A DNA stretch of 64,000 nucleotides from Yuukianura sp. NJ FZ-2021 (Eukaryota): NCBI GenBank assembly GCA_046563655.1, contig CM102284.1, forward strand, positions 7,254,001 through 7,318,000. Reading direction: 5' to 3'. How positions within the stretch are numbered: the stretch's first letter is position 1; every line of letters begins with the position of its first letter. The translations under genes were made by a program, and so were the position numbers. The notes beneath the pieces were generated by a model. The model did not search any database. It was not told the DNA's origin and was given only the letters and a program-made list of their open reading frames with translations. This document shows positions 1-64,000 of this stretch, in pieces.

Positions 1-3000
1 TAAACCTGCCACTTCGTTCAGTTCAAGTGGATTATTGATTCTTGCGACGCCTTTTTAGACTGAGTCGAAAGTGGAAAGTCGAATGGAAAGTGTTACATGG
101 AGGAAGAGAAAGTGAGTCAGGGTGAAAGTCTGGGGAGTTTGGAAACTTAAACTGAAAAGTAAATGTATTTTCCCTGGCGTCTTTTTCAATTTTTTCAAGT
201 GGAGACTGGAAAATTTTGAATTTGTCATCAAAATTTCCCGAAAAGGAAACTTAGAAAGTTGAGCTGCTTTCACTTTTTGTTTAAAAGCTAGATGCCGGAT
301 GCGTTTTTATTTTTTCGAGTTGTGGGTAGAAAAGTGTGAATTTAGTTGAAAAATTGGCTTGCTGTTTAACGTTTTGTGTTGGAATGAACGAAAATTTTTG
401 TGACTTTGTATATTTTTCCGGATTTTTTGGTTTTTGTTTCATCCCCAGTGTGTAAAGGGGATGCTGGCAACACGAGTTAATTGGTGTACGGTGAAAGTCT
501 GTTTTTTGAAACTTTTTTTTGGAAAGTTTTTCATTGCTTTCTCCGCAACGGCGGAGGGGGAAGGTGAGGAATTTGGGAATCCCACGGGCAGTATTTTTTT
601 CCCGTTGCTTCAGTTTTTCTCGCTGGGAGTGGAGGTGGGTAGTGGGAAAGAGGAGTGTGATTTGTACTGAATAATTTATTCATTTTCTACTCCCTAGCTG
701 TTCTTCTCCTCCTTGTTTGTATTTCTCTATTTCTGTTTCTTCTCCTGAAATTGTTGTACCCTTAAGGTTTTCTTTTCCTTTCTACAAAGGGACGATTTTC
801 TTTGAAAATCTTGTTCGAGAGTTTTGGCCCTCCTCCCTGCTACTATTTTTCCCCTGCCCTGTGATGTTTAAGCCGAAGGGAGGAAGGTGGATTTTTTTTA
901 ACGAAAATTGTACTCGGAAAGGTACGATTTTGAAAATTTCTCTCTCTCCCGCTTACCGTATGGTTCTTCCGAGTTCGGTTTAGGTTTGGGCAGAACTCTT
1001 CTCTTTACTAGCCGAGTGCTACTAAAAGTTATAAAACGGCGGTGGATGAAGGGAAAAACTTGAAAAACGACTCTCACATGTCTTATAATTTCCCTACCTT
1101 ACCTTCTTCCCTTCCTGGGAAATTGAAATGGTAAAGAAAGCGGCGATTATAACAGGAAATGAAAGTTTTTTTTCTGAAAGTTTTGTTCCGTCCGGTTTTT
1201 ATTATTTTTCTGGTGGAGTAATTTTGATTTTTTTGAAGTTTTGAATGAGGAGTGTCTTACAGCAAAATAAAAAAAAAACAACAAAAAAACAAAAAAGAAA
1301 AAACAAAACTGAACGCAGAAGTGAAACTTTGAGACATTGAAACTTTGAAATGGTATTTTTTAGGACTTTCTACCCAAACGAGATTTTATTCAAACTGTTT
1401 CGGAAGATTCTGAATTTTGCAGTTGATGGTCAAAATTTTAGGTGGAGTTCAAGATGTTAAACATCTTTCGTTTTTATTGATATATTTTCCTATGGTTTTA
1501 TGTTGTTTTTTTTTACGTTTTTGTGGCTAAAAGTAATTTGAAGTAATAGTATTACTGCCTTTCCTTTGCAGAGTTAAGGGATTGCGAAGAGGAAGTTTGA
1601 AATTGTGCTGAAGTGGCTGGTTGGCTGGCAACTCTCTCTTTTTTTGAGGAGATTATTGACCTTTTCTCACTCCCATTGTTCTGTAGTAGGGAGAGATAGT
1701 GTTAGGATGTGTTTGGCTCCTTCAACAAGTGGCAATTCCTCTTTCCAAGTCTCTGTTTCACTTCCTTGCTTTACTTATGCTCCCTACAGCTAGTGGCTAA
1801 CTTAGTTAGTCTTACAAACTACTCAATTCTGATGCTTTTCCCTCTGAAATGAAGGCACAGGAGCTCCCTGCCTTTCTAAACCAGTAAAAACCTACTTTAC
1901 TTTGGGATATAACCATTTTAACTTAAGCAAAACCCAGCCAAACGTAACGGTACAATTCTCCTTTTTTCACAACTTTCTAATCCTCTGGTTTCAACTGTTG
2001 AAGTCAAAGTCCAAATCTTGGCTACCAAATTTAACGAAGAAAATGTTAACTCAAATGATTTGAAATTTTAACTCTCAAGAAAGAATTTGAGTAGAAGAGG
2101 TAGAGGAAAATTTTATGATGAAATTGTTCAATTCCACGCAGAATTTTTTTAAATTCGGAGATGGAGATTTTTGAATTTTGGCAGGGTGAAAGTTTTTCAC
2201 TTCCGTTTTGGAGACTTTCACTTGGAATGCGAGGAGAAAATTTTTGAGTTTGAATTCAAAGAGGAAAGCTGTTGGTGTTTGAATTTTTTTTTAACGAGTG
2301 AAGAGAAAACTGGTTTAAAAATACTTTTGTGGCAGAGAATTTAAAGTTGGATGTTTTTAGATTCGGTTTTTGTGTGAGTTGAACGAGGATTCACGAACCC
2401 CTCGTTTTTGTGTATGTATTTTAGCGCAGGGATTTTTTAAAGGAATCATAATGCTGTGCTGGTAGACAGTTTTTGTGGTCTACTTTTCCATGTTCATGAC
2501 TTGATTGGATTTTGACTCAAATCCAAAAGGAAAAGTTGATTTTGTGCTCTTATCGGTTTCACTATTTGAGTCACGGAGGAAGTTTAAAGGTTAAAAGTGA
2601 ACAACTCTTGGATTGGATTTTTCGAAATTGTGTTGAATTTTAAATTTGTGAAAGTTAAAAACAAGATGGGAAACGGAGAATACTTGGAATTGGAGGAATT
2701 GGGAATTTTTTTTTTGGGAAAATTCATAGTGAAAAGGCGGTTAAAGTCGAGCTTTAGAGGATTTTGAAGTGACAGGTTCCATCTAAAGTGTATTGTTGTA
2801 AATTCCATTGTATTCAAAACTGTGTTTTTAGAAGATATATCTGTTAGGCTGTGTATTTTGTATAACTACGACTCTTCTTGCCCTCATTGTTTCTTGTGCT
2901 GGTGGTAGTGGGGGCTTTTTTGGCTTTTAAGACCCCTATTTCCTGCCAAACCCAAAGCAAACCAACCTCCTAGTGGACATTTTCCCGTGGTCTACAACCT

Positions 3001-5470
3001 ACCAAAACCTTATGCTCAGGGGGAAATTTTGTGCTAAAAAGCTTTGACAAGTCTCAAAAACCCACCCTGGCCTGTGGGTTATAAGCATTTTTTTGTGGGA
3101 GGGAAGTGAAAAGGGGACTTGAACCAACGGTGGAAACCTTCTCTGCTCATTCTTTCACCACCACGCCACCACCACTTGGGTTTTAGTTGGTGGAAAAAGT
3201 GAAAGTTTTTGGAGGAAATTGGGCCTGGTGGTGTAGAATTGGAAATAAGGAGAGTAAACAGCCAGAAGACTTGGGAAATGTGCACAATAGGAGACATGAG
3301 TTTGACCTTACGAGAGTCAGGAGCAGGTCAAGTCATGCGGAGTATTTGGTTTTCACCAACACCAAACGCCCTGGAGAAAGTTGGGGAGAAAGTGGCGGGA
3401 AAAGATTCTGACACTTTGGATTCGGAGGCGGAAGTAAGTGGAATCGTAATTGGCTTTAGATGGGATCTTTTAGTAAATCTTTTGTTTGGTGTTGACCAAA
3501 ATGAGTTGGGTTCAAAGGTAAATAAAAATTAGAAAAAGTTATGTTGAAAGACTGACTTTCACCGGTTTTGTGTTGACTGTGGCGTTGAAGTTTCACAGTT
3601 GGCTGGGTTTGTCATTTGTCAAGGACAGAAATTCAGGTTTTGGGGTGAGGTTTGGCTTAATTACTGATGTGTGATTGATGAAAAGTGGTAGGTTTAGGTA
3701 AAATTTAGCGAGTTTTTAGAAAGTTCGATTTTTTGGAATTTTTGATTTTTGGAAAGTTCGATTTTCTTTGAAGGTTATGTTGAAAATTGTTAGGCTTTTG
3801 TGGCTTTTGGAACCAAGTGAAAGTAAAGGATTTTTAGGGCAGTAGTTTGCGGGGATATGAGAAAATTGGGAAATTAACAGTCCGCTTTTCCTGTGCTTTT
3901 CACAATGTACTTTCACTTTATGCTTTGGATTTAAGGCTGAAACAGTGAAATAAAGGCAGAGTTTTGGAGTGAATGTGTGTGGGAAATTTCAATTAGACTG
4001 AGCAAGCTTTTTGGTCATTGGATTTTTGGAGTTGCTTTCTCCAGGAAGCTTTTACAAGGATATTGTACGAGACTTTTCAATTTCAGCTGATGACTGAAAG
4101 GTTACCGCTGCAAAGCTGGATGAGCAGCGCTCTTTGTCTCAGCGCGCTGACGTACTTTTTCAATGTTCAGTGTAAGAGAAAGTGTGGGTGGATTTGGATT
4201 GTATGAAGTGATTCAGGCAGTGTGAAAAGAGAAAGTTGAAAGTTTGACAAATTTGAATTCAGGTTATTCAGTTTGTGCTTCTTTGTCTTGTGGTTGAGAT
4301 GTTATTTGTGTGGTGACTAATTAAAATGTGGCGTACCGTATTCCTATTGTTTGATTTCATCCGAATGGATTAAAGGTGTCTACTTTTTAATTAAATGTTT
4401 AAGCCCCTTAACGTCTTCTGCTTCTGTATGAACCACTTCTTGACAACTTCTTCCTCTGCTGGAGTACAAGATGAGTAATCGTACGGCTGAACAATCGTCT
4501 TTGGACGATTTTGAGTCTGACGCAAGCGAATCACACAAAAAATACGTTTTTTTAATGTCTAAAAGTGTTCGAAAATAACTTTTCAACTACTAAAAAGTGA
4601 AAACGAAGAGAAAAAATTTTCTCCCAGAATGCTTTTTCGGAGTTAATTTTTTTTGTTGATCGTCTACGTTTGATTTTTTTTACCAGTTTTAAATAAATTG
4701 TGGTGAAAATTTAAAAATTTGTAGAAAACGAGATTTTTCACTTGGGAATTTTTTTTCAAGGTGATTTTTTTTTCGTAATTTCTTTTTGTCTGTTCCCAGA
4801 GCGTGTAGCATAATTTTTTTCTCCGTGATTTCTCTTTTTGCAGAATGCGGAAACAGTTTGCTAAAAGTTTTTTGTTTCAATGTTTCCATTTTCTCTTTGA
4901 CATTGCATTGTAATCGTTTAAGGCTCGGCTCTGATAAATATTCGAGTGATCTTTGAGAATTTGCGATTGCATTGTTTTGTTTAGGGAATTAGTAGTTGGA
5001 ATGATTTGAAATTAATTTTAAAGTTTTTTAGGCTATTGAAATGTTGAAGGGCAGGCGGAGGCTGAAGAAAAGTTTCCTGTGTGCAGGTTTTCAGTGACGT
5101 CTGTGTATTTTTTGGCAATCCGTGTGGGAGTCTCCACCCTTCGCCTTCCGAATGAAGTGGTGGAGAGATGATGACGCTTGTTTTGTATTTTTGAATTAGA
5201 CGAGCACTACTTTTGCTATTGCTGGAGCATTTAAGTTGCATTGAGACTGTTCCCCCTTCTTCCGCTTCCAGAATAATAATTAAACTGGGATGATAATTTA
5301 AACGAAAAGGAGCTTTAGCACTTTTTTAGTCACGAGGCTATAGCCGTCCCCCTGCCGACATAAGCCTAACGTTAGTTGCTCGTGCTAAGCTCAGTACTGT
5401 GGGTATTTCTAATCTAACTCTGTAAGTTCCACTTAACCACTCAACACTTGCCGTTTTTTTATTTTTCCAG

Positions 5471-8400
5471 AGAAACTTCACCCTCTCCTCCTCTCCGTTT
5501 CTACAGCAGAATAGTCAAAATGTTCATTCGGAAGAGATCCCCAATCACTTTCATCTCACACATCACCACCAAGGGTCACTCAAGGGCCGACCAGGAACTG
5601 CTTCAAGAGACAAGTCCAAGTCGACCACGCCCAACACCACAACACCTTTTGGTAAGCTGAAGCACGAATATCGGGGTAGTTGGAATGTTAGGGTATGTTT
5701 AGGTTAGGGGAAACGCAAGGGGAGAGACAGAAAGTTTAGTTTTTGGCTGGAGGTTGACGGTGAAAGTTGGACTTTCATCGCTCGAACTTTCTCCGACTGT
5801 TTTACTCTTGTTTTTGGTGTGTGCTGATAAGATTTGTGGTTATTGTTTTGGGTTTTGCGTAATTAAATTCAAGTGCGCGTTAGAGGATTGGAAAAGTTAG
5901 AGGTTAAGAGAGTTAAAGTTAATTGCGACTGAATTTTTGCGCAGTTTTTGGAAAGTTGCTAAAAACCGGAAGTGAAAGTAATTTCTGCATCTTGGGAATC
6001 GTGAAATCTGAAGTGAAAGTTATAGTTCCTGGGTCAACTTTTTTTTAAAAATTTAACGGCGGTGTACTTTTACCCGTTTTTGGAAATTCAATTTTTGAAA
6101 AGTTGTTTTTTACTTTGAAAAATTGGCTTCGGTTGTCGATATTTTCCAATAAGAACGTCCATTTTAGTAAGATTGGATGCTAATAAATTGTTGTGACAGA
6201 AGGAAAGTGGGTTGGATTGCGAAAAATGTCAGTTTAGTAAGTTGTCTGTTGTGTGGTTTTTGGAAGAGAATGAATAATTGAAACTGTTTTGAATTGACGT
6301 GGCTGTCTTTTGGCTCTTTTGTAGGCTCCGGGACAGTTTATCAACCAGCAGGTCCACTCATAGAACCACACAAGACAACCTCAGTTCCAGCAGGTCTCCT
6401 TCCAGACTCTGTGCGAATCCCATCGGATCTCAAAGTGACATATCAAGCACGTCCTCCGCCTTCCTCCGTTGTCACTGGGAATCCAGCGGCTCGAACGAGC
6501 AGCGAAAACAAAAAATCGGAAGGGAGGGGAAGCAGTTCCAAGCACACGCCCACCACTCCTGCGTCTTCGCAGCCGAGCAGATCCCAAAATAAACAAATTT
6601 TATATCAACCATACAAGTCCACGACGACATCGACGGCGACGAGTGGAACGTCGATGACCGTGACCTCGAGTAGTACAAAACTGACCCATCAGTCCTCGTC
6701 GTTCATCCACTCTCCACTGGCAGTGAGTTCGACAACACTTTCGGCGACTGCTGGAAGTATGATGATGGGCAGTGTAGGGGGTCCATTAGGAGCCACAGGG
6801 ACACTGACTCAATCAGCGGCCTTATCCAGTCACATTAATCCTTCTAGTGCAATTATGACGACAGGAACTGCTGCCGGACCGGGCAGTCTCTATTTTGGAT
6901 ATGGTCATCAATCACCTTTTGCTCCCTCCAAGTTCCCAATGGTTCCACCCGATAGTTTTAGGTGAGTGGAAATACTTGAAGAGTTGAAAGTTGAAACTGA
7001 AAAGTGAATTTTAACTTTGTGTTGTTCGATTTTTCCAGGGCCCAGTCTCCATTTGGAAGTCCTTACTTATTTCCACAAACTACGCCACAAACTCCACCCA
7101 ATTACTTTATGGCACCGTCGTTTTATAATTCGCAAGGACTTGGATCTCCTGGAGGGAGTCCACTTTCGCAAACACGCCCGCTGTTCCATCATCCTTCTGT
7201 TGGTTCTACCGTAACTGGTGCTCCTCCGTTTTACCAAGCTCAGCCACCACCAAGTGCCCACCCTGTGAGTAACTACTATGTGGCGGCTCCACCAGTACCA
7301 ACACCTTCACATCATTCCATGCAGCCCTCAACAGCACCAGGTTGGTCAGTATTTGCCTAGTTCCAATGCTTCTGAGCTAGTAGAACTTAGGTTGACTTAA
7401 TTTTCCATAGTTTTCCAACAATTTTTAGTTTCACATTTGGAATTTCTTGTGCTTTTGTGCTTAAAAATGTCATTTATGAAGTTAAATGGCCTTTGTGCAA
7501 CGGTGTTTGGATTTGTTGTTCTTTATTCAGGACATGCTGGGCGTTCTCCTCACAATCCGTCATCCCAGCCAGCATGCCCGTTCCCTACGGAATCCTCTCA
7601 ACTGAGCAACAACTCCACCTCCAGCAGCAACAGTTCTACCAACACCAACAACAACAACAAAGTCAACAGATCGCTGCTGCGCAAGCAGCCGCTGCAGCCT
7701 ATCAGCGTTACGGTCCCGGAGGATACGGCCCAGGCAGTTGCTAAGTCTTCTGGAGGTCCGAAACTTACGAAAAAGTTAACACAAACGAATCAACTTAGAC
7801 AAAATAGCCAAGAAACTAAGCAGTCCGCAGTCCAACCAAGCACACCTGCTGGTCGGACCAAGAAAACTGTCAGACAGAACCCAGATCCAAGTACAACCAT
7901 TACTCCAATTCCTCCTCCGACGACTCAACTGGAAAATGCCAAGACATTTACAGAACAGTATTCCTTACCGGATGACATTACGATTACACCAATCATCATG
8001 AGTACGAGTCAGAGTCAAGCAAATACATTTACTGCCTATGGTTCTACTCTGCCGAAACCTGAAAAGAAGAAGGACATTGTTCATGTCATTGATACTAGAA
8101 GTGGAGAATCAACTACGATTGCTAAGCATATCAGCATCAACAACTTACATAGAAACAATCAGTCTCTACCGAACGTTTCTTCAGTCAAGCCGAACAATGC
8201 TGGAAATGTTGGCAAAATCAGTCCCTCTCTGGACGTGATTGTTTTGAATTCGAATAAGCAGAGCAATGTTGGAAATGGATTGACTTCGGACCACAATCGA
8301 AATGGCGACGATAAGAATTTTAGTCGATCAGGATTACTTATCTCACCGGGATTCAATGCTGAACGACCAAACTTCAAGTTGCAACAACTTCATTCGAATT

Positions 8401-10548
8401 CAGCTGGAAAAACGCTGCTTCAGGCAAATTCAAATACGAATCTTGTTCAGCCTTTGTACCAAGGAGGAGTCAATGCAAAAAGTGAGAATAAGAATAGGAT
8501 TATTCGCAGAAAAGGCCTTACGTTGAATGAATGTATCGATGGACTCCAGCGCAAGAAGATGCGAATACTGGCTGACACGAATGTGTCTATTACTAATGTT
8601 ACTCCGCCGGCAAATGCTGGCAACAACCCTCCTATGCCTCAACAACTGACTTCCGACCATAACCGATTACTTAGCATTTCAATTACACCGCACAATCACG
8701 ATCAGCAACCAGTTTTTGGAAACAATTTGACACTCAAGGGTACAAAAGTCAGCAATGGACCAGGATTGACCTCAAAAACGAACAGGAAAGATGCTAAACC
8801 GAAACAGAAGTCTCTGAAGGGCGTTGCAATTCAACCATCGAAGCGCCAAAATGCGCAAACAAGAAGAAGTCTGAATGATAATGACTTTTGTACTAAACTG
8901 CTGGATTGCAATGATGCCATGGCGGCAGTCAGTGCTCTCCTGGTTCCATCGTCATCATCAGCATCCAGCATTCCAGCCACTGATGCTGTTTCAGTCCAAT
9001 CCTATAATTTACCAGATCTGCAAATGACAACGGTGGTGAAGAAGCGACAACCGGAAAAAAGATCACCGTTGAAAATTAAACTTTTTAAAGGCGGAGCTGG
9101 AAAGATTACGACGCGAAGTAATTCGCAGACTCCGAAATTGAGGGCAAGAGGGAACAAAATCCAAGATGGAGAGAGTACTGGAAATGCTGGAGGAAAAGGA
9201 AGAGCGAATAAGCTGCTTATTAGACACAAAGATGGAAACAAAAGTAGTGGATCACTCACTCCGAATTTACTGCCTTACAGTACTTCTTATGGACAAACTC
9301 AGGGTAATGGAAGCTCCACTTTGACGACGAGTAACAATCATGTCATCCTGAGAATTCCAAAGGCCAGTGAGCGACAAGGGAAGATGAGTTACCAGTTATC
9401 TTCTGGAAATATGACGGTCAATGCAATGAAGAAGAGAGCAATTGTCAAACCATTGAGTCCGTCACTGATTAACGGGGCAACTCATAGCCTTACGACTGGT
9501 AACAAAAAGTTACCGATTCATACCCATCCGAGATGGTCAAATGGATGGCGATTTGAGGGGAAAGCGTTTGAAGCGAAAGTTTACATCAAGGTAGGTTTGC
9601 AATTTTCAAAGTTTCGTTTCAGAACTTTTTTATGAAATCAACTTGTAAGAGTTTTATAAATTCAAGTTTTTTTTAATTGCAGAATGATGACAATCCTGTT
9701 TTGCGAAGATGTTACCCGGCAATGCGTCATTACGGGGGAGATGTGATTCGTGCAAGAGATTGCGTCCTGCTAAAATCTGGAAAGAAGACGGATTTGCCTT
9801 TTGTGGCAAAAGTTGCTACTCTTTTTGAAAATCCAGAGGATGGAGAGATGATGTTTTCACTTTTATGGTAAACTGAAAAATTTTAAGTTTGAAAATCGAT
9901 AGAAATCATAATTTTGATTTTTGTAACTCCCAGGTACTACCGTCCAGAGCATACAGACATTGGAAGAAACAAGGAAGACATGCTGGATGAAATATTTGCT
10001 TCGAAGCATCGTGACTCGAATTCTGTTGCGACGATTGAGGACAAATGCTACGTTTTCACTTTCAATGAATACTGCAGGTAACAACGTTATTTTTTTTTTA
10101 TCTAAAAGTAAGAAGCCGAAATTCACAAAAGTTTTGTCCAACTTGCAACGGTTTTTGCCAAAACTTGTTTAGGTACAAAAAGCGCTTGAAGCAACTCCTC
10201 GAAGGCATTCCAGAAGCAACGCCAATTGTACCACTGTCTAAAAGTTCAACAGAAACGCGCGTACCAGTTACAAATTTTGCGACAGATATTGCAAATGCAG
10301 TTTGGCAAGGGATGTCAACGCCCTTGCCAAATACTGACGGTGGCGACAAGGCTGAGTCGTCTGGAGCTGGAAATGTACAACCGAATGCTAATTCTCTGCT
10401 GATGCCAGTCCCTCGTGCTCACCAATCAAATCAGCGTTCATCTGGACGTCATCAACCGAGTAGTGGCAAAGTTTCTGCTGAAGTTGTGTTCTTTTGCAGA
10501 AGAGTCTACGACTACCGTCAAAAACGGATGCTGAAAAATCCATCCTAG
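5471..10548 (+). CDS. BAHD1: BAH-domain chromatin protein (BAHD1-like), spliced; start codon lies upstream and is not resolved
   Basis: Phase-consistent GT-AG exons 5471-5651, 6325-6961, 7039-7340, 7531-9590, 9683-9867, 9934-10077, 10173-10548. The C-terminal BAH domain ([47 protein letters not shown]) and the end ([19 protein letters not shown]) closely resemble BAHD1. Long low-complexity N-terminus. Confidence 0.85.
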
Positions 10549-11288
10549 CAAATCAGTTTTGTAGAACTGGATGATTGAATCTGAATGAAAGCTGGCATAA
10601 GTTGCGATGTCAAAGGTGAAAGTCAAGAGTAAGGTCTTCTCCCTGTCAAGGTGTCTTGGAATTTAGCTAAGAAGGGTCGTGTTTGACTGGAATTGGTGGA
10701 TTATTACTTAAACCTCCATAATTGTTCTTATAACATGATACATTTTTGTTTTTAGCAGTTTTATAATTTATTTTGTTAATAATATATTTATAGGTAAATT
10801 AATTTGTTTAGAAATACTTATTTAGGGTACATCTTTTTAATAGTTAGCTCCAATTCAATCTAAAGATGAACCACTATGTTTGTTCCAATTCCAAGGTGCT
10901 AAGGGTAAAGAGGGAATCATTGAGGATGACATAATCAGCTTCAATTTTTAACGTCAAGTCATGTTAGCGCTGCGTTGTCCTACAAAATGTTGGGATGATT
11001 TGAATTGTCAGTGCTGTGGAACCCTTGGAAAATGTGCCCTTGGATTAATTTACAAGAGCATTGACAATCAGATCAAAAGTATATAAATTGTTTAGCTGAA
11101 AAGATTTACAATTTCAGTAAATAAACATTCAGAATTTATAATTTTTGGATGGACAAGGATGAAAGGAGGAGGGTTAAGACAAGTAAGCTGAGATTTTAAT
11201 ACCAAAGTGAAAAAAGTGACAAGTTAATTGAGGTAACAATATTATGACATAGTGACCTTGACCTGACCTGTAAAGTGTACAATTAGAG

Positions 11289-12478
11289 TTAGATTTCAAG
11301 TGTGTTTCTCTCGTCTTGCTGAGCGTTGGTTCTCATTGTTCGCTGAGCTTCCCTGACTCTGCGCTGGACTTTTACTGTAAGCTCCGGATCTTCCTGAAGG
11401 TGTTTTTCCGTGATCCAGCGCTTGTTAGAACAACCAACGTATGGACATCTGGAACAAAGTAGAACAGTTATTAGTGTTTCAGTCATAGTGAGAAAAGACT
11501 TTAGTTAAGATATTCTAGACCTACCTTGTCTTGTTACCATTTTTCAACATCCCAAGGATTGACGCTTTTCCATAGACATGGTTACAGTATTGGTTGCGTA
11601 CTGGATCCCTCAATGGAAGCTTAGATACTGGATCAGTTACGGGAATCAACTCGGCACCGTCATCGTCTTCTAGATCGGCGACTTCCGCATCTTCTTCTTC
11701 CTCATCTTCGTCTTCGTCGTTTCCTCCTAAAAATCAAAGAATCAAATGACGGGTTTCAGTTGGAGGGCATTGGGAATTGGCACGACCTATTGAAGATTGT
11801 GCCTTACCGTGTTGTGTATTCTGATCACGCATTTCGTTCAAAAGTTTCTTGAAGTAAGCGTGTCTCTTGATGGCAGTATTCTTAATTTTGTTCCGATGTG
11901 CAGTAACCTTGTCCAGGGCAGTCTAAGAACAGGATTAGAGAAGATTGCAGAATTAGGATTCTTAGAACTTGAACTTGAAACCTACTAATCATTTACCGTT
12001 TTAAGTAGTTCACAGTGCGCAAGAATCGCTGTGTCATCGGCATCTTCATCAATTTCTTCCATAGCGTCGGCTGTTTTATCTACAAGCTTCAGTCCTTGAA
12101 GGTAATTTATCTCTGTTTTTATTAGTTTCATCATACAGTCGGTCATCCGATTCCTGATTTCTGCCTTTTTCTCTTCTAGTAATTAACAAAGTAATGAAAA
12201 GTATCCTTCTTGGTTAATAATCCAATTTTCATAGAGTTCCACTTACCGGTATTGCATGTTGGAAGAATATCCTTTACGAGTTGCAACAAATTGTCCATAG
12301 AATGTCGTAATCCAGCAATCACGGGGTCAGAAGTGTCCACTTCTTCCGGATCTTCTGCTCGTGTACTGTTATTAGCATTGCTGGACGTTGTAGTGTTCGC
12401 AGCATCTTGTTCAACCTCCATTTCTTCTCCTTCAGAACTGGAGGGGGCTGCCCTTTGTCGTCTACGATTTCTTCCCAT
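11289..12478 (-). CDS. NSMCE2: SUMO E3 ligase NSE2/MMS21 (SMC5/6 subunit)
   Basis: Five exons (approx. 12478-12248, 12175-11996, 11923-11807, 11727-11525, 11449-11289). They give an SP-RING motif TDPVSKLPLRDPVRNQYCNHVYGKASILGML..RCPYVGC preceded by a helical region. Confidence 0.8.
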
Positions 12479-13000
12479 CTTGTCCTCTATTAACAACAAA
12501 AGCACCAATTACTGGTAATCAGATTAGTAAGCACATAACGTTTTATTTTTTAAACTGCGACAGAAGAGTATTCTTACCTTATTAGTTGGCGAGTCGGCTC
12601 AGCTGAATTTGTTGATAACGGAAATCGCAGTTTGTTTGTCCTCGTCAGCTGGCGGAACCGCAAGGTCAGTTATCTATTCGTAGAATCTATAAGGAGTTTA
12701 TAACAAAAAACGTTAAGATTGGGATAAGAATCAATCGATTTCGGTTTGTTTACACTTTTTCCTCCGAATTCCTGAGAACATAGTAAGGGTTAAGGTTATG
12801 GTATCACGTGTTTACATGTTATACTTAGCATATACTTTTAGTAAGGTTACATCGTAAACATCTTATTTTCATTACAGGATTTACACGAGTATACTGCCAG
12901 AGCCAGGAGGGACAGGGAGATGTTAGAACAAGTGAACAAGATCGAAGAACGAAGATCAAGAAAAGAACAATAGCAAGGGAGAGATCACTTTTTTTCTTCT
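12479..13000. promoter_or_regulatory. Probable bidirectional promoter region NSMCE2/DLG5
   Basis: Divergent genes with 5' UTR introns. CAGCTG (~12600, ~12646), DRE-like AATCGATT (~12733) and CACGTG (~12805). Confidence 0.45.
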
Positions 13001-13566
13001 GAAATAGGATTCAGCTGATATTCAGTCATGGTGATGGTGGATATGGACAAGAGGAAGTCATCAGTCAACTCAGCAGCTACACCTTGTCTGTATCTTATCG
13101 TTCATTCACATGTTTCCTTAGTGCATGAGGCAATGTGGTGACGAGGTAAGGACGACCTTCTTTTTATAGTCTTTTCTATTCTTCAGTCATAACGCTAAGT
13201 TGTTTCTGTTGTTTTTAGTCTGCCTGCAGTGCTGATTCCCTCTCGCAATCAAGTCCAAAGTGTTCAAGTGGAGTTGCTCATTATCTGTCTTTCTGCTTCA
13301 TCACAACCATCATCATCATTGTGTTTGTGTGCATAACAAAATCAACAGTAGCAGCAACAGGCCTAACGAAAAGTGGTAACACAGGTTCTGGTGAGTTGAA
13401 AGTTGGAAGTCAGGAGATCCAGTCAATACGATCAATACTGTGTAACTGATTAGTTTTGAAATACAGATTACACGTAACAGAACATGATGGATAACGGAGA
13501 CTGGCAGAGCTAAGGACCTCTTCACTATATCGCTCGGATATCTGCGACGAAGAGAGTACAACCACA

Positions 13567-16500
13567 ATGGATCCCGTTGGTGAGTAACATATCGAAATCT
13601 TTATTCTCTTGTGGAAGTTGTATTTTTACATCTTATCATCAATGTATGATTTTTAGGGAGTATGAATCGATCTGGAGTGGTGGACGCCGAAAAGTTTTTC
13701 CAGAAATATGAAGCGATGAAAGAAGATTATGAATCTATCAGAAAAAGATACTCGGATCTAATTTCTACACATTCTGGTACGGCCAACAAGTTGGAGCTGG
13801 CACAAGAGGAGGTCAATAGACTGAAAAAGTTGTACGAAGAAGCACTGCAAGAAACTACAACAAGTATTCGAGAACGGAATCACCTTAAAGTTCAATGCAC
13901 AGCAGCGATTCGTCAATGGGACAGTGCCCTTTGTGAACGAAACGAATACAAGGATGCTTTAGCAAAAGTACAGCAACAACACGAAGAAGCAATGAAAGAA
14001 GTCAATCAAGGAATGGCTCGGTCCATCAAATGTGGCAAAGACATCAAAAGGTTAACAGACGAACGTGATGCTGCGCTGCAAGAGTATTCACTGATTATGA
14101 GTGAAAGGGATTCGGTTCATCGAGAATTGGAAAAGCTAACTGATGACCTCACGCAATCTAAGAAACAAAATAAGGCCCTTGAAGTTCAAAACAAGGAACT
14201 TATGGATAAATTGCAAGGTACTATCAACTTGAAATCAATTTTTAGCAATTTGGCATGATCGATAATCCATTTCTGAAAACTTAACTTTGACTAATCCTTT
14301 ACGCTTAACTTTCTTGGACATCCATGGGTGGGTTTTGCCGTTTTCATTTCCTCAACGTTTGTGACTTTCGAGTATTTAATTTTTTACGATTGTTTGTCAA
14401 TTACAGAAGCAGGGCAAGAAGCAGAAGTTTCAAATCGTACGAGAGACTGGGCGTTTAGTGAACGTGATAAGATCATGCGAGAAAAAGAGAGCCTGAGAAC
14501 ATTATGTGAAAGTCTACGGCGAGAGAGAGATCGAGCAGTTTCAGATCTGGCGGAAGCACTGAGTGAATCAGAAGAAATGAAACGGCAAAAGAACTTGGCA
14601 TCTCGCCAAGTCAACGAACTGAGAGATCGGATTGAACTGGAAAAGGAGAATCGTGACGCCATGAGATTTCAGTACTTATCTAACTCTTCTAGTTTTTCTG
14701 AATCACGTGACTCGGCAATTGACTCAGACTTGCCTTCTGGACACTATTCAATTAAAGTAAGAATTTCAAATCGAATAACAATTTTAAAAAAAGTACACAC
14801 CTTATATTTTATGTATTTTGCAGTTGCCAAATGTACGAGGCTCTGATCACGGTCTTGTGCTGGAACCTGGAGTGTACATTTCCAGGATTCTGCCTGGTTC
14901 TGCTGCGGCCAAAGAATCAAATCTAAACATAGGAGATCGTGTTCTTTTCGTAAGTGATTAATCGATTAATCAAGATAATGGCAAGAGTGAAGTGTGAAGA
15001 TGCTAACGATTTACTCTTTTCTATTTAGATAAACGATACAGCAATTGATAACGTCCAAGACGCAATTCTAGCCCTATCGGAAGATATTGACCCCATAATG
15101 CTGACATTGTCTCGCAGTGCCGGTCATCTTCCGAGTCCAATTCATGCGCTCAAAAATAGTAACAAGCTACAAACTAACAGCAATATTTCAAAAATGGCAA
15201 ATCATGCTTCAACGGCCTCTCTCAAGTCTGACAAATCAGGGGATTGTCACCTAGCAACTTTGAGTCGTGATCGCGGTCACCCATCAAGCAACAGTGGCAG
15301 CTCAACTCTTAAACCGCATGGTGGCCTCCGTGATATTTTTCGCGTTCGTTTAGCCAGAAAGAAATTGAGTTCCCCAGAAGTGGAGATTTTGGAAACTTTG
15401 GATTCAGCAATAGCATCGGGAGGTGGTGGTTCTGGAAGTAGTTCGGCGCAGAGGAAGGCTCGTCGAAAGAGAGGTTCGTCGCGCGGTGGCGGCAGTGGAG
15501 GTGAAAGTTCAAACAAGAATGGAACATGGCCTCGCGTCATGTTGAATCGAAACAGTGCCTGCTCGTATACACTACCACATCACTCCGGTGGCCCGAATGC
15601 CGAAACGGAAAGTCAAGCTTCTTCGGCTCCAAATCGCCCATCTGAAACTCATTATACGTCGTTGAATCCCCAATACCGGAAGAAAGATCCTGGATTCTAC
15701 TCTGGAGGACATTATATTCCGAATGTCAATGCGAGCAATACGGTAGGTGTCAGAAGACATGCAGCAGGAACGAAGGAGCGTGTTGCGTTGTCGTCACTTC
15801 CATGGGACGTGAGTATGGGAGGGAGAGTTGTTGGAAACAATAGTATTAGTGTTGGTACGTTCACTGGAACTGGGAACAGTACCCAACTTCAGAACAATCC
15901 GGAATCGATGGAAACACAAAGTCGTGCAAGCGTTGAAACTGATAGATCAACGTTAAGTCGGAGTCGTGCGGGAGTCGTTGATGGACATGACCTCAGGGCT
16001 GGACTTCTTGGAGGTGAACGGATTCACTCTGGTCAGCCCCAGCATCATCGCTATTCGTTCGGTGTTTTCGATCCTTCTAACTCCGAAGCCGTCAAGACGT
16101 AAGCACTTGCCAATTTGAAGAGGATTTTTGCAAAAAATTAAACGAAAATGTAACGTTTTTTTTTTATTTTACTAAACAGGGAGCCACAACGCAACAGTGT
16201 GGTGCCGACACTGACCATGTCGGATGGATCGAGTATCGATTTTTCAGTGAGGTCAGGAAACATGGACATCTTGGAGTATTACGTCAAGAGAAACATGGGC
16301 AAAAATCAAAATAACAGCAGTGAAAGTGACCATTTGGACAAGGTCGTGTCTCCGCCGTCTCTTGGCATCCCATTCGGCAGTAGTTCTAATGGTAAGATAC
16401 GATTTTGGTATTCTTGGGAAAAGATTTAACTCAAAGCGTTTAAGTGTTTGTCTGTTCCACTTTTACAGTTTTGTCCATGGGAATGTCCAACACGCTGAAT

Positions 16501-19500
16501 CGTCATTCGAATAGACCACCGTCAAGATACTCGTCAGGACATCATCACGAAGTCACACCTCACTCGCTGATGAGCATGCAAATGATTCAGCAATCGCTCC
16601 ACGCTGCACCAAGATCCATAGCCAACTCCTTGATGGGAAGCAATAACGCAAGTTATGCCTTTGAGCCCAACTTCCAGTCTCATCATAGTCATTCACATGG
16701 TCCACAACAGCACATGGTCCCAACTTCATCTGGTCATACTGCGTCTGTTCCTATTGCAATGTCCCTACGTTCAAACTCTTCTAAACTCCTGTATCGAAAT
16801 TCTGACGATCTACTTGCAGCTCATCCGAGCTCTCCAATTGAAAGTTCTGGAACTTTTCCGAGGAAGAGGGAGCCTCAACGTATTAGAATCCCGTCAAATC
16901 AGAGTAGAAGTTCTGCTGAAAAGTTTGAGTTGCGAAATAGTCCTATGCCAGCATATCACATTGAGGTAAACCTGAAAAATCCAATTAATGGCAATTTGGA
17001 AACAATCAAGTTGAAATTACGTCAAAAATTGTTCATTTTTCCTGCTTACTGTAAAAAGAGGAGAGGACAAACCCGTCGTCCAAAACGAAGGGTATCGTGG
17101 GAGGGATCTACTGTTACCTCTGTTAAAAACGATTAGGAAACTAATGTTTTTGTTGTTCGTAGGAACTGGACCCTGGAAATCCTGATTTGGGAGAATATGG
17201 TAGCTGGCAAGGGAAATCCGGCGAATTGCGAAGTATTCGGATTCATAAGTCTGGACAACCGCTAGGAATTCAGATCAGCTGTAAAGCTAAAGGTGGGGGA
17301 GTCTTCATCTCTTCAGTGACAGAAGGCTCTGTGGCGTCGCATGCGAATTTGAGGGTAAGAACAGCGATGATGCCATTCGAGTGTTTTACGACAAATTACT
17401 AAAGTCATTTTCAGTTTGTAAAATAGTTATAAAATAACACCCTAAACCATTTTAACCTTAATAGGTTGGATCACAAATTCTTGAGATCTGCGGAATCAAC
17501 ATGAGGTCAGCAAGTTATGCTCATGCTGCCCAAGTACTTCAGCAGTGCAAGGACACAATGACGATGCTGGTTCATTACTTACCGGAAAAGTATCGGGATT
17601 GTAAGTAGAAATCTTGATTTCAGTATTTGTAATGTACTAAATCCTAAGATTTTACTGATAATTTGTTGTTTTCAGTACCAGATGAACGAGATCATGGATC
17701 CTCTTCAGATGGAGAAGACTCAGATTCGGACGGTTCTTCATCAGATGAAAATCAAGACGAAAATAATTCTTCGTTGTCTGACAATGAGTCAAGATCTTCT
17801 GGTCATTCGGGGTCTCCGACGCCGTGCAACTCTCCTGGTAACACGCTGGTCAGAAAGTCGAAGCAAAACTCCAGTGTCCGCAAATCAGTCCAGACTGGAA
17901 ATGCTTCAGTTCAAGCATCCAGCTCCATCAAGTCGCACCAAAGTCAACAGCAGCAACAGTCACAACTGCAGCAGGCATTGGCAGCAGCAGCTTTGGAATC
18001 ACACAATACTCCTTCCAATACTCTCACAAGGAAGACTGGGCAGGACAAAGGAGATTCTGGAAAGGGAGTGGACAAGCCGCGCTATCTGACTCTTCAGTTG
18101 CTCAAGAATTCGTCTAATCTGGGGATATGTCTTGTAGGAGGCAACGTTGTTGGAATCTTTGTTCACAGTGTCCAAGCCGATAGCATTGCTGAGAGAGCGG
18201 GAATGAGGTAAGTGATTAGATTTCAGTTTTGTTCTAGAATTGAAATGCCAAATGTTAACAAAAATCCATTTTTTCTTAGGACTGGAGATCAGATTCTCGA
18301 ATACAACGGAACGGAGCTACGAGAGGCTACAGCGGAAGAGGCTGCGTTTGAACTGGCGAAACCACTTGATAAAGTCAGCATACTCGTCCAGTATAACATT
18401 CAGCGTAAGTTTTTTCTTAACTTATTTAATGAAATATAGGATAGAGGAGAGGATGCTTAGTTTTAATTAAATTGTGATTGTTGCAGGGTACAATGACATC
18501 AAGGATCAACCTGGAGATGGATTTTATATTCGTGCACTTTTTGACTTCCCTGCTCTCTCCAATGACTCTCATCATCAAGGCAGCCAAGACGCTCAAGCGC
18601 TGTCATTCTTCAAAGACGAGATTCTCTACATTGACAACACAATGTTCAATGGGAAGCCTGGAAAATGGAGAGCATGGAAGGTTGACTCCGAAGGCCACCG
18701 CAAAGTTTGGGGTGTCATCCCTTCCAAATTCAAGTAATTGACGATTTCGAGCGAATTTTCAATCAAAAAGCACTATTGAATTAGTAATTGAGTTCTAATT
18801 ACTTTCATAACTTAGGATCGAAGAAGAGATGATGTTCAAGAGGAATTTGGGAGACCTGGATGGAGACCGTCGAAGTTCTACCATGACACGCCGAAGCTTC
18901 TTTCGTCGCAAATCATCAAGCCACACGTCTCGCGAATTGGCTTCGTTTTCTGATTTCTCGATCAATGCCTACGGTGGTGATGGGATGCAACAGGGTGTCA
19001 TGCAGCTCAAAGATGAATCTTTATCACATCAAACGTATCAGCGAGTCGAGCGCCTGGATTGTAAGATTTGTCAAAAGTTTGTTGATGTTTCGGATTATCG
19101 GATTTTTTGTTATTGCAAGTATTTTCAAATCGTTTTTGGGTTTCAGATATGCTCTTTCTTCGCCCTGTCATCGTTTTGGGAGCCTTGAGTGACCTTATTT
19201 CTGAAAGACTCGTGCAGGATTTTCCATACCAGTTTGGGCGTGTTCCGCTGGAAGTGATGCACTGTTCTGGAGCGATGCTGGAGAAAGGGCTGACGGAAAG
19301 CATCTTTGTTGACTACAAGCGAAAGGGAGCTCACTACGAATGTATAACGATGGGAGCAATCAAAGAAATTAGCTCAAGGGTAAGCAGTTTCACAGTTTAT
19401 GCTGGATACTCTGAAAATGACATTGATAACTCATTGTTTCAAATATGTTTCAGAAATTGTACTGTATTATGGACGTGAGCACCAGCGGAATTGAACGCCT

Positions 19501-19771
19501 GCAACGAGCACAAATGTATCCGATTGTTTTGCTAATCAAATTCAAGAGTCCGAAACAAATTCGAGAGATCAAGGATCTACGTTGCGATAAAATCACCGCA
19601 AAGGCAGCTAAGGAACTGTACGAACACTCTCTAAAAGTTGAGAACGAATACAAGCACTTGATCACGGTCTGCGTTCCTGGTGGAACCAATATTTCATACT
19701 TGGGGTCACAAGTCAAGACGGCTGTTGAGAGGGAGCAATCCAAAACACTCTGGGTTCCTTGTCCAAACTAA
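13567..19771 (+). CDS. DLG5: Discs large 5 MAGUK scaffold (coiled-coil, PDZs, SH3, GUK)
   Basis: ATG at 13567 (in-frame stop upstream) spliced to 13657. Coiled coil (QCTAAIRQWD, YSLIMSERDSVHRELEKL, RDWAFSERDKI), RDSAIDSD motif, PDZs (~14824-15090, ~17220-17590, ~18080-18400), SH3 (FYIRALFD..YIDNTMFNG..WRAW) and GUK ending EQSKTLWVP. Confidence 0.92.
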
Positions 19772-20299
19772 AAGATAAGCTGACTTCCGCTTTGAAATTA
19801 AGAAGCGCTCACTGACTGACAATCCTTGTAAGAAATATCGCACAAATTGTCCAAAAGTATCCTGCTTAACGTCCCTTTTAGAACGCAGCTTTTAGTACTT
19901 ACGATTAGTACAATCTGGAAACTGGCAATACTACAGGAACGGCCAAAGACTTTGTAAAATATTTACAGCTTAAGTTTAACTGATGGACTAAACTTCCACA
20001 AATTCAAGACTAACGTATACGTATACTTTACGCTCAATTTGACTGTCAGGCTTCTAGAAAGCAACTAATAACTGGGATAGATAGACTGGGTTGGCACATT
20101 AGACTAGTTTATAAGAATTTTACATATTATAGCGTGTTGTCCAACGTTTATTCAGCTAAGTTGCTTGATTTGTTAGGCTTTTGTCGTTTAGCTTTATGTG
20201 ATCGTCCAAGCAATCATACTGGACAAGGAAATATTGCTTAAGAAGGGAACTTGTAACTTGTACTCTAGTGGACACTATCATGATTATGAAGGTTCAAGA

Positions 20300-20575
20300 T
20301 CAAAAACAACCTGGATATGGATCTACTCGGTTTTTACGCATAATAAATTGAATTTTTCTGGACATGTCTTCATTATAAATTGCCTTACACTTTTCATAAT
20401 TGACTCTTCGTCTAGTTTGGTAAGGCTTTTCATAACGTCGAGTACGGCGAAACTGGTCCAACATCCCTTCACGTCCCATGATGCGATTCAGTAGTCTCAT
20501 GGCTTCGTCGACATCGTTGTTCCTGACTAGCACCGTCCTGGAGACGAACAGTACATGCCGGATGCCACCCAACAT
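20300..20575 (-). CDS. MRPS21: Mitochondrial ribosomal protein S21
   Basis: Single coding exon of 91 aa: RTVLVRNNDVDEAMRLLNRIM..RYEKPYQTRRRVNYEKCKAIYNEDMSRKIQFIMRKNRVDPYPGC. Confidence 0.93.
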   Translation of the reverse strand: MLGGIRHVLFVSRTVLVRNNDVDEAMRLLNRIMGREGMLDQFRRTRRYEKPYQTRRRVNYEKCKAIYNEDMSRKIQFIMRKNRVDPYPGCF

Positions 20576-20980
20576 CGTTCCGAGATGAACCGATTTAAAG
20601 TATCGGAGACGATGGGACAGGGACAGCGTCTGCTAATTGGCACTGCAAAGCACAAAACAATTACGTTAGAATAAACAGTACCTCAATTCAGCATCAGTAA
20701 TCGATTAACATTAAAAGAAATCACGGTTACCTTAAGTATTATGTAGTATGACACGTTGTACGTTAATCGGTTACCACCAGCCTTGTAAATCCTTGGGTAT
20801 TGCCCTCCGGTACGCAATTAACGTTTTAAACCCCCCAAATCTCTGCTGGAACGTCCTAATTATCGCACTGCTAAAAATTAACTGCAATAAAACTGATTAA
20901 CTAGCTGCTAGAATAGAGATTTTAATGTACAATGTACATTTGTTATTGATGATCAGCTGAGAAAATTTTTCACGAGTCTT

Positions 20981-21365
20981 TTACATTGGAGATGGACGGG
21001 AGAGCAGAAAAGTAGATCGGAGATCGTACAAGGCGAAGAGGCAGATAGGAGTTTTGGTCTTGTGTGTTTTTTGAATGGGGAGAATAAGTGCCGGGAAAAG
21101 GGTTAGGGGCAGGAGGGAGTGTAGCCTTCTTGCTTCGCATAATCTCCTGTCAACTTTTCCTCTCTTCTGCCTATCCCCCAATGTTAAACTTCAGTTCAAA
21201 ATCAGAGTGGGTGACAAGGGTGGTGTGCAGTAACTGCTACTCCAACCACACAAATTCAGAGGGTGACAAGGATTGTGCAAGGAACTGCTACACCAACCAC
21301 ATAAATTATTCAAACACTAATTTTATTCATTTTACCGCTCTTTTCAAAACTCTTGTCTCAACATG
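20981..21365. repeat. Dispersed repeat family 1, copy 1
   Basis: Clearly similar to 57243-57612 (shared gccttcttgcttcgcataatctcctgtcaacttttcctctcttctgcctatcccccaatgttaaacttcagttc). Contains two imperfect tandem units gggtgacaagg..aactgctac..aaatt. Confidence 0.85.
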
Positions 21366-21552
21366 TTCTACTGTATTTATCTTTCTGAGACAATAACAAA
21401 CTAACCGAATAATTATTATTATAAATTAGTTTTACTATTATTAATTAATTATTATTATAATAAAATGGGAAAATGGGTTGGACAATACAAGGAACGGAAT
21501 TGGACTTCCAGAACCAGCTCATACACTATAACGAACTATAAATATTTTAATT

Positions 21553-21775
21553 AACTTAGACGAAAAAAGAACGGAAATTTTTATTGCTACAAGCAGAAGC
21601 CACATAAAAATTAATTTCTTTCTTCTCTGGTGTTGAAGCAGAAAAAACCATGAAAGAAATAAAAGAATTCTCATATGGCGTGAGGACATGGCAAAGCAAA
21701 ACATTAAACTTTCTTCCTAAATCGCAGAAAATTGAAATCAAAATATATTTTCCTAAAATTGTTGAAATATCTTTT
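21553..21775. repeat. Dispersed repeat family 2, copy 1 (just downstream of the DDX11 stop)
   Basis: Diverged same-orientation match to 23358-23575 (aacttagacg..ggaaatttt..gctacaa..tggcgtgagga..aaactttctt..taaatcgcagaaaattgaaat). Confidence 0.7.
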
Positions 21776-21901
21776 AATCCGCTACAGCAAAACAGTCAGA
21801 AACAAACTAAAAAAATACGAAAATTTTTTATTTAATGGACGCATTTTCATCAAAAATCCTGAAGTCCGACGAATCTTAACCAAAAATTCTATAAAATGCA
21901 C

Positions 21902-24900
21902 TCACGCACGCTTAGTCTTGAAAAATTTGGCCAAACTTCCAATACATTTGCCAAGAGAAGTACATCCTTCGTACTTCTTTTGAATCCAATCTGGAAGTTG
22001 AGCCCGGGAGTCATTGGACAAGTAACGTCCGTCCATGAGAACAATGGCAGCGTAGTCATTTGAATGACGAATAGCCCTTCCGATGCTTTGATTCACTGCT
22101 TTGAAACAGCAATTGGACAGAAACTGCCTGCCTTTTTCAGCACCCTGAAAAAGTAACAACTTTTAAAAAACTTTTCCAGATTAAAGCGGATTCGTGTTGA
22201 TTTTGTTGACAGGACTCACGAATTTTTCCGAAACAAATTGAACTTTTTGTTTGATTTCTACGCTGGTGATGTTTGGAAATGGAAGTCCAACGACGATGAC
22301 ACATCGGCCAAGATCGTCAGCAAAGTTGATTCCTTCGCTTAATTTCCCACCAACAACAGCAAGAAGAACAGCGCCACCGTCGGGATTCTTCTTAATTTGT
22401 CTTGAGTACTCAGCCAGTACTTTGTCGCAATTTACCTGCTTTGGCTCTCGAAAAACCTGAAAAACAAATCCAATCTTTAGCTAATCCTTCATAAATCAGC
22501 AACTGTGTAAAAAGAAAAGCTAAACGTAAGTTGTACGCATAATAAATCTCACAATTTTCTTGGCTTCAATTTTTGAAAGAACGCCAGACTGCTTCAGATG
22601 AGCGTAAAACTTGTCTTCATAATCATACGACGGTAGAAAAATCACCATTCCGGCAGGAACTACGCGAGAAATATTGAGAATTGCCAATCCCAAGTCTTGT
22701 AACTGAAATAAAGACAAAAAAGCAAGACTTTTTTTTTTTTGAAATTTTAAACTTGCAATTCAAAATACGCTTGCGACTCACCACTTCCTTTGAACCACGC
22801 TTCTTGAATGTGAAATCAAACGGTACTGTGGCACCATTCGACAAACCCAAGCAAACTAAATTTTCTTCCGGAATGACATGGTTGCACGAAAAAGTCAAAA
22901 TCCGGTCGGTCGCTCCGTAGAATAATTGATCATGGACGTCTTCATATGGCTTCATTGTTCCACCCGCTAAGATTACGTTTCTACACAAAAATTTCGTTAA
23001 TCAATGTAAATTAATTGAATTTGTTGTAGTTTTAACAACCTTGCTGTGTTGATAATATCCGAAAATCGTTCTGATGTGTTGAGCATTAGGAATTTCAGTA
23101 GTTGTCCATCTCGAATGACTCTTCCTGAAGCACAAGTCTTGGTAATTGATTTCAAAAATTCAAAAAAGTTTAGCACAGCTTGTCCAGAAGACTGGCGTTT
23201 TGCTTCGTCAACAGGCGCAGATTTGTCTGACACTTCCAGTTCCAATTGACGCTGCTGCCTGTCTTGTGCTTGGAGATATCCTCGCAGCTAAAAAAATCCA
23301 ATCAAGTTTAGAATTATAGAAAATAGAAAAATTGTTGGTAAATTAAAAATTAACTTATAACTTAGACGGCAATTTCGAGAAACTCAAAAAAAAGGAAATT
23401 TTTACGCTACAACCAGACGCCGCAACAAAACTAAATTCTTTCTTCATAGGTATTGAAAAAAGTGAATAGTATGAATGAAGTACAATAATTTTCATGTGGC
23501 GTGAGGAAATAAAACAAAACATCAAACTTTCTTGGTAAATCGCAGAAAATTGAAATTCAAATACATTTTACGAAAAATTATCTAATTAAAAAAGAAAAAA
23601 AAGATTAAAAATTACAGACTTTTAAATAATCCTACCTTAAAAAGAAGTTTTGACTTGGTCGCATGTCTAAACAGCTCAAATAGATCCAAATCATTCACGC
23701 CAGTCACATTGGAGAACTCGGGAACATAAAACACTCTGGAAGTCTCCTCCGCAGGATTTGACGCTGGGAATAAAAATCAAAACTTTAAATTAACTCTGTA
23801 TTAGAATTTCTAATTGTTAGTTTCAACGATATGATGAGATTGGGAAAAAATTTGCAACAGTACCTGTCAAAAATGCAATGAACGATTCCAGAACCCGGGT
23901 GATTTCCTGGAGTCGGAGAAGATTCGTTGGACTAAACCGAGTCATGTATCGATTCATATAAATTTGCAGGCCTTTGAGCGTTTCTTGCAGTTGGACAAGA
24001 GTTACATGCGATGAGTACATGTTCGAAATGGATTCAATCAGATTATGAGCTTCGTCTAATATAATGGCAGCGTTTTCCATCCTGAGACCGATTCCATCAC
24101 GAGTCGACGAATGCAAAATGCTATTGTAAGGAAGTAGTACAAGTTGAGCTTCTTTAGAAGCCTTTCTGGCAGCATAGTAGGGGCAAGCATTTTGTCGCTT
24201 CCCAGTCGTCACCAAATCTTCAATGTCCATTGGTTCGCATAAAATCTGAAAAAAAGCATACTGGATGAATTTTTTTTCAAAACTTGATTCAAAAAATGAT
24301 TGACTTACTTGGTTTTTGAGGTCTTCGATAGCGGAATGATTAAAGTAAGGACATCCGGAACAAGTTTTTTGCTTCTTGTATTCCTTCGTTTTCTTTCCTT
24401 TGCTGTTCTTTTGTAAATCTAAGCATCTAAATTACAAAGACAACATAATTAAACTTTGAGTCAATTTTTAAAAAGAGTTAAGTTTACCGTTCATTCATAA
24501 GGGACAGACTCTTGAGATTAGTTACTTCAGGATTAACGCACAAATTCTGACGAGATCCGAGTGAGGCAGTTGTGATCTTAGATGCGAACTCAGTCTTTTT
24601 TAGTTCGTTGACAAATTGGCTTAACTGGGAGTGTGTTCTGGAAGCAAAAACGACCTGTAAAAAGTCGAAAAAATTACTAATTGTGTTCACCTTCAACGTC
24701 GTTTCTGTGTTTTGCCATGAAGTGTACCTTAAAAGGATGAAATTCGGGTTCTTTGTCTTCTTGTTCTTCAAAATATTCCGTATCAGAATCTGCTTCAGGA
24801 GCAAATTCATCATCAAACATCAAATCCGTAGCATCGTCAAGTTTTCCTTCCGTCTTTGTTGCAATCTTTGGACGATTTTCTTTGAAAGACATCGATTTCC

Positions 24901-25464
24901 GTTTTAGCTGCGAGCGCTTCTGTAGGGTTCTTTGACGCTGTTCTAGCAATGTTTCTAAAAACTGTATCTCTCGTGTGGCCTTCATTATTTTGTCTTTCTT
25001 CTGAAGGAACGCATGCTGCGACGTAATCCAGTCCACGGCCTGTTTGGCAACTTTCTCTGTTCAAGATAAACAACAAATTTTAGTACCAGCGCTGCCAAAT
25101 CATGAATTGAAATCATGAATTGCGTACCTTCCAGGTGAAGATTACAGTTGGCCACAAAACGTCTCAAATCAGTTAGTCGTTGGGTTTCCCGTTGTAGAAG
25201 CCATGTTAGTGAACCACACAACAAGCTCAAAGACTTTCCCTGTAACAAACGTTTAAGTTTAACATTGGCTTAAGCTAATTCGTATTGATTTAGATCTTGA
25301 AGGTCTAGGAGACTCACAGTTCCTGTAGGGCTTTCGAAGATCCCAAGTTGTTTGTTTTCCAGTGCCGTAAATAACGACTGCATGAACTCAAGTTGAATAC
25401 GGTACGGTTTGAAAGGAAAGCTGAAATTTTCTGGATTCTTCAACTTCGTTTCCTTCATGTCCAT
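21902..25464 (-). CDS. DDX11: Fe-S DNA helicase DDX11/ChlR1
   Basis: [121 protein letters not shown]. Multi-exon. Confidence 0.95.
23358..23575. repeat. Dispersed repeat family 2, copy 2 (inside an enlarged DDX11 intron)
   Basis: Matches 21553-21775 and accounts for the unusually long intron at ~23288-23635. Confidence 0.7.
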
Positions 25465-26006
25465 GTTGCTTCCGTCCAACTTTCCTAGGTCGCGGTCGTC
25501 GAGATCAAACTGAAAACATAGGTACATAGTAAACAATAAACAAGGAAACTGAAACTGAAAGAGAATAAAAGTGATAGCGGACTTGACTTTTGACTTGCCT
25601 AATAAAATGTGACTTGCTGTGAGCTCTGTAGTGTCGGCAGATCCGATTGGATACTAATTAAACAGCAGTAAATTATAATTTACTGGAACCGGAAGGAGCG
25701 ATTAATTGACGCAAAACTTGCTGCGAAAATATCGTTTTGCTCTTTGTCAGAGTTGTTGTTTTTTTAGAATGTTATTTTATTTTGGTTTTCTTTCGCGCCG
25801 ATGAAATTCAAATGAAGCATGCGGGAAATAGGAAATTTGAGACGCAAAAAAAAATTGTGTCAGCTTCAGCACAGTCAGCTGTGAGCTGCTGCTGTCTCTT
25901 GTTTCGTATGTTATCCTGTCATTTGTTTACTTTTAGATTTTAATTGCTAATTGATTTATTAACTGAGCTACTTTACACGGTAATCAACCAATTCAACCTA
26001 AGAAGG
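25465..26006. promoter_or_regulatory. Probable bidirectional promoter DDX11/PRPF18
   Basis: Head-to-head start codons ~540 bp apart; CAGCTG at ~25876. Confidence 0.5.
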
Positions 26007-27397
26007 ATGGACATCCTTAAGGCGGAAATAGCCCGGAAAAGGAAACAATTGGAAGATGCCAAGGTTTTGTCCGAAGGTAAAAAGTATTTCAAAAGGGCCG
26101 AGTTAATTGCTAAAGAAGAGGAAGAATATTTAACTAAAAATGCGCTTGAGATGACAAAGGAGTCAAACAATGCCCTTGCTGCAACAAAACAAGTAAGTAA
26201 TTGAAAATTGTACATCATGTTAGCGGTGTATGTTGATAATACTTCGTTTCGTTTTCGTTTTATCCAGGGAATAAGCAGCGGATCTCCACGTCCAGACTCT
26301 TGTTCAAATGTTGAAGATCTTCCGAAACTAACAAGACGAGAAGTAATCAGAAGATTACGAGAGCGAGGAGAACCGGTTACACTGTTTGGGGAAAACGAAT
26401 TGGAAGCATTCAAGAGACTTCGGAAACTTGAAATTTTGGAACCGGAAGTAAACAGAGGACTAAGAAACGACCTGCAGGCTGCGCTGGAACAAGTTGATCA
26501 AGCCTACCTGGAAGAAATTCTGAAAACGTCCAAAACAGATGCCAGTTCCGGGGCTCAAGAGAAGAAGAAATTGGGAGATGTCCACATCCAAGAAGACAAC
26601 TACACTTTTGACGACATATTGGAAATGACCACAAAAGTATTCCAAAACAGGAAGGACTTGGAGGGACATGCTCAGATGATTCTGAAATGGCTTAAATTTT
26701 TACTCAAAACTTGGGGACATCATCTTAATGACCGGGAGGAACACGAAAAACTGAGCACAAAAGGAAAACTTGCCTCTGCTACGTACACCCAGACTGTTGT
26801 AAGACAAACAGCGCGATTTGTTGGTTTATTTTAACTACGAACGTTTTTACTTTCAGTTCTTTCTGTTTACAGGAATATTTGAAACCACTCATGCGAAAAT
26901 TGAAAACAAACACATTGACTGATGACATCCTCGAGTCTCTTTCCGAAATCGTCAATCTGATCATGTCCAAGGAGTACATCAAAGCCAACAATGCGTAATT
27001 TAAAAGCACAGTTTAAGCTTGCTATTGCTCCAAAACAATCCACTAATCATCAACTTTTTTTTCGTTTTGTTCTCAGGTATTTGGAAATGGCGGTTGGCAA
27101 TGCTGCTTGGCCCATTGGGTATGTTAATGAACTGAAATTTCTTTTAGAATTTGTTAAACTAGAATGATTGACTACTAAATTATGATTATCTAATTGTGTA
27201 GGGTGACCATGGTTGGTATCCACGCTCGAACAGGACGAGAGAAGATTTTTAGCAAGAACATTGCTCACGTTTTGAACGACGAGACGCAAAGGAAGTACAT
27301 CCAAGGCTTGAAGCGATTGATGACAAAAGCACAAATTTTGTTTCCAGCTGCTCCATCTAAATGTGTTGAATTCACACCAGAGGCAACGCTGTACTAA
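26007..27397 (+). CDS. PRPF18: Pre-mRNA splicing factor 18
   Basis: [18 protein letters not shown]4-like [69 protein letters not shown]. Confidence 0.95.
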
Positions 27398-27956
27398 TCC
27401 GTTAGTCCGTAAGCTACTCCGTTTTGGTATCAAATAACTCCTTTACAAATTAGTTTTTAACTGCTCTGTTTTATTAAGTAATCGTTATCAAACGAAACGC
27501 AGCGATCTATTAGCGCCGAATATAACAAAGCTTTCGCTGATTTCCGAATTTGCTGGACTAATTTTTTTTTAAGTATTTAGCACAGTCATGCCAACTTAAG
27601 TGCATATGACATATATGGTAGTAAATGGTAGTCAGGTTTCGCAAACACTACTTACTATAAGGTACGTCGCTACCAAACGCCAAAAGGTCAATGACCCCGT
27701 GGGAGGAGGTGCGAAAGTAGTGAAATGCGCTTGCGTTGCGCAATCGCAGCTGATGCAAGGCAACTCCATCAAACTTCTTTGTTGTCTCACTTTGATCGCT
27801 CTTCAGTCAGTTCAATGTAGTAGACAAGAGAAGAGGTCAATCAAAAATTGACACCAACGACAACTGTAACCAAATTCCAGTAAATTCACTTCTAACATCT
27901 CTACGTTGGACTTGGATTGATTCCCTCAAAGAGATTGAATACACCATTCATCGATT

Positions 27957-29344
27957 ATGGAGCACGACAAGAACAACAACGAGGTAAGTACTCAACTTTC
28001 TAATGTCTAAAAATGTTAGAAATTAGAGGTCAAAGGTCACTTTCAGTTGACGGCTGGCATGTACGGAGCTATCGTTAGATTCAGCTTTTGTTATAGAGGC
28101 AAGAGAAGACCAAAGTTTGTAGGTCGTTGACCTTGACATTTCAGTAATTGAAGTAAAGATTAATCGAATTCCGTCTTTTAGGAGGACGAAAAGACAAAGT
28201 TGATTCGAGACAAGATGGAAGAAGAGTCAAGTGACCAACATGAGGGCGGCGGAGACTGCGTTCCCACTCCTTCGACTTCCAAGAACCAAAGAAGCTGCTC
28301 TGTTGTAGCCGCAAACCATCGTGATGCAAGCGGTTTCTTCACGCAAGTCGTCCAACGACGGACCAACATCTACTCCACCAAACCTGTTCCGCTGAAGTCT
28401 CCATGGAGTTTCTGGATCGACCGGTAAACGACATTGCCAAGTGTACATTTCTATGAATAATCGTTTATTTGTCGTTTTTAGTGCAAACAATGGAATGAGT
28501 GTCCAGGATTTCGCTAGAAACCTTCATCACATTTATACAGTGTACAGCGTCCATGAATTTTGGCGAGTTCTTTGCAACATTCCACTCCCGACGTCACTGG
28601 ACTACCACAGCAGGTAGGACTTAATTTTGAATTTGTGTTGAACTTTAAATTTTGGATAACGTTAACTTTTCGTTTCAGTCTTCATTTCACTCGTGAGGAA
28701 CGTATGCCAATTTGGGAGGAAGCTTACAATTCACGAGGCGGAACTTTTCGCTTCCGAGTCTCCAAGAAGGATACGGTAACCTGAACAACAATTTCGGGCT
28801 AATTACTTAATAATTTCGGTCACTTGCTAAAAGTTGTTTCAAATTTTCAGGATAAAGTTTGGCGAGAACTGCTTATGTCCACGGCTGCTGAGCATTGGTT
28901 CCACTTCGTCGATGGCGCAGATGATATCGTTGGAATCACCGTGTCCATTCGCGAACGCGAAGACTTGTTCATGATCTGGAACCTCGACTCGTCGTTGGCC
29001 AAAGTCGCTCGGGTTTTTGACTGTGTTCGGCTCATTCTTCCTGATACGTTCTTTGTGGGAGAATTCTACAAACGTAAGTTTTTTCTAATTTTAACCTCAG
29101 TTTTTATCTTTTTTGAAACTTTTCATATTGTTTTTCAGCTCACACGAATCACCATGCCTTTGAAAAGCGATTGGCAGTGGCAGCAGCCACTTCTCAGGAG
29201 GGTATCATCGACATGTTGAAGCATCATCGCAGCGGAGACGGAAGTGGTGGAGGATTCTACAGTGCTGGTGGCAGTCGATCCAGTACTGGGCGACGACATC
29301 CTCGATCGGGTCAATCTGAACCGTACGGAAGACAGCAACATTGA
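27957..29344 (+). CDS. EIF4E3: Class III eIF4E cap-binding protein
   Basis: Exons 27957-27983, 28182-28423, 28482-28613, 28679-28775, 28851-29073, 29139-29344. Motifs VPLKSPWSFWIDR, IYTVYSVHEFW, ERMPIWEE..GG, VWRELL, DDIVGITVSIREREDLFMIWN, FYKPH..HHAFE match eIF4E3. Confidence 0.88.
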
Positions 29345-30524
29345 AGAGGTCAGGGGTCAAAGATATCAAAGGATCATCAACTCAACACGCAGTCCTTCCT
29401 GTCTAAACGAACGGTATCGATCCATCGTAATGCTTCTTCGAGTCAACGTAAGTCAACCATCGAATCTCACAATCGCAGTATCCCAGTATTACCAACTTTA
29501 GCCAGTAAGAACAGTATTCTTGAAGCTCTTTTGTAGTGGAAATGCTAGAAATATTCTAGGAGGAAGATGTTAATTATGTGATATTCTTCTGCTAAAAATC
29601 ATTTTGTAAAAATTACATGGAAGTACTGTCTCAGTACATTATGTCAATAATAAATATAATCTAATAGTCAATGTTAAGTTTTTACTAAATAATACAAATA
29701 AGTTAAGTAATTATTAGTTGGTAAAATTACTAATTAGCATCAGTAGTTTGTCAACCTATTAAATTCTATTTGTACGTTTACATTGGAATTAAAATTCATT
29801 CGAATGTCATCGATCTCAACAATAGTCTTTCTATCCTTTGCTAGCAACTAATTTCAATAACCTTTTAGTTTATTGTGTAATATCAGCTTTAATTGAGTCA
29901 TAATTAGAACTTAAAGTTAATCAATTAATTCTAAATCGACTAAAATAAGAGTAGATTAATCGATTAACATAAATGTTTAGGTAAGACGCCGTGTAAAAAA
30001 AGGCGGGAGGAGAATGAGTCAACAAAGAGAACCGGAGGAGAAGACAAGCAAAAAAAAATTATTTGGAGTTTGATTTTTATTTGTGATTTATTTTCGAAGT
30101 GTTTACGAATTAATTGGCTGTAGTTGTTCTAATTTCTAATTAGTTAAAGTGTTTGAAATGTAAAACTGATGTCGTGGTTTGCTATCAAGTTATGTTTTAT
30201 ATCTATCCTGGTTGCAACTGAATTGAGTGATAGAGACTTCCTTGTCCTTGGGTCATTCTTCTTCTGTTTCTCGTGTCAAAGTTTAATTATTCTCTTCAGT
30301 TTGTTATGGTTGCCTCAAGATGATGTCCAGTGGGCCTTCACTGGCCTCGGTCCGTCTCCATTAGCGCTGGATATAAGTCAACCGATAACATAAGCAGTAG
30401 CAGCATTAACATTCCTTGGCGACATTGATTTCCAACTGAAACGGGAAGAAGTAAGCCCACTGACCCACCGCTTATCCTTTTTTTCGTTTAACCTTATAAT
30501 TAGTACTGGACTGTTTTGTTTCAG

Positions 30525-32776
30525 ATGTCTAGGCCAAGGAAGAATGCTGCCAATTTCACACTGGGAACTGGTTCGCAGCAGTATCATCATTACACCGTGC
30601 CAAAGTCCAGATCCGAGAACTTCATCGACTACATGAGGAGTACTGGCTACGAACTGCCCAGAAACTTTAGCCCAGCTCATTGTGATTATTTATTCCAAGA
30701 TACGGAACTGTTTGATTGTGTCAAGTTCTTAATGGGTCGATTCAAGCGATCGGTTGGAGAAGAGGAATTGAAAAGGTTATCTTAGGTGTAATTTGGCTAC
30801 CAATTCTTCTTTGAAAAACGAAATAATCTTGTTCGTTTGTATAGATTTCAGAACTTATTGGACAATAACCAAGTACTAAGCAAATCAGAGCTTAACGCTG
30901 CCCGAAGTGTGGAGAAGGAAAGGATAATTGAAGCTCAGAATTCCATGAAGATCCTAGCAGAGCAAAAGGATTCATTGGCTGCGGAAATAGACGAAACGCG
31001 CCGAAGGATTGAGCAATGGAAGCAGGTCAAATCTTTGCATCGGTGAGTTCCTGTTGTTCGTTTCCAGTCGAATGTTTATCTCTCCTTAAGAAACTCGTCA
31101 TCGTTAACTAAACGTATTTGAATATTATTGCAGGCGAGGTCAGGAGTTACAGAAGGAAGAAGCATTACGAGAGCGTTGTCAAAATGAAGTTCGGAAAAAG
31201 CGAATTCAAGCTGTGCGACAGGAACTACAACAAAAGCGACAACTGATGTTAGACGACCTTCGGTCAACTCGGGAGGTTTTGTTACAAGCAGTATCTCAGA
31301 AGACATCAGACTCTCAAATGGTATTTTCATTGTTGAAGATGTTGGATTCCTACCGCTTTATTAAATTGCCCTCTTAAAACTTATTTGTTTTTTCATTTTA
31401 GCAGAATCGTCACAATTGGCTCTCGAGTACACTTGATTGTGTTTCTATCGCCAGTGAAGACAGTTTCTTTGCCATCTTACGCACGACTGCAGAAAACTAC
31501 GGCTCAGGATTGGTTGGAAAATCCGAAACTTTCGATCCATTTGAAGTTGAACGATGTGCTTTGGAATGTGCTGCTAATGTCAAGGATATCGAAAGACTAC
31601 GAGCTTTAATCGTCTATGAATTTGAACGAAGTGTCCGAATGAAAGCTGGATTGGAAAAATACCGTCAGCTGGCCGAATCTTTAGATTCACTTGTAGAAAC
31701 TGCCAATCGGATTGCTTCGCAGCCTCCTCAAATACAAGCGTAAGTTTCAAACTAACAAAGTTTTCGATACTTTTTAGTTCAATCGAAGTTAAGTTGGCAA
31801 ATTGTGTTGTTTGTTCAGAAGGATTATTGGAGATTACGAAAAACGCTACAAGGAACTGAAGGAGAAGACAGCAGCGATTAAAAAATCTAAAATTTTGGAA
31901 CTGAGCCAAGGAAAGCTAAGCGAATTGAATAGTCAGGTTAAAATTGTCCAAAACTCGAAAGCGATGGCTAAGGTAAGATTAACACACAAAAAAACTGTCC
32001 AAATTGACAATTTTACTTCATTTGCTCTTATTTAGACAAAAGAAAACCAATTCTTCGGCCTCGTCAGTAAAATGTTACTGAATCAACGAGCTCGTTTGGA
32101 AATGGTGCAGCGATTGATGAATCGCAGAAACACTCGAATTACGGAAGTGATGAATTCCATGACACAGTTTCATCGTCAACTTCAACAGCTTTTACAGGTA
32201 ACTGACGCTTTACTCACTCAAAGTTTTTCAGTTTACACGTTTTTGATTCGTTTCTTGCTTAATTTTTTAGAATGGCTCGTCTCATTCCAGTCGAGTTGTA
32301 GATTTGAATCCTCATCTTCATGAAATGCTTACCAAAAAGTGTAATTTTCCACCGAGCGCTTTCTGTTCATCTGAAGCCACTTGGAAAGCTCTTGTAAACG
32401 TGGATCAAGCAGAAGATGTGGAAAATATACGCAGGACTGTTTCTGATGAGCAGAAATTGAAAACCCAGCAACTACGTCTGGAAGAATCAGTTGAAACAGC
32501 AACAAAACACTGGTTATATTTGAACTCCCGCTTCAATGACACTGGAACTGCTGCGTCGCTGCAAACTCTCATCCAGCGTAACCAACAAATCAAGGCCGAG
32601 ATGAGCACGTATCCAGAAAAGAGAGAAAATCTAATCAAGGTTTGTCTTCTTCCATCGTTTAACGTCAAAATTAAAGCAAAAACGAAAATTACATTGCAAT
32701 TTTTTACTTTTAGGACGCGATAGACTGGAAACGTTCGAAATTGGAGGAAGTCAATGCTTTTCTCGAAGGCTGCTAG
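30525..32776 (+). CDS. Coiled-coil protein, probable augmin subunit HAUS3/Dgt3
   Basis: Multi-exon, phase-consistent where checked. The N-terminus FIDYMRSTGY..CDYLFQDTELFDCVKFL resembles the HAUS3 N-terminal domain; the rest is coiled coil. Stop TAG at 32774-32776. Confidence 0.55.
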
Positions 32777-33506
32777 CGGAACCTCGATCAGCTCTTCAAT
32801 TCCTATCGTAACTGAAACATTTGCCTTATTACTTGATTTAAGCCTGATTTTTAAATCGTTTCGCCAAGCTAAAGAGAGAGTTGTGCAGATTGCTAAGTAT
32901 GAACAAAAATTATTACATTTCTTATAACATTTCGATAAATTATAGCAGTTTAGTTTCCAAAAAGAATTTGCTCAATCCCCAGCTCTATTTCAATGTAATA
33001 AAGCGAAGGATTTGCAGAATTGCAGAGAAACCATAGTTCACTCGCATGCCACTTTTGCACAAAAGTTTGCGAAAATTATGCGAGTTTTCCACTTTTCCCA
33101 GACTGCACTTGCAATTTCCCCTTCCCTCTCGTTTTTCCATTTTCGCATGCATTCTTCTCTCGTAGGGTGCAAAATGTTGAAGATTTTGAAACTTTAAATC
33201 TCTTTTATGACAAGCACTGCAGTCTTGTGAGTGTGTGTGGCTCTCAAAAAATTGTTGTGTTCATCACAATTATTTTTTACGTATTTGGATCAGTTGTAAC
33301 CGTTGCAGCGTCTCGACTCAGTGCTTTCTTGTGCTCCTAATCCCATTTAAACTCTTATTATCCCAAATCTTTAAATCTAAAACCAATTAAAGAATGAAGT
33401 GAAAGCTAAAAAGAAATTAAGCGGGTAGAGTGAAGTGGGCGGGTGTGATCTCACCGAATTCGGAGTTTTCTAATTGTGACAAGTTTAGTTTTTCAGGAAA
33501 AGGAAT

Positions 33507-36500
33507 ATGGTTTCACCGGAAGCAGGAATTGGTCGAGTCAGGAATTTGAGAGTACTGCTAGCAGGAGTGCTGCAATCTTCAAAACGTTTCAAAATGTTTC
33601 CAATACGTTGGAAATGGCGGAGGACCAGAGTTTACCATGTTATGGTGACTAGTATTTTTATTACTGTGTTTTTAGTTTCTATTTCTACAGTTTCAAGTTC
33701 AGTGCTAAGTGGTTCTTCTACAAAATCAAAACACATCGCTCATCATCAGCGTCATCAGCATCATCAGCAGCGGCTCAAGGTACGTACATTGTCTTTTTTT
33801 TTGTTATAAAACTAATTAGTTAATTGAATTACTAAAGTTGATTCAAAATCAGAAAATCTTAATTTTTTGATTTCCAAAAACTATTTCAACGCCACACGAA
33901 ACAGGTGTTGGAAATCTCGTAGCTTGAGAACACTTTTGCTAGGTTTTGATATTTTTTTGGCTGGCGTGTAATGATGTTTGTGTAACGTTAATTGAATTGT
34001 TAATTAATTTTGTTTCAAATGTTATACATTGAATTATATTGAAAAAGTTAAAAAGTTACATTTAATTCCCTAAATCAGCTTACGAAGTTAGTTTTGCAAA
34101 AAATTGGTTTTCCTGAAAGGTTTAAGCAGATAGCCGAATTTTTTGTTTCCATTTTGAAAAACAAAATTATGGGAATGACCCTAGGTGCGTCTTTAATTTA
34201 GGTGAGAGTGTTCCCATCTTTAAGTTTAAATGCGAATTTTTTCTTTTGCCTAGGGTTGAGTTTTAAGTTGATTTTTTGTGGGTTTTAGAGATGGGTTAAG
34301 CCGATATTAAAGTTAATTAACATGAAAGTTCAAAAAGGAAATTACCAAGGCTGAGAGTGCAAAAATATTTTGCAAAAGCCAAGAAACTTTTTTTTCCTGG
34401 GCTTTGGCAATCCTTATTCTGCAAAGATTTTTCGATTTTGCTAAATTTTTGCACAAAAATTTTTAGAACTGATGAGAAATTGAAAGTCTACAACTCACGC
34501 ATGATTCGTTTTCACGAGTATTTTGCTAATACGCTCAATTTAGCACCTTAATCATTGTAATTAATGTTTTTACTCTCCTTTTTCGCAAATTCATCTTCTT
34601 TTCTGGTGCGAAATGGTTGTAGAACCCACAGTTTAATCAGAGATGAATTCCTCAAAAGCGGCTTCAAGTGTGTGCCAAATTGCCAATTTAGTAAAAAGAA
34701 AGAAAGAGACAACGGCTGTGCTGAATCCTTTTCAGCTTCACGCTTCTCAGACTTTGCATCCTTTTTGCAAAAAATTCGCAAAGAGAAGTTTGAGCATTTC
34801 TTGGAGAATTTAATAATAATTCATATACGCATGAACTCTGTCGAATTTTTTACTTTTTGCAAAAATTGTTGCCAAAAAGATAAAACAATAGCAGATGCCC
34901 TTCTACTTTTGACGTTAATTTGTTCCTGGCAAGTGTCAAAGGTCAAGTCTCCCTTTCCGGTTAGGCGTTAGCCGTAAAAATTCTAATTCCTAAAAATTCA
35001 TTTTTTGTTTGAGTTTTGATTGAGAAGAGGCGAAACTAATTAATGAATTGTTCATTTTTAGCAGAAAGTGCGAATTTTATTTATGGATTTTGTTTCACTT
35101 TTAGTAAGGAGAGACCTTAACCTTGTTGCCTCGATCCATGAAAGGGGGCATTGACCTATTAATTACTTAATTGACACTTTTCAACATAAAATTTACAATT
35201 TTCAACGCTAAATTGATACTTTTGGAAAATTGAAAATTGCTAAAAGGAAAATAATTCATGACACTGATTAATTGAAACTGAAGTTTTGCCGAAGGTGTTG
35301 ATGAGAGATGGTTCTTTAATACTAAATTTTTTGGCAATGTGGATTCGGACACTCCTTGTGCCTATGCAAAAGTGAAGCCTATATTTCAAAATTTAGAGTC
35401 ATTTCAATTCAAAAGCGGGTTTTTAATCGTAAATTAAGCCATAATTTTAAATTACTTTCGACACTTTTCAATTAACGGGCGTCGCTTTATGTTATTTTTT
35501 AACGTTGTTCAATCAAATGGTGGTAAATCGGCTGCTCCTGGTTTTTTTTTTAGTTTAGTTGAGTTTTAATTTTGAGATTTTTTTTTTGTGTCCCTGACCT
35601 CATTTTAAATTTGACTTACGATTCGGTCATATAGGGTCATTTTCAAATTCGGAATAATGAAGCAACTCCCAAATGTCGCGGTTTGTTTTTGTCCGATTCT
35701 TAAACTTTGACCTCGCCCTGATTTTGGCAAAAAAAAAGTAAACAATTGTAAATGCAAGACATATTGAGACTGGGTTGATTGTTTTGTTTCTTATTTATGT
35801 TTACATTTGTTGTTTAATAAATTCAGTGGAGTGCTTTCCCTGAAAAGGAAGTGGAATTGTAAGGAACCTGACATGACAAAATTTCCATTTTGTATTTTAC
35901 TCCATTGTTCCAAAAGACTTCCTTGCCAAAACTACCTATTTGGTTCCATACACCCACCAACACGCACTTTTGAGTAAAGAAGTGTCAATTCCATTGTCTT
36001 TTCAGCAGTATGAACTCGAAGTGTGCTTGAAAATGGCTTGTTTGTAAAGAAAATTGGATGGCAAACCAAATGCTTTCTTTTTCTTTGGTCTACTGCTCCC
36101 GTTTAAAAAAACTAAAATAACAGTACAAAATATTAATCGAAAGGTTAGTTTTCTCTGGAGTACTCATTTGGTAGTTTTTTTTTTAAAGAAACTTCATTTT
36201 TTCAATAACTGCAACATTGGATTGGAAGTGAGGAGTTCTCAAAACGGATTTTGAATTTAATTTAAATGAAAATGCAGTACTAATTAGTTTTAAAAAGTAA
36301 TTATAACACGAGGAAATTAATAATCTTTTGAAAATTCTCATCGTAATTATTACATGAACTTGCTTTTGTGGAAATGAAAGTGAAAGCGTAAAAATTATGG
36401 TTTGTTCATAGTATTATTGCATTAGAGAGGTATTACCGTATTTTCCCAAATAGTACACCTGGTGTACTAATTTTGTTTTCGACTTCTGGGGGTGGTGTAC

Positions 36501-39500
36501 TATTAGGGACCTGGTGTATTATTAGAGACGGTGTACTAATTAATTTTTTAAGAATGAGGATTTTATTCTTAACTAAAACGTTTAGGAATCAGGAGAAAAT
36601 AATTTCTAAATTACTAAAAACTACTCCACTTCGTTTTCAGAATCAGTATCCACAGTGTCCAACTCGTATTCTTCTTCTCCACTTGAGTCAATTAACACAG
36701 TCACAGGTCAGATCATCGTTCATCCAACCATTTGAACTGCTACGAATTACGATCCCAGTTTCAGTTTGAAGCTTCGCTACCTCTCGAATTCCCTGTTTGA
36801 AAACGATGAATGGTTTCAGCTTTGTTCCGTCACCTTTGGCCGCTAGAACAAGCGTAGCGTGTGCCTTCTCATTTCCAGTCGACTTTAGTTGAACAGTTTT
36901 AGATCCAATTGGAGCAATTGTTGTGTTGCTCAGCATGTCGAACAACAGACTGGTTTCGTCCATTGCAATAATTTGTGATGGTTCGATCTTCGTTCTGTTT
37001 CCGTTATCCAATCCGTAATCCAGTAAAAGAGTGAATCATCCAACTCAGGGATCAATCGTTTCCGTCCACCGCCGATCAACCTTTTGTGTTTGACCTTGGA
37101 TGATTTCACGTTTGACACTATAAACAAAATACTGTTTCAGTACGAACGTAATAATGAGTAAGAACGTAAAATTTTTTATTTACAATAATTACTCACCTAA
37201 AGCATTTTCCTTTCTAATCCATGTCCGAATACTCTGTCGATCAATGTTGTATTCTTTAGCAGCTGCAGAAATTCATTTATCCTTGGCCAATTTCAACACT
37301 TTCAATTTGAACTCCAGGTCAAATGATCTTCTTTTTTGTTGGGAGACATTTTAAGTAAGAATACGAATTTTAAGTAAAACAATTCGGAGAGAAGTTACGT
37401 GGAGATAAACACAATACTACACAACAAATGAAGAGCTATAATATTAGCTCAACTAACTTCTCCGGGTGTTATACTCCTAATGCTATATTACCAAAGACCC
37501 TGGTGTACTATTTGGGACGGTGTACTAATTAATTTTTCGGCCCCTGGACCTGGTGTACTATTAGGGACCTGGTGTACTATTTAGGTATGGTGTACTATTA
37601 GGGAAAATACGGTATTTAGCTAATAATTGGCTTCCGATTCATGTCGTAATAATGTGGATGTACATAAATTAGTCTAAAACTCTTGAGGATGCAAGGAAAT
37701 GAAAGTTTCGAAATTCTTGTAATTTTGCATTTTGAAGTCACTTAATTATTTTGTGTATTTAAAATTTTTTTTTGGGGTAGAGTATTAGGTTTATGTTCTC
37801 CTCAACTGTTGAAAGTGTTTCACTGAACAGAATATGCAATTGAAAATGAAATTTGAGCTACTAAAATCAAAATGCAATGCAGTAAGAAAAGTAAAAAAAA
37901 ATTATATATAAAATTCGTCGTGTTTACTTTTCAGAATATTTTGGATGACCTGACGCCTGAAGAAAACAGACATATCTTTGGGAGTTCAAGCCCACCAAAT
38001 GGTAAGGATGCCATTACAGTGAATCAATATTTTCTGAAAATTTTGAAAATTTATAACATTTTTGAAAATTCAGTGCCAACTTTGGACATCATCAACCCAA
38101 AAATCCTCAGTGGAAAATTTCGGAGGAAGAGGTCAACAGAATTTTTAAAATCCGGAAGTGAAAGTGACGAAAAAGTGATAAATCTGCAAGGACTTGGACG
38201 GAATTTTCAGTTGACCCTGCGGCCTAACCCATCGCTTCTCAATTTAAACGATTTCGTCCACCTCTTCCGTCGTGACAATTATTCAGAAATCATACCAGAT
38301 CGAATCGTCAAAAGTCAATTGCACTGCTTTCACCATGGATCTGTCACTCATCGGCCAATTTCCACAGGTCAAAATCCAAAATACAACAAAGTTGGACTTT
38401 CAGAGTCAGAGGTCAAGAGAGGCCTTCTTGCTTTGGACATTTGCAACAACAGTCTGGTAAGGTTTTGAATTTAACTGTTATTTTTAATGTATAATTATAG
38501 AGATTGTAATTTAGAAAATGAAATTTTGAAACTGTTAACTTTCTCTGTTTCAAGCTGTGCCTCTTTAACAGTTTTTCTGTTTCGTCTCATCGCTTCAATG
38601 ACTTTGACACGCAGAGGATCTTCTTCATTTTGGCAACAAAACAGACACAAAATGTCATCGAGTTACCAAGACGATTCGATTTTTTTTCTTTTAACTAGAG
38701 TGGACATAAGGCATTTTTTCAACAAAATTTTTGAAACATTTCTAGAGCGGATAAAAACCGCTTTCATCTCAACTTTAAGCCAGTTTCACACAAACTATGA
38801 ACTGCAGGTGTCTTTTTTGTGCCACCTGCAGTTCATAGTTTGTGTGAAACTGGCTTAAAGTTGAGATGAAAGCGGTTTTTATCCGCTCTAGAAACATAGA
38901 GTAACCATGACGATTCGATTTTTTTTTCTTTTAACTAGAGTGGACATAAGGCATTTTTTCCATAGAGTTACCAGGACGATGCGATTTTTTTTTCTTTTAA
39001 CTAGAGTGGACATAAGGCATTTTTTCAACAAAGTTTTTGAAACATTTCCAAAGCGAAAAAAAAAACCGTTTTCATCTCAAGTTTAAGCCAGGTTCACACA
39101 AACGATGAATTGCAGATACCATTTTTTAAAATTTCGAAAATTATTCGCGAATTCACGAAAAAGTTAAATCTAGAGTTTTGTTTTCCAGAAATACTATCAA
39201 CCCTAATCTGTGATTCTGGAAAATGTGACTAGTAGTGGCGTGGATGTAGATAGTAACTATAGTTGTAGATAGTATATTTAACGTTTAAATTTACTTTAGC
39301 TGTGGTTAACTACTTAAAACTATTTGGAATTAAGTGAGATTTTATTTCACAACAGAGTTTAAATTCGCGAATCGGAAATACTCTGGATCTAACATCACTG
39401 ACCTCTGAAAATTACAGTTTTGTTACAAGTGTTACGAATAGTAGTTGGAACCTATACGTATGTAGTAGGTAGTAACTTAGATGTAGTTAGGTTTAGATGT

Positions 39501-42500
39501 AATTAAGTTAAGTATTAGTAATTAGAATTAGGAAATAGTAACTTTAGTTTAACTTTTTGCGAAAGCAATTTTAGCAGGAGGACGAATTGCTGGGTTGCTA
39601 TCACCTCTTCTGGGCATACTACTAGTCACCAGTTGTATCGTGACGACAGATATGGGCGGATATTTTGTCTCAAAACCCCTGCTTGTCGCAATTTTATTCA
39701 TAATTTTAAAAATTTAGAAGACTGAAATTTTTTGTGTGAACGTTGCTTAAACTTCGGATGAAAGCGGTTTTTTACCTCTTTTAACCTCTTTTAATTTGTT
39801 TCAAAAATTTTGTTGAAAAAATGCCTTATGTCCACTCTAGTTAAAAGAAAAAAAATCGCATCGTCCTGGTAACTCTATGATTTTTTCAACAAAATTTTTG
39901 AAACATTTCCAAAGCGAAGAAAAAACCGTTTTCATCTCAAGTTTAAGCCAGGTTCACACAAACGATGAATTGCAGGTACCATTTTACCATTACCATTAAC
40001 TACTTAAAACTATTTAGAATTAAGTGAGATTTTATTTCACAAGAGAGTTTAAATTCGCGAATCGGAAATACTCTGGAAATTACAGTTTTGTTACAAGTGT
40101 TACGAATACGTAATGGCCCTATCTTAGAAACCACGCTATCCCTCTTTCTCCCTCCTCTTATACCTCCAGCTTCCAACTAGTGGAGGGAAGGCGAGAAGAG
40201 AAATTGTCAAAACTCAACTCAATGTAAGAGTTTTGCACATTACTCGAAGTTTTACGGTAACCGTGGGAGGAGTGAAATGAGAAGAGCCAATCAGAGGAGT
40301 TTCTAAGATAAGGCCATTACTGTAGTAGTTGGGTTTAGCTTAATGGTTTCCTGTTTGGCTATGTAATGAAACCTAATCTTACAGTATTGTCTAATGGCTT
40401 TTCGCAATTTTATTCATAATTTTAGAAATTTTGAAGACTGAAAATCTAAATTTCATTTTTTGTGTGAACCTTGCTTAAACTTCGGATGAAAGCGGTTTTT
40501 TACCTCTTTTAACCTCTTTTAATTATAAGTAATACATTTCATCCAATTCTTTTCCGGGGGTAATAGTTCCGAGAATTGAGGCTGAATTCCCACGTTGGAT
40601 AGCTATACTAATTCGTTGTAGAAGGAAGGCGGTTGACTTCGGTTCGCCAGTGTAATCAGTAATACGATGTCCAATGGATTTGATGAGTTTTAAACCTTCG
40701 ACCCCGAATACTCCTGATGTTTCTTTTATACTCTTTTAATTTGTTTAATACTCTTTTAATATTTCTTTAATACTCTTTTAATTTGTTTCAAAAATTTTGT
40801 TGAAAAAATGCCTTATGTCCACTCTAGTTAAAAGAAAAAAAAATCGAATCGTCATGGTTACTCTATGTCTAGAAATGTTTCAAAAATTTTGTTGAAAAAA
40901 TGCCTTATGTCCACTCTAGTTAAAAGAAAAAAAATCGAATCGTCTTGGTAACTCTATGGTCTTGGTAACTCGATGCAAAATGTTGACAGAAAGGAAAAGA
41001 TGCTTGTCATTTTCTGAACTTTACGGAAGCTTTTTAGCTTTTAATGAATCCACGACTTTGACATGACAAGGAGGCAGTGACCTCGACTTTTATTTCGAGT
41101 CTCGAATTCCCCTGAGAAATTTTGTCATCATTTTCTCATTTTACACAAAAATTGAACTTCCGTGATCATTAAGTTTCACTTTCATTGTCTTAGACCTTTG
41201 AATTAAGGAAAACGGGAAGAACCACCATTATGGTGACAAGTTTTCTGAAATTTGAAAAATTTTGAAAAATTGTTTGTTTTGTTTTTCAGAAAGGCTTTAT
41301 AGTCCCGGTTGAACAGGATCCGGAACATCACTATGTCATTCACCCAGTCCCAAATCGTTTCCGGGCTTTCAGTAATGAAAATAATGAACAGCACGCGACT
41401 GCGTCTCGCAGGAGAGATGAACTTCCTGAACATTTCATTTGGAAAAGACAAAGCATTGGACAAACTTCCGCCAGTAATAGCGAACATGTTCGTTACCCAC
41501 GACACCGCTATGCTCCCCGCCCCACAGAATCATTTTGTGGACATGACGACTCTGATGATACGCACGAACCACAACAAACTGTGATGACCTCTCGTGACCT
41601 TCCTCTTGGCAGGACCAAACGAAGTCAACTGGCCTTTGACGACGAAGACTTGTCGCTTGAGCAACAACGGTTCCGTTACAAACCTAGAAATGTCGCCACA
41701 GACTCATACTGGCTTCGTCACCGCTCCACCACCGCGCCGCTTGATGACTACCACCCAGTTTCAAGTCACAGTTACAACAGTTACGGTCGCTGGGCAACAA
41801 ATGACAACCATGGACGACATGCTCATCGAATTGGACACTTTGCCCAAAAACAGCCAAGCCAAGAATTTTGGACTCCGACGAAAGGCGTGTCTTCTTATGA
41901 AGCTTACGACGTTCATCGTCACTCTCTGACCAACGATGCTCAACTTAATCTGCCAGGAGTACTTTCTGGTAGAGATGATTTGGATCGAAGCGGAAGTTCA
42001 TACAGGACAGCACTTCCGTTCCGCACGACTACTAAAAATAATTATGGAGCTCTTGCGGACACTGCCAGTCGCTGGCCGTCGTCAATCGATGATCAATATT
42101 ATTACTACAATGCTTCTGGATCTTTCAGTCGAGCTTCAGGTCAAGGTCAAGGTCACTTTCACAGTAGGTCAAAGCATCAAGATGATCGGAAAGGACGTGG
42201 AGACAATACCATTTTTGGTGAACCTTATCACTCTTCACTTGATTCTGACATTATGGCCACTGCCCAGTCGAGTACAGCGCAGACTCGTGTGGTCAAAGAC
42301 ATGGAACCTGCGCATTTGACAATTGAAACGGCGGTGTTTGTGGACAAAGATTTATATGAGCACATGCAAGCCAATTTTCCGGATGACACGCAAGCCGAAG
42401 TAAGCCGAATCGTTTTAGCAATGGTCAATGCTGTTCAACTGCTCTATCAAGATCCGTCTCTCGGACACAGAGTGGAATTTGTACTGAAGAGATTAGAAAT

Positions 42501-45500
42501 CTTGGCCACGGATCCGCCTGGATTGGTCCGCCCGTATGACATTGACCGATTCCTAACCAATTTCTGTAAATGGCAAAAAACGGAGAATCCAACGAGTGAT
42601 GCCGATCCTCTCCACTGGGATCATGCGCTGATTCTTACTGGTGAGAGTAACTTTTTGAGAATTTTGAAAATTGGTGACACAAACTAAAATTTTGAAATTG
42701 CTTTTGAAAATGAATTTTTAGGTCTGGATTTGTACGTTGTTCACCAATCTGGCAAAATCAGTAATCAAGTGGTCGGTCTTGCTCCGGTGGCTGGAATGTG
42801 CACTAGATCCAGTTCTTGTACGGTCAATGAAGGAAGGCATTTCGAATCTGTCTATGTCATGGCACATGAAATTGGACACAACTTGGGAATGCGTCACGAT
42901 GGACCACAAGCCGACAACGAATGTGATCCAACTGCTCATGTACTACAAAGTTACAATTTCTAAATCATAATGTACTTGTGTTTTTCTTTACTTGAAATTG
43001 ATTTTTGACTTTTGCTTTGAAAAGCTGATGTCACCGACTTTGGGTTCCGGAAAAATTACGTGGTCTTCTTGCAGCAAACGCTACCTGGACATGTTTCTGG
43101 AAACACCACAGTCAAAGTGTTTACTGGACAAAGCCAAGTCGGAGACGAGATTGGACCATGACGCTGATCGAAGACTGCCTGGAGAGAGGTTCAACGCCGA
43201 TCAACAATGTGAGTATTGTAATCCAGGAGCACGTTGAAATTTCAGTTTCGAATTGATCAAAAATCTAAAAATGCATAAAATTATTTCTAGGTGTGCTCAA
43301 GTACGGTCGAGGAAGTTTTCATGCAACTCAGCAGCCAATGGAAGACGTCTGCAGAGATTTGCATTGCCGGAAGCAATATTATACTTGGACGAGTCATCCA
43401 GCGCTGGAAGGAACCGAATGTGGACTTGAAATGGTACGAAAATAATTGTTCAAATTTCAGTTTCCGTTTTGAAAGTTTTTTAAATTTGCAGTCTTGTCGT
43501 GCTGGAAAATGTGTTTCAAGAGCGCAAGTGAATGAGATTGGAAACGGATTCGCTTCGGACGGATTAGTAGACCACAGTCATCCGCTGAGCAACCACTTGG
43601 GAAGTATGGATGGAAGTGAGACTGCAGCGTACTCGACGCTGAAAGCACTGGATGGTGCTTGGGGAAAATGGTCGCCATTTACAGACTGCTCCTCCGCTTG
43701 TCTATTCTCGGACGAGAATGGCGCCGTTGAAAGTTCTACTGGAATTCGGTTAGCAGCTCGACGCTGCGATAGTCCAAGGTTTGTGAAAAAAAAATGCTGT
43801 TTAAACGAATTCCTATAAACAATTTTATTGCACAGGCCCGAAAATGGTGGACGGCAATGCTCTGGACTTGATCGTCGATACAAATCGTGCAGTACGGAAA
43901 AGGTAGAAGAAATGTTTTGAGGTTTCTGCTTAACGTTTTTTTAATTGCTTTGATTTTTTTAAATTCTCTTTTCTGTTTTTAGATTTGTCCTATCAGTTCA
44001 ATAAAAACGAGCACAGTACAATATGCAAATGAAGTCTGTGCTCGAGCTGCTGCTACCGATACTGAGCTAAGCGGACGAGGATTTATGTCCAGTAGTACAA
44101 ATGACCGTAAGTTTTTAAAAATGAAATGCTGGAAGCGATTTTCAGCGCTTTTTTGTTTTAGCCGAAAGAGCTTGTTCTGTTTGGTGTGAGATTGGACAAG
44201 GAATGGGATCGAGGAGTCGTGGGTGGAGCTTCCCCGATGGAACTGCTTGTAAACTCACCTCCAGTCCACGCGGTTCGAGCTTTTGCATCGCTGGAAAATG
44301 TCAAGTAAGATAGTATCATAGTATCAGCATTATTAGAGTTTGTGTTAATTTTTCGATTTCCAGGAATTTACATGTAACGCGAGTTCTCACTTTTCGTTAT
44401 CGGATGAGCTTTGTTCCGTACCGTCAAAACCAGCATCGGAGCAGTCCTCATGGTTTGCAAATCGCGGAAGTGGAAGTGGACTGACCAACGGCGGAACTTA
44501 TCGTCAAGAGAAAGCATTTTGGACCAAATGGGAATCCCAGAGCAGTTGTAAACTGACTTGCATTGCACCAAGCAAAGGACTTCAACTTGTTCAGCGCAAG
44601 TGTAATTTGAACAGCGGTGATGACGGTGGTTGTACTGGATTATCGCTTTCAGTACGCTTGTGCAAACCAGACAAATCCACGGTAACCTTGACCAAATTCT
44701 TTTACTGCACTTTTGAATTTGATGATGTTAAACGTTTTGACCTTTGACCTTTTCAGATCATGTCCAGCTCTTGTCCAAGATTGCAAACTGTTATCGAACA
44801 CGCTACGAAACTTTGTACAAAATACTCCGAAAAAGTTGCAGGTTTATCGGGAATTGGAATGCAACTTTCTCCAACGAAAGGTTAGTCCGGTACAATGCAA
44901 ACGAAAAACTGAAATTGATTTTTTATATTTTTTCGTATTTTCGAAATTTTGAAAATTTGGAATATAGATGACAGTCATCGACCATGTAGAATTGGATGCC
45001 AGGATGCTGCTTTGCCGTATCGCTTCTACATGGTCAATGGTGAAGAAGGTTGGTTTCCTGCTGGAACTGACTGTTCTCGTGGTGAACCAAACAAAAAAGC
45101 GTTTTGCCTCAGCGGAAAGTGCATTGTAAGCTGGATTTTGAAAATTCCTGAACTTATTTTCAAAAAGTCAACTTTTGTTTATAATTTTTCTGATTTTTAG
45201 GATTTTGGTACCGACGATACGCCAATTTATCGAATCAATGCCAAAGTACTTGGTCGGCTAGAATCAATTCTGAGAACGAAACGCCACATTCCATATGATG
45301 AAGGCCCAGCAATGATGGACCAAGGGAGCTTACAGCAGTTAATTCAAGACTTTGCGGCGAGCCAGAGTGACTCCGAATTTTCTATGGAAGTTGACAAAAA
45401 TTTGTCGAATGAAAACGTTGTTGCTGTGGATTTTACTCGTCCAGTACTCGTAGGTGACACAAATCCTGGTGAACATTTTGATTCAGTCGGAACTTTTCCT

Positions 45501-45879
45501 AGAGGACACAAATTGCCACCTACCGATTCAGCAGTATTATACGAAGTAGAAGGAAGTTTCTATGAATGGCGCAAAGTGTTGTCCGATTGCTCAGCATCTT
45601 GCGGAAAAGGTAAGCAAAGTTTTACTTTAGATAAATTTTTAAGAAAAGTTGACCTTTGACCTTGTTCCAGGAATAAGAGAAGTAGTTGTACAGTGTGTCT
45701 CAAGTGGCACGATTGTTGCTGATTCTTTTTGTCTTGGACAAGAGAAACCTGGAACGTCGTCTTATGTTTACTGTGACCTTCGACCCTGTACAGAAGTGGA
45801 TTTACAAATGGAACAAAATCAGAATTTCCTTTGGTCATGGATTCAGTCAATTTTTCCTCATCGAAATAGTAATCGTTAG
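33507..45879 (+). CDS. ADAMTS-family secreted zinc metalloprotease (possibly stall-like)
   Basis: Hydrophobic N-terminus, prodomain exons (37935-38001, 38074-38456, 41291 onward), FCG and furin-type sites, catalytic domain with HEIGHNLGMRHD and Met-turn LMSP, LPGERFNADQQC, TSP1 repeats (WGKWSPFTDCSSAC, WEIPEQL-region exon, WRKVLSDCSASCGKG) and Cys-rich domains. About 16 exons with two large TE-containing introns. Confidence 0.9.
36436..37612 (-). mobile_element. Defective Tc2/pogo-like DNA transposon in ADAMTS intron 1
   Basis: 24-bp TIRs CCGTATTTTCCC(A/T)AATAGTACACC with 1 mismatch, flanked by TA on both sides, plus multiple subterminal GGTGTACTA repeats. Minus-strand remnants of an HTH (RRSFDLEFKLKVL..AAAKEYNIDRQSIRTW), GGGRK and DDE_1 (IIAMDET..STGNEKAHATLVLAAKGDGTKLKPFIVFK..NGWM), with a stop, frameshifts and deletions. 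Confidence 0.92.
38961..39879. mobile_element. Inner P-like element (C) inserted in the left TIR of B
   Basis: Ends CATAGAGTTACCAGGAC..GTCCTGGTAACTCTATG, ~85-bp TIRs; 8-bp TSD ATTTTTTC at 38953-38960 and 39880-39887. Confidence 0.88.
40109..40322. mobile_element. Tc1/mariner-pogo type MITE inside element B
   Basis: TIRs C(A)GTAATGGCC(C/T)TATCTTAGAAAC and TA TSD. The empty site gttacgaaTAgtagttgg is present in sister element C (~39431-39449). Confidence 0.85.
40523..40723 (-). mobile_element. 5'-truncated CRE-type non-LTR retrotransposon 3' end
   Basis: The minus strand reads ETSGVFGVEGLKLIKSIGHRITDYTGEPKSTAFLLQRISIAIQRGNSASILGT, the typical C-terminus after the restriction-like endonuclease of CRE elements. 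Absent from the equivalent site in element C. Confidence 0.8.
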
Positions 45880-46136
45880 ATACAGCTTTTGAAACGTTTT
45901 ATGTACGACAGTCCGTAAGTTTAAAAAAAAATCGAAAAATTAAAAATGCTTAGGAAAAATTCCTATGACGCTGACAGCTATCGAGTGAGATTTCACAAAC
46001 AAACGAAATCTGCTGGTTTTGCGGTTGTCGGCGCTATGCTGCGCACGCGGTGTTAACAGTTTTCAAGTGTTCAAGTTTTTAAAACTTCTTTTCAAGTGTT
46101 TTTCCAGCTCCGCTGGACAGTATCGTTTTCAGCACA

Positions 46137-49100
46137 ATGAAGGAAAAAATGGATGTCCATGTCCAAACCTTGGACGGTAACGAAGACGAACTTGAAGGGG
46201 CCAAAGTTCACCGAACTTTTGTGACTCTTGAAGGATTTCCAAGAAAGAAGCTTCCGTTTGCCTCAGACGCTGAGAAGAACTTTAGGAAAGCTGTGCTAGA
46301 AGCCTCAGCGGAACTATCCAATGACTTTCACGTAAACGGCATAACATTTCTTGTAAGGGTCGAAGGTCAAATTGAATTTTTTCACTTTGCAGACGACCTA
46401 TTTGGACAAAGTGGTGAAAGGGGACTTGGGTCAAGAGATTCTGGACGTTCGTCATCCAGCAACTTCCTACGAAACTTTGAAGAAGGGATTTCTGTTTTAC
46501 TTGAACGGAAGTGGCAAGTACTTGGTGCTGCGAGAACACTTGAGAGAAGCTGTACTTGGCCTACTTCATCAAAAATCGCTGACCAATCACGTCAATGGAT
46601 TCAAAACGAGACAGCAGTATCAGGTTAGACCAAGATCAAGAACTAAACCAATGGAAGGTCACTAATGGATTAACCTATTTTTGCAGAGTTTTCTTCACGA
46701 AAGTTACAGTTTCATGTTGGACGGACTGAATGAGGCTCTTCATTCGACAGCATTCGACGAGTCGCCAGGAAAAGGCATAGTCAAATGTGCTTCAAGCCAA
46801 GAACGAAAAGAAGTTCGTAAGGTTGTCCGTCTCCGTGACATGCTGGTTTATGCCCAAGAGGCTTTTGCGCAAGGCGACTACGAAAATGCACATCGTATTC
46901 ACACAGAGGTAAGGCCACTTGAGGTCAAGTTCTTGAGTAATTGTTAGTTAATTAATTAATTAACTACTATTAATTAGTAATTGCTAATTAATCCGTCTTG
47001 TTTTCCAGCGTATAGCCCGAAGTGGAGACTCGGATGATTGTTGGATCGACTTCGCTCTGATGTGGCTAGCTCGTGGAGATGAGTAAGGTCAAAGGTCTTT
47101 TTTTTTATAAACTTACCGTTAACTTTAACTTATCGCTTTCTTTGTTTAGCCGTCTAGCTGAAATCGCTGTTCGAGAAGCGCTGACCAAAAATCCAGAGAA
47201 CCTTGTCGCGCTTATGCTGGCTGGACTCATCGCTGGAAGACATCGAGATGACAATGGACTGTCCTACCTCAACACGCTTCTGAAGCACCGTCCATTGTGC
47301 CCTGAGCTCCACGTTCTTATTGCAACGGTTCACAGTCATCTGGGCAATGATTCTTCTGCCGAGGCGAGTTACGATATGGCACGCAGCATCCACACAACAC
47401 TCACCATACCGAAAGTTCCGAAACCGAAGTCACCACCGCCTCAAGAAGATGAAGGAGGTACGACCCACGACTTAATTAAGAAAAAACTGATTTTAGTTTA
47501 AAATCTTGCTTGATTTCTTGTTGAAACTGTTGAACAACTGGTAACTTCAGATTTTAAAATTTCAGAAGACAAGAAGTCAAAAAAGAGTCGAGGAAGCAGT
47601 GTCAGCGGAAAAGGAACACGAAAAAGTGAAGCCAAGGAAAAACGGATAAGCGACAGTAGTCAAGGAAGTTCAGGGAAGAAGAAAAGCACAGACACCGCGG
47701 GAAGCGAGAAGAAGAAAAAAACCAGCAGCACTGGAGCGGAAGTAGGTGACACCAAAACTACTGCTGACAAAAAAGACAAAAAGAGAAAATCTTTGAAAGC
47801 TGGAAAAGGAACGTCGGTGGAAGTGGGAGACGCTGGAAGGAAATCCAGCGATCAGCCAAAGGACTCCACGCCTGAAGGAGATGACGGAAAAGAAATTGAA
47901 AAACCTGTGGAAAATGAAATCAAAATTGTAAGTTTTTCAAAATTTTGAAAAGGTGGAACAAAATTTTGAACTTCTTTTTCTGGTTGATTTAGACGCTGAA
48001 AAATGTCGGAAGCACCAAACCCCCGACGCTGAGTAGTTGTATCTTCGTCACTTGGAATGTGACGAAAAAGCGTGTAGAAAAACTACACCCTGCGGAATTT
48101 GGACCTGATGAAGAGTTCCACTATCAAGGGGTAAAAATTTTACCAAAATTTTTAAAATTTTTGGAAAAACTGTTTTTTAAAACTTTTGGTTTTCATAGGT
48201 ATATGGTGACGCAACGGCAAAAGAAATTCAGGAACAGTTCAACATGGTTCTGGAAGCGGAAGCTGAAAAGTTAAAGGCCAATTCAATTGACTCATCCAAT
48301 GGACTCATCAATCGAGAAGCTACGTTGCGTCACCGCCTTCACCCCCACCGTCACTTTCATCGTCACCACAAGAAAAGTCGTGACCCGCACACTTATGCAA
48401 CCTTTGAAGGAAACTACTACAAGAATCCAGAGTATCGCGACCATGAACACTCCGTGAACAGTGTGAAACTCACGGAAGGCATGTTTCCAGAAGACGGGCA
48501 ATTTCCAGAACGGAATTCCACCGACAGCCAATCAGACGAACTGCGTCGTCTCATTGACGAAGCCAATGAACCTCCAGTGTACTCGCAGCGATTTGGATCC
48601 GAATTACTCTGGACAGCTCACTTGCTGTTGAAACTTCGTCAATTTGAATTCCTTGATCTTGTTCTGGCCAAGGAAATTTCCAGCGGAGAGAGAACTTTGG
48701 AGTACTTGTATCTCCGAGCACTGTCGCTTCACTTGAGAGGTCGAAATACTGAAGCATTGGAAGTAATTGAAGAAGCGCTTAGCCAGAATCCAAGACACAC
48801 GACATTTTGGATACTGAAGGGCCATGCGCAGTATAATCTTCATGACAATGACGAAGCTCTTGCAAGTTATGAACGGGCGATGATGCTGCCGCATGGAAAA
48901 GAATCGCTGCACTTAGCATATCTTCGATTTGGCAAGCTTTGTATTGATAAAGGAGATGCTCAATTGGCGAAACGCGTTTTTCTTAAACAAGTTGCTGTCA
49001 GACCGTCTCCACATCTTTGGCTATCAATTGGCAATGCTTGCTTTGAGGTAGACTTTTTAACTAATCATATCATTTTTGTCAAAAAATTCATTAATTTAAT

Positions 49101-49854
49101 TAATGAAAAATTTGATTATTAGTTGGGAGAACTGGACGATGCTCTGCATGCTTTTTCGGAAGCAAACAAACTGGACAACACGAATCCAATAATTTGGGCT
49201 CATCTTTCGCTTATTAGTTTAGCGCAAGGAAACCGAAATTTGGCGGAGCAGAGCTACAAGTGGGCAATTCGGGTACCAATGCACAAATAATTTAAGCATT
49301 TCGCGAAGATGTGTCAAAAGTTAACTTTTTTTTGTTACGTTTTTGAACAGTTCGGCTTGAAAAAAGGTAAACTGATGGATGACATCAAGGAACTTCAGAA
49401 GAAACTTGGATTTGGAAGTCCTGCGTTCCCTAAACTTCCACACTGCATTCCACATGAAGTGTTTGTGCAGCGTATTGGACGGGAAACACCGATGGAACTC
49501 TATGCGGAGTCGCTTAACTTTTCCCATCTAAAAAATCAGCGAAACAAGTTTGAAAATCGGGAATCCGAAGAACAGTTAATCGAACAATTGAAACAGAAAG
49601 ATGCCGATCGATTGGCAGCATTAGAAGACGGAGTGGAGGCACTCATGAAACCAGTTGCTTCACATTCACGCAAGAACTTGGCTTCGAAACAGCAGTCGAA
49701 TACTGACGGTAAAATGTCAAAGGCAAGCGTTTTGACTGCAAAATCCAAACGAGGTTTGGCAGGAAAGAAGAAAGGTAAAAAGATGTCCAAAGGGAAACTG
49801 AGGAAGGATGAAAACGATAACGACTTTAATTTTGATTTTGACACACAAATCTAA
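46137..49854 (+). CDS. CFAP70: TPR protein, CFAP70/TTC18-like, apparently N-terminally shortened
   Basis: First intron 46332-46392 joins the ORFs into FYLNGSGKYLVLREHLREAV..FLHESYSFMLDGLNEAL..YAQEA..DDCWIDFAL. K-rich linker, then C-terminal TPRs (FWILKGHAQY, LWLSIGNACFEL..AFSEANKLDNTNPIIWAHLSL). Confidence 0.7.
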
Positions 49855-49966
49855 TTTCAAACTCAAAAAGAGCAAAAGGTCAGAAAATAACGTATGAATA
49901 TTGTGAATTTTGATACAAGTTGCGTTGATTTGATAGACGATTTAAAAATGACTCAAGGCTTTCAGA

Positions 49967-50664
49967 TCATCTGGCATCATTTACTCCAGCTGGAACTTCC
50001 ACTACAACTCCGTCCAACTTTTTCGTTAGGATTACTTGACATCCTAATCTGGACCTGCACAGATTCGAAACACCAAATGTATCGTGCTCTTACCAATACT
50101 AGATTGACAGTTAGGTTCTTACGTTTCGGTAAGTCCGTAGGCCATATCTAACATATCCATTTCTTCCTCTGTGATCTTCCCGTCTATTTTAGCAAAATCT
50201 TCTGGTTTGAATATTAGGTGACACGTAGAACATGATAGAGTTCCTTCACAAGCTCCTAAAACAGAACAAACATAACGATAAGTTTTCGTATTCGAAATCA
50301 TTTTTGATCCATAGGGTTTATAAGTTACCGAATCCGTCAATATCAACTTGGTTATTGAGGACAACGTCCAGTAGATTATCGCCAATCTTCCCCTTGACTC
50401 CTGCAATCTTACTGCCATCAGCTCGGACAAACGTCACGTCGATCCTAGTAAACAAATGCATCAGACAAGATTTATTTTGCAATTACTTCACTACGAGATT
50501 GTTGTTTTGATAGCATTGTTATCTTATTACATCTCTGGGGCTGGTTTAGGAGCCGGTGTGGATGTGAGGATAGGACGTGAAGTAGTGGCCATGTTCACTG
50601 CGCTTTGTGTTTTCAGTTGTCCTCTTGCTTGATTGATGAGCCTTGACAATACGTTTCGATACAT
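49967..50664 (-). CDS. FDX1: Mitochondrial 2Fe-2S ferredoxin (adrenodoxin)
   Basis: Four exons: targeting peptide, [74 protein letters not shown]. Confidence 0.9.
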
Positions 50665-51061
50665 TTTGATCCGGTGCCTATGAATTGAAGTGGAGACAAG
50701 GAAAAAGAAATGTTGCGCTATTTAGGATTCGCCAAATGCTAACAAAAACAAAGAATAAAGTACTGATTAAAAATGAAGTGATTCACTTAACTGAATGTTA
50801 TAGAATTACTAAATTTTGCGTCGAAATCGTAAATTATGCAAGCAGATTGACGTCTGACTTTTGACTTTTGTTATCAGCTGATCAAGGGCACGAGTAGTAA
50901 ACACGTGTGTGCAAAATTTACATTTCGTAAAGTGGAATCAGCTGACGAGAAAATTCTTCCATGAAATGTGAGTTTTGATTAAAGTTTTGTAAAGATCTCC
51001 ATTAGTCCGCTCCCGTCAATTACTTCGGTTCGGTTGATCATTTGACTTTAAGTGATAGATT
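50665..51061. promoter_or_regulatory. Probable bidirectional promoter FDX1/WARS2
   Basis: Head-to-head start codons ~400 bp apart; two TCAGCTGA (~50874, ~50938) and CACGTG (~50902). Confidence 0.5.
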
Positions 51062-52891
51062 ATGAGAACTTTAGTATTCCACCGATTGAAATCCATTGGC
51101 ACCGGCACATTCCGACGGGGATTTTGCCAGAATGCTAGCGAAACTAGCGATGCTTCATCGGAAACTTTGATAAAAGGGAGACGTATATTTTCCGGAATTC
51201 AGCCAACGGGACAAATTCATTTAGGCAATTACTTTGGAGCTATACGGAAATGGGTAGCGTTTCAAGATGATCCCAAATACTTGGAAACCATTTACTCAAT
51301 CGTGGATCTTCACGCCATAACACTTCCTCAGGTAAAAAGCACGCTGAATCTCAAGGTGAAAAGAAAATCATTGTTAATTATATTTGCTTTCCTTGTTTTA
51401 GAAACCCGAATATTTGGAGAAAAATATCATGGAGGCAACTGCCACATTGATGGCCTGTGGACTTGATTCAAACAAAAGCATACTGTTCCTTCAGTCACAT
51501 GTAAATCGGTTCACTAAATTTCTAAAAAAAAAAGATGATGCGGAAATTGTCTTACGTAAACTAATTTGTCCAGGTCGAGGCACATACACAATTAACTTGG
51601 GTGTTAGGATCTCTTACCACCATGCTACGTTTGGCCCACCTTCCGCAATTTAAAGAGAAAAGTAAATCGATGAAGGAAGTACCGCTGGGTCTGTACACTT
51701 ATCCAGTGCTACAGGCCGCTGACATTCTGCTGTACAAGTAAATGACAACAGCAATTAGAAGTTCATAGAAAACACATTAATCGTTAATTTAGATTAAATT
51801 TTTAGTAAGGAGAGAGCATAAGAATGAAGGGAGTTAATTAGTTAATCTAATTGTAGCGAGCAGTGGGAGTAGCCTAATGACCGATGGAAAAAGTAGATTT
51901 TCGAATCATTTTTGGTGCGAGAGCAGCAGAGCTGCAAGGGAATTATACGAAACCAAAATCCTCCCCTGGAATTTAGAGGTTCTTCTGCATTCCCTCCTTT
52001 TTTGTGAAGGACAGGAGCAAAAGCCATGAACCTTTTCGATTCGTACGATATCCGATCTGCTCTCGCACAAAAATGCTGTGTCCGCTTATCCAACACTGAT
52101 GTCACAATCAGTGATGTGACATTTCTTCTACAAATTGAACCGATAAATGAAACTGGTAATTAGCCAAGTACTTTAATTCGTTTTTGGTTCCTAGTGCCAC
52201 GGAAATTCCTATCGGTGAAGACAACATCCAGCACATTCAACTTGCCCAGCATCTTGGCCGCACTTTCAACCGAACCTACGGCGACACATTTAGAATTCCA
52301 AAGGCCATTGTAGACGGTAAAACAAAACTGCAATTTAATCGTTTACTTTCAGTTGACGATACTTTGATTAACTAATTATAATTGGTAGATGGATTGTCTC
52401 GGCGAATTCGCAGTCTTCGCAAACCGGAGAACAAAATGTCCAAATCCGAACCAGATCCGAAGAGCCGTATCGCATTACTGGACACTCCAGAGGACATTTT
52501 AGAAAAAATTCGGAAAGCAGTGACAGATTCAACTTCAGCTGTAACTTATGACCTCGATAATCGTCCTGGAGTTTCAAATCTTCTTGAGATTCATTCTCTC
52601 TGTTCTGGAAGAAGTGTGGAAGATATCGTTAGGAGTGTTACGCATCTGGATTCTGGACAATACAAATTGGTCGTAGCAGAGTCACTCATCGAGTTCCTGC
52701 AGCCAATTAGAACAAAAGCAATTCAATATCTTCAAAATCCTGAATTTATCTTAGAAGTTTTAGAAAAAGGAGAAGACAAAGCCAAAGCAATTGCAGAGCC
52801 TGTATGGGAATCAGTATGTCAAAAAGTTGGAATTGCTCCAAGACGGAAATTGTACTCTTCTAGGTCAATTCCTTCAGCATTACAGAACTGA
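51062..52891 (+). CDS. WARS2: Mitochondrial tryptophanyl-tRNA synthetase
   Basis: [16 protein letters not shown] (HIGH motif), [35 protein letters not shown]. Exons 51062-51331, 51402-51500, 51574-51737, 52195-52316, 52390-52891. Confidence 0.96.
51849..52135. ncRNA. Candidate structured intronic RNA of unknown class
   Basis: GC-richer island in the 457-bp WARS2 intron with a 19-bp stem (51907-51926 with 52057-52075, one bulge) enclosing smaller stems. No known family motif identified. Confidence 0.35.
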
Positions 52892-53315
52892 ACTAAACTT
52901 TCAAAAATTGTTTCAACACGATTTTTTAAACCATTTTTAGTTATTGTTCAAAATTTGAAAAATCTCTCTTTCCTCACTTAGCGTGTCCGAATGCGAAAAA
53001 TTGAGAGGCGCCAAAGTGGTTTCATTCACATTGTCAACTCGTGGGTTTGTATTCTTCAATTTTTCATTTCATGTTGTGTGCTCTGCTCCTGCTGTTGGGT
53101 ATTTTTCGTTAATCGTTACTCATCGGTTGTAATTCAATTAATTGAGTTACTGCGAAGCTGGGGAGTCTTTCGGACTAGGTGATACTACAAAGGTTAATCG
53201 TTGATCTGTTAATTTGAAGGTAAGCAAGTCTAAATGGAAAAGTGGAATTGTAATTACGTATTTGTAAAGTTTACGTTATGTAATTTAGCATGTTCCTTTC
53301 CTGACAGGTATCACG

Positions 53316-55710
53316 ATGGGTAAATTCAATGCCAAGTCGAAACGTCGCGAAGGGTTCAACAAATCCAACCACAGTATGAACCCTGACCGGAAAGTGGATG
53401 GGCTGAAAGGTGTCGCCAAGCCTCGTGACAAAGCGACAATCAAACGACTTCAGATGTACAGAAACTTCAAGGCCAAACGAAACAGGTCTGGAGAAATCAT
53501 TCGACCGGCCCCATTTCAGTCCACACTCAAATCAGGAACGATTGCTCGAGTTGAACCGAATCAAAAATGGTTTGGAAATACGAAGACTATTTCCCAGAAC
53601 GCCTTACAAAAGTTTCAAGAGGAACTTGGGAAAGCTATAAAGGATCCTTACCAGGTATAAAGTCGTTAATCTTTGTAAACTTTCCTTTAGCTGAAGTTCG
53701 CTTAATATTGCTTTGAATTCCGGAATAGGTTATCATGCGGCCATCAAAACTTCCCATTACGCTACTAAATGAAAAGGCGAAACAGGCTCGCGTTCACGTT
53801 CTGGATACAGAGAGCTTTGAGAACGTTTTCGGCCCCAAGAAGATCAGGAAAAGACCGAATTTGGCCGTGACAGAATATGCTGATCTAGCTGAGATGGCCG
53901 AGAACAAAGCAGGATCTTATGATGCTGCCAAGGACCGAGATTTGGTTCGAGACGCTCCGGATATGTGGGAACCTGCGAGAGAATGGGTCATGGGTGCTGG
54001 ACAGAGCAAACGTATTTGGAACGAGCTGTACAAAGTTATCGATTCGTCGGATGTGGTTATTCAGGTAAAGAGCACGGCAATTAGAGAAATGAAATTGGCG
54101 CTGATTTCAAGTAAGTCAACTCAATTTAATTCGTTTTTAGGTTCTGGATGCCCGAGATCCAATGGGAACAAGGTCTCCCCCGCTGGAAAAGTTTCTGAAG
54201 AAGGATAAACCACACAAGCACCTCGTCTTTGTCCTAAACAAAGTCGATTTAGTTCCAACTTGGGTCACACAACGTTGGGTGGCAATTCTTTCAGCAGAAT
54301 ATCCCACTATGGCTTTCCACGCATCTATGACACATCCCTTTGGTAAAGGCTCTTTGATCAACCTTCTTCGTCAATTTTCCAAGCTCCATCAAGACAAGAA
54401 ACAGATTTCAGTTGGATTCATTGGTTACCCCAACGTTGGCAAGTCGTCAGTCATCAACACTCTCAAAGCCAAGAAAGTTTGTAAAGTTGCTCCAATCGCT
54501 GGTAAGTTTATTTGAATACTGAAACTGAAGACTCACACTTACCTCAATTCTTTCTTACATTTCAGGAGAAACTAAGGTTTGGCAGTACATCACTCTCATG
54601 CGTCGTATCTACTTGATTGATTGTCCTGGAGTTGTGTACCCTTACGAAGAATCCAACACCGAAAAAGTACTCAAGGGAGTAGTTCGAGTCGAATTAGTTG
54701 AAAATCCTGAAGACTACATTGGACCTGTTCTTGAGCGCGTTAAGAAAGCTTACATGGCCAAAACATACAAAATCGACGATTGGAAAACTCCAGAAGACTT
54801 TTTGACTCAGATGGCCCAGAAATGTGGAAAGCTTCTGCGTGGTGGCGAGCCCGACTTGAATACCGTCGCGAAGATGGTTCTGAATGACTGGCAACGTGGA
54901 AAACTTCCGTTCTTTACGGTTCCTCCTGGTTATGAAAAGAAGATAGAAAGTACTGCTTCCACCTCAACTTCAGAATCTACTGGACCATTGACAGAAGGTG
55001 ATGCGGAGGCTCCTGTAGTTGAATCCGGAGGACTCAAGAAGCCCAACTTACTCCAGAATTTAAACAAGATTCTCGTTGGTCTGGATTATGAAGGTGACGA
55101 TCTCCAGCCACTGGACCAAGAAATGATGGAAGATGACACTGAAATTTTCGATTCGGATGAAGGAGAATCTGAGGAGGAAGATGAAGAAGACGACGAAATG
55201 CAAGTACAGTCGGACGCTGATTCTGCCGAGGAAAAGCCAACACCAACACCATCTTCATCTTTATCAGCAATGACAACAGCACAACATCGCAAGAAACTGT
55301 CCAAACGTCAGAAACAGAAGAAGAAAAGTTTAGTCGTTGTGACCAATCAGCAAAGAAAGGCTGGAAGATTATCCGCGCCCGATGCTGCCAGTACTTCGTC
55401 GTCACTGACCAGTGGCAAGGGACGTGGAAAGCATCAGCGAATCCAGAAAGTATCTGGATCAATAACTAAAAAGTCTCCAGCTACATCTCCGTTTGTTGTC
55501 ACTGGAAAACAGCGCCAGCGTCAAGACAGTACTGCTGAAGATGCTGCCCAAGAAAAACTAACAAGCAAACAGAAGAGGTCCCTGGAACGTGAAAACAAAC
55601 GTAAGAAAGTCGGTAGCAACTTTTATGAAGTGACGAACGTCAAGAACCGAAATCGTGACCGAAAAGTACCTAAGGCTCAACGTCCAGCAAAACCGAAAGC
55701 AAAATATTAA
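53316..55710 (+). CDS. GNL2: Nucleolar GTP-binding protein 2 (Nog2/Ngp1)
   Basis: NGP1NT domain ([29 protein letters not shown]), [43 protein letters not shown], acidic and basic tail. Confidence 0.96.
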
Positions 55711-56094
55711 TTGAATGTCAATTGTCGTGGATGAAGCCTGGCCAAAATGGAATCAGCGTCTTCAGTGAAGTTGGATGGTTCATTCCAGAATACATCCTTG
55801 TCCAGCTCATGCCTTCCAGTGCACAATAAAATCAACTGAAAGCATTTTGAATGGTCGCATTGCTCTGTTTCGAAATAAATTGAAACGTATTATGTGTTTA
55901 ATCCAAAACGTAAAACTAACTTACAGTATGATTTTTGCAAAACAAATTCGCGCTTAAATTATGCCAAAGGGTGTTTTGCACATTGAATCCAGCGATTGAG
56001 CCGAGAAAATCGCTGCAAGTTTGAATTTTTTAGGATTTTCTAAATGCGGAGTAGTGCTTGTATTTTTTAAGTTTTTGAAGAGCCTTGTGCATAG

Positions 56095-57242
56095 CACTAT
56101 GGGACCGATTTGAAAAAAAGGTCCACCTATTTCAGTGACATTTTTTTCGGGTCAAAATAGGTCAAAAAGCGGCATGGGTTACTAAAAACTTGTTTTATGA
56201 CATCAGCTGACCTTAATTTAGCGAAAAACCGAAAAATCCGAAATTCGGGGAATTTGAACTTCCGGTGGAATTTTTTCGGATTTTTTGATGCGATCATGTT
56301 TGTGACCTTAGTTGATGACCTCCTGTGAAGTTTGACCCAAATCTGCGCATAAATGACCGAGTTATAGGGCAAAAAGCCCCAAAAAGTGCCAAAAAAGGGT
56401 CAACTTCCGGAAGCTCTAGCGGCCAGGGCGTTGACCGGACGGGTGCGAATAGGGGGTCTATTCACAAGGTCATGTCCTTAGCTACAAAAAAGTACTAAGG
56501 TCCGATACCCGTCAGACCCCTGCGTTACGAGATAATAGCGTTTGGAGATATGTTACGTTTATGGGGGGATACCAATACCGAAATAACTTAATGATATTTC
56601 TCTTGTGCAAACTACTGAACAAAATTAAACACATCTGCTTTGTTTTATTTATTTCATAGTGTTAGCTCAGTTTTATTTGATGTACTTTCATATTTTAAAG
56701 CTTTTTTCAACAGTTTGCACAACATTACGTTGCACAAAAATAGCGTTACCTTATTTCGTTATTGATATCCCCCCATAAACGTAGCATATATTCAAACGCT
56801 ATTATCTCGTAACGCAGGGGTCTGACGGGTATCGGACCTTAGTACTTTTTTGTAGCTAAGGACATGACCTTGTGAATAGACCCCCTATTCGCACCCGTCC
56901 GGTCAACGCCCTGGCCGCTAGAGCTTCCGGAAGTTGACCCTTTTTTGGCACTTTTTGGGACCTTTTGCCCTATAACTCGGTCATTTATGCGCAGATTTGG
57001 GTCAAACTTCACAGGAGGTCATCAACTAAGGTCACAAACATGATCGCATCAAAAAATCCGAAAAAATTCCACCGGAAGTTCAAATTCCCCGAATTTCGGA
57101 TTTTTCGGTTTTTCGCTAAATTAAGGTCAGCTGATGTCATAAAACAAGTTTTTAGTAACCCATGCCGCTTTTTGACCTATTTTGACCCGAAAAAAATGTC
57201 ACTGAAATAGGTGGACCTTTTTTTCAAATCGGTCCCATAGTG
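56095..57242. mobile_element. Non-autonomous Transib-type foldback element
   Basis: Termini CACTATG..CATAGTG, 5-bp TSD CATAG (56090-56094 and 57243-57247), ~490-bp inverted arms (56095-56586 and 56751-57242) and a ~165-bp AT-rich spacer. No transposase. Confidence 0.88.
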
Positions 57243-57612
57243 CATAGGAAGCTTTCGGGAGATCAAAAAAGTAGATCGGATATTGTATGAAACGAAGAGG
57301 CAAATAGGGGTTTTGGTCTTGTGTGTTTTTGTATGGGGAGGATAAGTGCCGGGAAAAGTATGGAAAAAAAGAGGGAGCCTTCTTGCTTCGCATAATCTCC
57401 TGTCAACTTTTCCTCTCTTCTGCCTATCCCCCAATGTTAAACTTCAGTTCAAAATGAGAGTGGGTGACAAGGGTGGTGTGCAGTAACTGCTACTCCAACC
57501 ACACAAATTCAGAGGGTGACAAGGGATGTGCAAGTAACTGCTACTCCGATCAAACAAATTATTCAAACACTAATTTCACCCATTTTACCGCTCTTTTTGA
57601 AAGTCGTGTCTC
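57243..57612. repeat. Dispersed repeat family 1, copy 2 (interrupted near its left end by the Transib element)
   Basis: Matches 20981-21365. Weak similarity continues left of the Transib (gagccttgtg at ~56080 versus gagtctttta at ~20974). Confidence 0.85.
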
Positions 57613-58082
57613 ATGTCATATTTTCTCCTTTATACAGTTTGAGACAATAGCAAGCCAACTTGTTTTAATTATTGTTGCTAATTATTTATTATCACCCTAT
57701 TGTGATTATTATTATAAGTTGTAATTATTATTATTATTATGATTAATTGTAGTTAAGCTTTGGAACTTTAATCTGAAGATAATTGATTATAACTACAATT
57801 ATTATAACGCCTTAGAATTTTTAGGTTAGCTAAACTTTTAATTTCTTCTAAATCCCTCTTCCTTTAAGTCCAGCGTAAATAAATTACATAGTTTAACATT
57901 TGTAAAACTCCCTTCCAGATCCAGATCTTCTGCAAATCATCATAGCTTGGTCACACCATTTTTAAAATTTTAAGAATCCAAAAAAGTTTTATGTACAGAA
58001 CTAAAAAATACTGAGAACCTCCAATTTGGAAAGTTTTAACTTTCATAATTCTAGTTTACAAAAACGATGGATGACATGTAAA

Positions 58083-63954
<5,872 letters not shown>

Positions 63955-64000
63955 TTTAATAAATTCTGACAAGCCTAAACCCTTGACAGATGACTCAGCT

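Follow-up and report, generated by a model that had tools for sequence, protein, structure and literature searches.

A three-layer nest of non-autonomous P-superfamily transposons within an intron of an ADAMTS-like gene of Yuukianura sp. NJ FZ-2021

Introduction

Why would related transposons come to lie one inside another at a single intronic site? The question is raised by the window analysed here, a stretch of 64,000 nucleotides of contig CM102284.1, in which an earlier note had recognized three P-like elements (A, B and C) and proposed that their family targets its own TIRs. Drosophila P elements insert into or beside resident elements, with a hotspot at bp 19–26 of the TIR (PMC2577343), and P dimers arise by double insertion (PMC5932611). 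Multimers and self-insertion are also described for MITEs of rice (Castaway, Gaijin), maize and mosquito, some families inserting into themselves and others being hit by many (PMC5172404). Published accounts thus exist both of P elements inserting into P elements and of multimeric MITEs.

Results

Layout and reality of the nest

We re-derived the element coordinates, the exact 8-bp TSDs and the nesting order as they had been noted: C lies inside B and B inside A. The chance of a single exact 8-bp flank match is about 3e-5. The intron interrupts the propeptide-coding part of an ADAMTS-like metalloprotease gene, with Pep_M12B_propep upstream and Reprolysin downstream.

38457..41289, + strand: host intron (GT..AG, phase 0, about 505 bp without the nest); splicing predicted from the splice dinucleotides and the frame
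38648..38655, + strand: left TSD of A, CAAAATGT; single copy in the empty allele
38656..40975, no strand: element A; once emptied, a 322-bp fold-back P-MITE plus a 17-bp extra end
38887..38894, + strand: left TSD of B, TCTAGAAA; bp 84-91 of A's right arm
38895..40867, no strand: element B, a non-autonomous P element with 84-bp perfect TIRs; 1046 bp without C
38953..38960, + strand: left TSD of C, ATTTTTTC; bp 59-66 of B's left TIR
38961..39879, no strand: element C, a 919-bp internal-deletion derivative
39880..39887, + strand: right TSD of C
40868..40875, + strand: right TSD of B
40976..40983, + strand: right TSD of A, confirmed by the empty allele

C and B had both been placed inside the arm of a relative. 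This stands for C, which is within the 84-bp TIR of B, and is refined for B, which sits in the 155-bp fold-back arm of A at the inner edge of the family TIR. Likewise, the end variants attributed to both TIRs of each element do match in pairs, except that the right end of A consists of two stacked termini.

The nest is real. Removing B in silico restores an A copy that matches an independent A at 99.6% identity over 233 bp, and removing C restores a B end whose 216 bp share 99.5% identity with an independent B-type copy. Reads of another sample contain the empty site with one TSD copy, position 38647 being joined to 40976 with 2328 bases skipped (three of the four read runs, the three representing one sample; run X4 has no cover at the site), and the nest site is polymorphic within the species. 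A mis-assembly of the repeated arms might be suspected, as the region is strongly palindromic and the junctions of the nest itself were not seen among the listed contigs of the four read runs examined. We nevertheless regard it as extremely improbable: it accounts neither for exact TSDs of three different sequences and variant-matched end pairs nor for the close identity of the restored elements with independent copies, and the boundaries of A are pinned by the independent empty allele.

Membership of the P superfamily

The ends of CA(T)AG type and the 8-bp TSDs had suggested the P superfamily, and a THAP/P transposase was indeed found between the same TIRs, at G000:C9:578303-583525, showing that the family belongs there. 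This 5.2-kb coding copy has family TIRs, an 8-bp TSD and THAP (PF05485, E = 1.6e-5, over the cut-off), HTH, split RNase H and GTP-binding insertion domains (the last three covered by PF12017, PF21787, PF21788 and PF21789). Its only PDB match is the P transposase 6P5A, to whose motifs its catalytic D and D align; the alignment for the catalytic E (QDPLE with QDIVE) is weak (E = 0.38) and is backed by PF21789. The family TIRs start with CAT and finish with ATG, and the first 3 nt of P-superfamily TIRs are conserved (PMC2577343). The TSDs of the 54 paired copies are exact 8-bp repeats in 47 cases, with one mismatch in six and two mismatches in one. A hAT transposase carrying these ends would have pointed elsewhere; the P type was the only transposase found in the interiors between family TIRs, the 4.4-kb and 19.7-kb copies being compared with the P copy only.

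The sole coding copy with family ends appears to have its reading frame broken downstream of the THAP exon and to carry a premature in-frame stop past the last catalytic motif. Being disrupted, it is weakened as an 'autonomous' element, while P membership is unaffected. No intact transposase was found between family ends, so that the actual mobiliser is not among the copies recovered. Other P transposases were considered as partners and set aside, since four of the five PF21787 matches have no family terminus in the surrounding 9.9 kb. A protein search with the transposase gave 28 relatives at 33-52% identity, one of them named THAP9, with no close named family among the 28.

Three subfamilies and their guests

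Once emptied, A consists of two 155-bp arms, both resembling the 3' end of the coding copy, around a short central loop, and 317-319 of its 322 bases match in each of four other copies. A crude 5'/3' end classifier run over all copies was too ambiguous and was used for A alone. B belongs to the CATAGAGTAACCATG subfamily, and C is 88% identical to both ends of the coding copy over 488 and 459 aligned bp. Each of the three end variants is met again in the genome as a subfamily, and A, B and C differ in both ends and interiors, which bears out the earlier proposal that the donors were distinct subfamilies and not a single hopping copy.

B also contains two guests:

40109..40322, no strand: TA-flanked MITE unrelated to the P family, with an empty site in a relative
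40523..40783, - strand: 3' end of a 5'-truncated non-LTR retrotransposon (LINE, to about 40723) and about 60 bp of locally repeated filler

The MITE, which we take from its ends to be Tc1/mariner-like, is common to the B subfamily: it lies within the matches to six B-type copies, and was inherited along with that subfamily. The LINE fragment, overlooked previously, is inserted in the right arm of B at the inner edge of the right TIR and is not present in the one B relative examined. It has 29 genomic matches, and a 99% copy at C4:9797363 runs on into an RVT_1 ORF. Captured gene DNA was rejected as the source of this insert of about 200 bp, which maps to the LINE.

Insertions in and beside family copies

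The copy set comprised 97 copies, 54 bounded by TSDs and 43 delimited by hand, the latter including probable segmental duplicates. Three 17-mer matches without a downstream T-run (C1:3210912, C7:7662639 and C8:12906243) had been dropped as likely chance, and a 32-bp edge match at A's empty site and a 36-bp poly-A match at LINE locus L146 were not counted as nesting.

The enrichment in family TIRs that the earlier note anticipated is present: three of the 54 TSD-bounded copies lie in family arms against 0.012 expected for a uniform genome (about 240x, P = 3e-7), and 51 lie outside family DNA. Proximity is also in excess, with eight pairs within 600 bp against 0.06 expected (about 140x, 97 copies), both members of all eight having been recovered by genome-wide searches. 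These counts are small (three nested, eight adjacent) and come from surviving insertions in one assembly, and the uniform null ignores selection. The pairs among the 97 copies are distributed as follows (observed; uniform expectation):

Gap 0-100 bp: 3; 0.01
Gap 101-600 bp: 5; 0.05
Gap 0.6-2 kb: 3; 0.13
Gap 2-10 kb: 3; 0.76
Gap 10-50 kb: 17; 3.8
Gap 50-250 kb: 22; 18.9

Does the transpososome then prefer the DNA of family TIRs or arms as its target, as at the Drosophila bp 19-26 hotspot (PMC2577343)? The arm excess, two of its three cases falling within one nest, and the Drosophila precedent both speak for such strict self-targeting, and two doubled ends (17 bp and 10 bp; see below) may represent collapsed insertions at TIR bp 10-17 and 3-10. 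The TIR sequence itself, however, is not supported as the target. The insertion rate is 0.13 per kb inside the arms and 0.15 per kb in the 100 bp just outside, and one copy (C2:600976) lies 22 bp from an old family terminus, on foreign MITE DNA. The family target motif is weak and A/T-rich (GTT..AAC-like); the mean score of the arms equals the background (-1.8 bits), by which the TIR was discarded as a superior target, and the sites used lie in the 83rd-96th percentile, at ranks 30 and 19 of 152. The nested hits fall at differing arm positions (59, 84 and 100). Finally, unrelated elements enter family DNA at similar per-insertion rates: a Helentron-like control element, counted in arms, in 5 of 258 cases (85x; Fisher p = 0.14 against the family's 3 of 54) and the LINE, counted in all family DNA, in 2 of 28 (133x; Fisher p = 1.0). 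The control count includes C4:12158835, judged by eye (no BLAST match), and excludes the variant C5:3753992, which fails the exact pattern; with a count of 4 or 6, p becomes 0.10 or 0.19. We consider strict self-targeting unlikely.

These controls could suggest the opposite, namely that the family has no bias of its own and that selection in a compact genome spares insertions in or beside any TE. Besides the excess of the Helentron-like element and the LINE, the LINE fragment in B's own arm and a 4.5-fold regional excess at 10-50 kb are in keeping with this. On the other hand, the excess of family pairs fades within about 1 kb, and family-family adjacency within 600 bp, at about 140x, compares with at most 10x for the control, of which 2-3 of 258 lie within 600 bp outside a copy against 0.30 expected (8 of 97 for the family versus 3 of 258 for the control, Fisher p = 0.002). 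The arm excess of the control is, moreover, partly due to its preference for T-runs, T/A runs being 2.4-3.6x denser in the arms. Survivorship alone is thus a still less likely account than strict self-targeting, and short-range crowding looks family-specific.

Relatedness of neighbouring copies

Neighbours have more similar ends than random pairs (3.7 versus 5.8 mismatches per 24 bp, P = 0.003), the 14 neighbour pairs not being independent of each other; counted per cluster, the members belong to one clade in 7 of 10 cases, the expectation being 4.3 (P = 0.07). Simple local hopping through twin neighbours was rejected, as only one of the 14 pairs is identical. A modified form, in which another family member serves as template when the donor gap is repaired and neighbours are therefore related without being twins, draws on this likeness and on C3:7808877 and C3:7810022, which lie 1068 bp apart and share an end variant seen in no other of the 159 termini; P elements have been described as hopping locally and as undergoing ectopic gap repair (PMC7776569, PMC1562414). 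Yet 13 of the 14 pairs differ, the end variants of A, B and C each recur elsewhere, and each of these three elements has its own TSD and matched variants at both ends. Of the accounts of stacking, we hold this one to be the least probable.

The doubled right end of A

A feature overlooked by the earlier note lies at the right end of A:

40942..40975, - strand: exact 17-bp tandem doubling of A's right terminus

The length of 17 bp is exact, without register ambiguity. The outer 17 bp (40959-40975) bear A's CATCGAG variant and the inner ones (40942-40958) the family-consensus type CATAGAG. The doubling was not found in six other intact A copies aligned and is the one clear case among 159 termini; a second doubled end, at C2:603109, measures 10 bp with one mismatch.

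Most simply, the doubled end would be what is left of a fourth insertion: a family copy would have landed at bp 10-17 of A's TIR and then collapsed, perhaps by recombination with A's own arm; we judge the prospects of this account about evenly balanced. If both doubled ends were collapsed insertions, the in-TIR hits would rise to five and strict TIR targeting would be strengthened. A somewhat less probable origin is the scar of a staggered cut of the Drosophila type at A's right end, the two 3' overhangs having been joined end to end and filled in. Its attraction is that the doubling is exactly 17 bp, matching the 17-nt stagger of Drosophila P transposase cuts (PMC7776569, PMC2577343), but it predicts identical copies, whereas the inner one bears the other variant. 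In addition, the case is single, the one further doubled end measures 10 bp and no 17+17 excision footprint was found genome-wide (gapped pattern, two facing termini within 24 bp, 0 matches). Such a scar would extend an unusual cleavage beyond Drosophila; we found no report of 17-nt P cleavage outside Drosophila in the literature searched, most subscription journals lying outside its reach.

Discussion

How the stack was built

We modestly favour separate cut-and-paste insertions with a short-range bias toward resident copies, rather than a reading of the TIR. Attraction to occupied sites, and not recognition of own ends, is the likely cause of the stack, because unrelated elements enter family ends about equally often. 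The THAP/P transposase of the family would drive the insertions in trans, and incoming copies would be attracted to the few hundred bases around a resident copy, where they would do no harm. The bias might stem from transposase already sitting on resident ends or from open A/T-rich DNA nearby, and would overlie a general sink effect that catches unrelated elements too. Targeting and survival are not separable from these counts of surviving insertions.

Compatible with the other readings is a composite arrival, in which either the complete stack or B together with C and the LINE piece was pre-assembled elsewhere and jumped as a unit, so that the intron itself would be no hotspot. The other sample has none of the stack, A and B both have intact outer ends, and the two further LINEs within family DNA are found where other insertions have accumulated densely. 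Against it, no second B[C] or A[B] copy was found among the 54 TSD-bounded copies, although cut-and-paste need leave none. We regard this arrival as possible but doubtful. Slightly less probable is a joint scheme: bound transposase would recruit copies of related subfamilies to within about 100 bp inside or outside a resident end, the right end of A would be either a fourth hit or a conserved 17-nt cut, and fold-backs would move with two like ends.

If short-range crowding is upheld among new insertions, end-tethered targeting could be told apart from safe-site survival, a standing question.

Comparison with known systems

The family is a well-supported new member, its statistics being suggestive. 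With Drosophila melanogaster P (6P5A; PMC7776569, PMC2577343) it shares the 8-bp TSD, the CAT...ATG termini, a palindromic target motif, the THAP, HTH, split RNase H and GTP-binding insertion architecture with acidic residues at the three catalytic positions, and re-insertion into or beside existing elements. It differs in its TIR (about 84 bp versus 31), in its weak A/T-rich motif (versus GTCCGGAC) and in its nested hits, which fall at bp 59-107 with no pair sharing a single TSD; moreover, the mobile A subfamily has two 3'-type ends, whereas the ends of Drosophila P differ in spacing. Like the P-MITEs of Anopheles gambiae (PMC1562414), its small non-autonomous copies carry the TIRs and subterminal regions of a P master, have 8-bp TSDs and form several subfamilies; unlike them, it has longer TIRs, the fold-back A and end-joined remnants of 72-86 bp, and the portion of that report consulted mentions no P-MITE nested within a P-MITE arm. 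As in the MITE multimers of rice, maize and mosquito (PMC5172404), nested and adjacent multimers arise by independent insertions, although those MITEs belong to other superfamilies and number thousands of copies against about 100 here. Galileo (PMC2775673), too, is a long-armed P-type element that gathers nested DNA transposons and a LINE fragment, but the guests shown there are of other families and lie at inversion breakpoints, and its TSD is 7 bp. P re-insertion, known from Drosophila crosses and populations, is now seen in a P family that occurs naturally, at low copy number, in another animal.

Anatomy of the nest

The window (C2:7254001-7318000) belongs to a 98.7 Mb animal assembly of 22 contigs (C1, C2 and so on below). 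Three elements, nested in the order described in the earlier note and each with an exact 8 bp target-site duplication (TSD), were recovered on checking the sequence, and the three-layer nest is confirmed. It lies within a phase-0 intron (38457-41289, from predicted splicing) of an ADAMTS-like gene, and the empty sites rebuilt in silico match independent copies at 99.5-99.6%.

Features of the window
38656-40975: element A; without its insert, a 322 bp palindrome with 155 bp arms plus a 17 bp extra end
38895-40867: element B, inserted at bp 84-91 of the right arm of A; without its insert, 1046 bp with perfect 84 bp terminal inverted repeats (TIRs)
38961-39879: element C, 919 bp, inserted at bp 59-66 of the left TIR of B
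36436-37612: TA-flanked element with TIRs, which we take to be pogo-like, upstream of the exon preceding the nest's intron
36688-37035, minus strand: DDE_1 fragment in this element (E = 0.003, under the cut-off)
21209-21307 and 57462-57560: similar tandem pairs of 51 bp period, with an AT-rich minisatellite after each pair; probably another repeat that is present twice

Reads were checked in four runs, from five public runs covering the stretch. An empty allele was found in three of the four, all from one sample with flank SNPs relative to the window, as a single 948-base contig joining 38647 to 40976 with one TSD copy left; the fourth run has zero cover at the insertion site. The whole stack is thus polymorphic and the boundaries of A are confirmed, the inner junctions being absent from the contigs listed. 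The spacer between the neighbouring copies C4:15354839 and C4:15354877 is also seen in one run.

The right end of A carries bp 1-17 exactly twice, the outer copy being of A type and the inner one of consensus type; of six other intact A copies in the alignment, none has this doubling. Insertion of a fourth family copy at TIR bp 10-17, followed by its collapse onto the arm of A, is a reading to which we give about an even chance; it would yield both the 17 bp length and the variant difference, and TIR bp 10-17 is an 85th-percentile target site. Drosophila P transposase cuts with a 17 nt stagger (excerpts of PMC7776569, PMC2577343 and PMC10983969); a literature search of partial coverage found no such cut outside Drosophila. 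A cut scar of two 17 nt overhangs joined end to end is a more tentative reading: it gives the length but predicts identical copies, whereas inner and outer differ. Moreover, a second doubled end (C2:603109), with unlike outer and inner types, measures 10 bp rather than 17, and a genome search for 17+17 excision footprints returned zero. Collapse of a fourth copy is preferred, with a small probability left for some other cause.

A coding member of the family

A genome search with PF21787 gave five matches, the best within a 5223 bp element (C9:578303-583525) flanked by the nest family's TIRs and an exact 8 bp TSD. Its exons encode THAP, P HTH, the N and C parts of RNase H and a GTP-binding insertion; the only PDB match of the product is Drosophila P transposase, and acidic residues are present at each of its three catalytic motifs (D230, D303 and E531 in Drosophila; PMC7776569, in part). 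The P-superfamily assignment proposed earlier is thus confirmed by the THAP/P transposase that the earlier note had suggested seeking between these TIRs. This copy is a master in structure; given one frame break and a premature stop, it is probably not one in activity. C shows 88% identity to both of its ends, and the two arms of A show 88-89% to its 3′ end and about 80% to its 5′ end.

The coding copy, on the stretch L052 (C9:576500-586400), sits inside a tandem repeat array. Upstream of its THAP exon lies an extra charged 133-residue ORF (L052:5653-6054, minus strand) with zero matches in a Pfam search. The four other P-type transposase fragments (C5:2499788, C3:1347536, C11:794050 and C1:4096908), near which none of the nest family's ends was found, may represent other P families or domesticated copies.

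Family census and subfamilies

A degenerate 17-mer genome search returned 129 termini (reversed control, 0), a subterminal 21-mer search 91 matches, and a fuzzy scan over 572 kb (the window and fetched stretches) 159 termini, from which 54 copies were paired by TSD. The end variants of A and B mark subfamilies with several TSD-bounded members apiece, which supports the distinct donors suggested earlier; the variant of C is carried by only a few other ends. The A subfamily is a near-perfect fold-back composed of two 3′-type ends and has been mobile repeatedly (seven distinct TSDs); unlike ends therefore do not seem required in this family. Ten of the 54 copies are remnants of 72-86 bp, in which two ends (about 40 bp each) meet at the TTAA palindrome or close to it. 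Since no two are alike, they likely arose in place, via deletion or aborted gap repair.

TSD-bounded members and stretches
A subfamily: window 38656-40975; C1:4684331, C4:9927260, C4:15354520, C5:1654041, C7:5114724, C7:7034321
Remnants: C1:2028473, C1:9387984, C3:1157198, C3:7808877, C3:10423413, C4:6223940, C4:14759743, C4:15354877, C5:8844257, C7:1503254
C10:602896-622610: 19.7 kb, TIR-bounded, exact TSD, interior unlike the coding copy
C12:73807-78194: 4.4 kb, TIR-bounded, exact TSD, interior unlike the coding copy and holding a LINE piece

Insertion into arms and crowding around copies

The earlier note held that the family targets its own TIRs, and by its suggested comparison arm insertions do lie far above expectation: 3/54 copies interrupt family arms (B, C and the A-type copy C7:7034321, at bp 100-107 of an old arm detected by local fuzzy scan only), against 0.012 expected under a uniform model with about 22.5 kb of arm DNA. 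A further copy, C2:600976, lies 22 bp from the terminus of an old family TIR, within a foreign MITE inserted into that TIR. TIR specificity, however, is unproven, the reading being blunted because two controls also enter family DNA. An unrelated family, labelled Helentron-like by its likeness to the description in part of PMC4067079, has five insertions within P-family arms among 258 5′ ends (85-fold; Fisher p = 0.14 against 3/54), and the T/A runs that it prefers are 2.4-3.6 times denser there. A LINE has 2/28 copies in P-family DNA (133-fold, p = 1.0, query excluded from the count). Comparison of 43 sites yields a weak palindromic target motif (on leave-one-out scoring, a mean of 1.2 bits versus -1.8 for background), and the arms score no better than background for it. 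The TIR sequence as preferred target is accordingly not borne out.

The Helentron/HINE-like family shows T-run insertion, a 5′ palindrome, a subterminal inverted repeat and a 3′ hairpin. It is regionally clustered, and at two loci it entered one P arm twice (C5:3709137/3710078 and C4:12159889/12158835).

Gaps between neighbours were analysed for 97 copies (54 TSD-paired, 43 delimited by hand).

Pair gaps, observed (expected)
0-100 bp: 3 (0.01)
101-600 bp: 5 (0.05)
0.6-2 kb: 3 (0.13)
2-10 kb: 3 (0.76)
10-50 kb: 17 (3.8)
50-250 kb: 22 (18.9)

P-family insertion density is 0.13 per kb in the arms and equally 0.15 per kb in the first 100 bp outside. What seems peculiar to the P family is this crowding at short range: adjacency within 600 bp is found for 8/97 P copies versus 3/258 of the Helentron-like control (p = 0.002), which has 2-3 cases within 600 bp outside a P copy against 0.30 expected. 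Neighbours resemble each other at their ends more than random pairs do (P = 0.003 over 14 non-independent pairs, P = 0.07 over 10 clusters), and only 1/14 pairs is twin-like. TIR self-targeting is partly displaced by a proposed model of proximity plus sink, in which each resident copy would exert a pull over some hundreds of bases, presumably through bound transposase or open DNA, atop a general sink. As these are surviving insertions in one assembly, the crowding fits targeting or survival alike, and the two cannot be separated.

Comparison with known systems

A literature search of partial coverage returned no report of natural P-MITEs nested one within the TIR of another. Excerpts of published work describe P-MITEs (PMC1562414), multimers of MITEs (PMC5172404), self-insertions of P (PMC4744444), P dimers arising by double insertion (PMC5932611) and nested elements hosted by Galileo (PMC2775673). 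‘Safe-haven’ re-targeting is discussed together with a hotspot in the P TIR, at bp 19-26 (PMC2577343, in part).
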